The translations under genes and the position numbers were made by a program. Positions 1 to 64,000 of a stretch of DNA of 64,000 bases are shown here, in pieces (position 1 is the stretch's first letter; each line of letters begins with the position of its first letter). The notes beneath the pieces are model-generated. The model saw nothing but the letters and a program-made list of their open reading frames with translations. It did no database searches and was not told the DNA's origin. The stretch covers positions 116,126,001 through 116,190,000 of the forward strand of contig OZ024743.1 in the NCBI GenBank assembly GCA_964016885.1, given 5' to 3'. The stretch comes from Eledone cirrhosa. Lineage: Eukaryota.

Positions 1-68
1 CAATTGCATTCTTTTTTCTATGTCTATACCAGCATTGTTTTGGCTTTATTATACATATTCAAACGTTT

Positions 69-435
<367 letters not shown>

Positions 436-764
436 TATAAAGAAAGAAGAAACATTAGATATAAATAAAAAGATATAATATACCTAAATTCCTTCATTAT
501 CTTCGATTTCGTAGTTTGGTGGCTATTATGCAAAAACATTACACCATATAGATGCAGAATTGTTGTGAGTTTTGCCGACTTATCAAGAGGATACCTCATT
601 TAAAGTTTCAAAACACGTCCGTTGGACTAATCCATTCAGATTATTTCGTCCCTATTAATCATAGAGCAACAACGGTTAAGGTTGGCACCACACAAATTCA
701 GAGATATATGTGGGTATATGCATGTATATGTATGTATTCGCATGTTCTGTGTATTTCTTTGTAT

Positions 765-809
<45 letters not shown>

Positions 810-959
810 TATATATATATATATATCTATATATATATATATATTAATAAGAGGAATTCCAACTTTGTCTGATTTACTCGTTTTATTTACAATCCTTTAA
901 AATATATAATGGTATTATAATGAAATAGTATGATAGAATATTAAATTCTAAGTGTTAAT

Positions 960-998
960 TGAACAAGTACTTTCATGCTTTCGCAATCTTCAGGTTCA
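960..998 (-). ncRNA. Minimal type-I hammerhead ribozyme
   Basis: TGAAC-CTGAAGA-T-TGC-GAAA-GCA-T-GAAA-GTAC-T-T-GTTCA: perfect helix I, 3-bp helix II, palindromic GTAC helix III. Confidence 0.85.
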
Positions 999-1283
999 TA
1001 ATGTGTGGTGACAGTCAAGTTTGCAATTATATATATATATATATATATATATATCCTCAGGCACTGATGGTGATTATTGCTAAATACTAATATTGATTTG
1101 ATTATCAATATTGGTATTATTGGACACCCACTGTAGAATTATAAGAGTCCACTTGAATATGTATCTGTTGATCTTATACAAACTCCTACATAAATTGGTA
1201 TAATTTCACCCAAATTGTATGAATCTTATAATGAAACGAGACGTCCATCTGGGAAGAGATATATTCGATATGTCTCATATGAA

Positions 1284-1464
1284 ATAATTGTTTCTACTTT
1301 AGGCACAAGACCAGCAATTATCCAGTGCATTACTGGTACTTTATTTTATCGACCCCGTAAGGATGAAAGGTAAAGTCTACCTCGGCGGTATTTGAACTCA
1401 GATCGTAAAGAGACGTAACTATGCTTGAAATCATGGCGTCCGACCCTCTACCGATACTGCCAAT
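1284..1464 (-). mobile_element. tRNA-derived SINE
   Basis: A-box TGGCAGTATCGG, B-box GAGTTCAAATAC, central GAGGTAGACTTTACCTTTCATCC..GTCGATAAAATAAAGTACCAG; same family as 5045, 43060, 46384. Confidence 0.85.
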
Positions 1465-1604
1465 GAAATAATACAGCCAATTTTCCACACAATACAATTA
1501 GTTAGCACCCCGAACGTTTAATTAGGAATATACTCACTTATTTCCTAATGTTTGTTGTGTGAGTTGGGATTTGGCCGGAGTATCGCTAAAAGCTTTCTCT
1601 GATA

Positions 1605-1716
<112 letters not shown>

Positions 1717-1895
1717 CGAGTAGGATTCCCATGTAAATAGGGAGTCGACCACTGTTAAAAAAATCAACTATACGTTAATAGAGTATCGATATATTGTTCA
1801 TTCGTAATAAATCATTCGTAATAAATCATAATAAGACAATTCCTTCCTGGTGATTTTTTATGAATGAAACAAGACTAGCCCTGTAGAAGTCATTC

Positions 1896-1971
<76 letters not shown>

Positions 1972-2150
1972 TACATACTAAACTCAAACATATATGCATA
2001 TAAACATAAGAAACCGAGCATTCCACAGACACATGTACTTTAACCAAATTCTCCGGCCAAATCAGTTTAACACTGTATGTGACAAATCAGCGTCTTTGAT
2101 TCATAGGTACGGAACGTGTGTGAACGTGTGTGATTGTGTGTGAGTGTTTC

Positions 2151-2197
<47 letters not shown>

Positions 2198-2422
2198 TAG
2201 CGAGAATCGTATTTCGGCTATTGGAAATTAACGAAAACAACTTCCGAGATGTGTGGCAAGCGCTCAATAAATTCTAAGGAACCAGAGCTACAATATACGT
2301 TAAAAGACCAAACACACTGAGACGATGGTTAAACCATTATCCGCACAGCCATAGAAACGACCAAGTAATTCGCATCAAACAAATAAAATCTGATTTTATA
2401 TATACACACACACAAATAGATA

Positions 2423-2491
<69 letters not shown>

Positions 2492-3629
2492 GAGAGGGCG
2501 AGAGAGAGAGGGCGAGAGAGAGAGAGAGATTGAAGTGGTAGTGGATTGGGTGCATGAAAAATTCTCCTCAGCATGATTTGAACTAATTTGCAGGTAGCTG
2601 GAATAAGGCTAAATGATTTACCCGGATTTCAAAACACTCTACTTATTCACCGTTAACGGAAATACAAACACATACAAACACACGCAAATGCATACACTAA
2701 ATGACGCAAATACAAATACATACAATTTAACCACTAATACACACGCAATACAAACACAAAAGTGCCGTCGCTAAACCTCTCACCTGCACACACACACATG
2801 CAGACACACTCACGCAAATACGCAATTCATACAAATCTCATTCACATAAAAACACACAAATAGATACGCTAAACCACTCACATGCACGCACACACACACG
2901 CACAGAAATACGTCAAATACGTATGATAAACCTGTCTGTCTGTCTCCCTCTCTCATTTTTTCTCTCTCTCTCACTCACACACACACACACACATACACAG
3001 GCATATATACATAGACGCACACCCACAAACAACCAAATTTATTGACATACTTAAAATTGACATTCGGGCACAAGTAAATCTCACACATATACATGCAGCA
3101 TCAGATATATTCGCATGAGGCTGATACACACACACAGACATACATTGTCAGAGATGTAAAATATACATCAGCTGTTTCTCACCTTTAATTTCAACTGTAC
3201 TCACTGACTGATGCGCTATCGTGTTGTCTGCTCTGTCTCTTTTAATGATGACTGTTCCACTTGTTTAAACACCTGCTCGTTATATTTACGTGCAAGTGGC
3301 TGAGCATTCCATGGACGTGTTTACCTTTTCTAGAGTTCAGCGTATTACAGTGTATGATATCTTGGTCCGTTTGAAATACAGTTACAACAATTTATGTTTT
3401 CTAGCTTAGAGGACGGTAGCAATGCTAAACTGGCGAACTGTCGTTACTACTATCGTTGTTGATGGCATTATAGGGTTGGTGTTGTTGTTGTTGTTGTTGT
3501 TGGTGGTGGTGGTAGTGGTGGTGGTGATGGTTGTGTTCGTGGTGATGTTTTTTTTCAGCACCTGAGAAGGGGAGAAAGGAACAGAAACAAAGATATAAAG
3601 ATAGATCGAGGACAAAACACGAGAATATT

Positions 3630-3720
3630 GGACTGGTACTTCGCCTATCGACCTCGAAAAGATGAAAGGCAAGGTTGACCGTTGGTATGACATATACTTA
3701 GAACGCATTGAGTCGGAACA
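3630..3720 (-). mobile_element. SINE fragment (central domain)
   Basis: Reverse complement GGTCAACCTTGCCTTTCATC..GAGGTCGATAGGCGAAGTACCAG. Confidence 0.6.
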
Positions 3721-3974
3721 AATGCCATAATATCTTTAATCCAATGATTTAAATAATCCAACTATTCGCCGTTGCGATCCAACATGATCATTCCATTCAT
3801 TTACAAAGGTATCCAGCGAGAGCACCCATCCGTTACTTCATTCTTTATTGAAGATAAACCCATTTTAACTGATAGTACTAGCAAATCAAGCGTTCACGTA
3901 AATATTCCCCAGGCCTCCTTTTGCTTTTTTAGGATTTGTTTGTTGTTTTGTTGTTATTTTTACTTTGTTGAAGT

Positions 3975-4168
3975 GTGGCAGATCGGCAGAATGTCAGCGA
4001 AAATGCATTGTGGTATTTAGTTACGAATTTTTAGGTTTTAAGTTCAAATCCCGCCGAGAGCAACTTCGATTTCCGAGATCGATAATATCAAGTGCCAGTC
4101 AAGGACTGGGTTCGATTTACTCGACTTTCTTTTCCCCCAAAATATGTTTATATTAGAAACAATTATTA
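3975..4168 (+). mobile_element. Degenerate SINE
   Basis: GGCAGAATGT..AGTTCAAATCCCGCCGAG..AAGTGCCAGT..TTAGAAACAATTATT tail. Confidence 0.65.
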
Positions 4169-5044
4169 ACAATGTTGATATGTTTTAAATTGTTGCGAAT
4201 TTCATTTGTACGTTGGTCTCCTCCCACATTGTTTGGTATTAAAGTAATTGGAAAGTTAATAATGTTATTCTTGATATTGTTGGTGCTCATATTGTTGTCG
4301 TTACTGTTATTACTGCTTTGGCACCTGTTACCTATTGTGATGCTGTGCTATCTAATTTTCTCGTTGATGTTATATAATTTGTGTTGCAGTGGTTGGTGAA
4401 ACTGAGAGGGCGGATTATGTGGCATTCTGTGTTTGTGACAGGGTAACTGGTAGTTGCGGTGGTGTTGAGTATGATTTTATTGCTTCTGTTCCAAATGTTA
4501 TTGTAGCTGTTGCCTTGATTTACTGTATGCTTTCATATTATGGTTATTGATTTTCTTAAAAAAATAATTACTATTTTTATTGGCCGTAAGGGACCGTATA
4601 AACATACAAATTAAACATTATGCATGGGTGTTTCATGGAGGGATGCACAAAACAAAAGTATATAAGATTAAGTGGATTACGAAGTCCGTTATACAATGCA
4701 CATGATACATATTTGATATCAATTAAAAACACAATAAGAATATAATATTATATAAATGCAGAATAAACGAAACAGTGGTAAAAACACTTACGAGAGCTGT
4801 ATAGCAAAAGGTTTAAATTAAAATGTGAAACACAGATCTGATAACTGACGCCACAAACGTGTGAAAAATTCCGCCTCAGAATGAACAAGTTCCCTCGCAA
4901 TTCTCATCATTTCCCCCATATATTTGCTTCATGGCCTCATGCATTCATTGTCATTCATTGGTTCATAATATGCCCGTGATAGTTTGGGGGAATATATTGT
5001 CAAGAAAATGCAAAGAGCTGAATGATTCATTTAGCATTGTTTGA

Positions 5045-5240
5045 ATAGGATTGGCAGTATCGGTAGAGGGTCGGACGCCATGCTTTGTAGCATAGAGTTA
5101 CGGCCCTTGCTATTCTGAGTTCAAATCCCGCCGAGGTTAACTTTGCCTTTCACCCTTACGGGGTCGGTAAAATAAAGTACCAGTAATACACTGGGATAAT
5201 TGCTGGCCTTGTGCCAAAAGTAGAAATAATTATTATTATT
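5045..5240 (+). mobile_element. tRNA-derived SINE, full length, (ATT)n tail
   Basis: A/B boxes, conserved central domain, AGTAGAAATAATTATTATTATT tail. Confidence 0.88.
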
Positions 5241-5457
5241 GAAGGTGATGCCACGCTTCCTATCGGTTCTAGTTTTTTTCAACAGTTTACTTCGTTTGCA
5301 ACTGTTCTTAATCTTTTATTCAAGTTTTAAACTTGATAAAAGTTTAGAAGAAGTGAACCACCTAATACAGGAGTTCACTCGTAAATAATACGGTACCCCT
5401 TTACGGGGTGTCGTATTATGTAAAAAAAATTATTTGAAAAAAAACATTTCTTTCAAC

Positions 5458-6445
5458 ATGGATAACACAAGAAAGAGAGAGAGCGCTGTCAGACAACACT
5501 GAGAGAAGGAGTCTTTCTCAACATGGCAACAAGACAGCGTTCTAGCGAAGGTAAATTTAAAAGAAAATATTACGAAGGAAAAGATGAAGAATATCATTTT
5601 TAATGATATTGTTCCAGATTTAAAATTACCAAATATTACTAACACAAGCACCAACAATAACACCAACAACAACACCATCAATAACAACAACAACAACAAA
5701 AATAACAGCGGCAAGGTCGAGAAAGACAATAACATTTTCAATAAAAACAGCCACAACAACAATAATAGCAGGAACAGTATCAACAAAAACAACAATAATA
5801 ACAACAGCCACAATAACAGTAACAGCAGCAACAGTATCAACGAAAACAACAACAATGACAACAATAACAGCAACAACGGTACCAATGAAACAACAACAAT
5901 GACATCAATACCAGTAACAGCGATCTCAGCACCACCAGCAAGACCAGTAGCGGTAGCAATAGTGTAAAAGTAGCCACTTCTGTTGCAGGTGTGGCCCGAA
6001 ATCGAAACAGTGTTAATCACAGAGAAGGAGATGGCAGTCGCAAGTGCCATGGTGACAAAAATATGCCAATAGAGTTTCCCTGAAACCTCCACCCAATATT
6101 TTCAAGGACCAGCAGCTACGGACGCTGTCTTACCGCACCGTAAGCAAAATGGCACATCGGGTGGAGAGAGCCACGGAAGCTCAAATCGAAAAGGCCTTGG
6201 GGTGCGTCTGGACGCGCAAAACCTACATCACCCGAGCCAGAAATTATGCCACAGTGGACGTACTTTTCGTTTTACCACAAGAGGCGAAGTCTCATTCTTT
6301 GGAAACCCTAAAAAGTGAGGAGATATTCTTGGTGCCCTGCTACTGCGGGCAGAAAATTGTGAAGACAGCGAAGAAGAAGCCCCCCCCCCCTCCTTCTAAT
6401 GCCTGGTCCGCTGCTACGAAGAGCAGGGCAGGCAACAAACGCTGA
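5458..6445 (+). pseudogene. LINE ORF1 (gag-like) relic with Asn-rich low-complexity tract
   Basis: ATG 5458 is in frame with the 5584-5967 Asn-rich ORF across one stop; continues in the 6149-6445 fragment upstream of the endonuclease. Confidence 0.5.
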
Positions 6446-6599
6446 AGACCCTACCACGGTGTGTAGGAGGGCAACGTCCATGGCACCCGTACCAAGGCCA
6501 CGGACAACTAAAGCAGCAGTAGCTACATTTGCAGTAGCTGCACCAGCAACAAAATGTCCGGAGAGGGCTCCACTACCCCACCAACAGCCGCCACAGAAT

Positions 6600-9500
6600 G
6601 TGGGAGTGAAGTGGCAAACACAGATGTGGTGACCATCAGCGAGACCAGAATTTCCGAAGCACGAGTCTTCGCACCGATCCTCGGCGGCTACGATGTATAT
6701 GCATCTCCCAGCAGTCCGGGAACGGGGACGGAGTCGCTGTGGTTTTTCGAAGAGCTTGGATCTCGCCATACAGGCCATCTTCCTGAAACCAAAAGGTAAG
6801 TCGGTGGTACTGGACGTGACAGGCAGCGAAGGCAATGCTTTCAGGCTAGTCACCGTCTACGCCCCAACGGCGGCAGGACGGCCAAATTTCTTCAGAGATC
6901 TAGAGACCTTTCTTCGAACGTCCCGCTCTTTAGTGTTAGTGGGTGACTGGAACGGTATCTTAGATGCACGCTGGGATTATGTGGGGCTAATAAATAAGGG
7001 AGGAGGATGTAAAACCTCACCAACCTGCTCAGACGTTTTCAACTGTCTGACATGTATCAACTGGATTATCTGAATGTGCCAATGTGGACGCGGGCAAACG
7101 CAACGTGTCATCCAGATCGTATCTAGATAGGGTATTGTGTAGGGAAACAGATAAGGCTAACGTAGGCTGTCCACAATTTAAAGTAGTCGGCTAGACGGAC
7201 CACAAAATTGTGATCTGTGAAGTCGACTTAGATAGACTTCATAGGCAAGGACCTGATTACTGGAAGCTGAACGCGGCTTTCCCGGCGCGTAATGCTTACA
7301 GAGATCGGATAAGCGAATTAGTTGAGCGTGAGTTGACGGGTGCGATCATCAACAACAAGTGGTGGTTTACTCTGAAAAGTGCAATTAGAGTAGAATCAAT
7401 AAGATTTAGCAAAGTCGTAAAGATAGAGGAAAATAGAGTAGAAGTAGTCAGAAAGCTAAAAGAGGCGTTTAGGACAGGCATCGCAACCGACGTGCTTGCG
7501 GCAAGATTGGCACTCGACCAATTCTTCAATGCAAAGCACGAAGGCTGCGTTATCAGAGCTAGAGCACGTGCTCTGAAAGAAGAGGGAACAAAAGCTGTCC
7601 CATGGGCCCGGGTGGTGAAGGCGCGATGTGGCAAGAAAGCCACAATTCAAACCTTTCCTGACCAGAACGGGTACATGTTACTCGAACCCGAGCAAATGTG
7701 TGAGGTTCTTCAGCAGTACGGGCAAGATCTGAATATGAACTTCAGTGCATACATAGAGGGTCTGCGCAGCTCTCGACAACCGATGTGCAGTATTGCTAAA
7801 ATCCGATAACAGCAGGTGAAATACAGGAAGCGATGTCTGACTGCACGAGGGGTAAATCGCCAGGTTTGGATGGTCTGCCCTACGATCTTTATGCGTACAT
7901 GCCAGACTTTTTGGCAGACGTCTACTGCAAATGGCAGCAGAACGGAGGCATTCCCAGTTTTGTGAGCCGGGAGCGGTGGTGCTATTGAGAAAATACCCGA
8001 ACAAAGGGAACGTTATAGACAACTTTATGCCCATAACTGTTAAACACAGGCTTCAAGATTTTGGCCAAGGTGTTAGCAACGGCATTGGCGCTTGTCGTCG
8101 GTGATCTGGTGGGAGAGGCGCAGACAAGCACCATTCCGGACAGATCCATCCACGACAACATCCATCTCATGCGATACATCATATAGAGGGTGGTTAAGGA
8201 AGCCTTTGATAGTGTCGACCATCGGAACCTGGATGCGGTCTTCGAGGCGGCCGGCTTCGGGCCCGTTTTTAGGGGCTGGATTGCTGTGATGCACAGCGAT
8301 ATATGCTCAATTGTGAGGCTGAATGGTCACCTTTCATGCGCACGGTCCGCCAGGGTTTCCCCCTCTCGTCTCTCTTGTGCGTACTGGCCTTCGAGCCGTT
8401 ACTGCACAAATTGGAGACGATGAGGGGGTCCCGCGCGAACTGGGTTGTGGAAGATCCATGTCAGCTTACGCCGACGACGTCACTGTGGTGGTGTCTAGCA
8501 CCAAACACGTCCAGATGCTCGGCACCGCTCTTAAGGAATACGAATCGGTGACAGGAACAAAGATAAACCAAGAAAAGTTGGTGGCCTTGCAACTCGGCAC
8601 CTGGAGAGGCAATTAAATGCCGTCCGACAGATCGTGGGGCGCTGGACCGAAGGACCGGTTAAATTGCTCGGGTCTGGTTCGGTTGGGACCACCAGATGGA
8701 GAAAAACAGGAGCGAGGTGACGAGCAGTGTGGCCTCTCTCACCCAGAAATGGGCCGAGAGGAGGCTGTCTCTGAATTGTCGGGTGGACGTGGCGAATGCG
8801 TACATCGCGTCCGTCATCTGCTACCGCCTGACCGTCGTACCTTGCCCCCTCCCAACTCTGACCAAAATGGAGCGCCTTATCTTCCGCTTTTTGTGGAAGG
8901 GACGTGCTGCCATGGTCAGACGATCCATTTGCTGTCAACACCCGTTGCGTGGAGGACTAGGCATGCCGTGGCTGATGATGCGCAAACATACGCTGAGTCT
9001 GTGACACCTCTGGTGTTTCCTTGACGGGGAACATGTGTGGTCGCCGTTTGCCAGACACGCTTTTCCCCAGCTCGTCTCCTTGATGGAGTTACAGTCCTGG
9101 ATCAGGAAATGTTCGAGAGAGAGCGCTTGGAAGCTGGAATGTCTCCAAGCGCTCACCGCCCTCTACCAGCTGGGCACTAGAATCGGTGGAACATCTACAT
9201 CGGCGTTCTGTAGAGGGATAGTGGAAGGAAAGAGCGGCGACGTTCTCGGGGAGACCCTGGGCGTCGAAGACGATCAGATGTTCGCTCTTGTCAAGAGAAC
9301 TTTCAGACCGGGGCCTATGGACAATTTCCAGAAATCCCTGGCCTGCAGAGCTACCGGGAAGCGTTGCCGGTTCGGGATAAGCTCTACATTCACGGAGGTG
9401 CTGTCAGCCGAGCATGTCCGACATGCGCGCAGGGCGACGAAACCGTCCTGCACGCACTCGTTCAGTGCCCGAGGATTGCTGACTTGTGGAGCTATGTCGA

Positions 9501-9833
9501 ACAGCTGCTGTCGCGTGTAGGACGGATCCGGTTATCGACTGACTTCATTGTGCAGATCGCCCCGATATCCTCCTTTAAATAGGTGGAAGGCAGGCAGTTT
9601 TCATCTGCCAGGTGGCCATGGCGAAAGAGATTGTGTGGTGGACAAGGTTGAAAGGGTTGAAAACGGACACTTTCCTCTTCCGCCAATACCTGATTAATTT
9701 TTTCAAGTTTCACTTGAAGAGGAAAATCAGGGTGGAGAGGCAAGTGATGTCTTCTAGTAAGTTTGTTGAAAGGTGGGTGAAAGTGACGAGTCTGGTCCGA
9801 ATGAACGGGCCCGCTCGGAATATGCGCCCGTAG
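6600..9833 (+). pseudogene. L1/Tx1 ORF2 (APE endonuclease, RT, CCHC finger), frameshifted
   Basis: DVVTISETR, VYAP, LVGDWN, YLDRV, DHK, YWKLN, EAFDSVDH, RQGFPLS, AYADDV, GGLGMP, CPTCAQGDETVLHALVQC. Confidence 0.92.
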
Positions 9834-10093
9834 ACTGACGAGTGAGAAAACTGAGACAGGGCGCTTGCCCTGGTGGTCAGAGTGGCCGTGGCTTTTTTGT
9901 GTAGTTTTCGCCACGAGTGTCCCTCGGAGATTTCCCCCTTTTTGAGGAATTTTTGTTGTTTTAATTTTTTTTAATTTTTAGCCCAATTTTGTTAGAACCT
10001 GTTTACACGACCAAAACCCACTTTGTATCGTCCTGTACTGTTCTGTGCCGTTTCTAATGTTTTTCTTCATGTTAGCCCTTGTGGCCAATAAAG

Positions 10094-12652
10094 CCACAAT
10101 TCGCGACGTGGCAACAAAGCCACAATTCGGTCTTTGTCTGACCAAAACGGGCGCGTGTTGCTTGAACCCGAGCAGATGTGTGAAGCTGTTCAGCAGCACT
10201 CTACTGAACTCTTCGGGAGCAGCGGTGGGCCGAATCGGTGTATGGACTTCAGTGCATACCTCGATGGACTGCCTCGGCTCTCGACGACCGCAGCACAGTG
10301 TTGCGAAAAGCCATGAACAGCCGGTGAAATTCGGGAAGCGATGGCTAACTGCACGTGGGTATAGCACCAGGTTTGGATGGTCTGCCCTACGAGCATTATG
10401 CACTTATGCCAGACTTGTTAGGTGACCTCTTGGCAGACGTCTACTGCAACTGGCAGCAGAACGGGAGCATTCCTAGTTTTGTGAGCCGGGGAGCGGTGGC
10501 GTTGCTGAGAAAAGACCCGAACAAAGGGATGTTATCGATAACTTCAGGCACATAACCCTGCTAAACGCAGAGTTCAAGATTTTGGCCAAGGGTCTTGATG
10601 GCGCTTGTCGTCAAGGGTCTGGTGGGAGAGACGCAGACATGCGTCATTCCGGAAAGATCAATACACGACAACCTCTACTTCATGCGATACATCATAGAGA
10701 GGGTGGTTAAGGAGCGTGGCACGGGTGGCGCCCTGATCAACTTGGATCAATCCAAAGCATTCGATAGGGTCGACCATCGGTACCTGGTGTCGGTCCTCAA
10801 TCAGCCTGTTTCGGGCATGTTTTCAGGGGTTGGATCGCTGCGATGTACAGCGACATCTGCTCAGTTGTGAGGATGAACGGTCACCTGTCGCAGCCGTTCA
10901 GCATCATGCGCTCGGTCCGCTAGGGTTGTCCCCTCTTGTCCCTCTTGTACGTATTGGCTCTCGAGCCATTACTGCACAAACTGGGGGTGATGAGGGGCGT
11001 CCCATGCGAACTAGGATGCGGGAAATCCGAGTCGGCTTCCGCCGACGACTTCGTCTTGGTGGTGTCAAGCACCAGACACGACCAGATGCTCGGCACCGCT
11101 CTCAAGGAATACGAAGCGGTGACAGGGGCAATGATCAACCAGGAAAAGTCAGTGGGCCTGCAACTCGGCACCTGGGGAGGAAGGTCCATGCCGTCCAACT
11201 GCGTCGTCGGGCGCCGGACTGACGGACCGTGATGTTGGTAGGGGTCTAGTTCGGTCCGGATCTCCAGACGGACAAAAACTGGGACGAGGTGACGAGCAGA
11301 GTGGCTTCTCTCACCCAGAAATGGGCGGAGAGGAAGCTATCACTGAAAGGCCGAGCGGGGGTGGCTAACGCGTACATCGCGTCCGTCATCTCCTACCGCC
11401 TGACCGTAGTACCTTGTCCTAAGTCCCGCCTGACTGCGCTGGAGCGTTTGCTCTTTCGCTTTTTGTGGAAAGGATGCGCTCAGATGAACAGGCGGTCCAT
11501 CTGCTGTCAACACCCGCTACGTGGAGGGCAGGGAATGCCGTGGCTGATGAACCGCAGACACGCGCTCAGGCTACGACATCTTCACCTCTACCTCGACGGT
11601 TATCAGGTGTGGTCGCCGTTTGCTAGACGCGTCATTCCCCAGCTCGTTTCCTTAACTGAGCTGCAGTCCTGGGTCAAGCGAAGACCAAGAGGGAACGCTT
11701 GGAGACTGGAATGTCTTCAGGCGCACAGAGCCCTCGAGCAATCGGCCAATGTGATCGGTGGAAACTCCACCTTGGCGTTCTATAGAGGTTTAGTGGAGGG
11801 GAAGAGCGACGACGTACTTGGGGAAACTCTAGGCGTCGACGAAAATCAACTAGACAATCTCTTCGGAAGGACTTTTGGGCCGGGGCCTATGGACAACTTC
11901 CAGAAATCCCTGGCCTGGCAGTGCTACTGAGGAGCTTTGCCAGTTCGGGATAAACTCTACAGGCATGGAGGTGCCGTCAGCCGGGGATGTCCGAGATGCG
12001 CGCAGGGAACGCACTCGTCCATTGTTCGAGCATTGATGACTTATGTGTTTATGTCGAACACCTACTGTCGCGTTCAATGTCGAACACCTGCTGTCGCGGG
12101 GCAATCCTCACGATCGAATCAGCTGATTCGATCGTGAGGATTGCCCCGCCCTCTTCCTTTAGCCGGGAAGTGCAGGCAGTTTTTATCTGTCTGTTGGCTA
12201 TGGCGAAAGAGATAGTATGGTGGACACGTTAGAAAGGACTGAAGACGAGCACTTACCTCTTCGGTGATGCCTGAATAACTTTTTTAAATTTCATTTGAAA
12301 AGGAAAATCAGGGTAGAGAGGGAAGTGCTCTCTTCCCAGCATTTTGTTGAAAGATGGGTGAGAGAAGCAAGAATGGCCCGAGTGAATGGGCCTACTCTGA
12401 GTATGTGTCTGTAAATTAAAGGTGGAAAAGTGGGAGAGGGCACTTGCCCTGGTGGTCAGCATCACTGTGGCTTTTTAATGGGTTTTCTTCACGAATATCC
12501 CTCGGAAGTCTCCCCGTATTGGGGAATTTTTCATTGTTATTTTGTTGGGTTTTTTTATCATTACACGCAGAAATGCCCATTTGTACCGTCCTGTATTTTT
12601 CTGTACTGTCCTTAATGTCTACTTTATGTAAACCCTTGTGGTTAATAAAGAA
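10094..12652 (+). mobile_element. 5'-truncated L1/Tx1 LINE (copy 2), head-to-tail with copy 1
   Basis: PGLDGLPYE, LDQSKAFDRVDH, SADDFV, WAERKLSLKGR, CPRC; ends CCCTTGTGGTTAATAAAG. Confidence 0.9.
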
Positions 12653-12655
12653 AGC

Positions 12656-12975
12656 ATTATTATTATTTTGCGCGTTATCAGTGCATCACCGAGCGAAATT
12701 CTGTGCGCGTTGGATATGTGCAGTTTGGTTTTGGTGGTGCCTGTTCTATTGTATTGAGAGTACTCTTTGTAATATGTGTGTGGTACCTAGTAGTGCTATT
12801 TTTTGTATGTTGTATATATTTGTGAGTCATGGAATTTCGTGTGCATTTTTATCATCCACAGAGCACCTACAATTATAGGTATTGTTTCTGTCTTAAACAT
12901 CCACATTCGCATTATTTCTGTCTCTAAATCTTTATATTTGGATAGTTTCTCTAATTCCTTCTTTGATACACCCGA
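12656..12975 (-). mobile_element. R4/Dong-like (RLE) non-LTR 3' fragment with (TAA)n tail
   Basis: KELEKLSKYKDLETEIMRMW..IPIIVGAL, typical RLE C-terminus; (TAA)n tail at 12657-12668. Confidence 0.75.
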
Positions 12976-13308
12976 AGAAGCCAGAGCGCACTCTATTATG
13001 CCACTCCGCAGGGAGGAGATAAACATGGTGCCGCCGTACTCCAGCCAAAACGTTGTGAGGGGTCCGAGTGACCAACGTTCCTCCCTCAGTAGAAATCGCT
13101 TGGCTGATGGCGGCCGTCCTCACTGACGTCGAAGAGACGACCACCACAACTTATTATATCTACATAGCAAAATTATAAAATTATAAAGTTAAATTGTTAT
13201 AGAATACAAACTACAAGTGAAGCTATTCTTTATATTTTTTCAAATATACCTAACTGTACCACGGATCTCACACATTTTCCAATATATATATATATATATA
13301 TATATATT

Positions 13309-13722
13309 TCGTTTCTGAATTTGTCTTGCAAGATTTCTTATCTGAAGACGTGTGTTGAAACATATATTGTTATATTTTGGGAGGATCATGCTGGTCAATA
13401 AAAACACGCGCATCTGATAATTTTCACTTCAATTTCTTATACATTTCCGGCTGGTTATTTGGTTCGATAACCGGGTGGTTGTTTATATATTATCAAAACT
13501 CGTTCGTCACACAATATGTGACCTCTTCAGTGACTCGGTTTTTATTTTGTGTCTCTCCTTTGTCCTGGCAAATACATATACAAGTTGGTGTAGGACAATA
13601 TATGAACAACCACCCGGTTAAGGAACCAACCGGCTACCGGAAATTTATAATAAATTGAAGTGAAAACCAACAGCTGCGTGTGTTTTTATTGGCAGCATGA
13701 CCCTGCCAGAGTATAACTATAT
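13309..13722. mobile_element. Inverted pair of diverged PLE pLTRs
   Basis: Arms encode MILPKYNNICFNTRLQIRNLARQIQKR (-) and MTLPEYNY (+), homologous to the N-terminus of the 30-34 kb PLE. Degenerate HHR at 13492-13534 (-): GTCA-CTGAAGA-G-GTCACA..TGTGAC-GAAC..TGAT. Confidence 0.8.
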
Positions 13723-13912
13723 AGGAAAAAGTATGACCCAGACGGCAGAGCTCAAGCCGTTTCGAAGGCTATTTAGTCCAGAAATACCCGTCGAAACGGC
13801 TTGAGCTCTGCCGTCGGGGTCATACTTTTTCCTATTTCCCACTCTAATACCATAAGTTTTGAGTACTCTGGTGTGTTATGGTCTATCTGGTTCCTTACCA
13901 CAATTCCTTTGT

Positions 13913-13915
<3 letters not shown>
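13721..13915 (+). mobile_element. Fold-back repeat, family also at 29826-29965 and 36287-36490
   Basis: Palindrome ~13721-13835 (GACGGCAGAGCTCAAGCCGTTTCG / CGAAACGGCTTGAGCTCTGCCGTC), shared tail ..TTGAGTACTCTGGTG..GGTTCCTTAC into (TA)n. Confidence 0.8.
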
Positions 13916-13984
<69 letters not shown>

Positions 13985-13993
<9 letters not shown>

Positions 13994-14225
13994 TAAAATA
14001 ACAGATTAAAGTTTAAGCAAAGAATCGCTGCTTTCACCCTTAACAGGATCTTCTGAAGATCCCGTTAAGTTTCAGAAGATCCCGTTAAGGGTGAAAGCAG
14101 CGATTCTTTGCTTAAACTTTAATCTGTTATTTTAATAAATATTTAATAAATAATATACGGTTCTTATATATTTGATATATATTTATCCTTATCGAACCCT
14201 CTTTGGATTTTAGTCTTCAAATTTA
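13985..14225 (+). mobile_element. Fold-back element with HHR-like core variant
   Basis: Arms 13985-14057 / 14071-14142 read CAGAAGA-T-CCC-GTTAA-GGG-T-GAAA-GCAGC; flanked by (TA)n. Confidence 0.65.
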
Positions 14226-14232
14226 TTATTAT

Positions 14233-14303
<71 letters not shown>

Positions 14304-14329
14304 TATTGTTATAATTATATATATATATA

Positions 14330-15400
14330 TGATCACAAATTTACAACTACTTATTTGTTTTTTCTCTCGAGCGTGTGATGGATTTGGGCTGACAATCAGA
14401 CAGTGATGTATGGAACTGTACCAGGATAGCCGTTGGTTCAACATAACTGTGAAAGGGAACATTTTTAATGCTGTGGATATGTTCGTCTATCTGGGATTTA
14501 CTCTTTCCAGAGTAAACACACTTGACGACGAGGTTAGGTGCCGGCTATCTATAGCTTCTGATACTTTTGTTAAGCTGGAGGTGCGCCTGTGGTTATACTC
14601 TCATATCAGTGGGCGCTCAATCTTTGAAGTGCACAACGCATGTGTTCGAATAGACTTGCTGTACGGATGTTAGACATGGATAAGACACTAGGCATATCCA
14701 GGGTCAGGAACATTTCCATCAATAATTTCCTCTCCAATTCAATGGTATCATGGTAGTATCGTACACAATATGCTGTGTGCTGCAGCAGCATCCCTGTCTG
14801 CCAAACATCGAGTCTATGATCTTGAAACAGTGTCTTCTTTGGTCAGTACAGTAGGCCACAAGAACATGCATTGTATGGAGAGTTGATTCAAGATAAACAC
14901 CTGAAATGTAAGTACCACAAGTGTATTAAAGTCTGCCTGAAGGATACATGTAAAAAAGTCAATATCAACAAACAAATAGGGGAAAATCCTGCAACGGATA
15001 GAGCCCCATGACAAAATATGATTGCGACTGGTTTTAATGATAATGAAAAGAAGCTAATGGTCTATGAGGAAGTGAACCAAGTAGCTAAATAAATGAGTTA
15101 AGTCAGTCAGCTCCTGGAAAGGTGTTCGAAAGAGACTCTTACCTGTGAGGAATGTAGACGCAATACGCGTGTCAAACGCTGGGATACAAAGCAATAGCAT
15201 ACATTATACTCAAGGAAATAACACCTTTGAGTACCCCATTACAACTCGATGTTGTATGTCGCATCTGTACGAATGTGTTGTTCTGCGGTTGGGCTAACAT
15301 AAGCATCAGAAAACATGTCACATCAGTCAATCTCAAGAAGTCGGAGACTTACCTGTCATCATAGGTGACATCAGTGACAGCAACATGAATAAAAAGTATT
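14330..15400 (+). mobile_element. RTE-clade LINE 3' relic
   Basis: FSRACDGFGLTI, VDMFVYLGFTLSRVNTLDDEV..R, LLYGC; downstream C2H2-like remnants. Confidence 0.75.
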
Positions 15401-15850
15401 CATACTCGGACAAGAATTGACTTCCACTATATATATTCACATATTCCTATGGCTCTCTTATGGGGAGAAATATACCCTTACAGTTAATACAGAACAACAA
15501 AATACGCACACTCCTCTTTTCCATTCACAGCCCTGCATATATACACATACACACCCTTATATTAACATACATTTGTTCATAGCTTCGTACTTACAAGCAC
15601 ACACATACTCTTTTACTTACATATATACACACATATTCTCTTAGCTTCGTACGGAGGTATAATAACACACACATACACACATACACTCACACATACACAC
15701 ACGTGCATACGCACGCGCACAAGTATAGCTCTTTATACGAAACTGTTTTTTTTTTCCATTTCAGGTAGACGTGCTCCATCATCCACTTTTCTAAATTTGA
15801 AAAAATATGTTTAAAGAAAAATAACAGATCCATTCATGATGCCATCTCTT

Positions 15851-16080
15851 GGAAAACTGTTGATGCTGGCGTTTTGTGTATGATATATTTATATCATACA
15901 CAAAACGCCAGCATCAACATTTTTTCCAAGTCCACCACGCCCGTCCCTTCAATCTATCTAATTTCTCATTCTTTCTTCTGATGAAGGAATAGCGTCCGAA
16001 ATGTTAAGACCCTCTTCCTGCTATTTCAAGCGTTATCCTAATATAATCCTTCCATATACTTACCGATTGTGTTGTTATTT
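15851..16080 (+). mobile_element. PLE pLTR-like fragment: palindrome 15858-15919 plus HHR
   Basis: TGTTGATGCTGGCGTTTTGTGTATGATA-TATT-TATCATACACAAAACGCCAGCATCAACA followed by HHR. Confidence 0.7.
15974..16009 (+). ncRNA. Minimal type-I hammerhead ribozyme
   Basis: TCTT-CTGATGA-A-GGA-ATAGCG-TCC-GAAA-TG-T-T-AAGA. Confidence 0.8.
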
Positions 16081-16104
16081 CTGTTTACCTTTTACACACA
16101 CATA

Positions 16105-16142
<38 letters not shown>

Positions 16143-16589
16143 TATATATATTATATATATATATATATAGATAGATAGTTATATAGATATGTCTGTGTGT
16201 TTGTGTGTACTTATAAGATATACATACTGTATCCATATGTATGCCTATACATATATTAATAGGTGTTATACATACGCATATGGGCGTGTATTTCAGCTGA
16301 ATTATTGCTACGAATACATGACATAACATTATGAACATCGTAATTGCTCATGCCGCAGGTAATTACGTTTCTGTTGTTGCTCAAGGCAATGCGTTAAGCA
16401 ATTACGCATTTGATTGTTGATGGAAGGCGTATTTAAACTGCTTTAGTGATTCCGCATAATACTGATGATGCTAATGTTTGCTGAGTTAGTATATTTTTAT
16501 GTCTAGATTTTCATTGTTGTCGCTAAAGATATGTGTATTTAGACTGGAGTTATTATACTTGTTCCACACATATTTACTGTTGCGACTCT

Positions 16590-16745
16590 CTACGATCTGA
16601 GTCCAAATCTGGCCGAGATTAGCTTTGACTTTTATACTTCCAAGATCGATAAAATAAATTATCAGTTAAATAGTGGGGTCGATATATTCGACTTCCCCGC
16701 CCCATAAACAGCTGAATTTGTACCTAAATGATAAATAATTATCGT
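16590..16745 (+). mobile_element. Degenerate SINE
   Basis: CTGAGTCCAAATCTGGCCGAG..GATCGATAAAATAAATTATCAG..TGGGGTCGAT. Confidence 0.6.
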
Positions 16746-16919
16746 TGGGATTGTTTGGCTAAAATGATTCCCGATAGAGCGTACCTGTAACCGAATGCCT
16801 TCTATCCACCACTCAACAGTCTATTTGTGTATCAGAAACTACCTTATCGTCTCTAATCCTCTCTATACATGATTGTAGTGTACGTCTCAATGTATGTTTC
16901 GCTTCCACATCTCTTGCTT

Positions 16920-18215
16920 ACTGCTTGTGGTAATATTGGTTCTGCTGCAGCTGTTGTTGTTGTCGTTCTTGCTAATCATGGTGTGTGTGTTGTGTTGGTG
17001 GTTTTTGTTGTGTGGTGCTGGTGTTGGTCGTGTTGTTGTTGGTGCTGGTATTGGTGGTTGTACTGGTGGTGCCACAGCTGTGCCTATTCGTAAGGATTTG
17101 AGCTCGATTTCCAGTGGTGCGGTCTGACTTTGAACAACGACGTTATATTTTAGGTTGCTTCAGTTCACTCAATTAGAAATAATGTTATTTTCTTGTAATT
17201 CAATAGGTTAGCTTTGCCACATCTTGTTTCACGCCGAATCTCTGTGAGAACAAGGTTTACGGGAACACGTGGAATGATCAGCCAATTGTACGATAATTTA
17301 ATGAATAGACTTCCTTTCATCGAATCAACTTGAAAACTTGTTGCCGGAAAGGACGGTCACCCAGTACGTTATTTCGTTATAGATATTTGTTAAATATACA
17401 CGTAATTGATCATGTCTATTACAAAAGACATTCTAGGGGTGATAATATCGTAGTTTCAATTGGTGTGTTAGACGTTATCTAATACGTCTCTTCGTTTTTG
17501 ATATGGTATGATGTGTTTTAAGAAGAATCTGACTGCTCTCTCTTTCCCTTTGAGCGTTCGAGTAGAAATTCACTCGTTATGATTATATTGCTAATGTGGT
17601 ATGGGTTATTACCACATTAGCAATATAATCATAACAATATATTTCTATTAATAGTGTAGATGATGATGTTAATGATGTTCATTAATGATGCTGTTGTTAA
17701 CGGTGAGACTGGCGATCGATGTGTTAGTGTTGACGGTGATTATATCAGATACGCAGACGATACGTCTAATAGTAATTTTGTCTATCATGGTAGTGATGGT
17801 GTTAGAGGTCATGGTGTTGATGCTTCTGATACTGGTGACGTTGTTAATTATTGAAGTATAGTTAGGGTTGTGATGGTGATGGTGGTCATTATGTTAGGCC
17901 AGCTGTAGTTAGGTCTTATGGTAACGTTGTTGATGACTGTGCTGGTGATATTAGAGTTGGTGATGGTGGTTGTGATAGTGTTGGTGATGATTATATCAGG
18001 CACACATTATGGTAACCTTGCCGATAGTGATGGTGGTTGTTGGGGCTTACAGTTGTGGTTGTATTGTTGGTAATTATGTCAGAAACACTAAAGCTAGATC
18101 TTCTATTAATGTTCTCGTTCATAAGGATGGTATTTGTGGGATGATGATGATAGTAGTGATGATGATAGTGGGGGGGGGGGGGGTTATAATGATATGTTGA
18201 TGGTGATAATGTCAG
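16920..18215. repeat. Degenerate (GTT/GGT/GAT)n low-complexity tracts
   Basis: Trinucleotide-rich blocks at 16920-17075 and 17650-18215; no coherent protein. Confidence 0.7.
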
Positions 18216-18563
18216 GCACGGTGACTCTGTGTCTAATAGTAATGAGACAGGTTTATGTCTGTAGGCAGATAAGAGGTTCACTTCTGGAACAATTATTTCA
18301 ATTAACACGTTTGAACCACGTGAATCTGTCATCGAAGCAATGATAGCATGATCTACTTAGCAGAACTTTCATCAATCAGTTTCTCACTCTCTCACCCTCA
18401 CACTATCCCTCTCTTTCTCTACATGTATACACACTATTTTACTGGCATCACTCATTAGACGGCGGCCATGATAGGTCACCGATTTTCGTCGATAATATTG
18501 ACCCGCGGATTGAATCCAGAAGGAAAGACGGATGCTGTGTCACTTACTCCACAACAGGGTCAG

Positions 18564-18670
<107 letters not shown>

Positions 18671-18781
18671 TATATATATTTTATATACTTATATATCGAT
18701 ATACCCATATATCCATATATATATATATATATATAAAAATATATATATCATTTATATACTTATATATCGATATACACATAT

Positions 18782-18850
<69 letters not shown>

Positions 18851-18856
<6 letters not shown>

Positions 18857-19300
18857 AAGAGTGAAGAATAACATGGTCAACACTACAACAAGGGTTTTAT
18901 TTACAGTATTAACAAATGTTTCATTGATTAGGGTGTCTACAAATTGCTAATCACTTGAAATTGTGTCACTCAATTTTTTCCGACGATTTAATTAGGCATA
19001 CATTGTATTTAAAGTTGAGTGACACAACTTCAAGTGAATAGCAATTTTTAGAAAACCTAATCAATGAAACATTTGTTAATACTGTAAATAAAACTCTTTT
19101 TTGTAATGTTGACCATGTTATTCTTCACTCTTTCACTATTATTACTCCAAGATTAACCTGCATAGGAATTCCAGAGAACTCGCAACCTATCTAAGGAAAC
19201 CTCTTGTTGAGTCAAACAACGCCGTACGTTAAAGCCATCCACAATGCGGAGTATTCATAACCTCTAACTGGATTACCTATAACGTTAATTTGTTATCCTA
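18851..19300 (+). mobile_element. Fold-back element with degenerate HHR
   Basis: ~125-bp arms 18851-18978 / 19011-19138; CCGACGA-T-TTAATTAGG..CCTAATCAA-T-GAAA-CATTTG-T-T (18976-19081); flanked by (TA)n. Confidence 0.75.
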
Positions 19301-19426
19301 TCTATATATATATATATATATCCAGGGAGCGCAGTTTCACCCGGGTGAGCACTCGATGTTTAGATCCACGTCTGTATCGAGATGTAGAGCTAGACAGAGA
19401 TTAGTATAATAACCATTACCAGGAAA

Positions 19427-19513
19427 AGGGTCTGACGAGACGTTGATTACAGAGTCGCACTAAATCGATACAGATCGAATCTGGCGCTGATCGGTGGCGA
19501 AACGCGTGTCGCC
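19427..19513 (+). ncRNA. Hammerhead-like motif with expanded helix II
   Basis: GGGT-CTGACGA-G..(~60 nt structured)..C-GAAA-CGCGTG-T-C-GCC. Confidence 0.55.
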
Positions 19514-19568
19514 AACCAATAAACGTAATGAAGTATTAACCACTCGTACTTGTTTTATTTTATTATAT

Positions 19569-19624
<56 letters not shown>

Positions 19625-19625
<1 letters not shown>

Positions 19626-20235
19626 GTAAAAAATTGAACGGGAACAAAACAGAGAGGCAGTACGAACAAAGGTTTATTAGTTTCACGCTCTTGAGAGTGG
19701 GGTGGTGGTGGGGAACGACGTTTCGGGCATAAGCCCTTCTTCAGGTGAAAAGTGTGTGGGAAGAGAGTTCCAAGAGTGTGTAGGGGAGTGGTGGAGAGAC
19801 ATATAGAAAAAAGGGGGTGGGAGGAAACGGTACAAATGAAATTAAATATAAAAGCATGATAAAAATAAAAATAAAAATACACATGAAGTAAAACAGGTGG
19901 TGGAAGGGTGTGGGGCGTGTAGGGGTGGTGGCGGGTGGAGTGGGGAGTGGGAGGCGGGGTGTCCGAGCGGGGAGCGCTGAAGGTGGTGTGTGTGTGCAGG
20001 TGTACGTGTGTGTGTGTGTGTGTGTATGTGAAAGTAAGAGTTGGGGGAAGAACTGGGTTGCATGTTCGGGAAGAAGTGTGTGTGGGGTTGGGTGTAGGTC
20101 GGAGTGTGTGTGCGTGTGTGGATAGAGGGGTGGGGGAGAGGATTCCGGAGGCTGAATATGTGTAAATATGTGGTGGTAAGCACGTGTGTGTGTGGTGTTT
20201 ACGCGTGTTGTGGATGTAGGTGGCGTGTGGGGAAT
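19625..20235 (-). mobile_element. PLE 3'/pLTR fragment, CA-rich, with HHR at 19713-19747
   Basis: AC-CTGAAGA-A-GGGC-TTAT-GCCC-GAAA-CG-T-C-GT; downstream AATAAA and pyrimidine tail into (TA)n. Confidence 0.7.
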
Positions 20236-20286
20236 ATATATATATATCTATATATAATTATAAGTATATAGATATATATGTGTATG

Positions 20287-20973
20287 TTATTATTATTCAT
20301 ATTCATTTGTTCTGTGATGATCTTATTAACACTGGGTCATTTAATTGAATCGCTATCAAGTTATATAACCTCAGATAGAAAGTACTTACCGCAGGTTAAA
20401 TGATGTTCTCAAAAGTGTTGTTTCATACAATTTTGTAATGCTGGGGCTGATGTCAATTCCATCAAGGTATTTTTCGGAGGTTTTCTGACACCGACCCAAA
20501 TACTCCAATTTTAGTTCTTACCATTCTTGCTTTCATTTTCCACATTCTCTCGACGTCTATTCTCAGATCTGCATAATTTAAGATTTTCCATTACCCTTGC
20601 AAGCTACATCGACGATTCCTGTCAGTAACATTTGCCACTAAAGTTATGTCTTGCCTTATATTCTCAACGACGCTATGTGTTTGGATTGGAAAGTGGCACA
20701 CGTTTACCACAGTCTGATTTTGTAGGGTTTATTCTAGATTGTGATGACAACATTTATCACTGGCTGCAAAGACAAATTCCTTTCTTGCATAAAGACCAAT
20801 AGAAGTGTAAGCACACATTATATTCCGTCTGGTCAAGCAGCTACAATTACTCACGATATGTGTCACACTTTCCATCTTCTTCCCACATAAAACTACACTT
20901 ATTTGTTTCACCTGGGTTTTACAAATTGCTTATCACGTCTGTGCTTAGTGGGTGATCTTGAACAGCTATTAAT

Positions 20974-21072
<99 letters not shown>

Positions 21073-21470
21073 CTCTCCCTATCTCTCCCTCTCTCTTTCT
21101 CTCCCTCTCTCTCTCTCCCTCAATATCACATTTTGTCAACCAAGTTGACTTCCTTCGTATCTATTTCAAATTTACCATGTAATTCCATACTCTCCCTTGT
21201 GAACAATTTCTCATCCAGCAACCTCTGTTTGTAGTGTTCTTCACTTTCAGGCTAAGGATCTGCATTTGTTAGCCACAATCTTTCCCGCTTACAAGTCCTC
21301 GACCTCCTATGTTGTGTGGCGTACACAGCCTGACGACGTTTGTCTTTGGGTTCAATGTACCGTTATCAATAAGATTCTAACACGTTAGCCTATCCAACAC
21401 TCGTTCGTCTTTAATCGAATTCAATATAGCCACACTGTATATAATAACGTATTATTATAATAGTTTGTAT
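20287..21470 (-). mobile_element. R4/Dong-like LINE relic interrupted by (CT)n(TA)n
   Basis: LCGKKMESVTHIVSNCSCL (CCHC), WDF/IQT-like remnant, YADLRIDVERMWKMK; (TAA)n tail. Confidence 0.65.
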
Positions 21471-21479
21471 GGATGTGAA

Positions 21480-22300
21480 GTACTCACTAACGGCATGAAT
21501 GTTTCTACCAAAGGCTCCTTCGGCAGATCCTAGAATGCAGAAGCATGACATCTAACACTGAAGTTTTGCAAAGATCAGCGTGCTCTACAATCATTTCCAT
21601 TGTCATTAAGAGTCAGGTTTGCTGATTAGGGCATCTTGTACGCCTGACTGAGGCAAGGCTTCCAAAGGAAATAGTTTACGGAGAGCTTGTGAAAAGAAAA
21701 AAATCCACATTATAAGCCTAACAATGATTTTATTAAGGAAAATATAAAATGTTGTGTTTAGATATAAATGAATTGGGAAAGCAAGTTCTCAATCGTAATA
21801 CAAGGAGAACGACGATTACATCAGGGTGCCAATTATTGAATGAAATGAGAAAAGCAAAACAGGTCGAAAACGGGCACTAATATAGGATAAGTTGATAATA
21901 TTTGAAAATGTTGATGATTGCAATTGCAATTTCTGACACCGTGTCCCTCTCTCTAGGACCGGTTTTGTAAACCATAGGTAAACACATGAACAGACTATGA
22001 CAGGCACAGATCTGCCTTCACATCCAGATGTGACTACTTTTCAAATTTGTAGCAAGACATGTAAGACAAACTCCGGGTTAAAACGCCATATCAAGGTCCA
22101 TCAATATGACATTTCACATACTGATCCAATGAACCCAGTACATACACTGGCATACATCTGTTACTTTCGCCAATGGCCTTCTAAACAAGTTTCTGGATTG
22201 AAAAGCCTCCTCCCTGAACATGGGAGGGTGTAAATCTGCTGGAGTGATTGAGATGATGTTGAGTCGGCTAATATCTGACAAAATAAAGCAACTCATCCAT
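21480..22300 (+). mobile_element. RTE-clade LINE 3' relic with C2H2 zinc fingers
   Basis: RLPKEIVYGEL; ICSKTCKTNSGLKRHIKVH. Confidence 0.7.
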
Positions 22301-23210
22301 GTATGTGTGAATATGTAACTATTTTCATTTACTGTCAGAACGTTATGATGACAATATTGAATCTCCTAATATTCGAATGAACTTACATGACAATGGGATG
22401 TATTTTAAATCCTTGCAAATCCATTCAAGATGTTTCATCTGATAAAGTTATCAAGCTGTTATGATTGCTAAGTAATATCAGGTTTCCAATTTTGATATAA
22501 TTGAACCAAAATAAAGCTTATGTTTGCTGTAATTGAATTCAATTAAATGTTTGTACCTATATATTAACTAACACTTTCTCCTAGCTACAATTGATGCATT
22601 GGCGTTTGCCATAATAAAATGAGGTTGGTTCTGCTCACAACGAAATATAAATACAATTTATTCAGGTAGGTGGTGATATACTGAATGAAATACTTATGTC
22701 CGTTTCAATGCCTTTTTAACTTCCATCTGAGATGGTTTCAAATGCGAGGCAATTTCAAGATGTTGATATTGGATTCATCATTATATATATATAAGTGTGA
22801 TGCTTAGGAGAACAATCTGATACTCGGTAGGAGACATGTCGACAGCAACAGAATGGTTTCGTTTTTTTTTCCTTTTAAGACATCAGTAGCGAGTAGAGTC
22901 TTTTAAATCAGCTTTGAATAGTGGACGTTGGTTACAGCAAATATAAAATGAGCTATCAAGTTGTTGGACCTATATATTTCACATAATCATAAAGGATCAA
23001 CCAAAGAAATAAACTCGGTGGGCAAAAATATGCATATATTTTAGAATACTATCCTTTGCTAATAAGTTCTTAAAAAACCGACACCGGTGTCTGGGTTTCT
23101 AAAGTATTTCCCTAAGCCTGACAAATCCATTTGCTGTGAAATTAATTCTTCAATATTTCCTCTTTTCTTTCTGAGCTGCAAAGAGCGATTGCTAAATTGG
23201 CTTTCGTCGT

Positions 23211-23298
23211 TTAAGTGAACAGACATATTTCAAACTGATCAAATCTGTTGTGTATGTCATTCAGTAGATTCTCTTTATATTGATGAGGTAATTTCCAC
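23211..23298 (-). CDS. Candidate terminal coding exon of an unknown host gene
   Basis: Acceptor TTAACTGTGTTTTCAG|G; reads WKLPHQYKENLLNDIHNRFDQFEICLFT*; non-repetitive flanks; AATAAA at ~22660. Confidence 0.3.
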
Positions 23299-23904
23299 CT
23301 GAAAACACAGTTAAATTAAGTTAGGGGTGTGTTGGTCAAAATTTGTGGCGCACTTTTTTTAATATCACATGTCGTGGTGAATTGATAATACTCTAGGTAT
23401 AAGCTTATAAATATCCTCAGCGAATCAAATCTATCTTGAACAGATAGCAATTTGAGTTCTATTTTCTCCATAAAAGCGAGCGAATGTTCAAACCCCGACC
23501 AGAGATGATACAGTTACCTTATCATTCTATATCCCTTCTATTCCACAGTACCCTTTAAATCATAAAATTGCAAAACATGTTCGGTTGATGTAAATATGTC
23601 TTCTTATAAACTGCACCTGTATTTGAAATGTATATTTTTCACATCAACACAAGCATATGCACAACACAAAAGCACATATTACGCGATGCTCTAATATAAA
23701 CTGTGGGATATGTATGACAGTGTAAACTGACCTCTTTAAACAAATCATTTATACAGGATATTCTTTAAATGAAGTATATGACTTAGGTTCTTGTATGCCT
23801 TTTAAATAATACACATGAGAAGACACAGCATATAATATTAGCGAAAACCATGTTAGTAGACTGCAAATATATATATATTGTTTTGGAGAGAAAGTTCGCG
23901 CCGT

Positions 23905-24090
23905 TTTTTTAGAATGAAGTATTTTGGTAGAATGCTCTATAAATATTGAAGATCATATATAAGAAGTGAAGTTACTATGCACTATATGCATTTTTGTTTT
24001 GTTTTTTAGAACGAAGTATTTTGGTAGAATGCTCTGGAAAATTGAAGGTTATATATAAGAAGTGAAGTTACTATGTAGTATATGCATTTC
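23905..24090. repeat. Tandem duplication, ~95-bp unit x2
   Basis: TTTTAGAA..GAAGTATTTTGGTAGAATGCTCT..AAGAAGTGAAGTTACTATG..TATATGCATTT repeated. Confidence 0.85.
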
Positions 24091-24191
24091 TCCAACCTAA
24101 ACAATGCAAAGACGGTAATCCCAAAATATGGCGATTATTTTGGGTTGTACATGTTTTTCTAACGTCAAAATACGGCAAAACATTACTGTCC

Positions 24192-24250
<59 letters not shown>

Positions 24251-24253
<3 letters not shown>

Positions 24254-25684
24254 GATATTAAATAAATGGAAACTATATTTATAAAACCATATTTATTTCA
24301 TTATATATATTTCAGGGATATCATATTAACAATATGTTATGCCTTCTTCAGACAAAATACAATATAGACAGTTTTATAGATAAATAGATTTGACATACCG
24401 TTCAACATCGACTTGTATTTGAAAAAGTTGATTTGGCAGTGAAAAATTGTAAACAGAAAGAAAGAAAGAAAGAAAGAAAGAAGGAAAGAAAGAAAGAAAA
24501 CGAAGAAAAAGAAGAAAAAGAAGAAAAAGAAGAAATGCATGCAACAAAATAGAGAGATGGAAAGATAGATAAAGAGAAGAATTTCATGTAAAGAAACAGA
24601 GAGAGATATATAGAGAGAGGAAATAGATAGAGATAGATATATATAGAGAAAAGTAGGTAGTTGAACGACGTATCAATGATACATTTATTTATTTATTTAT
24701 TTATTTAGCTCTAGTATTAATGTAAGGGAGATATATGTGATTAGGGAAGAAACCAGCCGTTATATAGAGAGAAAAATGAAAAGTAACCAGACATAGGCGA
24801 GGCAGAATTTAAAAACCCTATGTTTTAATGTAGAAATATTAGTTCGTATAAAAACCAGGCACTATATTGTAAATATCAGTATTACTGAATGAGACACGTA
24901 TCTATAATGTGTGAAAAGTAATGATCTTATGTCTGGTTTTAAAAATTCATATGTTTATATGATAACTACAAACATCGATGTGAATTTACGTGATCAACTC
25001 TGCAAACCCCTATTTCACACGGAGAACATTCTCATTGTGCTATAAAAATTTACGTATACATATATGTGTATATATACACATATATATAGAGTCTATATTA
25101 ATTTTAACAATACTATTCTTGTCTTTACTCTACATGATTATCTATCAAGCAGAAATAGAGAACAGATTTCAATATATTAATAAAAATATCAGAAACAAAA
25201 GCAAAAAATAATAACAATAATAATAATAAAAAATAATAAACAAATAAATAAAATAGAAAACTAAAAAATATTGCATATTAAACATGAAAATATTAAAAAT
25301 ATTAAAAAATATTAAAATAATAAAAAAATAATAAAAATAAAAACATAATATGCCACGCAAATCGACCACAAAGATCAACCCTTCAAAATTAATTGACAAT
25401 ATATTGCCAAGTTCATTATAAGCATTTTTCAAATACAAGTCGATGTTGAACGGTATGTCAAATCTATTTATCTATAAAACTGTCTATATTGTATTTTGTC
25501 TGAAGAAGGCATAACATATTGTTAATATGATATCCCTGAAATATATATAATGAAATAAATATGGTTTTATAAATATAGTTTCCATTTATTTAATATCGTA
25601 AATATACTCCAAATACTTGTTGAGTGCTTTTATATCAGTTATAAATATTTACTAGTTGTAACCCAACAATTTAAATATAACTTT

Positions 25685-25690
<6 letters not shown>
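24251..25690 (+). mobile_element. Non-autonomous PLE-like element with ~180-bp near-perfect inverted repeats containing an HHR
   Basis: IR 24251-24426 / 25425-25600; HHR 25495-25554 TTTGT-CTGAAGA-A-GG..CC-T-GAAA-TATATA-T-A-ATGAA; (TA)n on both sides. Confidence 0.8.
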
Positions 25691-25745
<55 letters not shown>

Positions 25746-25746
<1 letters not shown>

Positions 25747-28700
25747 TAGCAGTTTAGCCCGGCGTTGCTCGGGTTTGTTCATTTGCTATGAAAAGTTTCG
25801 TACAGGCAAACGTGGCTTGAAAGCAAATAAGCTTATCAATTAAGTGCATAAAGCAGTTGAACCGGTTATTAAAAGTTACGTACCAATTAGTATTTAGGAC
25901 AATCAATGATGGGTTAATAATCTTCCAATATCGAATTTAGTAGACCAAAGTTGCAAGATGGTGGCCCTGATGCCGCTGGGTGTCAGATCTGTCCGACATA
26001 GTTGAACCTACCAGGATATAGTTTTCCAGACAACATAGCTCCAACACCTCCAACACCTGCACCAACATCTAAAGCACCTCTTTGTAGACGATATTGCGTG
26101 TCATCCCTTGATGAGTGTAAGCAAAAAGTCCATTCCTGCTTCCTACGTGGGAACAGGCAACATAAAGTTGGCCATGGGAGAAGCATGGCTCCACCAAATG
26201 GATGCTCGCCACCGACAATGTTTGCCCTTGTGACTTGTTAATGGACATAGCAAAACATAGTCTCACCGGTAATCGGGATCGCCGAAATCGAATGGGATAT
26301 CTGACGCCGAGGGGAAAAGGTTCACCCTTGGAATGAAAACATTCTCCCCTCTCCCGCACCCCGTTACAATGGTGGCCTCAATAAAGTGGGGCATCAGTGA
26401 CTTGACGACCATGCGAGTACCGTTGCACTGTTTTGGTAGATGCAAGTTTTTTATTAGCATAATGGGACAGCCAAACCTAAGCTTAAGAATGTGAGGTGGG
26501 AGCCCTGGGGGCTCAAGGGAATTTAACAACTCAACCGGATAATTAACGATATAGTCGGGTTCTTATGTCCGGTCGATAAATTTGAAGATGTGCTCTTTAC
26601 CGGGAATCTTCTCACTCGGCTGCTCGTTAATAAAATTAACTATGGTATTTTTCGGAGCAAGGATGGCTCTTTCGCTGAGCCAAACGAGGTGTTTAAAGTT
26701 AGATGAGACATTAGGAAAAACTGCTTCCCAAAGGTCAGAAGGGCTGCTCACAATGTTACAGAGGGAGTCGATTGCTATGCCGCCCTTGTCATTCGCAGGG
26801 ACATTTCCCTCACCAAGTGCTAAAATGTTCTGAGAAAATACTGCAGACGTGTTGTCACCATGTAAATGAGCACGCATAGTTGTGCTCAGGTACAAACTCT
26901 TCACTTGGAGCCACAAAAATGGACGATTTAAGGCAGCCACGCACTTCATCAGTTCTTGTTCCTTTGGGGATGACAGGTAGCGTTTTCCGAAAATCCCCTG
27001 ATAGCAGAAGGGTTACGCCACTCATAGGAGCCGTAGAATCCCTAATGTCTTTGAGGGCCCCGTCCAATGCCTCAAGGGCACCCTTGTATGCCATTATGCA
27101 CTCATCCCAAACAATGAGGCAACATTTTTTTCAGAACCGGAGCTTAGTGTGAACTCTTGCTGATATTGCATGTTGGTCTCTCAGGTTTTTCTAAATCCAA
27201 GGTGAGTTTAAAGGTTGAATGTGCGGTCCTGCCCCCCCCCCCCCCCCCCCGGCAGCAAAGTAGCATCGATCCCGGATGATGCAACAGCCAACGCAATTTT
27301 TTTCTCCTGACGAATCTTAGCGAGAATCAATTTCGTTACAAAAGTTTTTCCGGTACGCCCAGGAGCATTGAACCGCGTCAATGATAGTTAAATAGGCCAA
27401 CCTTTGGTCCGACAGAAGTTTGGGATCATTTTCCTCTAAGTATTGGGAAAGAGATTCGATGTCATATGCGGTTTCCAGCAACACATCCGGGGCCAATGTG
27501 TTAGCTTCCTCTCTGATGTTTGACGGAAAGCCATACGTCGCCAACTCACTCCCACCCATGTCGAGGAGGGCGTCCTCAATATCAATGAGTGCCCTATTGT
27601 AGATAATGTCGCTGTAACCGACTTCCACTGAAGTATACTGCAGATGAGCCAGGCGCAGGAAGTCCTCAGACATGAAGTCTCTGTACTTGACCCATAAAGA
27701 TTTGGGATCACCCAATTCACACTTTTGAGAAAAATGGCAAAGTGTTCCCGTAGACCTTTAGGTCATTTCAACAAAGTGGAATCCCATTGCGAATCCAAAA
27801 TACCACGCTTAAAGCAGGCTTCCCGGTATTTATCACATATTTGTCCATCAACAGTTTTGAGGTTCTGAAAAATGTGTAGGCCTACAATTTCATGCAGAAG
27901 AAGGCGGAGATGAAAGCACTCATGCTGACTTGAGGGCACAGTGTAAACCCTTCCAAGACAGCTGTCAAATTTTACACCAGGATGTCTTTCAACAGCCTGA
28001 CCTGACTTTCTTCGCACCCAAGAGTTTTTCGATTATATAAAGTAGGATGGAACCTGGGGTACACAATTGTTTGCGCAAATGGATCGAACTGGCAAAGTTT
28101 GAAGAAACCCGTCAGAGTGGCCTCTTTCGGATCGGCGGCCAACTTAGCGGCGGTTTGGTCCGTAAAGTAAACCCTTTGCCCATTTTCTAAATGTACCACA
28201 AGCTGTACGATGGCGGGGTGCCGTTGGTGTAGGGGTAAACCAAAAATTCACCAAAAAGTTTCATTTCTACTTATATATCGCCCCGCCAGGTATTCTGTGA
28301 CCTCGTCCCTGCTATTTTCAGCTTGAAATGCGAACATTTGGCATCAGAGCCCTTATTTACTTTTGCATATGTATTTTATCGACTTGACGGAGTTGCAAAG
28401 CTCAACGTTGATCTGGGCGTTGAACATCTTCAAGAGAAGCGAGCCGTTCTCTGGCCGTCTCCGCCTGTACAGGAGTACCCGCCGCCACCTGTCTGAGTCT
28501 GATCAACAAATGTTTTGGGGTATCCCTTACTGCACGACACCCCATTCAGAGACGTGTGATGCTCATTAGGACCCGACACACAAGGACCATGTTAGCTTTG
28601 ATAATGTCATGTAATTCCTGGTCAGTTGCTGGGTTAGGGATTTCAGCCGAAATGAAGCTGTCTATGGCGTTTGAATTGATTTTATCAGCTAACCGAATCA

Positions 28701-29377
28701 AAATGAGAGCATGTGGCAGCCCTCGTTTTTGCCATTCGACGGTGAACATGTCCCATTTTAGAGCCCCAAATTCCTGACCCTCTTTGATTAAAGCCATGAG
28801 TTTAGCCAGTTTCAGTCTCAACACTGGCAATGAGGTCATATCTGTTCAAATAATTTTGCCCAGGAAAAAGTTCACGGGTTACATTCCGATTCATATATCT
28901 ATAGCATTAATCTGTTATACGAAGTGTTATTTTGCGGGTTGTTATTTGCAATAAGCCGATTGAAAATGCCCCAGATAAGCCGTATGACAATACGGAACGC
29001 TCAATACGGAACGCCCCACTGCAGTGTTGTCATATAGGGAGTTAAGAGCGACAGAGAGAGTAAAGCAGTTAAATTATAGAGAGAGGGAATATACGTAACG
29101 CTCCATTTGATCATAAACATTGTTTCTCTCTCTGCAGTGTTGTCATATGGGGAGTGAAGAGCAACAGAGAGAGTAAAGCAGTTAAATTATCTAGAGGGAA
29201 AATTATCATGATCGATTTTTGCCCTTATTGTTGATGGATTTGAAATTTCTTTTCTTCATGACCTCTTCCTGACCAAAGGCAATAATTGTCCCGACTTTGA
29301 ATTGAATCCGTTGGAAATTGTGGACGTGCATACGTTAGAAACCTTATCACACACATACTCAGCTTTATATATATAGA
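25746..29377 (-). mobile_element. Helitron, both termini intact, internally deleted
   Basis: 5' TC at 29377 after A; 3' hairpin CCCG-AGCAACGC-CGGG, 8 nt, then CTAG at 25746 before T; RepHel remnants inside. Confidence 0.93.
26069..28860 (-). pseudogene. Helitron Rep/PIF1-helicase, frameshifted
   Basis: VEWQKRGLPHAL (HUH), [77 protein letters not shown]. Confidence 0.95.
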
Positions 29378-29521
29378 TATATGTGCCTCGGACGCGTCTA
29401 TTTCTTCTCGCCATTTGATTTGTCGAACTTAAGCCCACAAGATTCATTAACTTGTCTCTCTTTTCTCTCTTTACGTTGCATTACTACCATGTTGTTTGTT
29501 TCCTTTCCTCTGATTTCCTCT

Positions 29522-29627
29522 GTCCCGATAACTTACTTTAGTTATCGCTGGCACTGATTTTAGGTATCTAGTCTGTCTTTAAGGCGAAGAAATACCAACG
29601 ATAATCAGCAGACTACTGATGAAGGAC
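29522..29627 (+). ncRNA. Rearranged (pseudoknotted) hammerhead-like RNA motif, family B, intact core
   Basis: GTCC-[CGATAACT/AGTTATCG]-CTGGCA-CTGATT-TTA-GGTA-TC-TAGTCTG-TCTTTAAGGCGAA-GAAA-TACC-AACGAT-AATCAG-CAGACTA-CTGATGA-A-GGAC. Confidence 0.7.
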
Positions 29628-29653
29628 ATTCTTTTTTCTTGGTCTACTTTTAT

Positions 29654-29738
<85 letters not shown>

Positions 29739-29825
29739 ATACCTATATTAGGTTGGACCGACATATTTTCCATATTAGGAAATGTTCGACTATTTATATA
29801 CCTGACTAAAAAAACTCTTACTTTA

Positions 29826-29961
29826 GTCCAGAAATAGCCGTCGAAACAGCTTGAGCTCTGCCGTCGGGGTCATGCCTTCTCCTAGTACCCACTCTACTAC
29901 CCTAAGTATTGAGTACTCTGGTGCGTTATGGTCCATCTCGTTCCTTACCACAACTCCTCCG

Positions 29962-29965
<4 letters not shown>
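29826..29965 (+). mobile_element. Copy of the 13721/36287 repeat family
   Basis: GTCCAGAAATAGCCGTCGAAACAGCTTGAGCTCTGCCGTCGGGGTCAT..TTGAGTACTCTGGTG. Confidence 0.8.
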
Positions 29966-30000
<35 letters not shown>

Positions 30001-30244
30001 GTCGGACAGACATACTTTATATATATATATATATATATATACATATGGGGAGGGTCATATTTGCATAATATTGCCAGAATTAATAACAGAACACACTCAC
30101 TGTTTGGTTGGTTTTCGCTTCTCGCTGTCTTTTATATCTGCGATCTAACTTACTCGGTCCTCAATGTTGCCATTGACTGACCGACGGTCAAAAATAATAC
30201 AGATACAATATAGATACAAACACATATATATAGTTTACATAATT

Positions 30245-30286
30245 TACATAAATCTTTCGTTGCACATCTGCAACATCGTCAGTGGT
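30245..30286 (-). ncRNA. HHR in the PLE 3' pLTR
   Basis: CA-CTGACGA-T-GTTGCA-GATG-TGCAAC-GAAA-GATTT-A-TG; 6-bp helix II, weak helix I. Confidence 0.7.
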
Positions 30287-30610
30287 GTTATATTTTTTCC
30301 TCCTGTTGTGTTGTATGTCTACGCCATTTTTTATTCAGTCTGTCTATATATTTATTTATTTAATTGCTTGTTTGTTTATTTTATTTTGTCTTCTTTGCGC
30401 ATGCGTTTGCGTGTGTGTATAGTGTTATGTGTGCTGTGTGACTAGTGTGTATAGTGTTGTGTCTGCTGGGTGACTAGTGTGTGTTTATGTGCTTGTTGTT
30501 ATTGTGCTTGTGTATGTATTTATTTATCTTATTTTATTTTATTTTATTTATTTACTTATTTATACTTCTCTTAGGTCAGTGTTGTTTGTTTGGGTGTTGT
30601 TGTTGTTCCA

Positions 30611-33600
30611 CTAATTCTTTCTGTTTAGATTTGGTCTTCTAATTTCTATTTCACTGGCCTCTCTGATTTGCCTATCTGCTGGGTCATTCCTATGTTTAGA
30701 TATTATTCTAATTTCTATGTTGTCTATGTTACCGTCATGTTGTTGTCTAGCATGTTCGTATAGTACTGACCCGTTTTTTCGTCCTTTTAGTTCCACCCAG
30801 TGTTGGTCTATCCTTTCACCTATGCTACGAGCTGTCTCACCTATGTATGTTGTTGTCATGTTTCTGCAAGTACCCTCTGTACATCTTATGCTATAGACTA
30901 CGTTTCTAGTTTTACAGTTTATCCGGGGGTTCACCTTACATATGATACATTTCCTATTGGTACAGTGGGTTTTCTTAAAAGGGTAGGTTTTGCTGATCAG
31001 GGATTTTATGGTGGTTCCTGGCTTTTCTACCACCTTTATTTTTAAGTGGGTCTTTCTCAGGGCCTTTCTACACTGGTTAGCTAATTTCCCTCCAGGGGTG
31101 GCGTCAACAAACATGACACTCTGATATCTCTGGTTGTCGTACCATGATGTGGCCTTCCCTATCTTATGTCTAGCCCTATCTAAGCTATTCCATGATTTGC
31201 TCCTGTATAGTGGGCAAATTCCTTTCATGTCCAGTTCTATGAGGGTCTTATACTTTTCCATGGCTCCTTCGTATACTCTGACTCTGTCTCTTTGGTTGTA
31301 GCCAGAGAACTGCATGCGGTTGATGAAGTGTTGGATGTGTCTTTCCATTTCTGTTGGGTCGCACATGCTGGACACATTCTTCATCACTCGTACCAAATCA
31401 GCGATCAGAATATTAAACTTCGCACTACTGGACATTGCTGAGTTTTTGAGTATCAGGTATTTGGAGGCCATGGATTTAGCATAGTGTGAGTGGAGAATTG
31501 GGCTCTCTCGTCTATAGTGTTAATCCATAGTTCTGTGTCTAATACAGGTAGTCTATTGTTAGGGTATTTGGAAGGGAAGTCGATAGTTACAGTTATACTC
31601 TGGTGTATGGAATTAGCTATCTGCTGGATGCTTTCCATCGTGCTACGTTCTAAATCAAACTTGCTAGTGCTCTCTAGTGGGGGTGTTCTTATAACTATAT
31701 TGATATCGTCTACATAATGAGAGTACATGATGAGGTCTATGGAGCTTTCATTAAGGAGATCTTTAAGTCTCCTTTCCCACCATACCATGAAAAGGTTTGC
31801 AAAATCACCAGCTATGCTGACGCCGATGGCTGCTCCCTCATTTTGGTTGTAGATTTTCTCATTGAACTTAAATATGTGGCCCTTTAGGGTAGTTTTGATA
31901 CTAGCCCCTATTGCATGTGCGACCATTTTTCTCTACCTGATCAGTATTTTGGGGGTCCGTATAGCTTTGGTCCACCCAATCCACCTTCCTATGGGAGTCT
32001 TTTTTGCCATTGAGGTTATGGTGGGGGGTCTACCTCTTATAGGTCTACTAGGGCAGAAACATCTAAGGTCATGGCTGTCTAGGTAGTCAGTGTCGTAGGT
32101 AAGTCTAAGTAGGAGGCCCAGTTCGTCTGTGTCGACGTGGCAGAACTCCACCTCACTCTCAATGATCATCTACACACATCTTTTCACAGCAAAATCAATG
32201 TTAATGGATGGGTACAGTGACACCACATCCATGCTGCCTATTATGCAGTTGGATAGGCTCCTGTTTTTGTTGCACTCACTGATTCTGCTGAGGAGGTCCT
32301 CTGTACTTTCACATACATCTGGGGACATCTTGATTATGGGGCGTATAACCATTGAGAGGAAGTAGGAGATCCTGTAGTTGCTAGCTATATTAGCTCCGCA
32401 TACGGATCTTGTTGGTGGTCCTGTTGTCGGGTCGTCAACTGTCTTGTGGTCTTTGCGGAGCCCATACAAGGGTGGTATGCCATTGTTAGACGCCTGGAAG
32501 TTGTTGGCAGTGCGTCTGCTTGGCTTTAGGGTGTCAGTCCACATCATCATGTGAGCGTTGAGGATTGTTTCTCTCCCATCGTGTGTGTGTTGTGCAACTT
32601 CGCTCGTGTTGGTGATGTGGGGTTGCATAGCCTCGATGTAGTTCGACATGCTATCTATTGACATCCTACCAGACTTATCTGTGGGTAGACACACTACCTC
32701 ACCATCCCTTGTGCGCTGCTTGAGGCTAACCAAGCCTTCTACAGGTTTTCTCCCAAGTTGTTGGGCCTCTGGTCTGCTCTGTCTCTTAGTATACCTGTCC
32801 ACTACTTGTCTAATCTTATTTCTAGCTATGGTGAACTGTGCCTCCGTCTCGTCATCTATTTGCTGTGGTATGCAAACTCTTTTATTAAAGGGTAACCTCG
32901 TAGGATAGATATTACCCATCTTATATGTTTTGTCAGCTGGGTTGAAAAATAGTTTCTCTAAGGGGTTGTCATTATATCTATCGTCATAGTTGTGTGTGTT
33001 GCTATTGTTATTATCAGGGTGGTTGTTGTTGTTGTTTCTATCATTAGCATTAATATTATTGTTATGATTGCTAGATGTATTGTTGTTTACTTCACCGTTA
33101 TTGTTGTTGTTACTGTTATTTCTACCATTGTGGTTGTTACTATTATTATGTTTCTTGTTTTTGTTAATGTTGCTATTTCCATTATTACCACTGTGGTTAT
33201 TGTTGTTGTTGTTCGTATTGTTACCGTTATTACTACTGTGGTCACTGTTGCTGTGTCTGTGGTTAACGTTTCTATTATTATTATTATTGTGGTTGTTGTT
33301 GTTCCGTCTATCGCTAGTATTATTGCCATTATCACTATTTCTCACTTTCCTGCCATTGTTATGGTTATGGCTGTTATTTCTATACCCAGAGTTATTGTTT
33401 ATATTACTACTACCGTTATTATTGTTGTTGTTGTTTACCTTTGCATTCCAACGTATTTTTGTGAAACACTTTTCCAGCTCCGTTTTGCATTCCATAGGGT
33501 TAATCTTTTTGTAGATGGCACATTTTGGTGGTAACCGTAGGATTTGTTGTTCTTGTTCACTGATTAAAGTGTTCCCATAGATATTTACTGTGTGGTCATT

Positions 33601-34168
33601 GGTAAATTCTTCCGGTAGTTTTACATCAGTCATACGGATATTGTCGATGTTATCTGGGTATTTTTGAGAATATTCGATTTTCCTTTCTTGTAGTTTTTTC
33701 TTATTCATCCATTCTAATTTCTTCTTGAAATGCCTATAGCATTCGTTTCGAGCGTATTTCGTTTCGCGTCGGATGACGCTCATGAAGTCATCTCTCTCGT
33801 TTGCTGTGATGAGATTTCGGATTTCTTACCGTTGATGCGTTTCTGTCTGTAGAGTGCGTTGACTTTTGTGTATGTTGTTCTTTTCATATTAACCGTTATT
33901 GTGTGTTTTAGCCGTTCGGCTTGTGTTTTGTTCAATAATAAATTATTTACTTGTTTTGATATGTTTGTTGTGTATGTTTTGGAGGAAACACAGTGTTTTA
34001 AGAAGCGGATTTGTTCTGTTGTTATTGTAGTTTTTATATAACAGAAAACAGTGTCTTTCAATAACCTTTCAGCTTGGCACAAGCTAATGCCGTAGCGGCG
34101 ATGAATTAGTTTAGCGAGGTTTTTTATATGAAATCGTGTGTCGAAACAGATATTGTTATACTTGGGGA
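30611..34168 (-). pseudogene. PLE ORF: N-terminal domain, Asn-rich insert, RT, Cys linker, GIY-YIG endonuclease
   Basis: FLKHC; PTDKSG; PPLYGLRKDHK; SMDVVSLYPSI; GAAIGVS; YVDD; LPVLD; CTNRKCIIC; VVYSIRC..YIGETARSIGERIDQH; QIREA..PNLN; a few stops/frameshifts. Confidence 0.93.
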
Positions 34169-34450
34169 GTATAAGATTTATGTAAATTATGTAAACTATA
34201 TATATGTGTTTGTGTCTATATTGTATCTGTATTATTTTTGACAGTCGGTCAGTCAATGGCAACATTGAGGACCGAGTAAGTTAGATCGCAGATATAAAAG
34301 ACAGCGAGAAGCGAAAACCAACCAAACAGTGAGTGTGTTCTGTTATTAATTCTGGCAATATTACGCAAATATGACCCTCCCCAAGTACAACAATATCTGT
34401 TTCGACACACGATTTCATATAAAAAACCTCGCTAAACTAATTCATCGCCG

Positions 34451-34517
<67 letters not shown>

Positions 34518-35434
34518 CATATAAATGTATGTATGATATATTAATTAGCGCTTCTTGGCAGATTTAACACGCCATATGCGCAGAAGCAGAGAAACTAGTG
34601 GAATTATCAAAGTGTGTTCGATGAAAAATTTAGCTTGCAACGGAAAGTGGTTTGAGACTATCAAATTAGAACGGTTGATAGCCGGATGTTTTATAAGTTG
34701 GCGTTTATAGATGGAAGGATATTTGAATATTCGTGAATATATAACATTCATATAAATGACACGTGTTTATTTAATAATAGTTATTCAATATAAAAGTGTT
34801 TCTGGAATAGTTAATTTGAATTGCTAATATAGAATTGTGGCCGGATCGATTTATATTTAATGCACAAATGGATGCCCAGGTGTGTCAATCATTTATTCCA
34901 ACACATCCAATGTTCATTTCTCGTGATTTTAGATATATAAACTGAATAGGATAGTGATTTCCTTTTATATACTGATATTTCAACATTTATTAATGCAATA
35001 GATGTCATATTAAATACAATGGTCAAATATAATGACCATGTATGGTTAGCTAAGATTGAAAGAAAACTAGTGCTGCCCTGAATTAAAACAATTAGCACTA
35101 TGAAAATCATTCTTGGAAAAGGAAATCTCAATAATTTGGAAGATGTAATTTTGATCAACTTAATTTTATAGGGAGGTAGGGAATTTTTCGTTAAAACATG
35201 GGATAGTATGCACTACGGTTTTCGTTCTAGCCCGCCTCACCTCCTTTCTAGGCTGATAAAAATGTACTAGTTCAGTTGTGGCGTCGATTCTCTCTCTCTC
35301 GCCTCCATCTCTCTCTCACTTTAATTTTCTGTATATATATATATATACATTATATTCCAGTCCAATAAACTGTTGGGTGGTACTTATCCGATATTTGCAT
35401 TGCTTTATTGTGCTACAATAAAACTCACCTCCTG

Positions 35435-35483
<49 letters not shown>

Positions 35484-35490
35484 AAAGTAA

Positions 35491-35592
35491 GTCCTTCATC
35501 AGTGACCCTCCAACCGTCCCAGGCATTTCATCGCTTTAAGGGCCATGTACCTCAGGTTGGTGCGAACAACGGCTAAAAAAGGTCGTTGGGAC
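35491..35592 (-). ncRNA. Rearranged hammerhead-like RNA motif, family C
   Basis: GTCC-[CAACG..CGTTG]-TTCGCA-CCAACC-TG-AGGTA-CA-TGGCCCT-TAAAGCGAT-GAAA-TGCCT-GGGAC-GGTTGG-AGGGTCA-CTGATGA-A-GGAC. Confidence 0.68.
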
Positions 35593-35716
35593 ACGTAAAT
35601 AAAGGGGACGTTAGGGTAACAAACAAAATGATTTAAGCAACGGAAAGTGAGAAGAAAGAGACAAGTCTCAGATTTTTTCATATGTACCCCATTTGCAACG
35701 CGCAGCTCATCATTAT

Positions 35717-35791
<75 letters not shown>

Positions 35792-35814
35792 CATATATAA
35801 ATATATATATAACC

Positions 35815-36140
35815 GATAGCGCGGTAAAACCACTTGGAGTGAAGGGCCCCTAGCATTTGTCAGCGCATTCTTCTAGGAGAATGCAACACAGGAAACTGGG
35901 ATAAATCCGATATAAAACCTGCGGCTCAGTAGTTACTGATGATGTTGATCTTTTCTTCTTTTCGGGTTATAACTACTGTCGCTCAGAGAGTGGTATTTGC
36001 TCAGTGGATAGTCTTTTCTCACTTTAAAAAAGTATCTTCACGCACAGGTATTGCACGATAGAATTAATTAATAATTATTAATAATGGTATATCGTGCAAT
36101 GGCCATACTCGATAACGAGGGGGCAGCCATCATCATCATC
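35815..36140 (+). mobile_element. Dispersed repeat (SINE/LINE-end-like, (CAT)n tail), copy 1
   Basis: ~310 bp clearly homologous to 38557-38872 in opposite orientation. Confidence 0.8.
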
Positions 36141-36197
<57 letters not shown>

Positions 36198-36244
36198 CAT
36201 ACATACATACATACATACATACATACATACATACATACATACAT

Positions 36245-36286
<42 letters not shown>

Positions 36287-36290
<4 letters not shown>

Positions 36291-36490
36291 ATGTTTAACC
36301 CCGACGGCAGAGATCAAGCCGTTTCGACGGCCATTTCTGGGCTGTCCAGAGTCCAGAAATAGCCGTCGAAACGGCTTGATCTCTGCCGTCGGGGTTAAAC
36401 ATTTTCCTATTACCCACTCTCCTACCCTAAGTATTGAGTACTCTGGTGCGTTAAGGTCCATCTGGTTCCTTACTACGCTTCCTTCGTCAT
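36287..36490 (+). mobile_element. Fold-back copy of the 13721 family
   Basis: Palindrome 36287-36408 plus shared tail; between (TA)n tracts. Confidence 0.82.
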
Positions 36491-36702
36491 ATATATATAT
36501 ATATATATGTAGATAAATCTACCAAAATATACGGTAGTGTCCAATCCGTATGAAGAACTCAATGTAATCAAAATATCATGAAAAGAGAAGATGTATTCAA
36601 CATTTTTTCGATGAAAAACACAGGAAAACAGAGTCAAGATAAATTAATAAAAGTAATGAATAAAAACAAAGAAACAGTTCCTTATATTAAAAAAATTCAT
36701 CC

Positions 36703-36826
36703 TTTTACAATCGTTTCTAGGATATATATGTGTGTTGATATGTATATCATATAGATCTATGTAAACATTTTACAAACTATCGGAGGGAATATACATACCT
36801 ACACATATATATGCTATCTTCAGAAA
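36703..36826 (-). ncRNA. HHR with long helix II
   Basis: TTT-CTGAAGA-T-AG-CATATATATGTGT..ACACATATATAT-CCT-A-GAAA-CGATTG-T-A-AAA. Confidence 0.65.
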
Positions 36827-37142
36827 TAATTATCCAGATTAGAGCAAACATCACGTGCGCTCTATCTCAAAATTATTTATAAAAAGCATTAGAAATGTGC
36901 AACCGGTAAAAACTTAAATCCAAATACTTATTACTAATTTTTACTTATTCCTAATTAAACTATTTTTCACTGGGAACAATTTGTCAGCATTTTCTTTTCG
37001 TTTTACCAATATATATATATATATAGAGAGAGGCTTAGCTCTGTTTCTTGACCGTTATATCGCGTGACTATCTCCCCCTCCGCCTTTTGGGATTCTTTCT
37101 CACGTCGTGTAGACGCGTTCTTGAGACTAGTAAAATGAGGTA

Positions 37143-37230
37143 TCCTCTTGATAAGTCGGCAGACCTCGCAAGGACTCTATATCTTTGATATATTGTTTTT
37201 GTTTATGCCACGAAACTACTTAGTCGAGGA
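37143..37230 (+). ncRNA. Degenerate HHR
   Basis: TCCTC-TTGATAA-GT-CGGCA..TGCC-AC-GAAA-CTACTTAG-T-C-GAGGA; helices I and III perfect, core mutated. Confidence 0.55.
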
Positions 37231-37296
37231 ATTTAGGAACAGTTTAGGTATGATACATTTTATTACTAATTATATCTAAATGTTTCTTCTCTCTTC

Positions 37297-37415
<119 letters not shown>

Positions 37416-38174
37416 AGAGAGAGAAAGAGGGAGTTATGTATATATATAGATATAGATATTTTTTCTCTATCTCTGTTATTGGAAGAAATTTAATGCGTTT
37501 TAAATATCCAATCATGCTGTGTGTCCCTTCAACGCCCCTACGACTTACTACACGCTCGCATATCTTTCTATATATTCTAAATAAGCTGTATACAATATAT
37601 ATAGAGACCAGAATGGTTCCCATGACAAAAAGGGGAAAAAATCACATAGGACTGCAATATTTTAGAATAAGAATAAAGATATCCAATTTTAAAAAAAATG
37701 CATTATCCAGGAACACATTGAAGTGATTTGTAACATGGGCTGCTAGAAAAAAATGAGGGGTGTTATTTCTTTCTTTCACTCAAAATATGAACACGAGAAT
37801 GGCCCTGCAAAAAGAAACTGGTAAATTGTTTGACAATTTTTAAAAGGCCCTTTCAGCAAGTTCTATTTACTTTCCTTCCTAAAAAGAAAAAATGTTAATA
37901 AAAAAAGATAATATAGTATAAATTTTCTTTATTCGGTAAATGATAATGGGAACAATGGAGAAGGAAAAAGAAATAGTAAATTCAAGAAAGATGTTGTTAT
38001 CTTGTTTCGAAATATTAGAATATTTACCTGTAACACTTTCTGGCTTTTAAAATACATATTTAAGGATTTTATCTTTTTTATAGTGATTGTCGAATGAAAT
38101 AAAAGTTGTAATACTCACTTGAATGAACAAAATGTTGATGAAGTTTGCTTCAATTGGAGACAAGAAATTTAAAC

Positions 38175-38215
<41 letters not shown>

Positions 38216-38265
38216 TATATATATATATATATTTATATATTCATATATCTATACATACATGCATA

Positions 38266-38368
<103 letters not shown>

Positions 38369-38483
38369 CAGGATACTATTTATGGTTATGTGTATTTTAA
38401 ACTTTTTATAGTTATGTATATTTTAAACCCTAAACAGTGAAGGTCAGTAATTTATTTCTACGTTATTACCAGTAAGATAAATA

Positions 38484-38529
<46 letters not shown>

Positions 38530-38556
38530 CCAGTAAGATAAATATATATACATATA

Positions 38557-38872
38557 TGATGGCTGCACCCTCGTTATCGAGTATGGCCATTGCACGATAT
38601 ACCTTTATTATTAATTAATAATTAATTCTATCGTGTAATGCCTGTGCGTGAAGATATTTTTTAACGTGAGGAAGACTCTGCACTGAGCCAATCCCACTCT
38701 CTGAGCGACAGTAGCTATAACCCGAAAAGAAGAAAAGATCAACATCATCGGTAACTACTGAGCCGCAGGTTTTATATCGGATTTATCCCAGTTTCCTGAG
38801 TTACCTTCTCCTAGAAGAATGCCCTGAAAAACGATAGGGGTCCTTCACTCCCAGTGTTTTTACCGTGCTATC
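38557..38872 (-). mobile_element. Dispersed repeat, copy 2 (inverted relative to 35815)
   Basis: Reverse complement of 35815-36135. Confidence 0.8.
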
Positions 38873-38932
38873 GTCTGGCCAGCCCAACTATCTCTATGCC
38901 CCCGCGCATTTACATACACATGCAATATATAC

Positions 38933-38999
<67 letters not shown>

Positions 39000-39000
<1 letters not shown>

Positions 39001-41300
39001 TAGTCTTAGATTCTTCCACACAGTTCGCTGCATCGAGCAGTACGTACTCGCTAACGGTCACGATCAGTGGCTGCTTTTTCACATTTTGGCCAGGCCGTAC
39101 CTGCGCTCCACGACCATTCTCCGCGTCCATCGTCCATGACTCGGCTCTCCGCAGGATTTCCTCGTTTCACACTCGGTCGTGCCAGGACACACGAAGGATT
39201 ATCCGCAGAAACCGCTGGTGGAAAGTCTTCAGCCGTCTCTATATCTTTGCCGTGCTATTCCATGTTTCGCTCGCGTAAAGCAATGTCGGCAGCACGATGG
39301 TCTTGCACAGGCGCAGCTTGGTCCTAATGGTGATGCATGAAGACGACCATAATGGGCGCAACCGCAGGAAAACTTTGGTTCCATTGCCAATCCAACAGTT
39401 GATGTCCAGCTCTTCGTCGCCTTTGTTGCCATGATGCTGCCCAGATAGGTGAAATGATCGACTTCCCCCAGGTCTTGTTGGTTGACTCTGATCGCTGGAC
39501 CTGCGTTCTTAACTGTTATCATCACCTTGGTCTTTTTGGTGTTGATTCTCAGGCCGATCTTTTCCACACTCTCTTGCAGGGATATTGTAGGGCTTGTAGA
39601 TGTGCACTGTCTTCAGCGATCAAAGCTATGTCGTCGGCGAATGCCATTTCCCTCAGCCTTGACTGGCATGACCATGGGATTCCGTGACCGGATCCTTGCT
39701 CTATTCCGCTTAACACGAAATCGGCTGCCCACACGAACAGCGGAGAGAGATGCAACCCTGTCAGACTCCGGAGATAATGTCAAAGAATTCTGTCACACAG
39801 ATTTAGTTCGCCCGTAGCAGCTGGAGTTTGCGTATAGGGCCTCGAAAATGGCGAATAATCTTGCAGGAATGCCGTATGAGTGCGCGATATTCCACAGCGA
39901 TTCCCGATTCACACTGTCGAATGCCTTCTGGAAATCAATGAATTTGACCGCCAAATGTTGTTTGAGCTCAACGCATTGTTCGAGTATGTTGCGTAGTGTG
40001 TAGATCTGTTTGGAGCAAGATCGATTGTTTCGGAAGCCGGCTTGTTCTTCCTGGAGTACAGAGTTGACAGCCTGCAGGAATCGACCCAGCAGCATAGAGC
40101 AGAACGCTTTGCCTGAAACTGACACCAACGTGATACAGCACTAATTGTTGCAATCGGCTAAATTTCCCTTCTTCGGCAGTCTGACGATGACACCAAGTTG
40201 ACACTCAAGAGGAAGCGGACCAGTCTTCCAGCAGTGGTTCATCATGTATGTCAACGCCGTCATCATGCTATCCTCACCGAATTTGAGCAACTCTGTAGTG
40301 ATCTCATCCAGCCTGCTTTGCCGTTCCTCAAGTCACTGATCGCATCTCTCGTCTCCTGCTTGGTGAGTTGGTCCTCGCAGACCCTGAGTACCGTAGCGGC
40401 TGTGGAGTCTGCGGTCAAGTCTATCAGGTCGACTGGATTTGGTTGGTTCAGCTTCTCCCGGAATTTCTCCATCCATCTCTTGTCCTGTTCTGCTCCAGTG
40501 GTCAATGTGCTGCAATTGTTGTCCTTCACTAACATGTTGGCACCGTTCGTCTCTCCCATCAACTCCCTCACTATGCAGAACAGTCTTTTTGTGTTGTTGC
40601 GACCAGCAGCTTCTTCTGCCTCGGCACCTTTTTTCTCCAGCCAGACGCATTTGTCCCTTTCAACAGCTTCGCTTTACTAGTCGGTCAATTTGATGGTATG
40701 CGGCATCTCTTGTTTCTTGGTCTTCCTCCCATCTGGCAGAATCTCGCTCATCCTTCTCCTTCTTTCGTTCATCAATCAGGTCCCATGTTTGCTTCAGGAA
40801 GCATTGTTCTTTCCTCATTCCTCGCCTTAGACCAACAGTTTCTTGTGCTGCTTCAGTCACTGATATCGCAAACATCGCCCACTGATCTTCCAGATCTGCA
40901 GTCTCGATCAGCTGCTGGAATCGGTTGTGCAGCGCCAGTTGGTACAGTGGCACTTGACCAATATCGTTCAGTTTCTCCACTGCATACGCTTTCTCTCTTT
41001 CCTGTCCTGTTCGTTTCTTTAGGCGCAGCTGACGTTCGGCATCTAGTATACTCTGACGTCGCGCATCGAGAACCTCCAGCGCTGGTTGATGCAGACACAG
41101 TCGATTTCGTTGTGCCTTTTCTGGTCCGGAGACTGCCAAGTGGCTTTGTGAGTCGCCTCATGTTCGAAGTAGATGATGCTGATGCACAAGCTGTTGATAG
41201 GACAAAAGAGCTGCAGTATCTCCCCGTTGTTCGATTGACTGCAACAGATAGGGACTGGAACAGGTCAAAGGGCCGTTCGGTTCTGCTGCAGTCACCACGG
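39000..41300 (-). mobile_element. RTE-clade LINE fragment (EN end and RT)
   Basis: [65 protein letters not shown]. Confidence 0.92.
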
Positions 41301-41314
41301 ATATAATTTATATA

Positions 41315-41360
<46 letters not shown>

Positions 41361-41404
41361 TATATATATACGTATATATACATATAGATATATAGATATA
41401 TACG

Positions 41405-41444
<40 letters not shown>

Positions 41445-41537
41445 ACCAAAGATTAGTATGGTTCATTGATTACTCAACGAATACAATTTTACAATAGATT
41501 AGAAGCACTCAACAAAGAGTTTTCCATGAGTTTTTAA

Positions 41538-41840
<303 letters not shown>

Positions 41841-42318
41841 CCAAAGAATAATATGGTTCGTTGATTACTCAATGAATACAATTTTGAATTGATTGGATAT
41901 CCTATTTGATCTAGCATTTGAAAGCAACGGTTTTTTCTCTATCCCCCTCTATTTGATGTTCCATTAATTTTCTTTATTTTCTTTACCCCCCCCCCCCTCT
42001 GTTCGCTTTACTTTCCCTACATATACCCTCTTTTGTCGTTATTCCTCTTTTCTTTTTTATATATTGCTTTTACTCATTCATCCATTTATTTTTTATTCAT
42101 TTATCTATTTATGTATGTATTTTTTTATTTATTTTTTTATTGCCTTTCCTCTTCTTTACACCCTCTCTCATATCTCTAATATGTTCTACATCCTTTTCTT
42201 CATTAAGTTTATCATATTATTTGTGGTATATATACATTGAGATTTGATGAAATCACTATCAATACTGGAATTGAATAATCAAGACCGTAACGGTATGTCA
42301 TATATCAAATCATATAAT

Positions 42319-42380
42319 TTGTCTGATGAGGCCGTACTGAAAAAAAACAACACAGTACCATTGAAATATATATAATAAAG
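42319..42380 (+). ncRNA. HHR, TATATA-helix-III family
   Basis: TTTGT-CTGATGA-GGCC-GTACTG..CAGTAC-CATT-GAAA-TATATA-T-A-ATAAA. Confidence 0.7.
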
Positions 42381-42425
42381 TATATATTTTGATTATGAGG
42401 ATATTTTTCATTTGTTAATATATTG

Positions 42426-42487
<62 letters not shown>

Positions 42488-43059
42488 GGGTGTTGACTAC
42501 TATATGACTGGTGGGCAATGTAGTGCTTAAAATTACAGAAAGGAAATACAACGGAGAGAAACATTTTATTGAGTTCTATAATCCATTGCATTTTATTTTA
42601 ATTGGAGATTTAATGTAATGCGGAGTTCAATGGATATTGGATACTATGTTTGCCTAGCCAAACAACCGGGATGATTAGATTTGACACGCTATAGAAGCAC
42701 TAGATCTCTTGTTGCATTATAGAGTATTTCAATCTCTAGAAATCTCAAACCCGGTAAAAGCTAACTCCTCTATCACCCTGCAAGAAATATATATCATTCC
42801 CACGCACTATTACGGAACTAATAATGAACAGTTCAGAATTTGATTCAGGTTTAAGGTGGTGATCTAGTAAAAAGCTGTGCTTTATAGGTGAAATCAGGCA
42901 ATGCTATCCATTTTATGTATCCATATGTTTAGGAAACTATAATCATTCCTACCCTCTCTAAATAACAAAAACGTCATGCATGTTAATTACTTATATAACG
43001 ACCGGGGAATGCGAAACATCACAGAGAAATCTTAGAAATATATATTATTGAAAGCTGAA

Positions 43060-43252
43060 GGGCGGTGGATTGGCAGTATCAGTAGAGAGTCGGACGCCAT
43101 GCTTTCCAGCATAGTTACGACCCTTTACGGTCTGAGTTCAAATCCCGCCGAGGTTAACTTTGCCTTTCATCCTTATGGGGGTCGATAATATAAAGTACCA
43201 GTAATGCACTGGATAATTACTGGCCTTGTGCCAAAAGTAGAAACAATTATTT
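43060..43252 (+). mobile_element. tRNA-derived SINE, full length
   Basis: Same family as 5045. Confidence 0.88.
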
Positions 43253-43958
43253 AAAGCTGAAGCTATTTATAATATATTGACTATGTCAGTATGTTTACTG
43301 GCTGGTTTAAAATATCAGTTCTGTTTCGAAATTCATCCAATAAATTGATAAATGACTGAAAGCATAGAAGAAATTATATTCTTAAAAGTAGATCTATTTC
43401 TTTCGATTTGACGTACTCTACCCGTTCATTATTACAATCTGAAATATTTTACTTACGGATGCCAATGTACAATGCAGTATCACGAAGTTTCTATATGACG
43501 GCAGAACTGTAATTTTTAATAATAATGGCATTTCTAATAATAATAGAAAAAATACCAACATTTTATTTTCTAAAATAATTTCTTGATAATAACACAAATG
43601 ACTAATTGTGATACACAGCAAGAAAATAACAAAATAGATCAATTACGCACCTTAACGATTCCATTAGTATGGGAATACAGTGTAAAAAAATGAAAAATGA
43701 AAATAGCAAACAAGCTTTTAATACTGGACCTATCATTATCCAGGATTTCAAAAATCGTTATTTCAAAACCGGATATAAAGTTACCCACTATCAATTTGAA
43801 TGTAAATTGAAACGACTAAAATATGTATTATTTCAATACCGGTCATAGCGCTATCATAGTGAAGCAATGTGAAGAAACAATATTGCAATACCGGATGTAC
43901 TGTCGCATATGATTTAAAGAAATTACTTATAACCCGTTTATACAAGTTGAAAGAATAC

Positions 43959-44106
43959 CTTGATCTCTGGCAATGGCATCCATAGTGATAGACAGGGACA
44001 CTGGTCTCCGAAACATTTCTGGCCAATCAATTCTGTTAGGCAGTGAAACGTAGTAGTGTCTGCAGGCTGGAAGAGGAGATGGGCATCGCTAACCCTTTTT
44101 AAGGCT
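43959..44106 (-). CDS. Candidate internal host exon (148 nt)
   Basis: TTTCTAG| acceptor, AAG|GTATTC donor; open frame ALKRVSDAHLLFQPADTTTFHCLTELIGQKCFGDQCPCLSLWMPLPEIK; GC-richer unique sequence; alternative acceptors possible. Confidence 0.35.
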
Positions 44107-45329
44107 CTAGAAATGTGCGCGCGCGTTTGTGTATGTGTGTGTGTGTGTGTATGTGTGTGTGTGTGTATTTGTGTGTGTAGCTCGAAATCCCTAGATTGTT
44201 ATTAAGCTGCTTCTGCTGGAATCCGCTAGACGGCGGTGCCCATCAGCATTTCAATATCCATAGCTGGGCTTTCAAAATGGTTATTTATTAAACGTTCCGT
44301 ATATCTTTAGATATAAGAAATTCGCATATATGTATGTATACAACTATGCTAAAGTTAAACTTGATTGAATGATTTTCCTGAACTCTTCATCTCCAAAGGG
44401 CTCCGGGTCATTAATTTGGAGAAGGTAGAATCGTCAACTATAGCAAATGCACTACTTAACTTGTAATGTCTTTTATCAAAGTAGTGCCATTATTCCCAGG
44501 TTCCTATTAAATGAACATGAAAAACACGAACGACCGAATCACATCCGAACAATTCAAAGTGCTTCATGTTCTTTGCGAAGTAATAGGCCAGATGAAATCT
44601 TTCACACTAAATGTTTATATTTAATCTGAATGTGGCTTCCCTCAGTACTAAAATATACCTAATATTTTACATAATCACAAGCATATCATCATGAGGTGAC
44701 AGATTCAATGCTTCAATGTCATATATATGAAAAATATGCAAGCACGTATGATGGCCTTTACGGGTGAGTTATTTCGTTAATGAGAAAATAAGTGCTTATT
44801 AATTATATTACAATGTTTCAGAGTCTGCCAAATATATCACAGAATAAAGAAACCTTTAGTCACTCGATAGTGGGGAATTCTTTCATAAATAGTGATGGAT
44901 TTACATGCAAGTATTCAGGAATATCCGATATTTTGTTCAAACTGGTTAAGTTACACATAGTAATCTATACTTGACTGTCAATAGATGATTTAATTAGAAA
45001 TTTCCAACCTAGAGTTACGTGCATCGAACAACACTTGTAAAGGCGGACACCACACACACACATATATAGATATGAATATGTGTGTTTATTTAATTATTAT
45101 AGTGTCCCAAACTCCCCTATGGTCGAGTTAACCACGAGTGTATTACCTGCTTTTTCTAGCAAATACGTTATTCGCACACTGTCCAACTTACTACCCTTCT
45201 GTGACCACTATATCATGTGTTTATCTCTCTCCTCGCCTCTCGAGAAATTCTCACTTGCTACGAAAGAAACAATCTTTTTTTTTACCGCTTTATCACGTGT
45301 TAATCTCTCCCTCGGCCCCTGGTGAAATG

Positions 45330-45790
45330 TAATATAGAGATTGTAATATGTATTAAGGTATGGAATAGAGTAGTATAGAAAATGTATTGCATTATGTAAC
45401 TGTGAAAAGAGAAAGTGAAAGAAAATATGTACCGAAGCATTTAAATCAAATTAAGGTGGTGGAAAATCTGAAGAATATGTCGAATTTTTTCACTTAGCAT
45501 GTAGTTGGGTGTTGGCACAGAGGCATCCTCGACAAAAGACCCTCCTTGAGTTCAAGTAAATATTGTTCGGAGTTGGCAAATCTTGTAATATCATAAATTT
45601 CTGACTCACACAAAGAAGACACCCCTTGCTATATTTGGCGTAAGGAGTGGATCTTTCAAGTATCTTCCAAGAGAACTTATGTGGGACTCCTTTTTCCTTT
45701 AATTGCCAGAATTCTTCTGCCAGAGCTGTATTCCTTCTCATATCAGAATTCATGACACGAGAACCATTAAATATGCCGACGTTGTAGTTG
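45330..45790 (-). mobile_element. PLE GIY-YIG C-terminal fragment
   Basis: TALAEEFWQLKEKG..WKILE..CLLCVSQKFMIL..YLNSR. Confidence 0.75.
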
Positions 45791-46383
45791 TTGTTGGGGG
45801 AGAACTTGGGCCGCTTGTGTGGGACTGGCTAACTCAAACGTGTAATAATAAAATGGATAAATAAAATGAAAAACATATGACGGTAGGCCAGTGAACGGGA
45901 TGATTGTTGTTGCTGCTGCTGCTGTTGCTGTTGTTGTTGTTGCTGGTAGTGGTGGTGGTGGTGGTGTGGTTACTGTCGTGGTTGGTGTGGATAGTGATGT
46001 CCCTGGTGTTTGGCTCTGACTATGATTGTCACAGCAGATTTTTCGCCCACACACCTCTACTAACCCCTACATGTCATCAACACACCACAACATTATATGA
46101 TTGTGGGTGGGTGCCTGTTGGTGCCTCTACATAAATATGTGTGTTTATGCGTCTATATGTGTGTTTGTGTGTACTTATATATATGCATGTATACATATCT
46201 ATATCTCTCTCTCTTTCTCTCTCTCTCTTTCTCTTCTCTCTCGCTCTGTATATATATATATATGTATATATATATATGTATATATATATATGTATATATA
46301 TTTATATATTATATATATGTATATATATATATATAAATATATATACATATATATACATATATATATATATATTACTATATATA

Positions 46384-46575
46384 GGGCGGTGGATTGGCAG
46401 TATATGTAGAGAGTTGGACGCCATGCTTTCCAGCATAGTTACGTCCCTTTACGATCTGAGTTCAAATCCCGCCGAGGTTAACTTTGCCTTTCATCCTTAC
46501 GGGGTCGATAAAATAAAGTACCAGTAATGTACTGGATAATTGCTGGCCTTGTGCCAAATGTAGAAACAATTATTA
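46384..46575 (+). mobile_element. tRNA-derived SINE, full length
   Basis: Same family as 5045 and 43060. Confidence 0.88.
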
Positions 46576-46844
46576 CTATATATGTATATATATATATATA
46601 TATAAATATAATATAAATATAATTATAATATATATATTTATATATCTATATATTATAGGTAGCAATGGTTATATATATATAACCATTGCTACTAATGTGG
46701 CAATGGTTATATATATATATAAATATATATAACCATTGCCACACGCCTTCCAACTTGACCGTGACTACGTCACGATTTTTAGTCATTTTGAAATGGATTA
46801 TTGGCGCGATCGTTTTAGAAAATTTAATGTCTAGATATGAGCGA

Positions 46845-46932
46845 GCTTCCTGAAGAATCCGGCGCTCGAGTTTATATAATTATTATATAATTATTGGAAA
46901 ACTCAAAACACGGACGAAACCATGGTAGAGGT
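46845..46932 (+). ncRNA. HHR with extended helix II, in a pLTR-like element (~46658-47190)
   Basis: GCTTC-CTGAAGA-A-TCCG..GAGTTT..AAACTC..CGGA-C-GAAA-CCATGG-T-A-GAGGT. Confidence 0.8.
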
Positions 46933-47197
46933 ATTTGAATGCATTCTATTTTCTCCTAGTTTATTTTAAACCTAATGCTGCTTAGTTGACTGTATCTAGG
47001 CGATTAAGCTGTCGAAATATTCGATAAATATTCCACTACGGCCGACGCGAAGCGTTAGTTTGGTTATTTGTTGTAGATTCCTTCATAGAAGCCTCAGTCG
47101 TATAGCCTGGTCTATTCGATTTTTTATATAGTTAATTATGCTAATTGGGAGAGGAAATAGTATATATTTTATCTTGTGATTCTATAGACATGTTTTA

Positions 47198-47393
<196 letters not shown>

Positions 47394-47419
47394 GTATATA
47401 TATATATATACGTGTTGAA

Positions 47420-49125
47420 GTTTCCGTTGAAAAGGTCAGAGGAATGAAGAGTGCTCTATGTATGTTACATAGCTAAATATTTAATGTATAATAAACAATA
47501 CAATATAATTACATCATTACCAGAGGTTTCCCGAATAAGACGAATACAAGAAACATCTGCATTCGTTCGTCAGACAATGCAATTTAAAACATAGTGAAAT
47601 ATTTGAAATCTCCTCAAGAACGGCTAAAAGTTTAACGGGCAAAAAATAAATAAAAGTAAGAATACAAGCAATGTATAAAAAATAAAAATAAAGAAATATA
47701 GTAAGTGGATGTGTGTAAATGTGTGTATACGCACATTCATATGTACATATGTACATGTGTGTGCATGTACAACTACATGTGTATAGTGAAAAAATGTGCG
47801 CGTAAGTACATACATGAGGGCAAACATATTAGTGTATGTGTGACCACAAATACATATATATGTTGAAAATAGAAATAGTAAGATAATAGAGTTAGCGTAC
47901 GTGCAGACTCAGGGACTAAGGGGTGAACAATATACACGCACAAGGATGAAAGAACGCACGCGTATAAACATACACACACGCGCAACCACATACATGTATG
48001 TGCTATATACAGGGAAGGGAGTGTATAAAGTCAACACAGTGTCAGACGGCAGGTCGATACAAATATAAAATATGATGAATAAATGAAATAATAATAAGAT
48101 AAGAATAACAAATTAAGGCAAAGAGAAAGTAAGTGGGAGGGGTTGTAATATATAAAGTAACACTAGAAAAAATAAATAAGAAGTAGAATACATGCATATA
48201 CGCGAACAAGCTCATACGCACATACATATATATAAATATATATACATACAGACAAAAACACGTGCACAAAAACATACATACACATACACGCATACAGACA
48301 TATACACGCATACATACATATACACATATACATACATACATGCACATCTATTCACACGCACGCACGCGACCACATTTATATATATATAAGTATATATATA
48401 TATATGTGAAAACACATACATAAACGCACACACACACACATGCTCACATACACGCACATATACGAATGCGTTCATATACAAACACGTATACAACATACAT
48501 GCACACATACGCATACGTACATATATAAAATTTAAAAAAAACGTATGAATAAATGGGTACAAAATATACGCAAGTATACATACATAAAACGGCTGAGGGG
48601 CAACGCAAAATATCTGGTGTTAAAAATACGAGTGACATGTGATGTCTGGTAGTGAAAGAAAAGGGGGTAGTAAAATAAATGTAAATAATGTATAATTGTT
48701 AAGATATAAAATTAATGAATCAAATAGCTGGGGAGTGGGGTTCACTAGTGGATGTAAAGTGAAAATAAAATTAAAATAAAAGTAAAACTGAATAAGAAGT
48801 CTATAAAGAAGGTAAGTTAAGGAAAGTGAAGAACAAGCGTTTATGGAGGATAAGTGTCTGAAAGGGAATTAAGTTTATATGAGCTTCAAAGCAAGTGTGA
48901 TTTCATGTGTGGGTAACTGGTGAAAATTTCTGTTTTTGCATTTAGGCAGGTTTTTGGCGATTTAAGGTTATGTAAAATCAAATATTTTTCACTTATGCTG
49001 ATATTCAGTTTTTGGTTTTGCTTGATTAACAAGCAGCTCGGGCTTGAGTCGGGTCTATAGCATTTACAAACGGCTATAAATGTGCATAATCATTGGAAAC
49101 TTTAATATGAAACCTTGTTTAATTA
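47420..49125 (-). mobile_element. PLE 3' fragment: EN C-terminus, long TG-rich UTR, HHR at 47512-47579
   Basis: SEKYLILHNL..CLNAKTEIFTSYPHMKSHLL*; CATTGT-CTGACGA-A-CGAAT..ATTCG..GAAA-CCTCTGG-T-A-ATGATG. Confidence 0.72.
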
Positions 49126-49742
49126 TTTATATATATGTGTGTGTGTGTGTGCGAACGGGCGCGTGTGTGTCTGTTGGTGTTTATGTCAACAATTTCTAAA
49201 GTCAACTGTCCCTAAAACTTAGTCATTTCAATGAAAGGATAATATATATTATTAAATGTTGTAGTCAAAGAAGTTATCAAATATATGAAATTTATTCCAA
49301 AATCTTTAATTGAGAGAATATAAGATAGACTGACTAAAAGAAGACCAGCGTTTCTGAAGATCTGCAGTTCAGAAAACGACGTTGGAATAACAAATATTGG
49401 AAGAATTACAATTCCGGCATCGGGAAGAGAATTTTGGGGAATAAACGAAGTTTAGCATATATCATACATACCATATCATTGCCAAACCACATCGTGTCCA
49501 ACATGTTGTGTCGCTGAATCACTATATGAATATATCCCACTCAATGTTTGAAGACAACACGACAGGCGTATATTGATACTGTAAAAAGTCGCCAACATCG
49601 TCTAAATCAGCTCAACAATAAAGGTGCAGTTGATCAATTTAAAATTCGTACACATGTCAATGAAAGGATAAGACATATAAAAAAATGTTCTACTCGGAGA
49701 ATTACAAGAATGCAGTAACATTAAGCCATATATATATATATA

Positions 49743-49850
<108 letters not shown>

Positions 49851-49852
49851 CA

Positions 49853-50188
49853 TGCACACATATATACATGTACGTATGGATTCACCGAACATTTATTATA
49901 ATGCTCGGTGTGTTTGTAAACAAACATCCCGTATTAAGCCGTAGTGTCCGGCAACCATTAATATGCATAAAGTAAGTATATACGTTCAACAATCTGGCAG
50001 GAAGCTATACGTTGCTGACGATAGCTAATAAGCTTGAAACTAGTACAGCGTTCCGTTGTCAGTTTTGAACAAACGAGCAACGATGGTTGCTGGACACTAC
50101 GGCTTAATACGGGATGTTTGTTTACAAACACACTGAGCATTATAATAAATGTTCGGTGAATCCATACGTACATGTATATATGTGTGCA
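49853..50188 (+). mobile_element. Inverted-repeat element with HHR in the spacer
   Basis: ~105-bp arms 49853-49958 / 50083-50188 flanked by (TA)n. Confidence 0.8.
50009..50051 (+). ncRNA. Minimal type-I hammerhead ribozyme
   Basis: ACGTTG-CTGACGA-T-AGCT-AATA-AGCT-T-GAAA-CTAG-T-A-CAGCGT. Confidence 0.87.
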
Positions 50189-50256
50189 TATATGTATATA
50201 TTTATATATACATACTACTGTACGTCTGTATATATATATGTATGTACGTGTACATA

Positions 50257-50309
<53 letters not shown>

Positions 50310-50318
<9 letters not shown>

Positions 50319-51795
50319 AAGGAGGTAGAACACTGGAAGGTCATATCCGTAGTGGTAGAGCACTATAGTTTGGTAGAAGTAGTAACACATCAGTTAGTTC
50401 ACCATACCGAGAACAATTGTTTCACCTTAAGTGGATATTCAGCTCGGAGGTGTAATGGTTATACAGAACAGGAAGAACAACCGTATCAAGGCGTATACGC
50501 AGAAACGTTCACTTCACCCAGGCGATACAAAACCACGGGCGAAATGTGTAATGGAGATAACTGCGATTGTCCGGAATAATATGTTCGAGTTGATTAGGAA
50601 ATTAGAATGTTGTTGTTATTCAATCCGGTGCTTTGTAGATATGCAAGAGGTGTTTCCAGACATGTGGACAAAGTGAGAAGATTACATTTCGTGAATTACT
50701 GTTTTTAGAAACTTCGTAAATAATATCAGTACTAGAATCTCTAACCTCTCCTCTAATTTGGCTATATTTGACAGAGCGGCCCACTACTATAACACAGAGT
50801 TAGCTTACAGCGGCTTCTCGCTACCAATTACTTACCACTCCACTAACAACAGCAGCTATAAGAACAGAAATTGTAACAATAGACAAAATATCTGGTTCTC
50901 TCCTCCCTTCTCACTCAACGTTAAAACTAATGTAGGAAAAACATTTTCAGCCGTCTTAGATACACACTTTCCCATAGGTCACAAATACCGCTCCATGTTT
51001 ACCAGACACAGAGTAAAACTAGGGTACTACTGCGCTAAGAATATGAAGGCCCACATCACCAACAGTCCTAAGAGCGGCTTCTCAGCAGGATGCTCTTGCC
51101 GAAAGCCTAAAGCTTGTCCCCCTCAACAGCAATACAACACACCCGCTGTAGTTTATGAAGCTGTGGTCACTTCCAACCGACCAAATCGACAGGAGGTAAA
51201 ATCTTATATGAGTATGGCGAAGGGCCGATTTAAGGAACGCTTCCTGAACCATCAATCGACCTTTAGGTACCCCGACAAACGACATCCACGATGCTCGCTA
51301 GCCACGTATGGTCCCTCAAAGACTGAGGTATAGACTACTCCATTCAATGGAAAGCTATCACTAAGTCCAAGTCATACAAAAGGAGTAATCCCTCTTGTGG
51401 ATTGTGTATTGAAGAAAGGATAAATATTCTAAGGAGATTACGCAATAGCGATTGTCTAAATTCGAGAAACGAAATCTTGTCACCTTGTTCACATGTCTGG
51501 AAACAGCTCTTGCATAACTACAAAGCTCCGCATTGAATAACAAAAACATTCTAATTTTTAATCAACTCGAACATATTATTCCGGACACTCGCAGTTATCT
51601 CCCTTACACCTTTCGCTCGTGGTTTTGCATCGCATTAGTGAAGTGACTGTGTCTGCGCATGCGCGTTCATACTGTTCTTTTCGTTCATACGGTTCTTTTC
51701 GTTCCGTATAACCATTACCAGTCCGAGCTGAAGATCCGCTTAAGGTGAAACAATTGTTCTCGGTATGGTTAACTAATTGTTGTGTTACTACTTTT
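50310..51795 (+). mobile_element. 5'-truncated PLE (thumb and GIY-YIG) with inverted 5' pLTR
   Basis: IWFSPPFSLNVKTNVGK, CSCRKPKACP, VVYEAVV, FKERFLNHQSTF; 50380-50470 is the inverted repeat of 51700-51790. Confidence 0.88.
51723..51763 (+). ncRNA. Minimal type-I HHR in the 3' pLTR (inverted copy 50407-50447 has CTGAATA)
   Basis: CCGAG-CTGAAGA-T-CC-GCTTAA-GG-T-GAAA-CAATTG-T-T-CTCGG. Confidence 0.87.
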
Positions 51796-51797
51796 AT

Positions 51798-51879
<82 letters not shown>

Positions 51880-52295
51880 TGGCTGCGAACTCGTTTTCGA
51901 GTACGGCCACTACTTTATATCCATGTAGGAGAACCCCTACCGATGCGCTGAACGAGTGTGACTTTTTAGTCCAGCCAGCGACATGAACACTCTGGTACAA
52001 ACACTACACTTGTGACAATTATTGACACATAGTGCTGGGCCCACGGTACCATGTGACGACAAGTGCAGAGTGATCTCCAGATATAAAGCAATGCCTGTGC
52101 CGTGAAGCTGTTGTAGTGAGCAAAGGTATTGCACAAAGCCAGTCCCACTCTCTTAACCAAGATGATATTTACCAAAAAGAAGAGCAAGTCAACATCATTG
52201 GATACCATCAGGGTTGCAGGTGTTATATCAGAGTTTTCCTTCTTCTAGAATTCTGTTTTGACAAAGGCTAAGGGGTCATCTATCGCGGATATATA

Positions 52296-52830
52296 ATGAT
52301 AAGAAACGAAAGGAGCTGTGTGGTTACAACAAAAAAAGGTTCCTTCGTCTGCTGATCCTGGCCTTTTGATTAAGAAAAGACCTCGGGCACACCGCGTATC
52401 GCTACAGATGTCCTGTAAATAAGCACTAAAACATCTGGATCGCGCATTTCAGATGACGAAGGATTATTTCTTCTTTTCTCCGCTTGTTCCGCCCAAACCT
52501 CCATCCTAAACTTTGTTTTTAGTAACCACACAGCTCCTTTGGTTTCTTGCAATTTTTATTTACCGCTGTGACCCTCCGCTACCTGTTTTCTTCGATCTGT
52601 GTTCCCACCACACTTTCGCATCGACTCTCCCCTTCTCACTTCCCTTCTCCTCTTCTCTCTCGTTCTCTCTCTCTCCCTCTCTCTATCCATGCGTTCTGTT
52701 TTGATTGTTGACATGTTTACACGTGTCGCAAAACTCCTCTATTCGCATTCTTTTACGACACATTTTACAACTGTCGTAAAACCCCTTTTGGATTATCTCC
52801 TTTGTCTTCACCCTCTCACTTCCGGTTGCT

Positions 52831-52915
<85 letters not shown>

Positions 52916-53520
52916 GCTCTCTTCTACGATGGTGTCGACACGCTAAAACCGTCCTCTTGTTAGCACATCCTACCAGGCATATGTCAACCAGGTTTGCTAT
53001 AACTCACTTATTTTTTCACGTTTACTCACTTGCATGTTCCTTTGTCCCGTGTCTCCCCATGATGGGATCTGTTGACCTGTTTTTTTCTCCTTTTTCTCCT
53101 TTTTCTCTTTCTTCCTCTCTCCTCATCACCTTTCCCCCTTTGTTCTTCTCCCTCTTTTCATTCTTTTTCCTTCCTTTTCCTCTTCTTTTCCTCTGGGCCT
53201 TTTGATTAAGAAAAGGCCTCGGGCGCACCGCGGAAAGCTACAGATGTCCTGTAAATAAGCGCTGAAACATCTGGATCGCGGATTGCAGCTGACAAAGGAT
53301 TCTTTCTTTTCTCCTCTTGTTCTATCTAAACCTCCATCCTAAACCCTATATACATATAGAATGGTGGTTTGGACGGAACAAGACGGGAAAAGAAAGAATC
53401 CTTCGTCAACTGTAATCCGCGATCCAGATGTTTCAGCGCTTATTTACAGGACATCTGTAGTAATCCGCGGTGCGCCCGAGGCCTTTTATTAATCAAAAGG
53501 CCAGGAGGAAAATAAAATAA
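52296..53520 (+). mobile_element. Non-coding element with two direct and one inverted ~150-bp repeats, each carrying the rearranged hammerhead-like motif (family A)
   Basis: Copies at 52355-52464 (+), 53192-53300 (+), 53398-53506 (-); consensus TCC-[GGCCTTTT/AAAAGGCC]-TCGGGCGCA-CCGCG-N8-CAGATG-TC-CTGTAA-ATAAGCGCT-GAAA-CATCTG-GAT-CGCGG-A-TTACAG-CTGACGA-A-GGAT. Confidence 0.75.
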
Positions 53521-53574
53521 AATATGTATGTATAAATATGAATATATGTATGTATATATATATTTATTTATATA

Positions 53575-54575
53575 TATACTGCTCAGTGAAGTAGTGGCTG
53601 CCTGCGAGAGATCTCTGTCAACCTTACTGTACTGTGTCAACTCCACGTAGAATTGAAGGTCATTGGATGGTGCATCAGCACACTCGACTGCTGTCAGCCA
53701 GTATCACACGTAGAACAGAGCATTGAACATACAGACCCGGCGCAACTTTTCCATTTTAGCTTGATCGTAATTGAGTCGCTCACCAAATGCATATATCTTT
53801 ACACTATAGATGATTGTGGACATCCACCGAGCTTTATGATGTGCACCAGGCAGCATACACTGATTTCCACGAGGAGCGGTGACACCAAGCAAGATCAACA
53901 TCAACTCGGCACATTCTCGGTAGTCGTCCCGTGGAAGAGAACTCATTTTCCTATCGTCGGATGTCAGCAAATCTTGGAAGAACTTGATGTTCTCAGAACA
54001 CAGATGCTTGAGTCTCCGGTCGACATTGTTCAATGTTTTAAAGTTGGTCTTGTGACACCCAATCTTTTTTGAACTCCTGGAACTCTGGGGTGTCTGGACT
54101 GGACAAATCTCCGAATAGTTGTTGCCACGCTGCACACAACATACGCTCCATGGTGCCGACAAGCAAAAGAAAACACCTTTTTCACGCAGGCACCATTTTT
54201 CCACCCAGAATTCGAAGCAGTTGTGTCGAAGACCAAGCCCACCACAGACCCATCAATATTCCAATCTTTAACAAGATCAAATGATGCTTGGCTTGGGTGG
54301 TTCCAGTGCCATCAGGAATTATGGGAACACCGAGGATTTTACTCACTCTGAAGTCCGGAGTTCCAGCAACTAGCACACCTAGTCTCTCGTGGTCACCAGG
54401 AATTATTTTGCCATCCCATTGCAAGGTAACAAAGTCTGGTACAGCAAATTGTTCCTTTATGTGTTCAGCCCCAACAGTTCTGATCTTCTGAGCTGCACGT
54501 CTGCTACTATTCTTGGAGAGAGTTGTGGCGTCTATGTCAGTCCCACCCTCAGAAATAATCGATGCCATAAATGCT
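53575..54575 (-). pseudogene. DDE transposase relic, hAT-like (hATm-type motifs)
   Basis: LQWDGK, ERLGVLV, FDTTASNSG..GAC, ACRHH, PRDDYRE..EL, PGAHHKARWMS; superfamily assignment from recalled motifs. Confidence 0.75.
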
Positions 54576-54996
54576 GTTCATATATGTGTGTGTGTGTGTG
54601 TATGTATCTCTCTCTATATATATCTATATATCTATATATAAAAACAAATTTTAGTACAGCATTAAGGAACCTTTAGGCTGCGGCTAAGCTAACGAATGCA
54701 AATTCAGAATGTAGCTTTAGCACACGATGGAGAATAATACCCCAGAGTAATAACAATACGTTTAGACAGCTTTGCAAATCAAATATAGCGATCGGCAGTC
54801 CAGCCGCATTGCCATAGCAACGAAAAAGATTGGACTCAGGAAAAGATTTTTCACTGACCTGGACCATCACGCGGAGACCGAATGCAATACATAAGGCATA
54901 TCGTATAGCATACGATATACATCACATATAGCATACAGCATCCACGCTAGGTTTCTGTAAATCCGAGATCGACTAATTCCGCTTGCAGGGGTCTGC

Positions 54997-55028
<32 letters not shown>

Positions 55029-57299
55029 GTATGTGTGTATATGCACACATACACACACACTCTCTCTAGCTCTCTCTCTCTTTCTCTCTCTCTCTCCCTT
55101 TCTCTCTCTCTCTCTCTTTATCACACAGACGCACGCATACACACACTCAAACATACACACATATGTTTATACACACACTCACACATACACACTCATACTT
55201 TCTAAATCCATATTCCTAAAATAGAATTTCTTTTGACTATCCCATTTGCCTATCTCATTGTCCTCTCTCCCTCCCCTATATCAATTTTTTCAAGCCTATA
55301 TTCTCCGCCCTTCACCTCCCCCATCTAAACTCTTGACCAATCCTTTAACACAATTGAGACTATTGCTAAAACAATTTCGTTCTATGAAAAGAAACATCTA
55401 CCACCACTACCTCTACTAATACTACTATGACTACTTCCCCTACTCTATATAAGGTTCCATTTTAGACACAGTCTTCGCATCAAGTAAGAGGAACAGACCT
55501 CTTCAACACTTAATTTTAAATTTTAAATTTTTAATTTTTAATTCTTTTTAGTTCTTTTTGATTGTAATATTCAACATTTGATAAGCTGGTTTACACTGAT
55601 AGATTGAAACCTGTTATATTTTATATACATTATAAAATTCCTTTTTTTTTCTAAACAACTGTTCCTCTCATTTTTTCGAGAATGTCACTTTGACGAATCA
55701 AAGAAGAAAAAAAGGAAAAAGAGATCCTTAAAAATATTTTCCGTGCTATTTCCAATTCCACTTTTTCTCTATAACTCCTTTTCAAATAAATATATATATA
55801 TGTATCGTATGAGATTATATTGTACCAGTTCACTATTTTCTTTGGTAAGATAAGTAAATCTCAATGCACACTTTTATTCTTCGTTCTTCAGAAGCGACTA
55901 CTTCTATTAGCAGAGCATTTATTCTTCAAAATTCAATAATACCAAGGATTAACATTATTGTTGTTTATTTATACATCTACCAACGTGTCAATGCAACTAG
56001 AATATTTCACCAATTGTGGAGAAAAAACCCCAAAATTATCAGTTAAGTAACTCCATTATAACAGTATATTATTGGAGTATTTCTTTAGCTCTATAGAAAT
56101 GTATACACTAATTTATATAATGTATAAGGTATATGAGTCATTTGTACAGATTTCGTTATAGATATGTTTAAAACTCTTCCTATACGCACGATTAGGTTTT
56201 TTTTACGTTTGCATATAGTTATAAATAGATTGTGTTGAGCTAACATATGCCTCCCTTGTTTTTTCTTTTCCGCTTGCTCATGAATATATGCATCTATCTT
56301 TTTATACACAATTTTAAAATATTTTCCATGTTTGTTTGTATATTTCTCTGTATCTTATACATTTTAATTTTTACTACGTTTACTTATTTTGTCTCTATAT
56401 ACAGATTTATGTGTTTACCTAAATAATAAATAATTTATAATTTAAAGTGGATGTATGAATTGTTGTGCAGATTTAGGCTTGTCCATTTAAATACGATTTG
56501 TATATTTCATTATTTATATTTCTCATTCATGTAACCCATATATACATAAATAATGTCCTGCTGAATATATATTAATATATAATTATCAAAGGAAAACTAA
56601 ATTCAACCGCCATTGTTATTCTATAAATCATATCTAAACTTTAATATTTATTACCTTCATACTTGTAGAAACTTAAATATGTATATACGCTAATTAAATA
56701 TGCATTTCATCAAAGCAAACAAATATATTTCATAAATACTCTTTATAAAATTAACTATAATAATTACATAAATATTTGTCTGATGCACATTCAAAAAAAT
56801 ATTTAAATAAGGAACTATAAATTAGCTAACACCGGTATAGAATGGTATATCCTCATATTATAATATTTTTACATATGTGTGTATTAAATATAATAATAAA
56901 TGGTTTTCATAATGTTTTCTTGAAAGGTAAAAGATATATATAATATATTAATTTCAGGTAAAAATAAATACTTAATGTAGATTAATAAATTGTTAGATAA
57001 AGAACTTAAATTGAATTAACGTTGCTGGTAACGTTATCCGTAACATTTGAAATATAAAAACTGAATAGAACGTATTTTAGAATAATTCCTTTAAAACCTG
57101 ACTAGAAAAATAATGGGTAAATGTGTATACATATTTTCTGAGATGTATATATATCTTTAAAAAGTTTTTTTTATTGCATTAATGCAATAATAATTCATTG
57201 TAGTATTAGAGTCTCAAGTTCTTATTATTCTCTAAACATTGTTACATCTTTCAGATATTTTTATGGTATAAAGATTGAAAATAAACACTGTAATTTTAT

Positions 57300-58200
57300 G
57301 TCAAGAAATCTCTTGCTATAGCTATTTGACAGCTTTAATGTGTTTTAACATATGTATGAAAAACACCCATAACTCTATATTTTGCAGCGGAGGGAACTTC
57401 AGAGACTATCGTAACTTCAGAGCATTTTCTTTTTCAAAGTAGACTAATACAAATTAATCTTTGCTTATAGTATATAGTTTCTTCCACTTATTGGATAACA
57501 ACAAGCAGACCATCTTGCAATAATAACCGGTCTTCCGCTCCGTAGATGACGCTCTGCAGCTTGGAATCATGCGCGAAAATTCATATGCCGGTGTACTTGA
57601 TGATATCAATAATGTTATTGATATAAATAACGAGTAGATTTGGGCCCAATACAGTGTCTTAGGGGACGCCACTACTGAATTTGGGAGAGTTTGATCCTTC
57701 GACAACATGCTGAACTCAGTTCATCAGGAAACACTTAATCCATTGTTGTAACTTTCCACAGACACCAATGTTGGATAGTTCTTTGTACAGAATGCTGTGA
57801 TCAACCCTGACAAAAACCCTGCTAAAATCAGCAACGTTGAAGCCCTCTCCCAAATCTTTTAGGATATTATCAAAATGATACAGAAGCTGTGTTAGGCGGA
57901 CCCTGTCTTCATGGAACCCATGCTGCGTGAAAATCAGCAGGTTGTTGCATTCGAGGAAGTAAGTTATTCGTGAATTCACCAGCCACTCTCATACATCAAT
58001 CATGTGAAATCGGACGATAATTCGCTGCAATTGATGTTTCATTATTTGAAAGCTGGGACGACAGACTGAAATAGAACATTTACAGGAATATAGCCAGCGT
58101 CCAGTACTTTCCTCCACATATTAGGTAGAGGAGACTGGAAGAGAATTTATCATGGCCTAGAGCTGAGTTGTATTAAATTTGCTTTATAACCAATAAGATA
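57300..58200 (-). mobile_element. CR1/L2/Jockey-type LINE RT relic
   Basis: NLLIFTQHGF..LTQLL..ADFSRVFVRVDHSIL..KL..IG..GKL.QWIKCFL. Confidence 0.78.
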
Positions 58201-58983
58201 CCAAGGGCGCCAAATAACCTAGATCAGGATTGCTGAAAACTGAACATTTTTTTACTGCAGCATATCACGCATGGTTTTAGCATCACCATGGAGCGTGTTA
58301 TTCTATATAACAAAAGTACACTGTACGAACGATATTTAAATCACATTGAGATGTAGCATAACATGTCCAGAAATAACAGTTTACTGACACGCGGTACATA
58401 TATATTGAAATGTATACGCTTGCACAGAATATATCTTGACATGTTAACATAGACAGTGTATCGGTAAATGTTTACTTAATAACATAGGATATGAGTAAGA
58501 GGAACGTGTTCATGTTTACAATCTTTCCTTTTTCCAAATATATATTTCCACACTAAAATCTAGTGTTTCGAACTCACCACGAACATTGAACCAAGATCTA
58601 ACTGCACTCGAACTCCGACCAAACTTGGATTTAACTCCACTCGAACACCACTTGAACCCCACTGGAATTGAGAAACGCATGATAGTGATATGAGAAGAGC
58701 CATGTTACTCATAATACAAGAAACACTTCTATCTTGGAACAATGAGAAATAGATGGAAAAGCATGAAGAACCAAGAAATATATTATCGTCTATGAGATTA
58801 TTTATTATTTGATCGTTTTGTGCTCATTAACTGGAAAATGTTTAACATTAGACCCCAGCTGGGCATATGTTCTACCCCCACTCTCTGTATCTCTCTTTCT
58901 CTCTCTATATATATATGTATATGTGTGTGTTTGTGTACATGCATACATACACACGCACACACACATACACACACACAGATACA

Positions 58984-59091
<108 letters not shown>

Positions 59092-59129
59092 TATATATAT
59101 ATATATATATGATCTCACCTGTCGATTAC

Positions 59130-61700
59130 GACGTATGAGGATTCAGCTGTATTCTCAGTTCATTTGTTTATGGGTATGCCTTAAACGGCCCTTCATTCCA
59201 GCTTCTGTTTCACACATCAAGCTGCATTTAGTGCAGATGAGAGTATTTCGAGGAGAGCAGGATGAAATGTTAGATCGGTCTTGCTGTTCTCCATTTTCCA
59301 CCTCAGCAGCTAGAGCTTCAACTGTAGTAAGAGTTATGTTCACGGATTTCTTAATATATTTCAGTTTGCCTTTATATCTGAATAAATGTCTGCCTACAGT
59401 GTGTGCACCAATGTGCAGCTGACTCTATAAGGATACCTTGGGTATGCAGTCTTCAGTCATCCATTGGACAGGAACAGCTTATCCAAATTTGGATGTATCA
59501 GAAATAATACATTCCCACCGATGTTGAGCCTTGTGAACAGATCGGCATTGAAGAGGCTACCAGAAAGTGCATGACTGCAGGCAGAGCAAAGGCACTGTTT
59601 GTGGAAAACAACAAGCTTACAAATATGGATGCCATAAAGTGTCCATATCTCTGAGCCCTATAAAGGAGCTTTCAGTACCACTGCCCGATAAACTGCAACT
59701 TTCGTTTTCAACGATATATCTCTGGCACCCACAGAGGATGATGTAACTTGGGGTTCACATTGCTTCCAAGGTAAGTAAAGGAGTTCACATAAATCAGATG
59801 TCTGTCGGCAACAGTGATGAAATCATAGGGCTGACCGTGCCTCCTCTGCCCCTGCTTAAGATCTTCTACTTGACTAATGATAGGCTGGATTTGGTTGACG
59901 TACACCTCACTTTTCTCAATGCTGATAATAAAGGAAAATGTCTTACAGGCAAGCGAGTAACTGTTCATCAATTTTAGTGCTTCTTTGAGGAATGTTGCAA
60001 CAAGTGCAGCATCATTAACAAAGAGTAAATCGAATAGCACTTATTTGTGTAAGCGCTGAGAGTTGAACAGCCCACCTGATGTACATATTTCAAATCTGAC
60101 ACCGGTGTCTAAGTCAATAGATGTGTACTGGAGTATTACAGAAAAGAACAAAGTAAAGAGAACAGGAGCTATATGAACACCCTGCTTCATATCATCTGTG
60201 ACACCAAAGGATTCAGAGTAATCACCATTTAACGTAATTGATGCCTTCAGACTGAATACTCTCATGAAACGTTATGATGACATCTAGCATGGGGATATTC
60301 CAGAATGCTTTGCGAATTGACAGCGTCAAAGGATTTGGTCAAATCAACTAAAACCATAAACAGTGCCTAGCTATTTTCACGAACATTCTCTGCAACCTGG
60401 TGAAGGGGGAAAATCCTGTCATTACTCCCCCAACCTGTGCGGAAGCCACATTTATTTTCATGGTAAATATCATCAACAAATCTGGGAGTAGTTTTGTGAA
60501 GAATGACACGGGCAAGTACCTTACCAGGAATACAGAAAAGAGCGGTGCCATGAGGATTGTCACAGATACATTTGTAACCTTTTTTCTTGAAGGGATGGAT
60601 TATTGACCTTCCAGAATTCAAGAAATAACCGAATAAGATTTCGGGCGAGTTGATGAAACCACATTTTAAAAATGTATTTGGAATGCCATCATTTCCAGGT
60701 GTTTTATTGGATGACAGTTGCATGATAGCTGCTTGTACTTGTGGAATATATGATATTATATCCCTTCTAAGTTTTCTCAGTATTTAGGACCTTTTCAAAG
60801 ATTTTTTTCATCGGGAGAATATCCAAGCTTTCTCTGTATATAGGCTTGTGGCATCTGAGGATAATCCTGTAAATGATCCGTTCTCGGAGGGTGTATAAGT
60901 GGCATGTTTTACTGCTTTCAATGAAGACGCCTTTTCTGTGGATGAGCCGAGAGATAGTAACTAAAAGTGAAAAGCGTAAGTGGTTTTGAAATGGTTTAGC
61001 TTATGCCTATGTGTGATGACATAATCAACCATAGTCAATTCTTGCATCAAGGCTGCATGCATGTTTTCTTATCTTTTGCAGGTTGTTTAAATTAATGTTG
61101 CTAAAATTAAATTATTTGCGGGGTGAAAGCAGCCTAAGCCTGTTTGAATTCATAGTTTCGACTATATTAAAGCCAAAGACGTAATACAATGTTTGATAGT
61201 CATTCCCAACTCTAACATTAAATTCTCCCGGTATAATAGGCTAGTTCTTGAGTGAAACAATCGAGACTACTGTGTGAAGCAGATCATAGAATGTTTCGAT
61301 ATGCTACTCCGATGATTTGAATGTTGGGGCGTAATAATTCTCTAGTTTAACAAAGATTAACAAAGTTTTCTAGATCGAAAGAAGGGGTCATGATCCGATC
61401 ACTGACAGCTGTGGGTGATGTTGTTAGAGTATTAGCAATATCAGATCTAATGATAAACGCAACACCGGATTGACGGTGGTCTTCTTCACTTTCTCCGGAC
61501 CAGAAGACTGAGTACACTTCTCCTATTTCTACCATTTGGGATGTAACAAGGCGTCGGTTTTCACCTATAGTACATATATTGATATTATATCTATTGAGTG
61601 CATTGCAGATGAGGTCTGATCTTCGTTCCAGGAACCAAACTTTAAATGCTTTATTTTATTTCCATCGCATAGAGACGCGATTGACTGCTAAGCAAGTATT
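59130..61700 (-). mobile_element. RTE-clade LINE relic (EN to C2H2 finger)
   Basis: FWSG..SGVAFII, KTPGNDGIP, CGFR, VDLTKSFDAVNS, KQG..APVLF, DLLFVNDAALV, FTYLGS, CTKCSLMCETEAGMKGRLRH. Confidence 0.85.
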
Positions 61701-61951
61701 TATTTAGGGCTCCCTTTACCTCATTCTCTCTGTGTAGAGAAAGCATTGGTATATCTGAAATACCTGGTATCTCACGATCAGAGGAAACGAACAGCAGATA
61801 TGGCTTATATATTGTTCATGAACAGCCATCACCTGATGACCACCTCTGTATAGGGATTCAACTAAAGCGTTCCTGAAATACCATTAACTTGCTCCGCCTC
61901 ATTTACTTACTCTGACTCTCTCTCTCGCTCGCTCTCTCTCTCTCTGTGTAT

Positions 61952-62007
<56 letters not shown>

Positions 62008-62254
62008 ATATACAGAGAGAGAGAGAGAGAGAGAGAGATAGCAAATTGGACGGAGCAAGTTAATGGTATATATATGTATATGTATATATGTATGTATGTG
62101 TATATCTATATATATATATATGTATGTATGTATGTATGTATGAATGTAAGTATATATATATATATATATAAAAGCAAAGGGATATTTAATTTGTGGGTAA
62201 TTCAACAATTATATATATTTATAACAGATTCGAAGCACTCGACAGTTTTCTGGA

Positions 62255-62445
62255 GTATAATATCAATGATATTAATAAATGGAAACTATATTTATAAAAC
62301 CATATTTATTCTATTATATATATTTCAAGGGTACCAAAACTTTGGTACGCTCTCTCTCTCATCAGATAAAGTACCCTTGAAATATATATAATAGAATAAA
62401 TATGGTTTTATAAATATAGTTTCCATTTATTAATATCATTGATAT
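62255..62445 (-). mobile_element. Fold-back element with intact HHR (62310-62370), TATATA-helix-III family
   Basis: Arms ~62259-62334 / 62371-62445; TTTAT-CTGATGA-GAGAGAGAGC-GTACC..GGTAC-CCTT-GAAA-TATATA-T-A-ATAGA; arm homologous to the 24251 IR. Confidence 0.8.
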
Positions 62446-62579
62446 ATATATGTATATATATATATATATAAAACAACAGTATATATCGAGATATACACCC
62501 ACTTATACATACATAAAAACATACCAATACATACGCATGCATATAGAATACAAATATACTTACACACTACTACAATTAT

Positions 62580-62718
62580 AGGTACCACTCAATTTTACCA
62601 GATGAGTGAATAGGGGGACATGAATATAAAAAGACTTGCCTAGTGACATATGCCGGCGCTTAAAATCGAACCCAAGGTTGCCTGATCGCGAGACGAACAC
62701 CCTAATGACTGAACTACG
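62580..62718 (-). mobile_element. Degenerate tRNA-head SINE (second family, CORE-like)
   Basis: GTAGTTCAGTCATTAGGGTG..GGGTTCGATT..GTCACTAGGCAAG. Confidence 0.55.
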
Positions 62719-63567
62719 TATTTTACACACCCACACAGTCGCATACACACATATATATAAATATGTAAAATACATAGTAAATATAAATAGATAATTTAGT
62801 ATACATGCCCGAGCCTATACAGTTATAACTAGAAGTGTCTATTTAGTGTATACTGAAGCATCTGTGTGGATGTACATATGAATGCAAGCCTATATGTAAA
62901 TATTTGTGTGTATATATATATATAATATGATTACAATTGTTAACTGAATAAATTGTGAGTTGAATATCCTAGATAGTGAAGTGTTGCGGCAGCCATTTTG
63001 TACCAAGCGCATTATACGTGACCAAAGCACTTATGCAAAATACAATGGCCATCTGTCTCATTCAAACCAATGAAAATACAAATCAAGTTGTGTGCGCACA
63101 CGCAGGCACACACACACACACACACACACACACATCAACATACACCTCCTGCACATAAACATAAACATACACGCACGCAGACTCAGACATAGACATACAG
63201 ATACCAAACATATACGCATAGATTCACACATATCAACACGCACAAAATAAATGATGCGCAAATCAAATCTGTATAGAAAAGAAATATAATGAAAGTAAGA
63301 GCAAGTAATCCCCTACAAAAAATAAACAAAGAATTATAACGTGTTGGTATCACTTCAGTTTCAAGGATTATCGTATTAAGAAGTCAAAAACGAATATCTG
63401 CCCTGCTGAGTCATATGAAATAAATGAAAATAAATGATAGTGCTTTTTTTTTACATTGTTATCACATAAAACCTTCAATGTGCACAAAAGTGATGAATTA
63501 TTCATTATGGTCTACAGTTTCTTGACCAGAAATCACAATTTTTCACTCTCATTTTATATATAAAAAT

Positions 63568-63656
<89 letters not shown>

Positions 63657-64000
63657 TTCGTGTGTATGTGTTTATATATGTACGTACGTATATAATCCAC
63701 AACAATTGAGAGGTATATCAATTTCCAAACAGGATGTCAAAAGTTCTACCCTCCTCGCTTCAAAATTGAAGGCCCACTGGATTTCTACCCTTGCCGAAAA
63801 TTTGGTGTGAACTGAAATATATTTAATTCTTCTGAGAGTGATCCTAGATGAGCCACATCATAGCGGGAAACGAATTCGGGAATCACTATAAAACTCTAAT
63901 AAAGTCTATGCGAAGTGTCTGGCAAAGAGGATGTAGGGAAAGTGACGAGTCCAATCTAGCGGATGAACAGTGTTGGTTTTGCCCGGATGCAGCATAGTCG

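What the first reader, a model, noticed from the sequence alone, without database searches (positions are those of the whole stretch)
29522..29627. Hammerhead core boxes in a non-permutable order: candidate multiply pseudoknotted or obligate-dimeric hammerhead architecture
Seen: the motif reads P2a(GTCC) - hairpin P0 - P2b(TGGC; TCGC in family C)A - Pa(CTGATT) - P3(GGTA) - TC - P1(TAGTCTG) - linker - P2b'(GCGA)N - GAAA - P3'(TACC) - ..GAT - Pa'(AATCAG) - P1'(CAGACTA) - CTGATGA - A - P2a'(GGAC). Helices I and III flank UH, GAAA and CUGAUGA in exactly the hammerhead register. Established: type I/II/III hammerheads are circular permutations of CUGANGA>GAAA>UH. Here the linear order is UH>GAAA>CUGAYGA, the opposite cyclic order, so it cannot fold as a simple three-way junction. 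The same layout recurs in two other sequence-divergent families with fully different helix sequences. Inference: a self-cleaving RNA in which helix II is replaced by a P2a/P0/P2b junction, folding by pseudoknots or by strand exchange between two copies. Predicted cut is after C29568 (AUC). I do not recognise this topology from described HHR variants, but I cannot search to confirm novelty.
Basis: partly seen in the sequence, partly recalled or inferred. Interest (0 to 1): 0.93.

Follow-up and report, generated by a model that had tools for sequence, protein, structure and literature searches.

The report
Rearranged hammerhead ribozyme in animal retrotransposons
This looks like a self-cutting RNA (a hammerhead ribozyme) whose parts are strung in an unusual order, carried by thousands of small jumping repeats in an animal genome and by a family of retrotransposons that was reported to lack such a ribozyme.

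Summary
The motif is real: five copies lie in the window, and 10,956 exact core matches lie in the genome against 1 for the reversed control.

Its order (cleavage site, GAAA, CUGAUGA) is not undescribed. It is the published type-SGC non-circular permutation (PMC10085705). The wiring is new: the second strand of stem II lies 5' of the cleavage block, and CUGAUGA runs into an extra helix and hairpin. That breaks the 'block C' which the paper treated as indivisible. A kink-turn-like loop joins stem III to the stem I/II bridge. In 18 subfamily representatives, 18 of 33 pairs covary on both sides.

The same architecture, with different helix sequences, lies in ten published Naiad (Penelope-like) consensus sequences from five phyla, and six nematode Naiads show type-CSG order. 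I read these by eye in the supplement of PMC8557442, which reported Naiads as lacking canonical hammerheads.

Here the motif sits in 520-800 bp non-coding tandem or inverted repeats beside (TA)n. Cleavage, expression and monomer versus dimer are untested. The window copy is a mutated, 5'-truncated insertion. Verdict: new variant of a known kind.

The parts
29383..29650 (+). 5'-truncated copy of non-coding repeat family A (monomer about 550 bp elsewhere in the genome)
   Evidence: BLAST against genome loci gives 29383 to about 29658; alignment; tandem spacings
29522..29525 (+). P2a 5' strand, pairs with 29624-29627 and closes the motif
   Evidence: one pair G-C in 9 and A-U in 8 of 18 rows
29526..29547 (+). 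P0 hairpin
   Evidence: 4 of 7 pairs change on both sides; formed in the MFE fold
29548..29552 (+). displaced second strand of stem II (P2b); TGGC here, TCGC in the family, so one G.G mismatch in this copy
   Evidence: G-C pair next to GAAA in family C and in Naiad consensi
29554..29559 (+). Pa 5' strand: bridge helix, counterpart of the stem I/II interaction helix of type-SGC
   Evidence: 5 of 6 pairs change on both sides
29560..29562 (+). non-bulged strand of the kink-turn-like loop (TTA here, NGA in most families)
29563..29574 (+). Block S: stem III strand, U16.1, C17 (predicted cut after 29568), stem I strand
   Evidence: sequence; P1 has 5 of 6 pairs changed on both sides; cut site inferred by analogy with hammerheads
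29575..29583 (+). linker stem I to stem II; 5 nt in the family, 9 nt here through a 4-nt duplication
29584..29596 (+). Block G: stem II strand, position 11.1, GAAA, stem III strand
29597..29602 (+). bulged strand of the kink-turn-like loop: 3-nt bulge, GA, N
   Evidence: GA at this place facing A in 103 of 108 full-length copies
29603..29609 (+). Pa 3' strand and 1-nt spacer
29610..29627 (+). Split block C: stem I strand, CUGAUGA, one nucleotide (pairs with 11.1 in most families, A.A here), P2a 3' strand
   Evidence: pair 63-98 is A-U in 8 and U-A in 8 of 18 rows
29651..29741 (.). (TA)n microsatellite at the 3' end, likely insertion target
   Evidence: 180 of 239 copies have (TA)n within 130 nt downstream against 615 of 4000 random positions
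35491..35592 (-). second copy, family B, different P1/Pa/P0 sequences; U16.1 changed to C in this copy
52355..52470 (+). family C copy, decayed core, one tandem unit upstream of 53186
53186..53306 (+). family C copy (core reads CTGACAA)
53392..53512 (-). family C copy in inverted orientation (core reads TTGACGA)

Best explanation
A non-circularly permuted hammerhead ribozyme from the 3' UTR/pseudo-LTR of Naiad-type Penelope-like retrotransposons, amplified here in short non-autonomous, retrozyme-like repeats. The core is an ordinary hammerhead (stems I, II, III, CUGAYGA, GAAA, cut after UH) in S-G-C order. The chain is opened between CUGAYGA and stem II: the second stem II strand comes from the 5' end, and the opening is clamped by helix P2a and hairpin P0. 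Helix Pa ties the tips of stems I and II together. In families A/B/D/E a kink-turn folds stem III back so that Pa can reach them within one molecule. In the element's cycle, cleavage would cut tandem transcripts into unit-length RNAs. The two ends stay held by P2a, stem II, Pa and stem III, which would favour re-ligation into circles that a Penelope-type reverse transcriptase copies into (TA)n sites. Shown: sequence, copy number, covariation, tandem/inverted arrangement, (TA)n proximity. Read by eye: the same architecture in published Naiad consensi. Inferred: cleavage, cut site, kink-turn geometry, monomer fold, circularisation, mobilising enzyme. The copy at 29522 is itself probably weakened.
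For: 10,956 core matches against 1 control. 93.9% of cells paired and 18 of 33 pairs with two-sided change, 0 of 500 shuffles, slid controls at most 6 pairs. Triplet AUA or AUC in 102 of 108 full-length copies. Type-SGC ribozymes cleave at the analogous site at 0.007-0.19 per min. The same layout with unrelated helix sequences in Naiad consensi of octopus (2), Acropora (3), Clytia, Morbakka, Pomphorhynchus, Eulimnadia and Beroe; the octopus Naiads share the P0 loop and both kink-turn strands with G000 families. Tandem GA/GA in 73 of 108 copies. A crude two-arm estimate gives 26-28 A to bridge against about 31 A reach with a 50-degree kink. Of 79 neighbouring pairs, 45 are tandem, 28 head-to-head and 6 tail-to-tail, as described for Penelope-like insertions.
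Against: No cleavage or expression data. The alignment rows are related, and were gathered by core patterns and a filter on P2a/P2b/P3 anchors, so conservation of the core and of those three helices is partly by construction; P2b and P3 have only 1 covarying pair each. No intact Naiad ORF was found in G000: 82 matches, 26-73% identity apart from the query, most with stops, and the 3' motif of those remnants is decayed and scores nothing with the covariance model. So the parent link rests on other species. Family C lacks the kink-turn pattern. In the Eulimnadia Naiad, stem III and Pa form a near-continuous helix that cannot fold back (64 A). Family A has A.A at the closing position of stem II. 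The nested skeleton is not the preferred fold in 2 of 6 copies tested.
Confidence: 0.55

Rival explanations
1. Same ribozyme, same elements, but it works as a domain-swapped antiparallel dimer. Each molecule folds the nested skeleton (P2a, P0, Pa, stem III), and its S/G loop docks on the stem II strand and block C of the next tandem unit or of another molecule.
For: The nested skeleton is what single-strand folding gives in 4 of 6 copies, leaving P1 and P2b unpaired (the program cannot form crossing helices). Stem III + Pa is a near-straight helix of about 15 bp in Naiad_EuTe and long in Acropora, which a dimer accepts at any length and a monomer does not. Copies come in tandem arrays of up to 9. 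A paper titled on PLE-associated hammerheads cleaving as dimers is cited by Eckert et al. (title only, paper not held).
Against: The kink-turn pattern is kept in four G000 lineages and in octopus Naiads at the place where a monomer needs a U-turn. Published type-SGC RNAs have a similar stem III-to-bridge link and cleave co-transcriptionally (molecularity not reported in the sections read). Many copies are solitary.
Confidence: 0.3
2. The structure is conserved in these elements but no longer catalytic in this genome. It serves as a packaging or reverse-transcriptase recognition signal (or an L7Ae-family protein site), with the hammerhead core a relic of Naiad ancestry.
For: No intact Naiad found to need it; weak 10.1-11.1 pairing in family A; UA sites; all five window copies carry lesions; 8 of 9 Xenopus retrozyme dimers did not cleave in one study.
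Against: Core nucleotides and the UH site stay fixed across families whose helices have been rewritten, including young families (family B copies 97-99% alike among the best 40); relaxing the pattern at the stem II strand still returns the same core.
Confidence: 0.12
3. Chance or artefact: hammerhead-like words in an amplified repeat with no selected structure.
For: One amplified ancestor inflates copy number; shuffle controls ignore relatedness (tool caveat).
Against: Two-sided changes in all seven helices and the same layout in ten Naiad consensi from five phyla with unrelated helix sequences.
Confidence: 0.03

Closest known systems
Type-SGC hammerhead ribozyme (HRIMA-1 and variants; Eckert et al. 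2023, PMC10085705)
   Same: S-G-C block order, three mutually crossing stems, short linker from stem I to stem II, a bridge helix 5' of the stem I 3' strand, often one extra nucleotide after CUGAUGA
   Different: There stem II forms between block G and the bases right after CUGAUGA, and the bridge partner follows 3'. Here both are moved to the 5' end, with added P2a and P0 and a kink-turn-like loop. Published examples come from metatranscriptomes (supplement note 1); these are genomic repeats of an animal. 1 of 296 matches passes the core strings of the published descriptor.
Type-CSG hammerhead (same paper; two sequences)
   Same: Same reversed cyclic order; the stretch stem II strand - bridge - S - G runs in the same order as here
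   Different: Opened at another point. Six nematode Naiad consensi show this type by eye.
Naiad Penelope-like elements (Craig et al. 2021, PMC8557442)
   Same: (TA)n targets, 5' truncation, tandem and inverted insertions; 3' UTRs of ten consensi carry this architecture
   Different: The repeats here show no ORF; the paper states that Naiads lack canonical hammerheads and flags only 'HHR_core' or 'HHR_half_core'.
Animal non-LTR retrozymes (bioRxiv 10.64898/2026.07.22.740005)
   Same: Non-coding tandem units, one ribozyme per unit, proposed non-autonomous derivatives of PLEs
   Different: Defined and searched for by type I hammerheads only; this motif is not type I.
Kink-turns (standard consensus; Kt-23, PMC2790904)
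   Same: 3-nt bulge followed by G.A and A.G; family A has A.U at the second pair as in Thermus Kt-23
   Different: Sequence match only; absent in family C and in several Naiads. Likeness to the box C/D kink-turn is recalled, not tested.

Membership tests
Hammerhead ribozyme (class) | CUGANGA, GAAA and UH core nucleotides next to stems I and III | tested here: met
   (partly by construction of the search)
Hammerhead ribozyme (class) | Stems I, II, III supported by covariation | tested here: met
   P1 5 of 6 pairs, P3 1 of 5, P2b 1 of 4; wider variation by eye in Naiad consensi
Hammerhead ribozyme (class) | Self-cleavage after UH | not testable with these tools
   needs in vitro transcription or raw RNA reads
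Hammerhead types I/II/III (Rfam) | Circular order C-G-S in a nested three-way junction; Rfam match | tested here: not met
   order is S-G-C; no Rfam match at gathering score in the window, no hammerhead family up to E 10 in 3 loci
Type-SGC hammerhead | Block order S, G, C | tested here: met
Type-SGC hammerhead | Stem II formed between block G and the bases directly after CUGAUGA (block C uninterrupted) | tested here: not met
   at most 2 of 5 pairs in 105 of 108 copies, at most 1 of 4 with a 1-nt insertion in 107 of 108; 4 of 4 with the upstream strand in 93 of 108 (filter favours TCGC)
Type-SGC hammerhead | Helix joining stems I and II | tested here: met
   Pa, 5 of 6 pairs covary, but its second strand lies 5' of block S
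Type-SGC hammerhead | Core strings of the published RNAMotif descriptor | tested here: not met
   1 of 296 matches
Naiad PLE (autonomous) | ORF with N-terminal GIY-YIG and C-terminal RT upstream of the motif | tested here: not met
   no Naiad-like ORF upstream of motif copies; only decayed Naiad RT remnants elsewhere
Naiad PLE (autonomous) | (TA)n insertion bias, 5' truncation, tandem and inverted structure | tested here: met
Naiad-derived non-autonomous element | 3' motif homologous to a Naiad 3' UTR | tested here: inconclusive
   same layout, P0 loop and kink-turn strands as Naiad_Obim/Ovul by eye; not aligned by a tool; the exact Obim segment is absent from G000
Non-LTR retrozyme | Tandem non-coding units each with a ribozyme | tested here: met
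   43 of 45 tandem spacings 519-806 bp
Non-LTR retrozyme | Type I hammerhead | tested here: not met
   order S-G-C
Non-LTR retrozyme | Unit-length linear and circular RNA in cells | not testable with these tools
   no RNA run listed
Kink-turn | 3-nt bulge then G.A and A.G pairs | tested here: met
   73 of 108 copies; family A (the window copy) has A.U at the second pair
Kink-turn | 50-degree kinked fold, L7Ae-family binding | not testable with these tools
   needs FRET, gel or structure

The most novel reading that the evidence does not exclude
Naiad retrotransposons across animals are a large natural reservoir of non-circularly permuted hammerheads, in at least two topologies: type-CSG in nematodes, and in other phyla a further form opened inside block C, outside the six permutations proposed as the full set. 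The split form may work as a kink-turn-folded monomer in cephalopod-like lineages, possibly gated by a host L7Ae-family protein, and as a domain-swapped dimer where stem III and Pa are straight. It may self-ligate unit RNAs into circles that drive tens of thousands of insertions.
Probability: 0.3. Interest if true: 0.92.

Novelty: new variant of a known kind. Interest (0 to 1): 0.8.

Why it matters
It would correct two published statements at once: that the CUGAnGA block cannot be separated from stem II (six permutations only), and that Naiads, said to dominate many invertebrate genomes, spread without hammerheads. It moves non-circularly permuted ribozymes from rare metatranscriptome contigs into animal chromosomes at more than ten thousand copies. 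It makes the role of ribozymes in Penelope-like transposition testable with 100-nt RNAs. It also offers natural monomer and dimer versions of one core for structure work.

Tried and rejected
Rfam: no match at gathering score in the window; only microsatellite-driven noise up to E 10 in 3 loci.

They scored at most 25 and 27 of 30 on my helix score, against 26-30 for 209 of 235 genome copies; the top 6 of each looked like chance coding matches.

Expression: no RNA holder listed; 4 contig runs of one study showed only the repeat and say nothing on ends or strand.

Neighbouring Penelope-like element (30611-34280, minus strand) as parent: rejected. It lies on the other strand and has its own C-then-G hammerhead-like core.

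C-terminal GIY-YIG elements as carriers: no motif in 30 of 150 scored loci examined, nor beside 2 long ORFs. The single model hit among 62 loci lay on the opposite strand of a Naiad remnant.

Intact Naiad in G000: one exact match to a short RT-motif pattern, leading to 82 decayed remnants; a divergent intact Naiad is not excluded.

Direct stem II between blocks G and C: rejected. The covariance model of families A/B/D/E misses family C.

Earlier findings of the scan: 3 look-ups, nothing. Luense 2017 not held. CTGAAGA cores and cores split by line breaks in the Naiad supplement were not searched.

Full report
Observation. The motif is a high-copy repeat. BLAST-type searches of the window's own genome G000 (3.0 Gb) gave 1,174, 1,199 and 899 first-look candidates for the three families, 40 scored each. 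A pattern for GCG-NN-GAAA, 18-32 nt, CTGAYGAAGGA has 10,956 exact matches against 1 for the reversed control. The copy at 29522 differs from its family by a 4-nt duplication at the P1/linker border and by TCGC to TGGC. The other four window copies each have a changed core base. The conclusions therefore concern the families, not this insertion.

Known part. The order cleavage site, GAAA, CUGAUGA is type-SGC of Eckert et al. 2023 (PMC10085705; I read the abstract, introduction, methods, four results sections, the first part of the discussion, and supplement parts 1 and 8 of 42). Those RNAs cleave at the predicted site at 0.007-0.19 per min and come from metatranscriptomes. The paper assumes three indivisible blocks and so six permutations.

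New part. In these copies stem II does not form between block G and the bases after CUGAUGA: at most 2 of 5 pairs in 105 of 108 distinct full-length copies, while the strand 5' of block S pairs 4 of 4 in 93 of 108 (my filter favoured TCGC). The bases after CUGAUGA pair with the 5' end (P2a), and a hairpin P0 sits between P2a and the displaced stem II strand. This is the SGC circle opened inside block C. Only 1 of 296 matches passes the core strings of the published descriptor, which would explain why such a search misses it.

Covariation. The 108 copies fall into 22 clusters of fixed 102-nt geometry. I aligned one member of 17 clusters plus the window's family-B copy, and left out 5 clusters with a shifted 5' register. 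On the named structure 93.9% of cells pair and 18 of 33 pairs change on both sides; none of 500 shuffles reaches this, and slid registers give at most 6. By helix: P1 5 of 6, Pa 5 of 6, P0 4 of 7, P2a 1 of 4, P2b 1 of 4, P3 1 of 5. The base after CUGAUGA and the base before GAAA are A-U in 8 rows and U-A in 8. The rows are related and the core and three anchors were selected for, so these numbers are not probabilities. Family C and its relatives have other helix sequences again, with a G-C pair of stem II directly against GAAA; I judged these by eye.

Kink-turn. Between stem III and Pa the loop reads NGA on one strand and three bases, GA, N on the other: tandem GA/GA in 73 of 108 copies, and GA facing A in 103. 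This matches the consensus given in the abstracts listed. Family A has A.U at the second pair, like Thermus Kt-23 (abstract of PMC2790904). A crude two-arm calculation with assumed rise and angles puts the end of Pa 26-28 A from the tip of stem II with a 50-degree kink, within an estimated 31 A reach. This is a plausibility estimate, not a model. Family C lacks the pattern.

Host element. Copies are 5'-truncated and end near (TA)n: 180 of 239 within 130 nt, against 615 of 4000 random window positions. Of 79 neighbouring pairs, 45 are tandem (43 spaced 519-806 bp), 28 head-to-head and 6 tail-to-tail; one array has 9 units. No Naiad-like ORF lies upstream. These are the features described for Penelope-like insertions (passages of PMC8557442) and for non-LTR retrozymes, which are defined by type I hammerheads (bioRxiv 10.64898/2026.07.22.740005, first part and passages).

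Naiad link. Craig et al. 2021 state that Naiads lack canonical hammerheads and flag some as HHR_core or HHR_half_core. I read their supplement by term search and in parts 1, 12 and 19 of 59. Among 54 Naiad consensi I found by eye the full split architecture in ten: Obim and Ovul (octopus), Amil, Aacu and Anas (Acropora), Movir-2 (box jellyfish), one Clytia element, Plae (acanthocephalan), EuTe (clam shrimp) and Bfor (ctenophore; P1 only 2 bp). It is degenerate in Esco. In Plae and EuTe, whose whole consensus I read, it lies just 3' of the ORF; the others lie near the 3' end or were seen only as passages. In most, stem II is 5-6 bp with G-C against GAAA and its partner strand 5' of block S. The octopus elements share the P0 loop and both kink-turn strands with G000 families. 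Six nematode Naiads (Nbra-1, -2, -3, Hcon, one Pristionchus element, one in part 16) show type-CSG order with a bridge helix. These readings were not run through a tool, some names follow from file order, and CTGAAGA cores or cores split by line breaks were not searched, so the counts are lower bounds.

Against the link. In G000 I found only decayed Naiad RT remnants (82 matches, 26-73% identity apart from the query). Their 3' regions keep a GAAA segment but no recognisable intact motif. The exact Obim segment is absent. Family B is young (97-99% among the best 40), so its mobiliser is unknown. Long RT + C-terminal GIY-YIG ORFs exist (1,096 and 938 codons) and could act in trans, but they show no motif.

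Mechanism. Most likely the RNA cleaves after UH (AUA or AUC in 102 of 108; GUC in family C) with ordinary hammerhead chemistry, cutting tandem transcripts to unit length. The two ends of a unit would be held by about 19 bp (P2a, stem II, Pa, stem III), so self-ligation into circles is plausible; this is inference. I put self-cleavage at about 0.85 overall: 0.55 as a kink-turn-folded monomer in this lineage, 0.30 as a domain-swapped dimer. The dimer is favoured by EuTe, where stem III and Pa make a near-straight helix of about 15 bp (64 A gap), and by single-strand folding, which gives the nested skeleton in 4 of 6 copies and cannot form crossing helices.

Novelty. Nine searches of the held library for this topology or for permuted hammerheads in Penelope-like elements, Naiads or cephalopods returned no description. 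Passages of PMC13725137, PMC11472068 and PMC10162972 add none. Most subscription papers are not held, Luense 2017 could not be read, and 40 of 42 parts of the Eckert supplement were not seen. Verdict: works like a type-SGC hammerhead, fails its block-C definition, and is best filed as a new permutation variant typical of Naiad-type elements.

Noticed in passing
window 30050-34450 (-): Penelope-like element with RT and C-terminal GIY-YIG (frameshifted, Asn-rich N-terminal part, CxxxxCxxC linker), flanked by (TA)n, with an inverted 5' piece.
   Followed up: partly
window 30250-30290 (-): Hammerhead-like CUGACGA, 6-bp stem II and GAAA in canonical C-then-G order in the 3' UTR of that element; I did not locate its cleavage block.
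   Followed up: no
PMC8557442 supplement, nematode Naiad consensi: Six show type-CSG hammerheads with a stem I/II bridge helix, a type published from only two sequences.
   Followed up: partly
PMC8557442 supplement, parts 17-19 and 26 (by file order spider, ostracod and hemichordate Naiads): CUGACGA or CUGAUGA cores in structured 3' UTRs that fit neither the split nor the CSG layout at a glance; possibly further topologies.
   Followed up: no
L309 (G000:C1:43918169-43924214): Tandem array of 9 family-B-like units of 721-806 bp with an expanding (CTT)n tract.
   Followed up: partly
L419-L450: Decayed Naiad-type RT remnants; several keep a GAAA segment in the 3' UTR, which itself contains a short internal duplication.
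   Followed up: partly
L457, L458: Long open Penelope-like ORFs (1,096 and 938 codons; RT then GIY-YIG), candidate trans-mobilisers.
   Followed up: partly
family A and E 3' ends; window about 30315-30335 (+): A shared short motif (CGCCATTTTT...ATT) occurs at the 3' ends of families A and E and, antisense to the ORF, in the neighbouring Penelope-like element; meaning unknown.
   Followed up: no
window 7195-11930 (+): GC-rich fragments of a non-LTR retrotransposon (L1/Tx1-like by recalled motifs), two similar RT-end segments near 9000 and 11250.
   Followed up: no
window 50695-51333 (+): Fragment of a second Penelope-like type (C-terminal region with a GIY-YIG-like motif), also seen in L049, L053, L083.
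   Followed up: no
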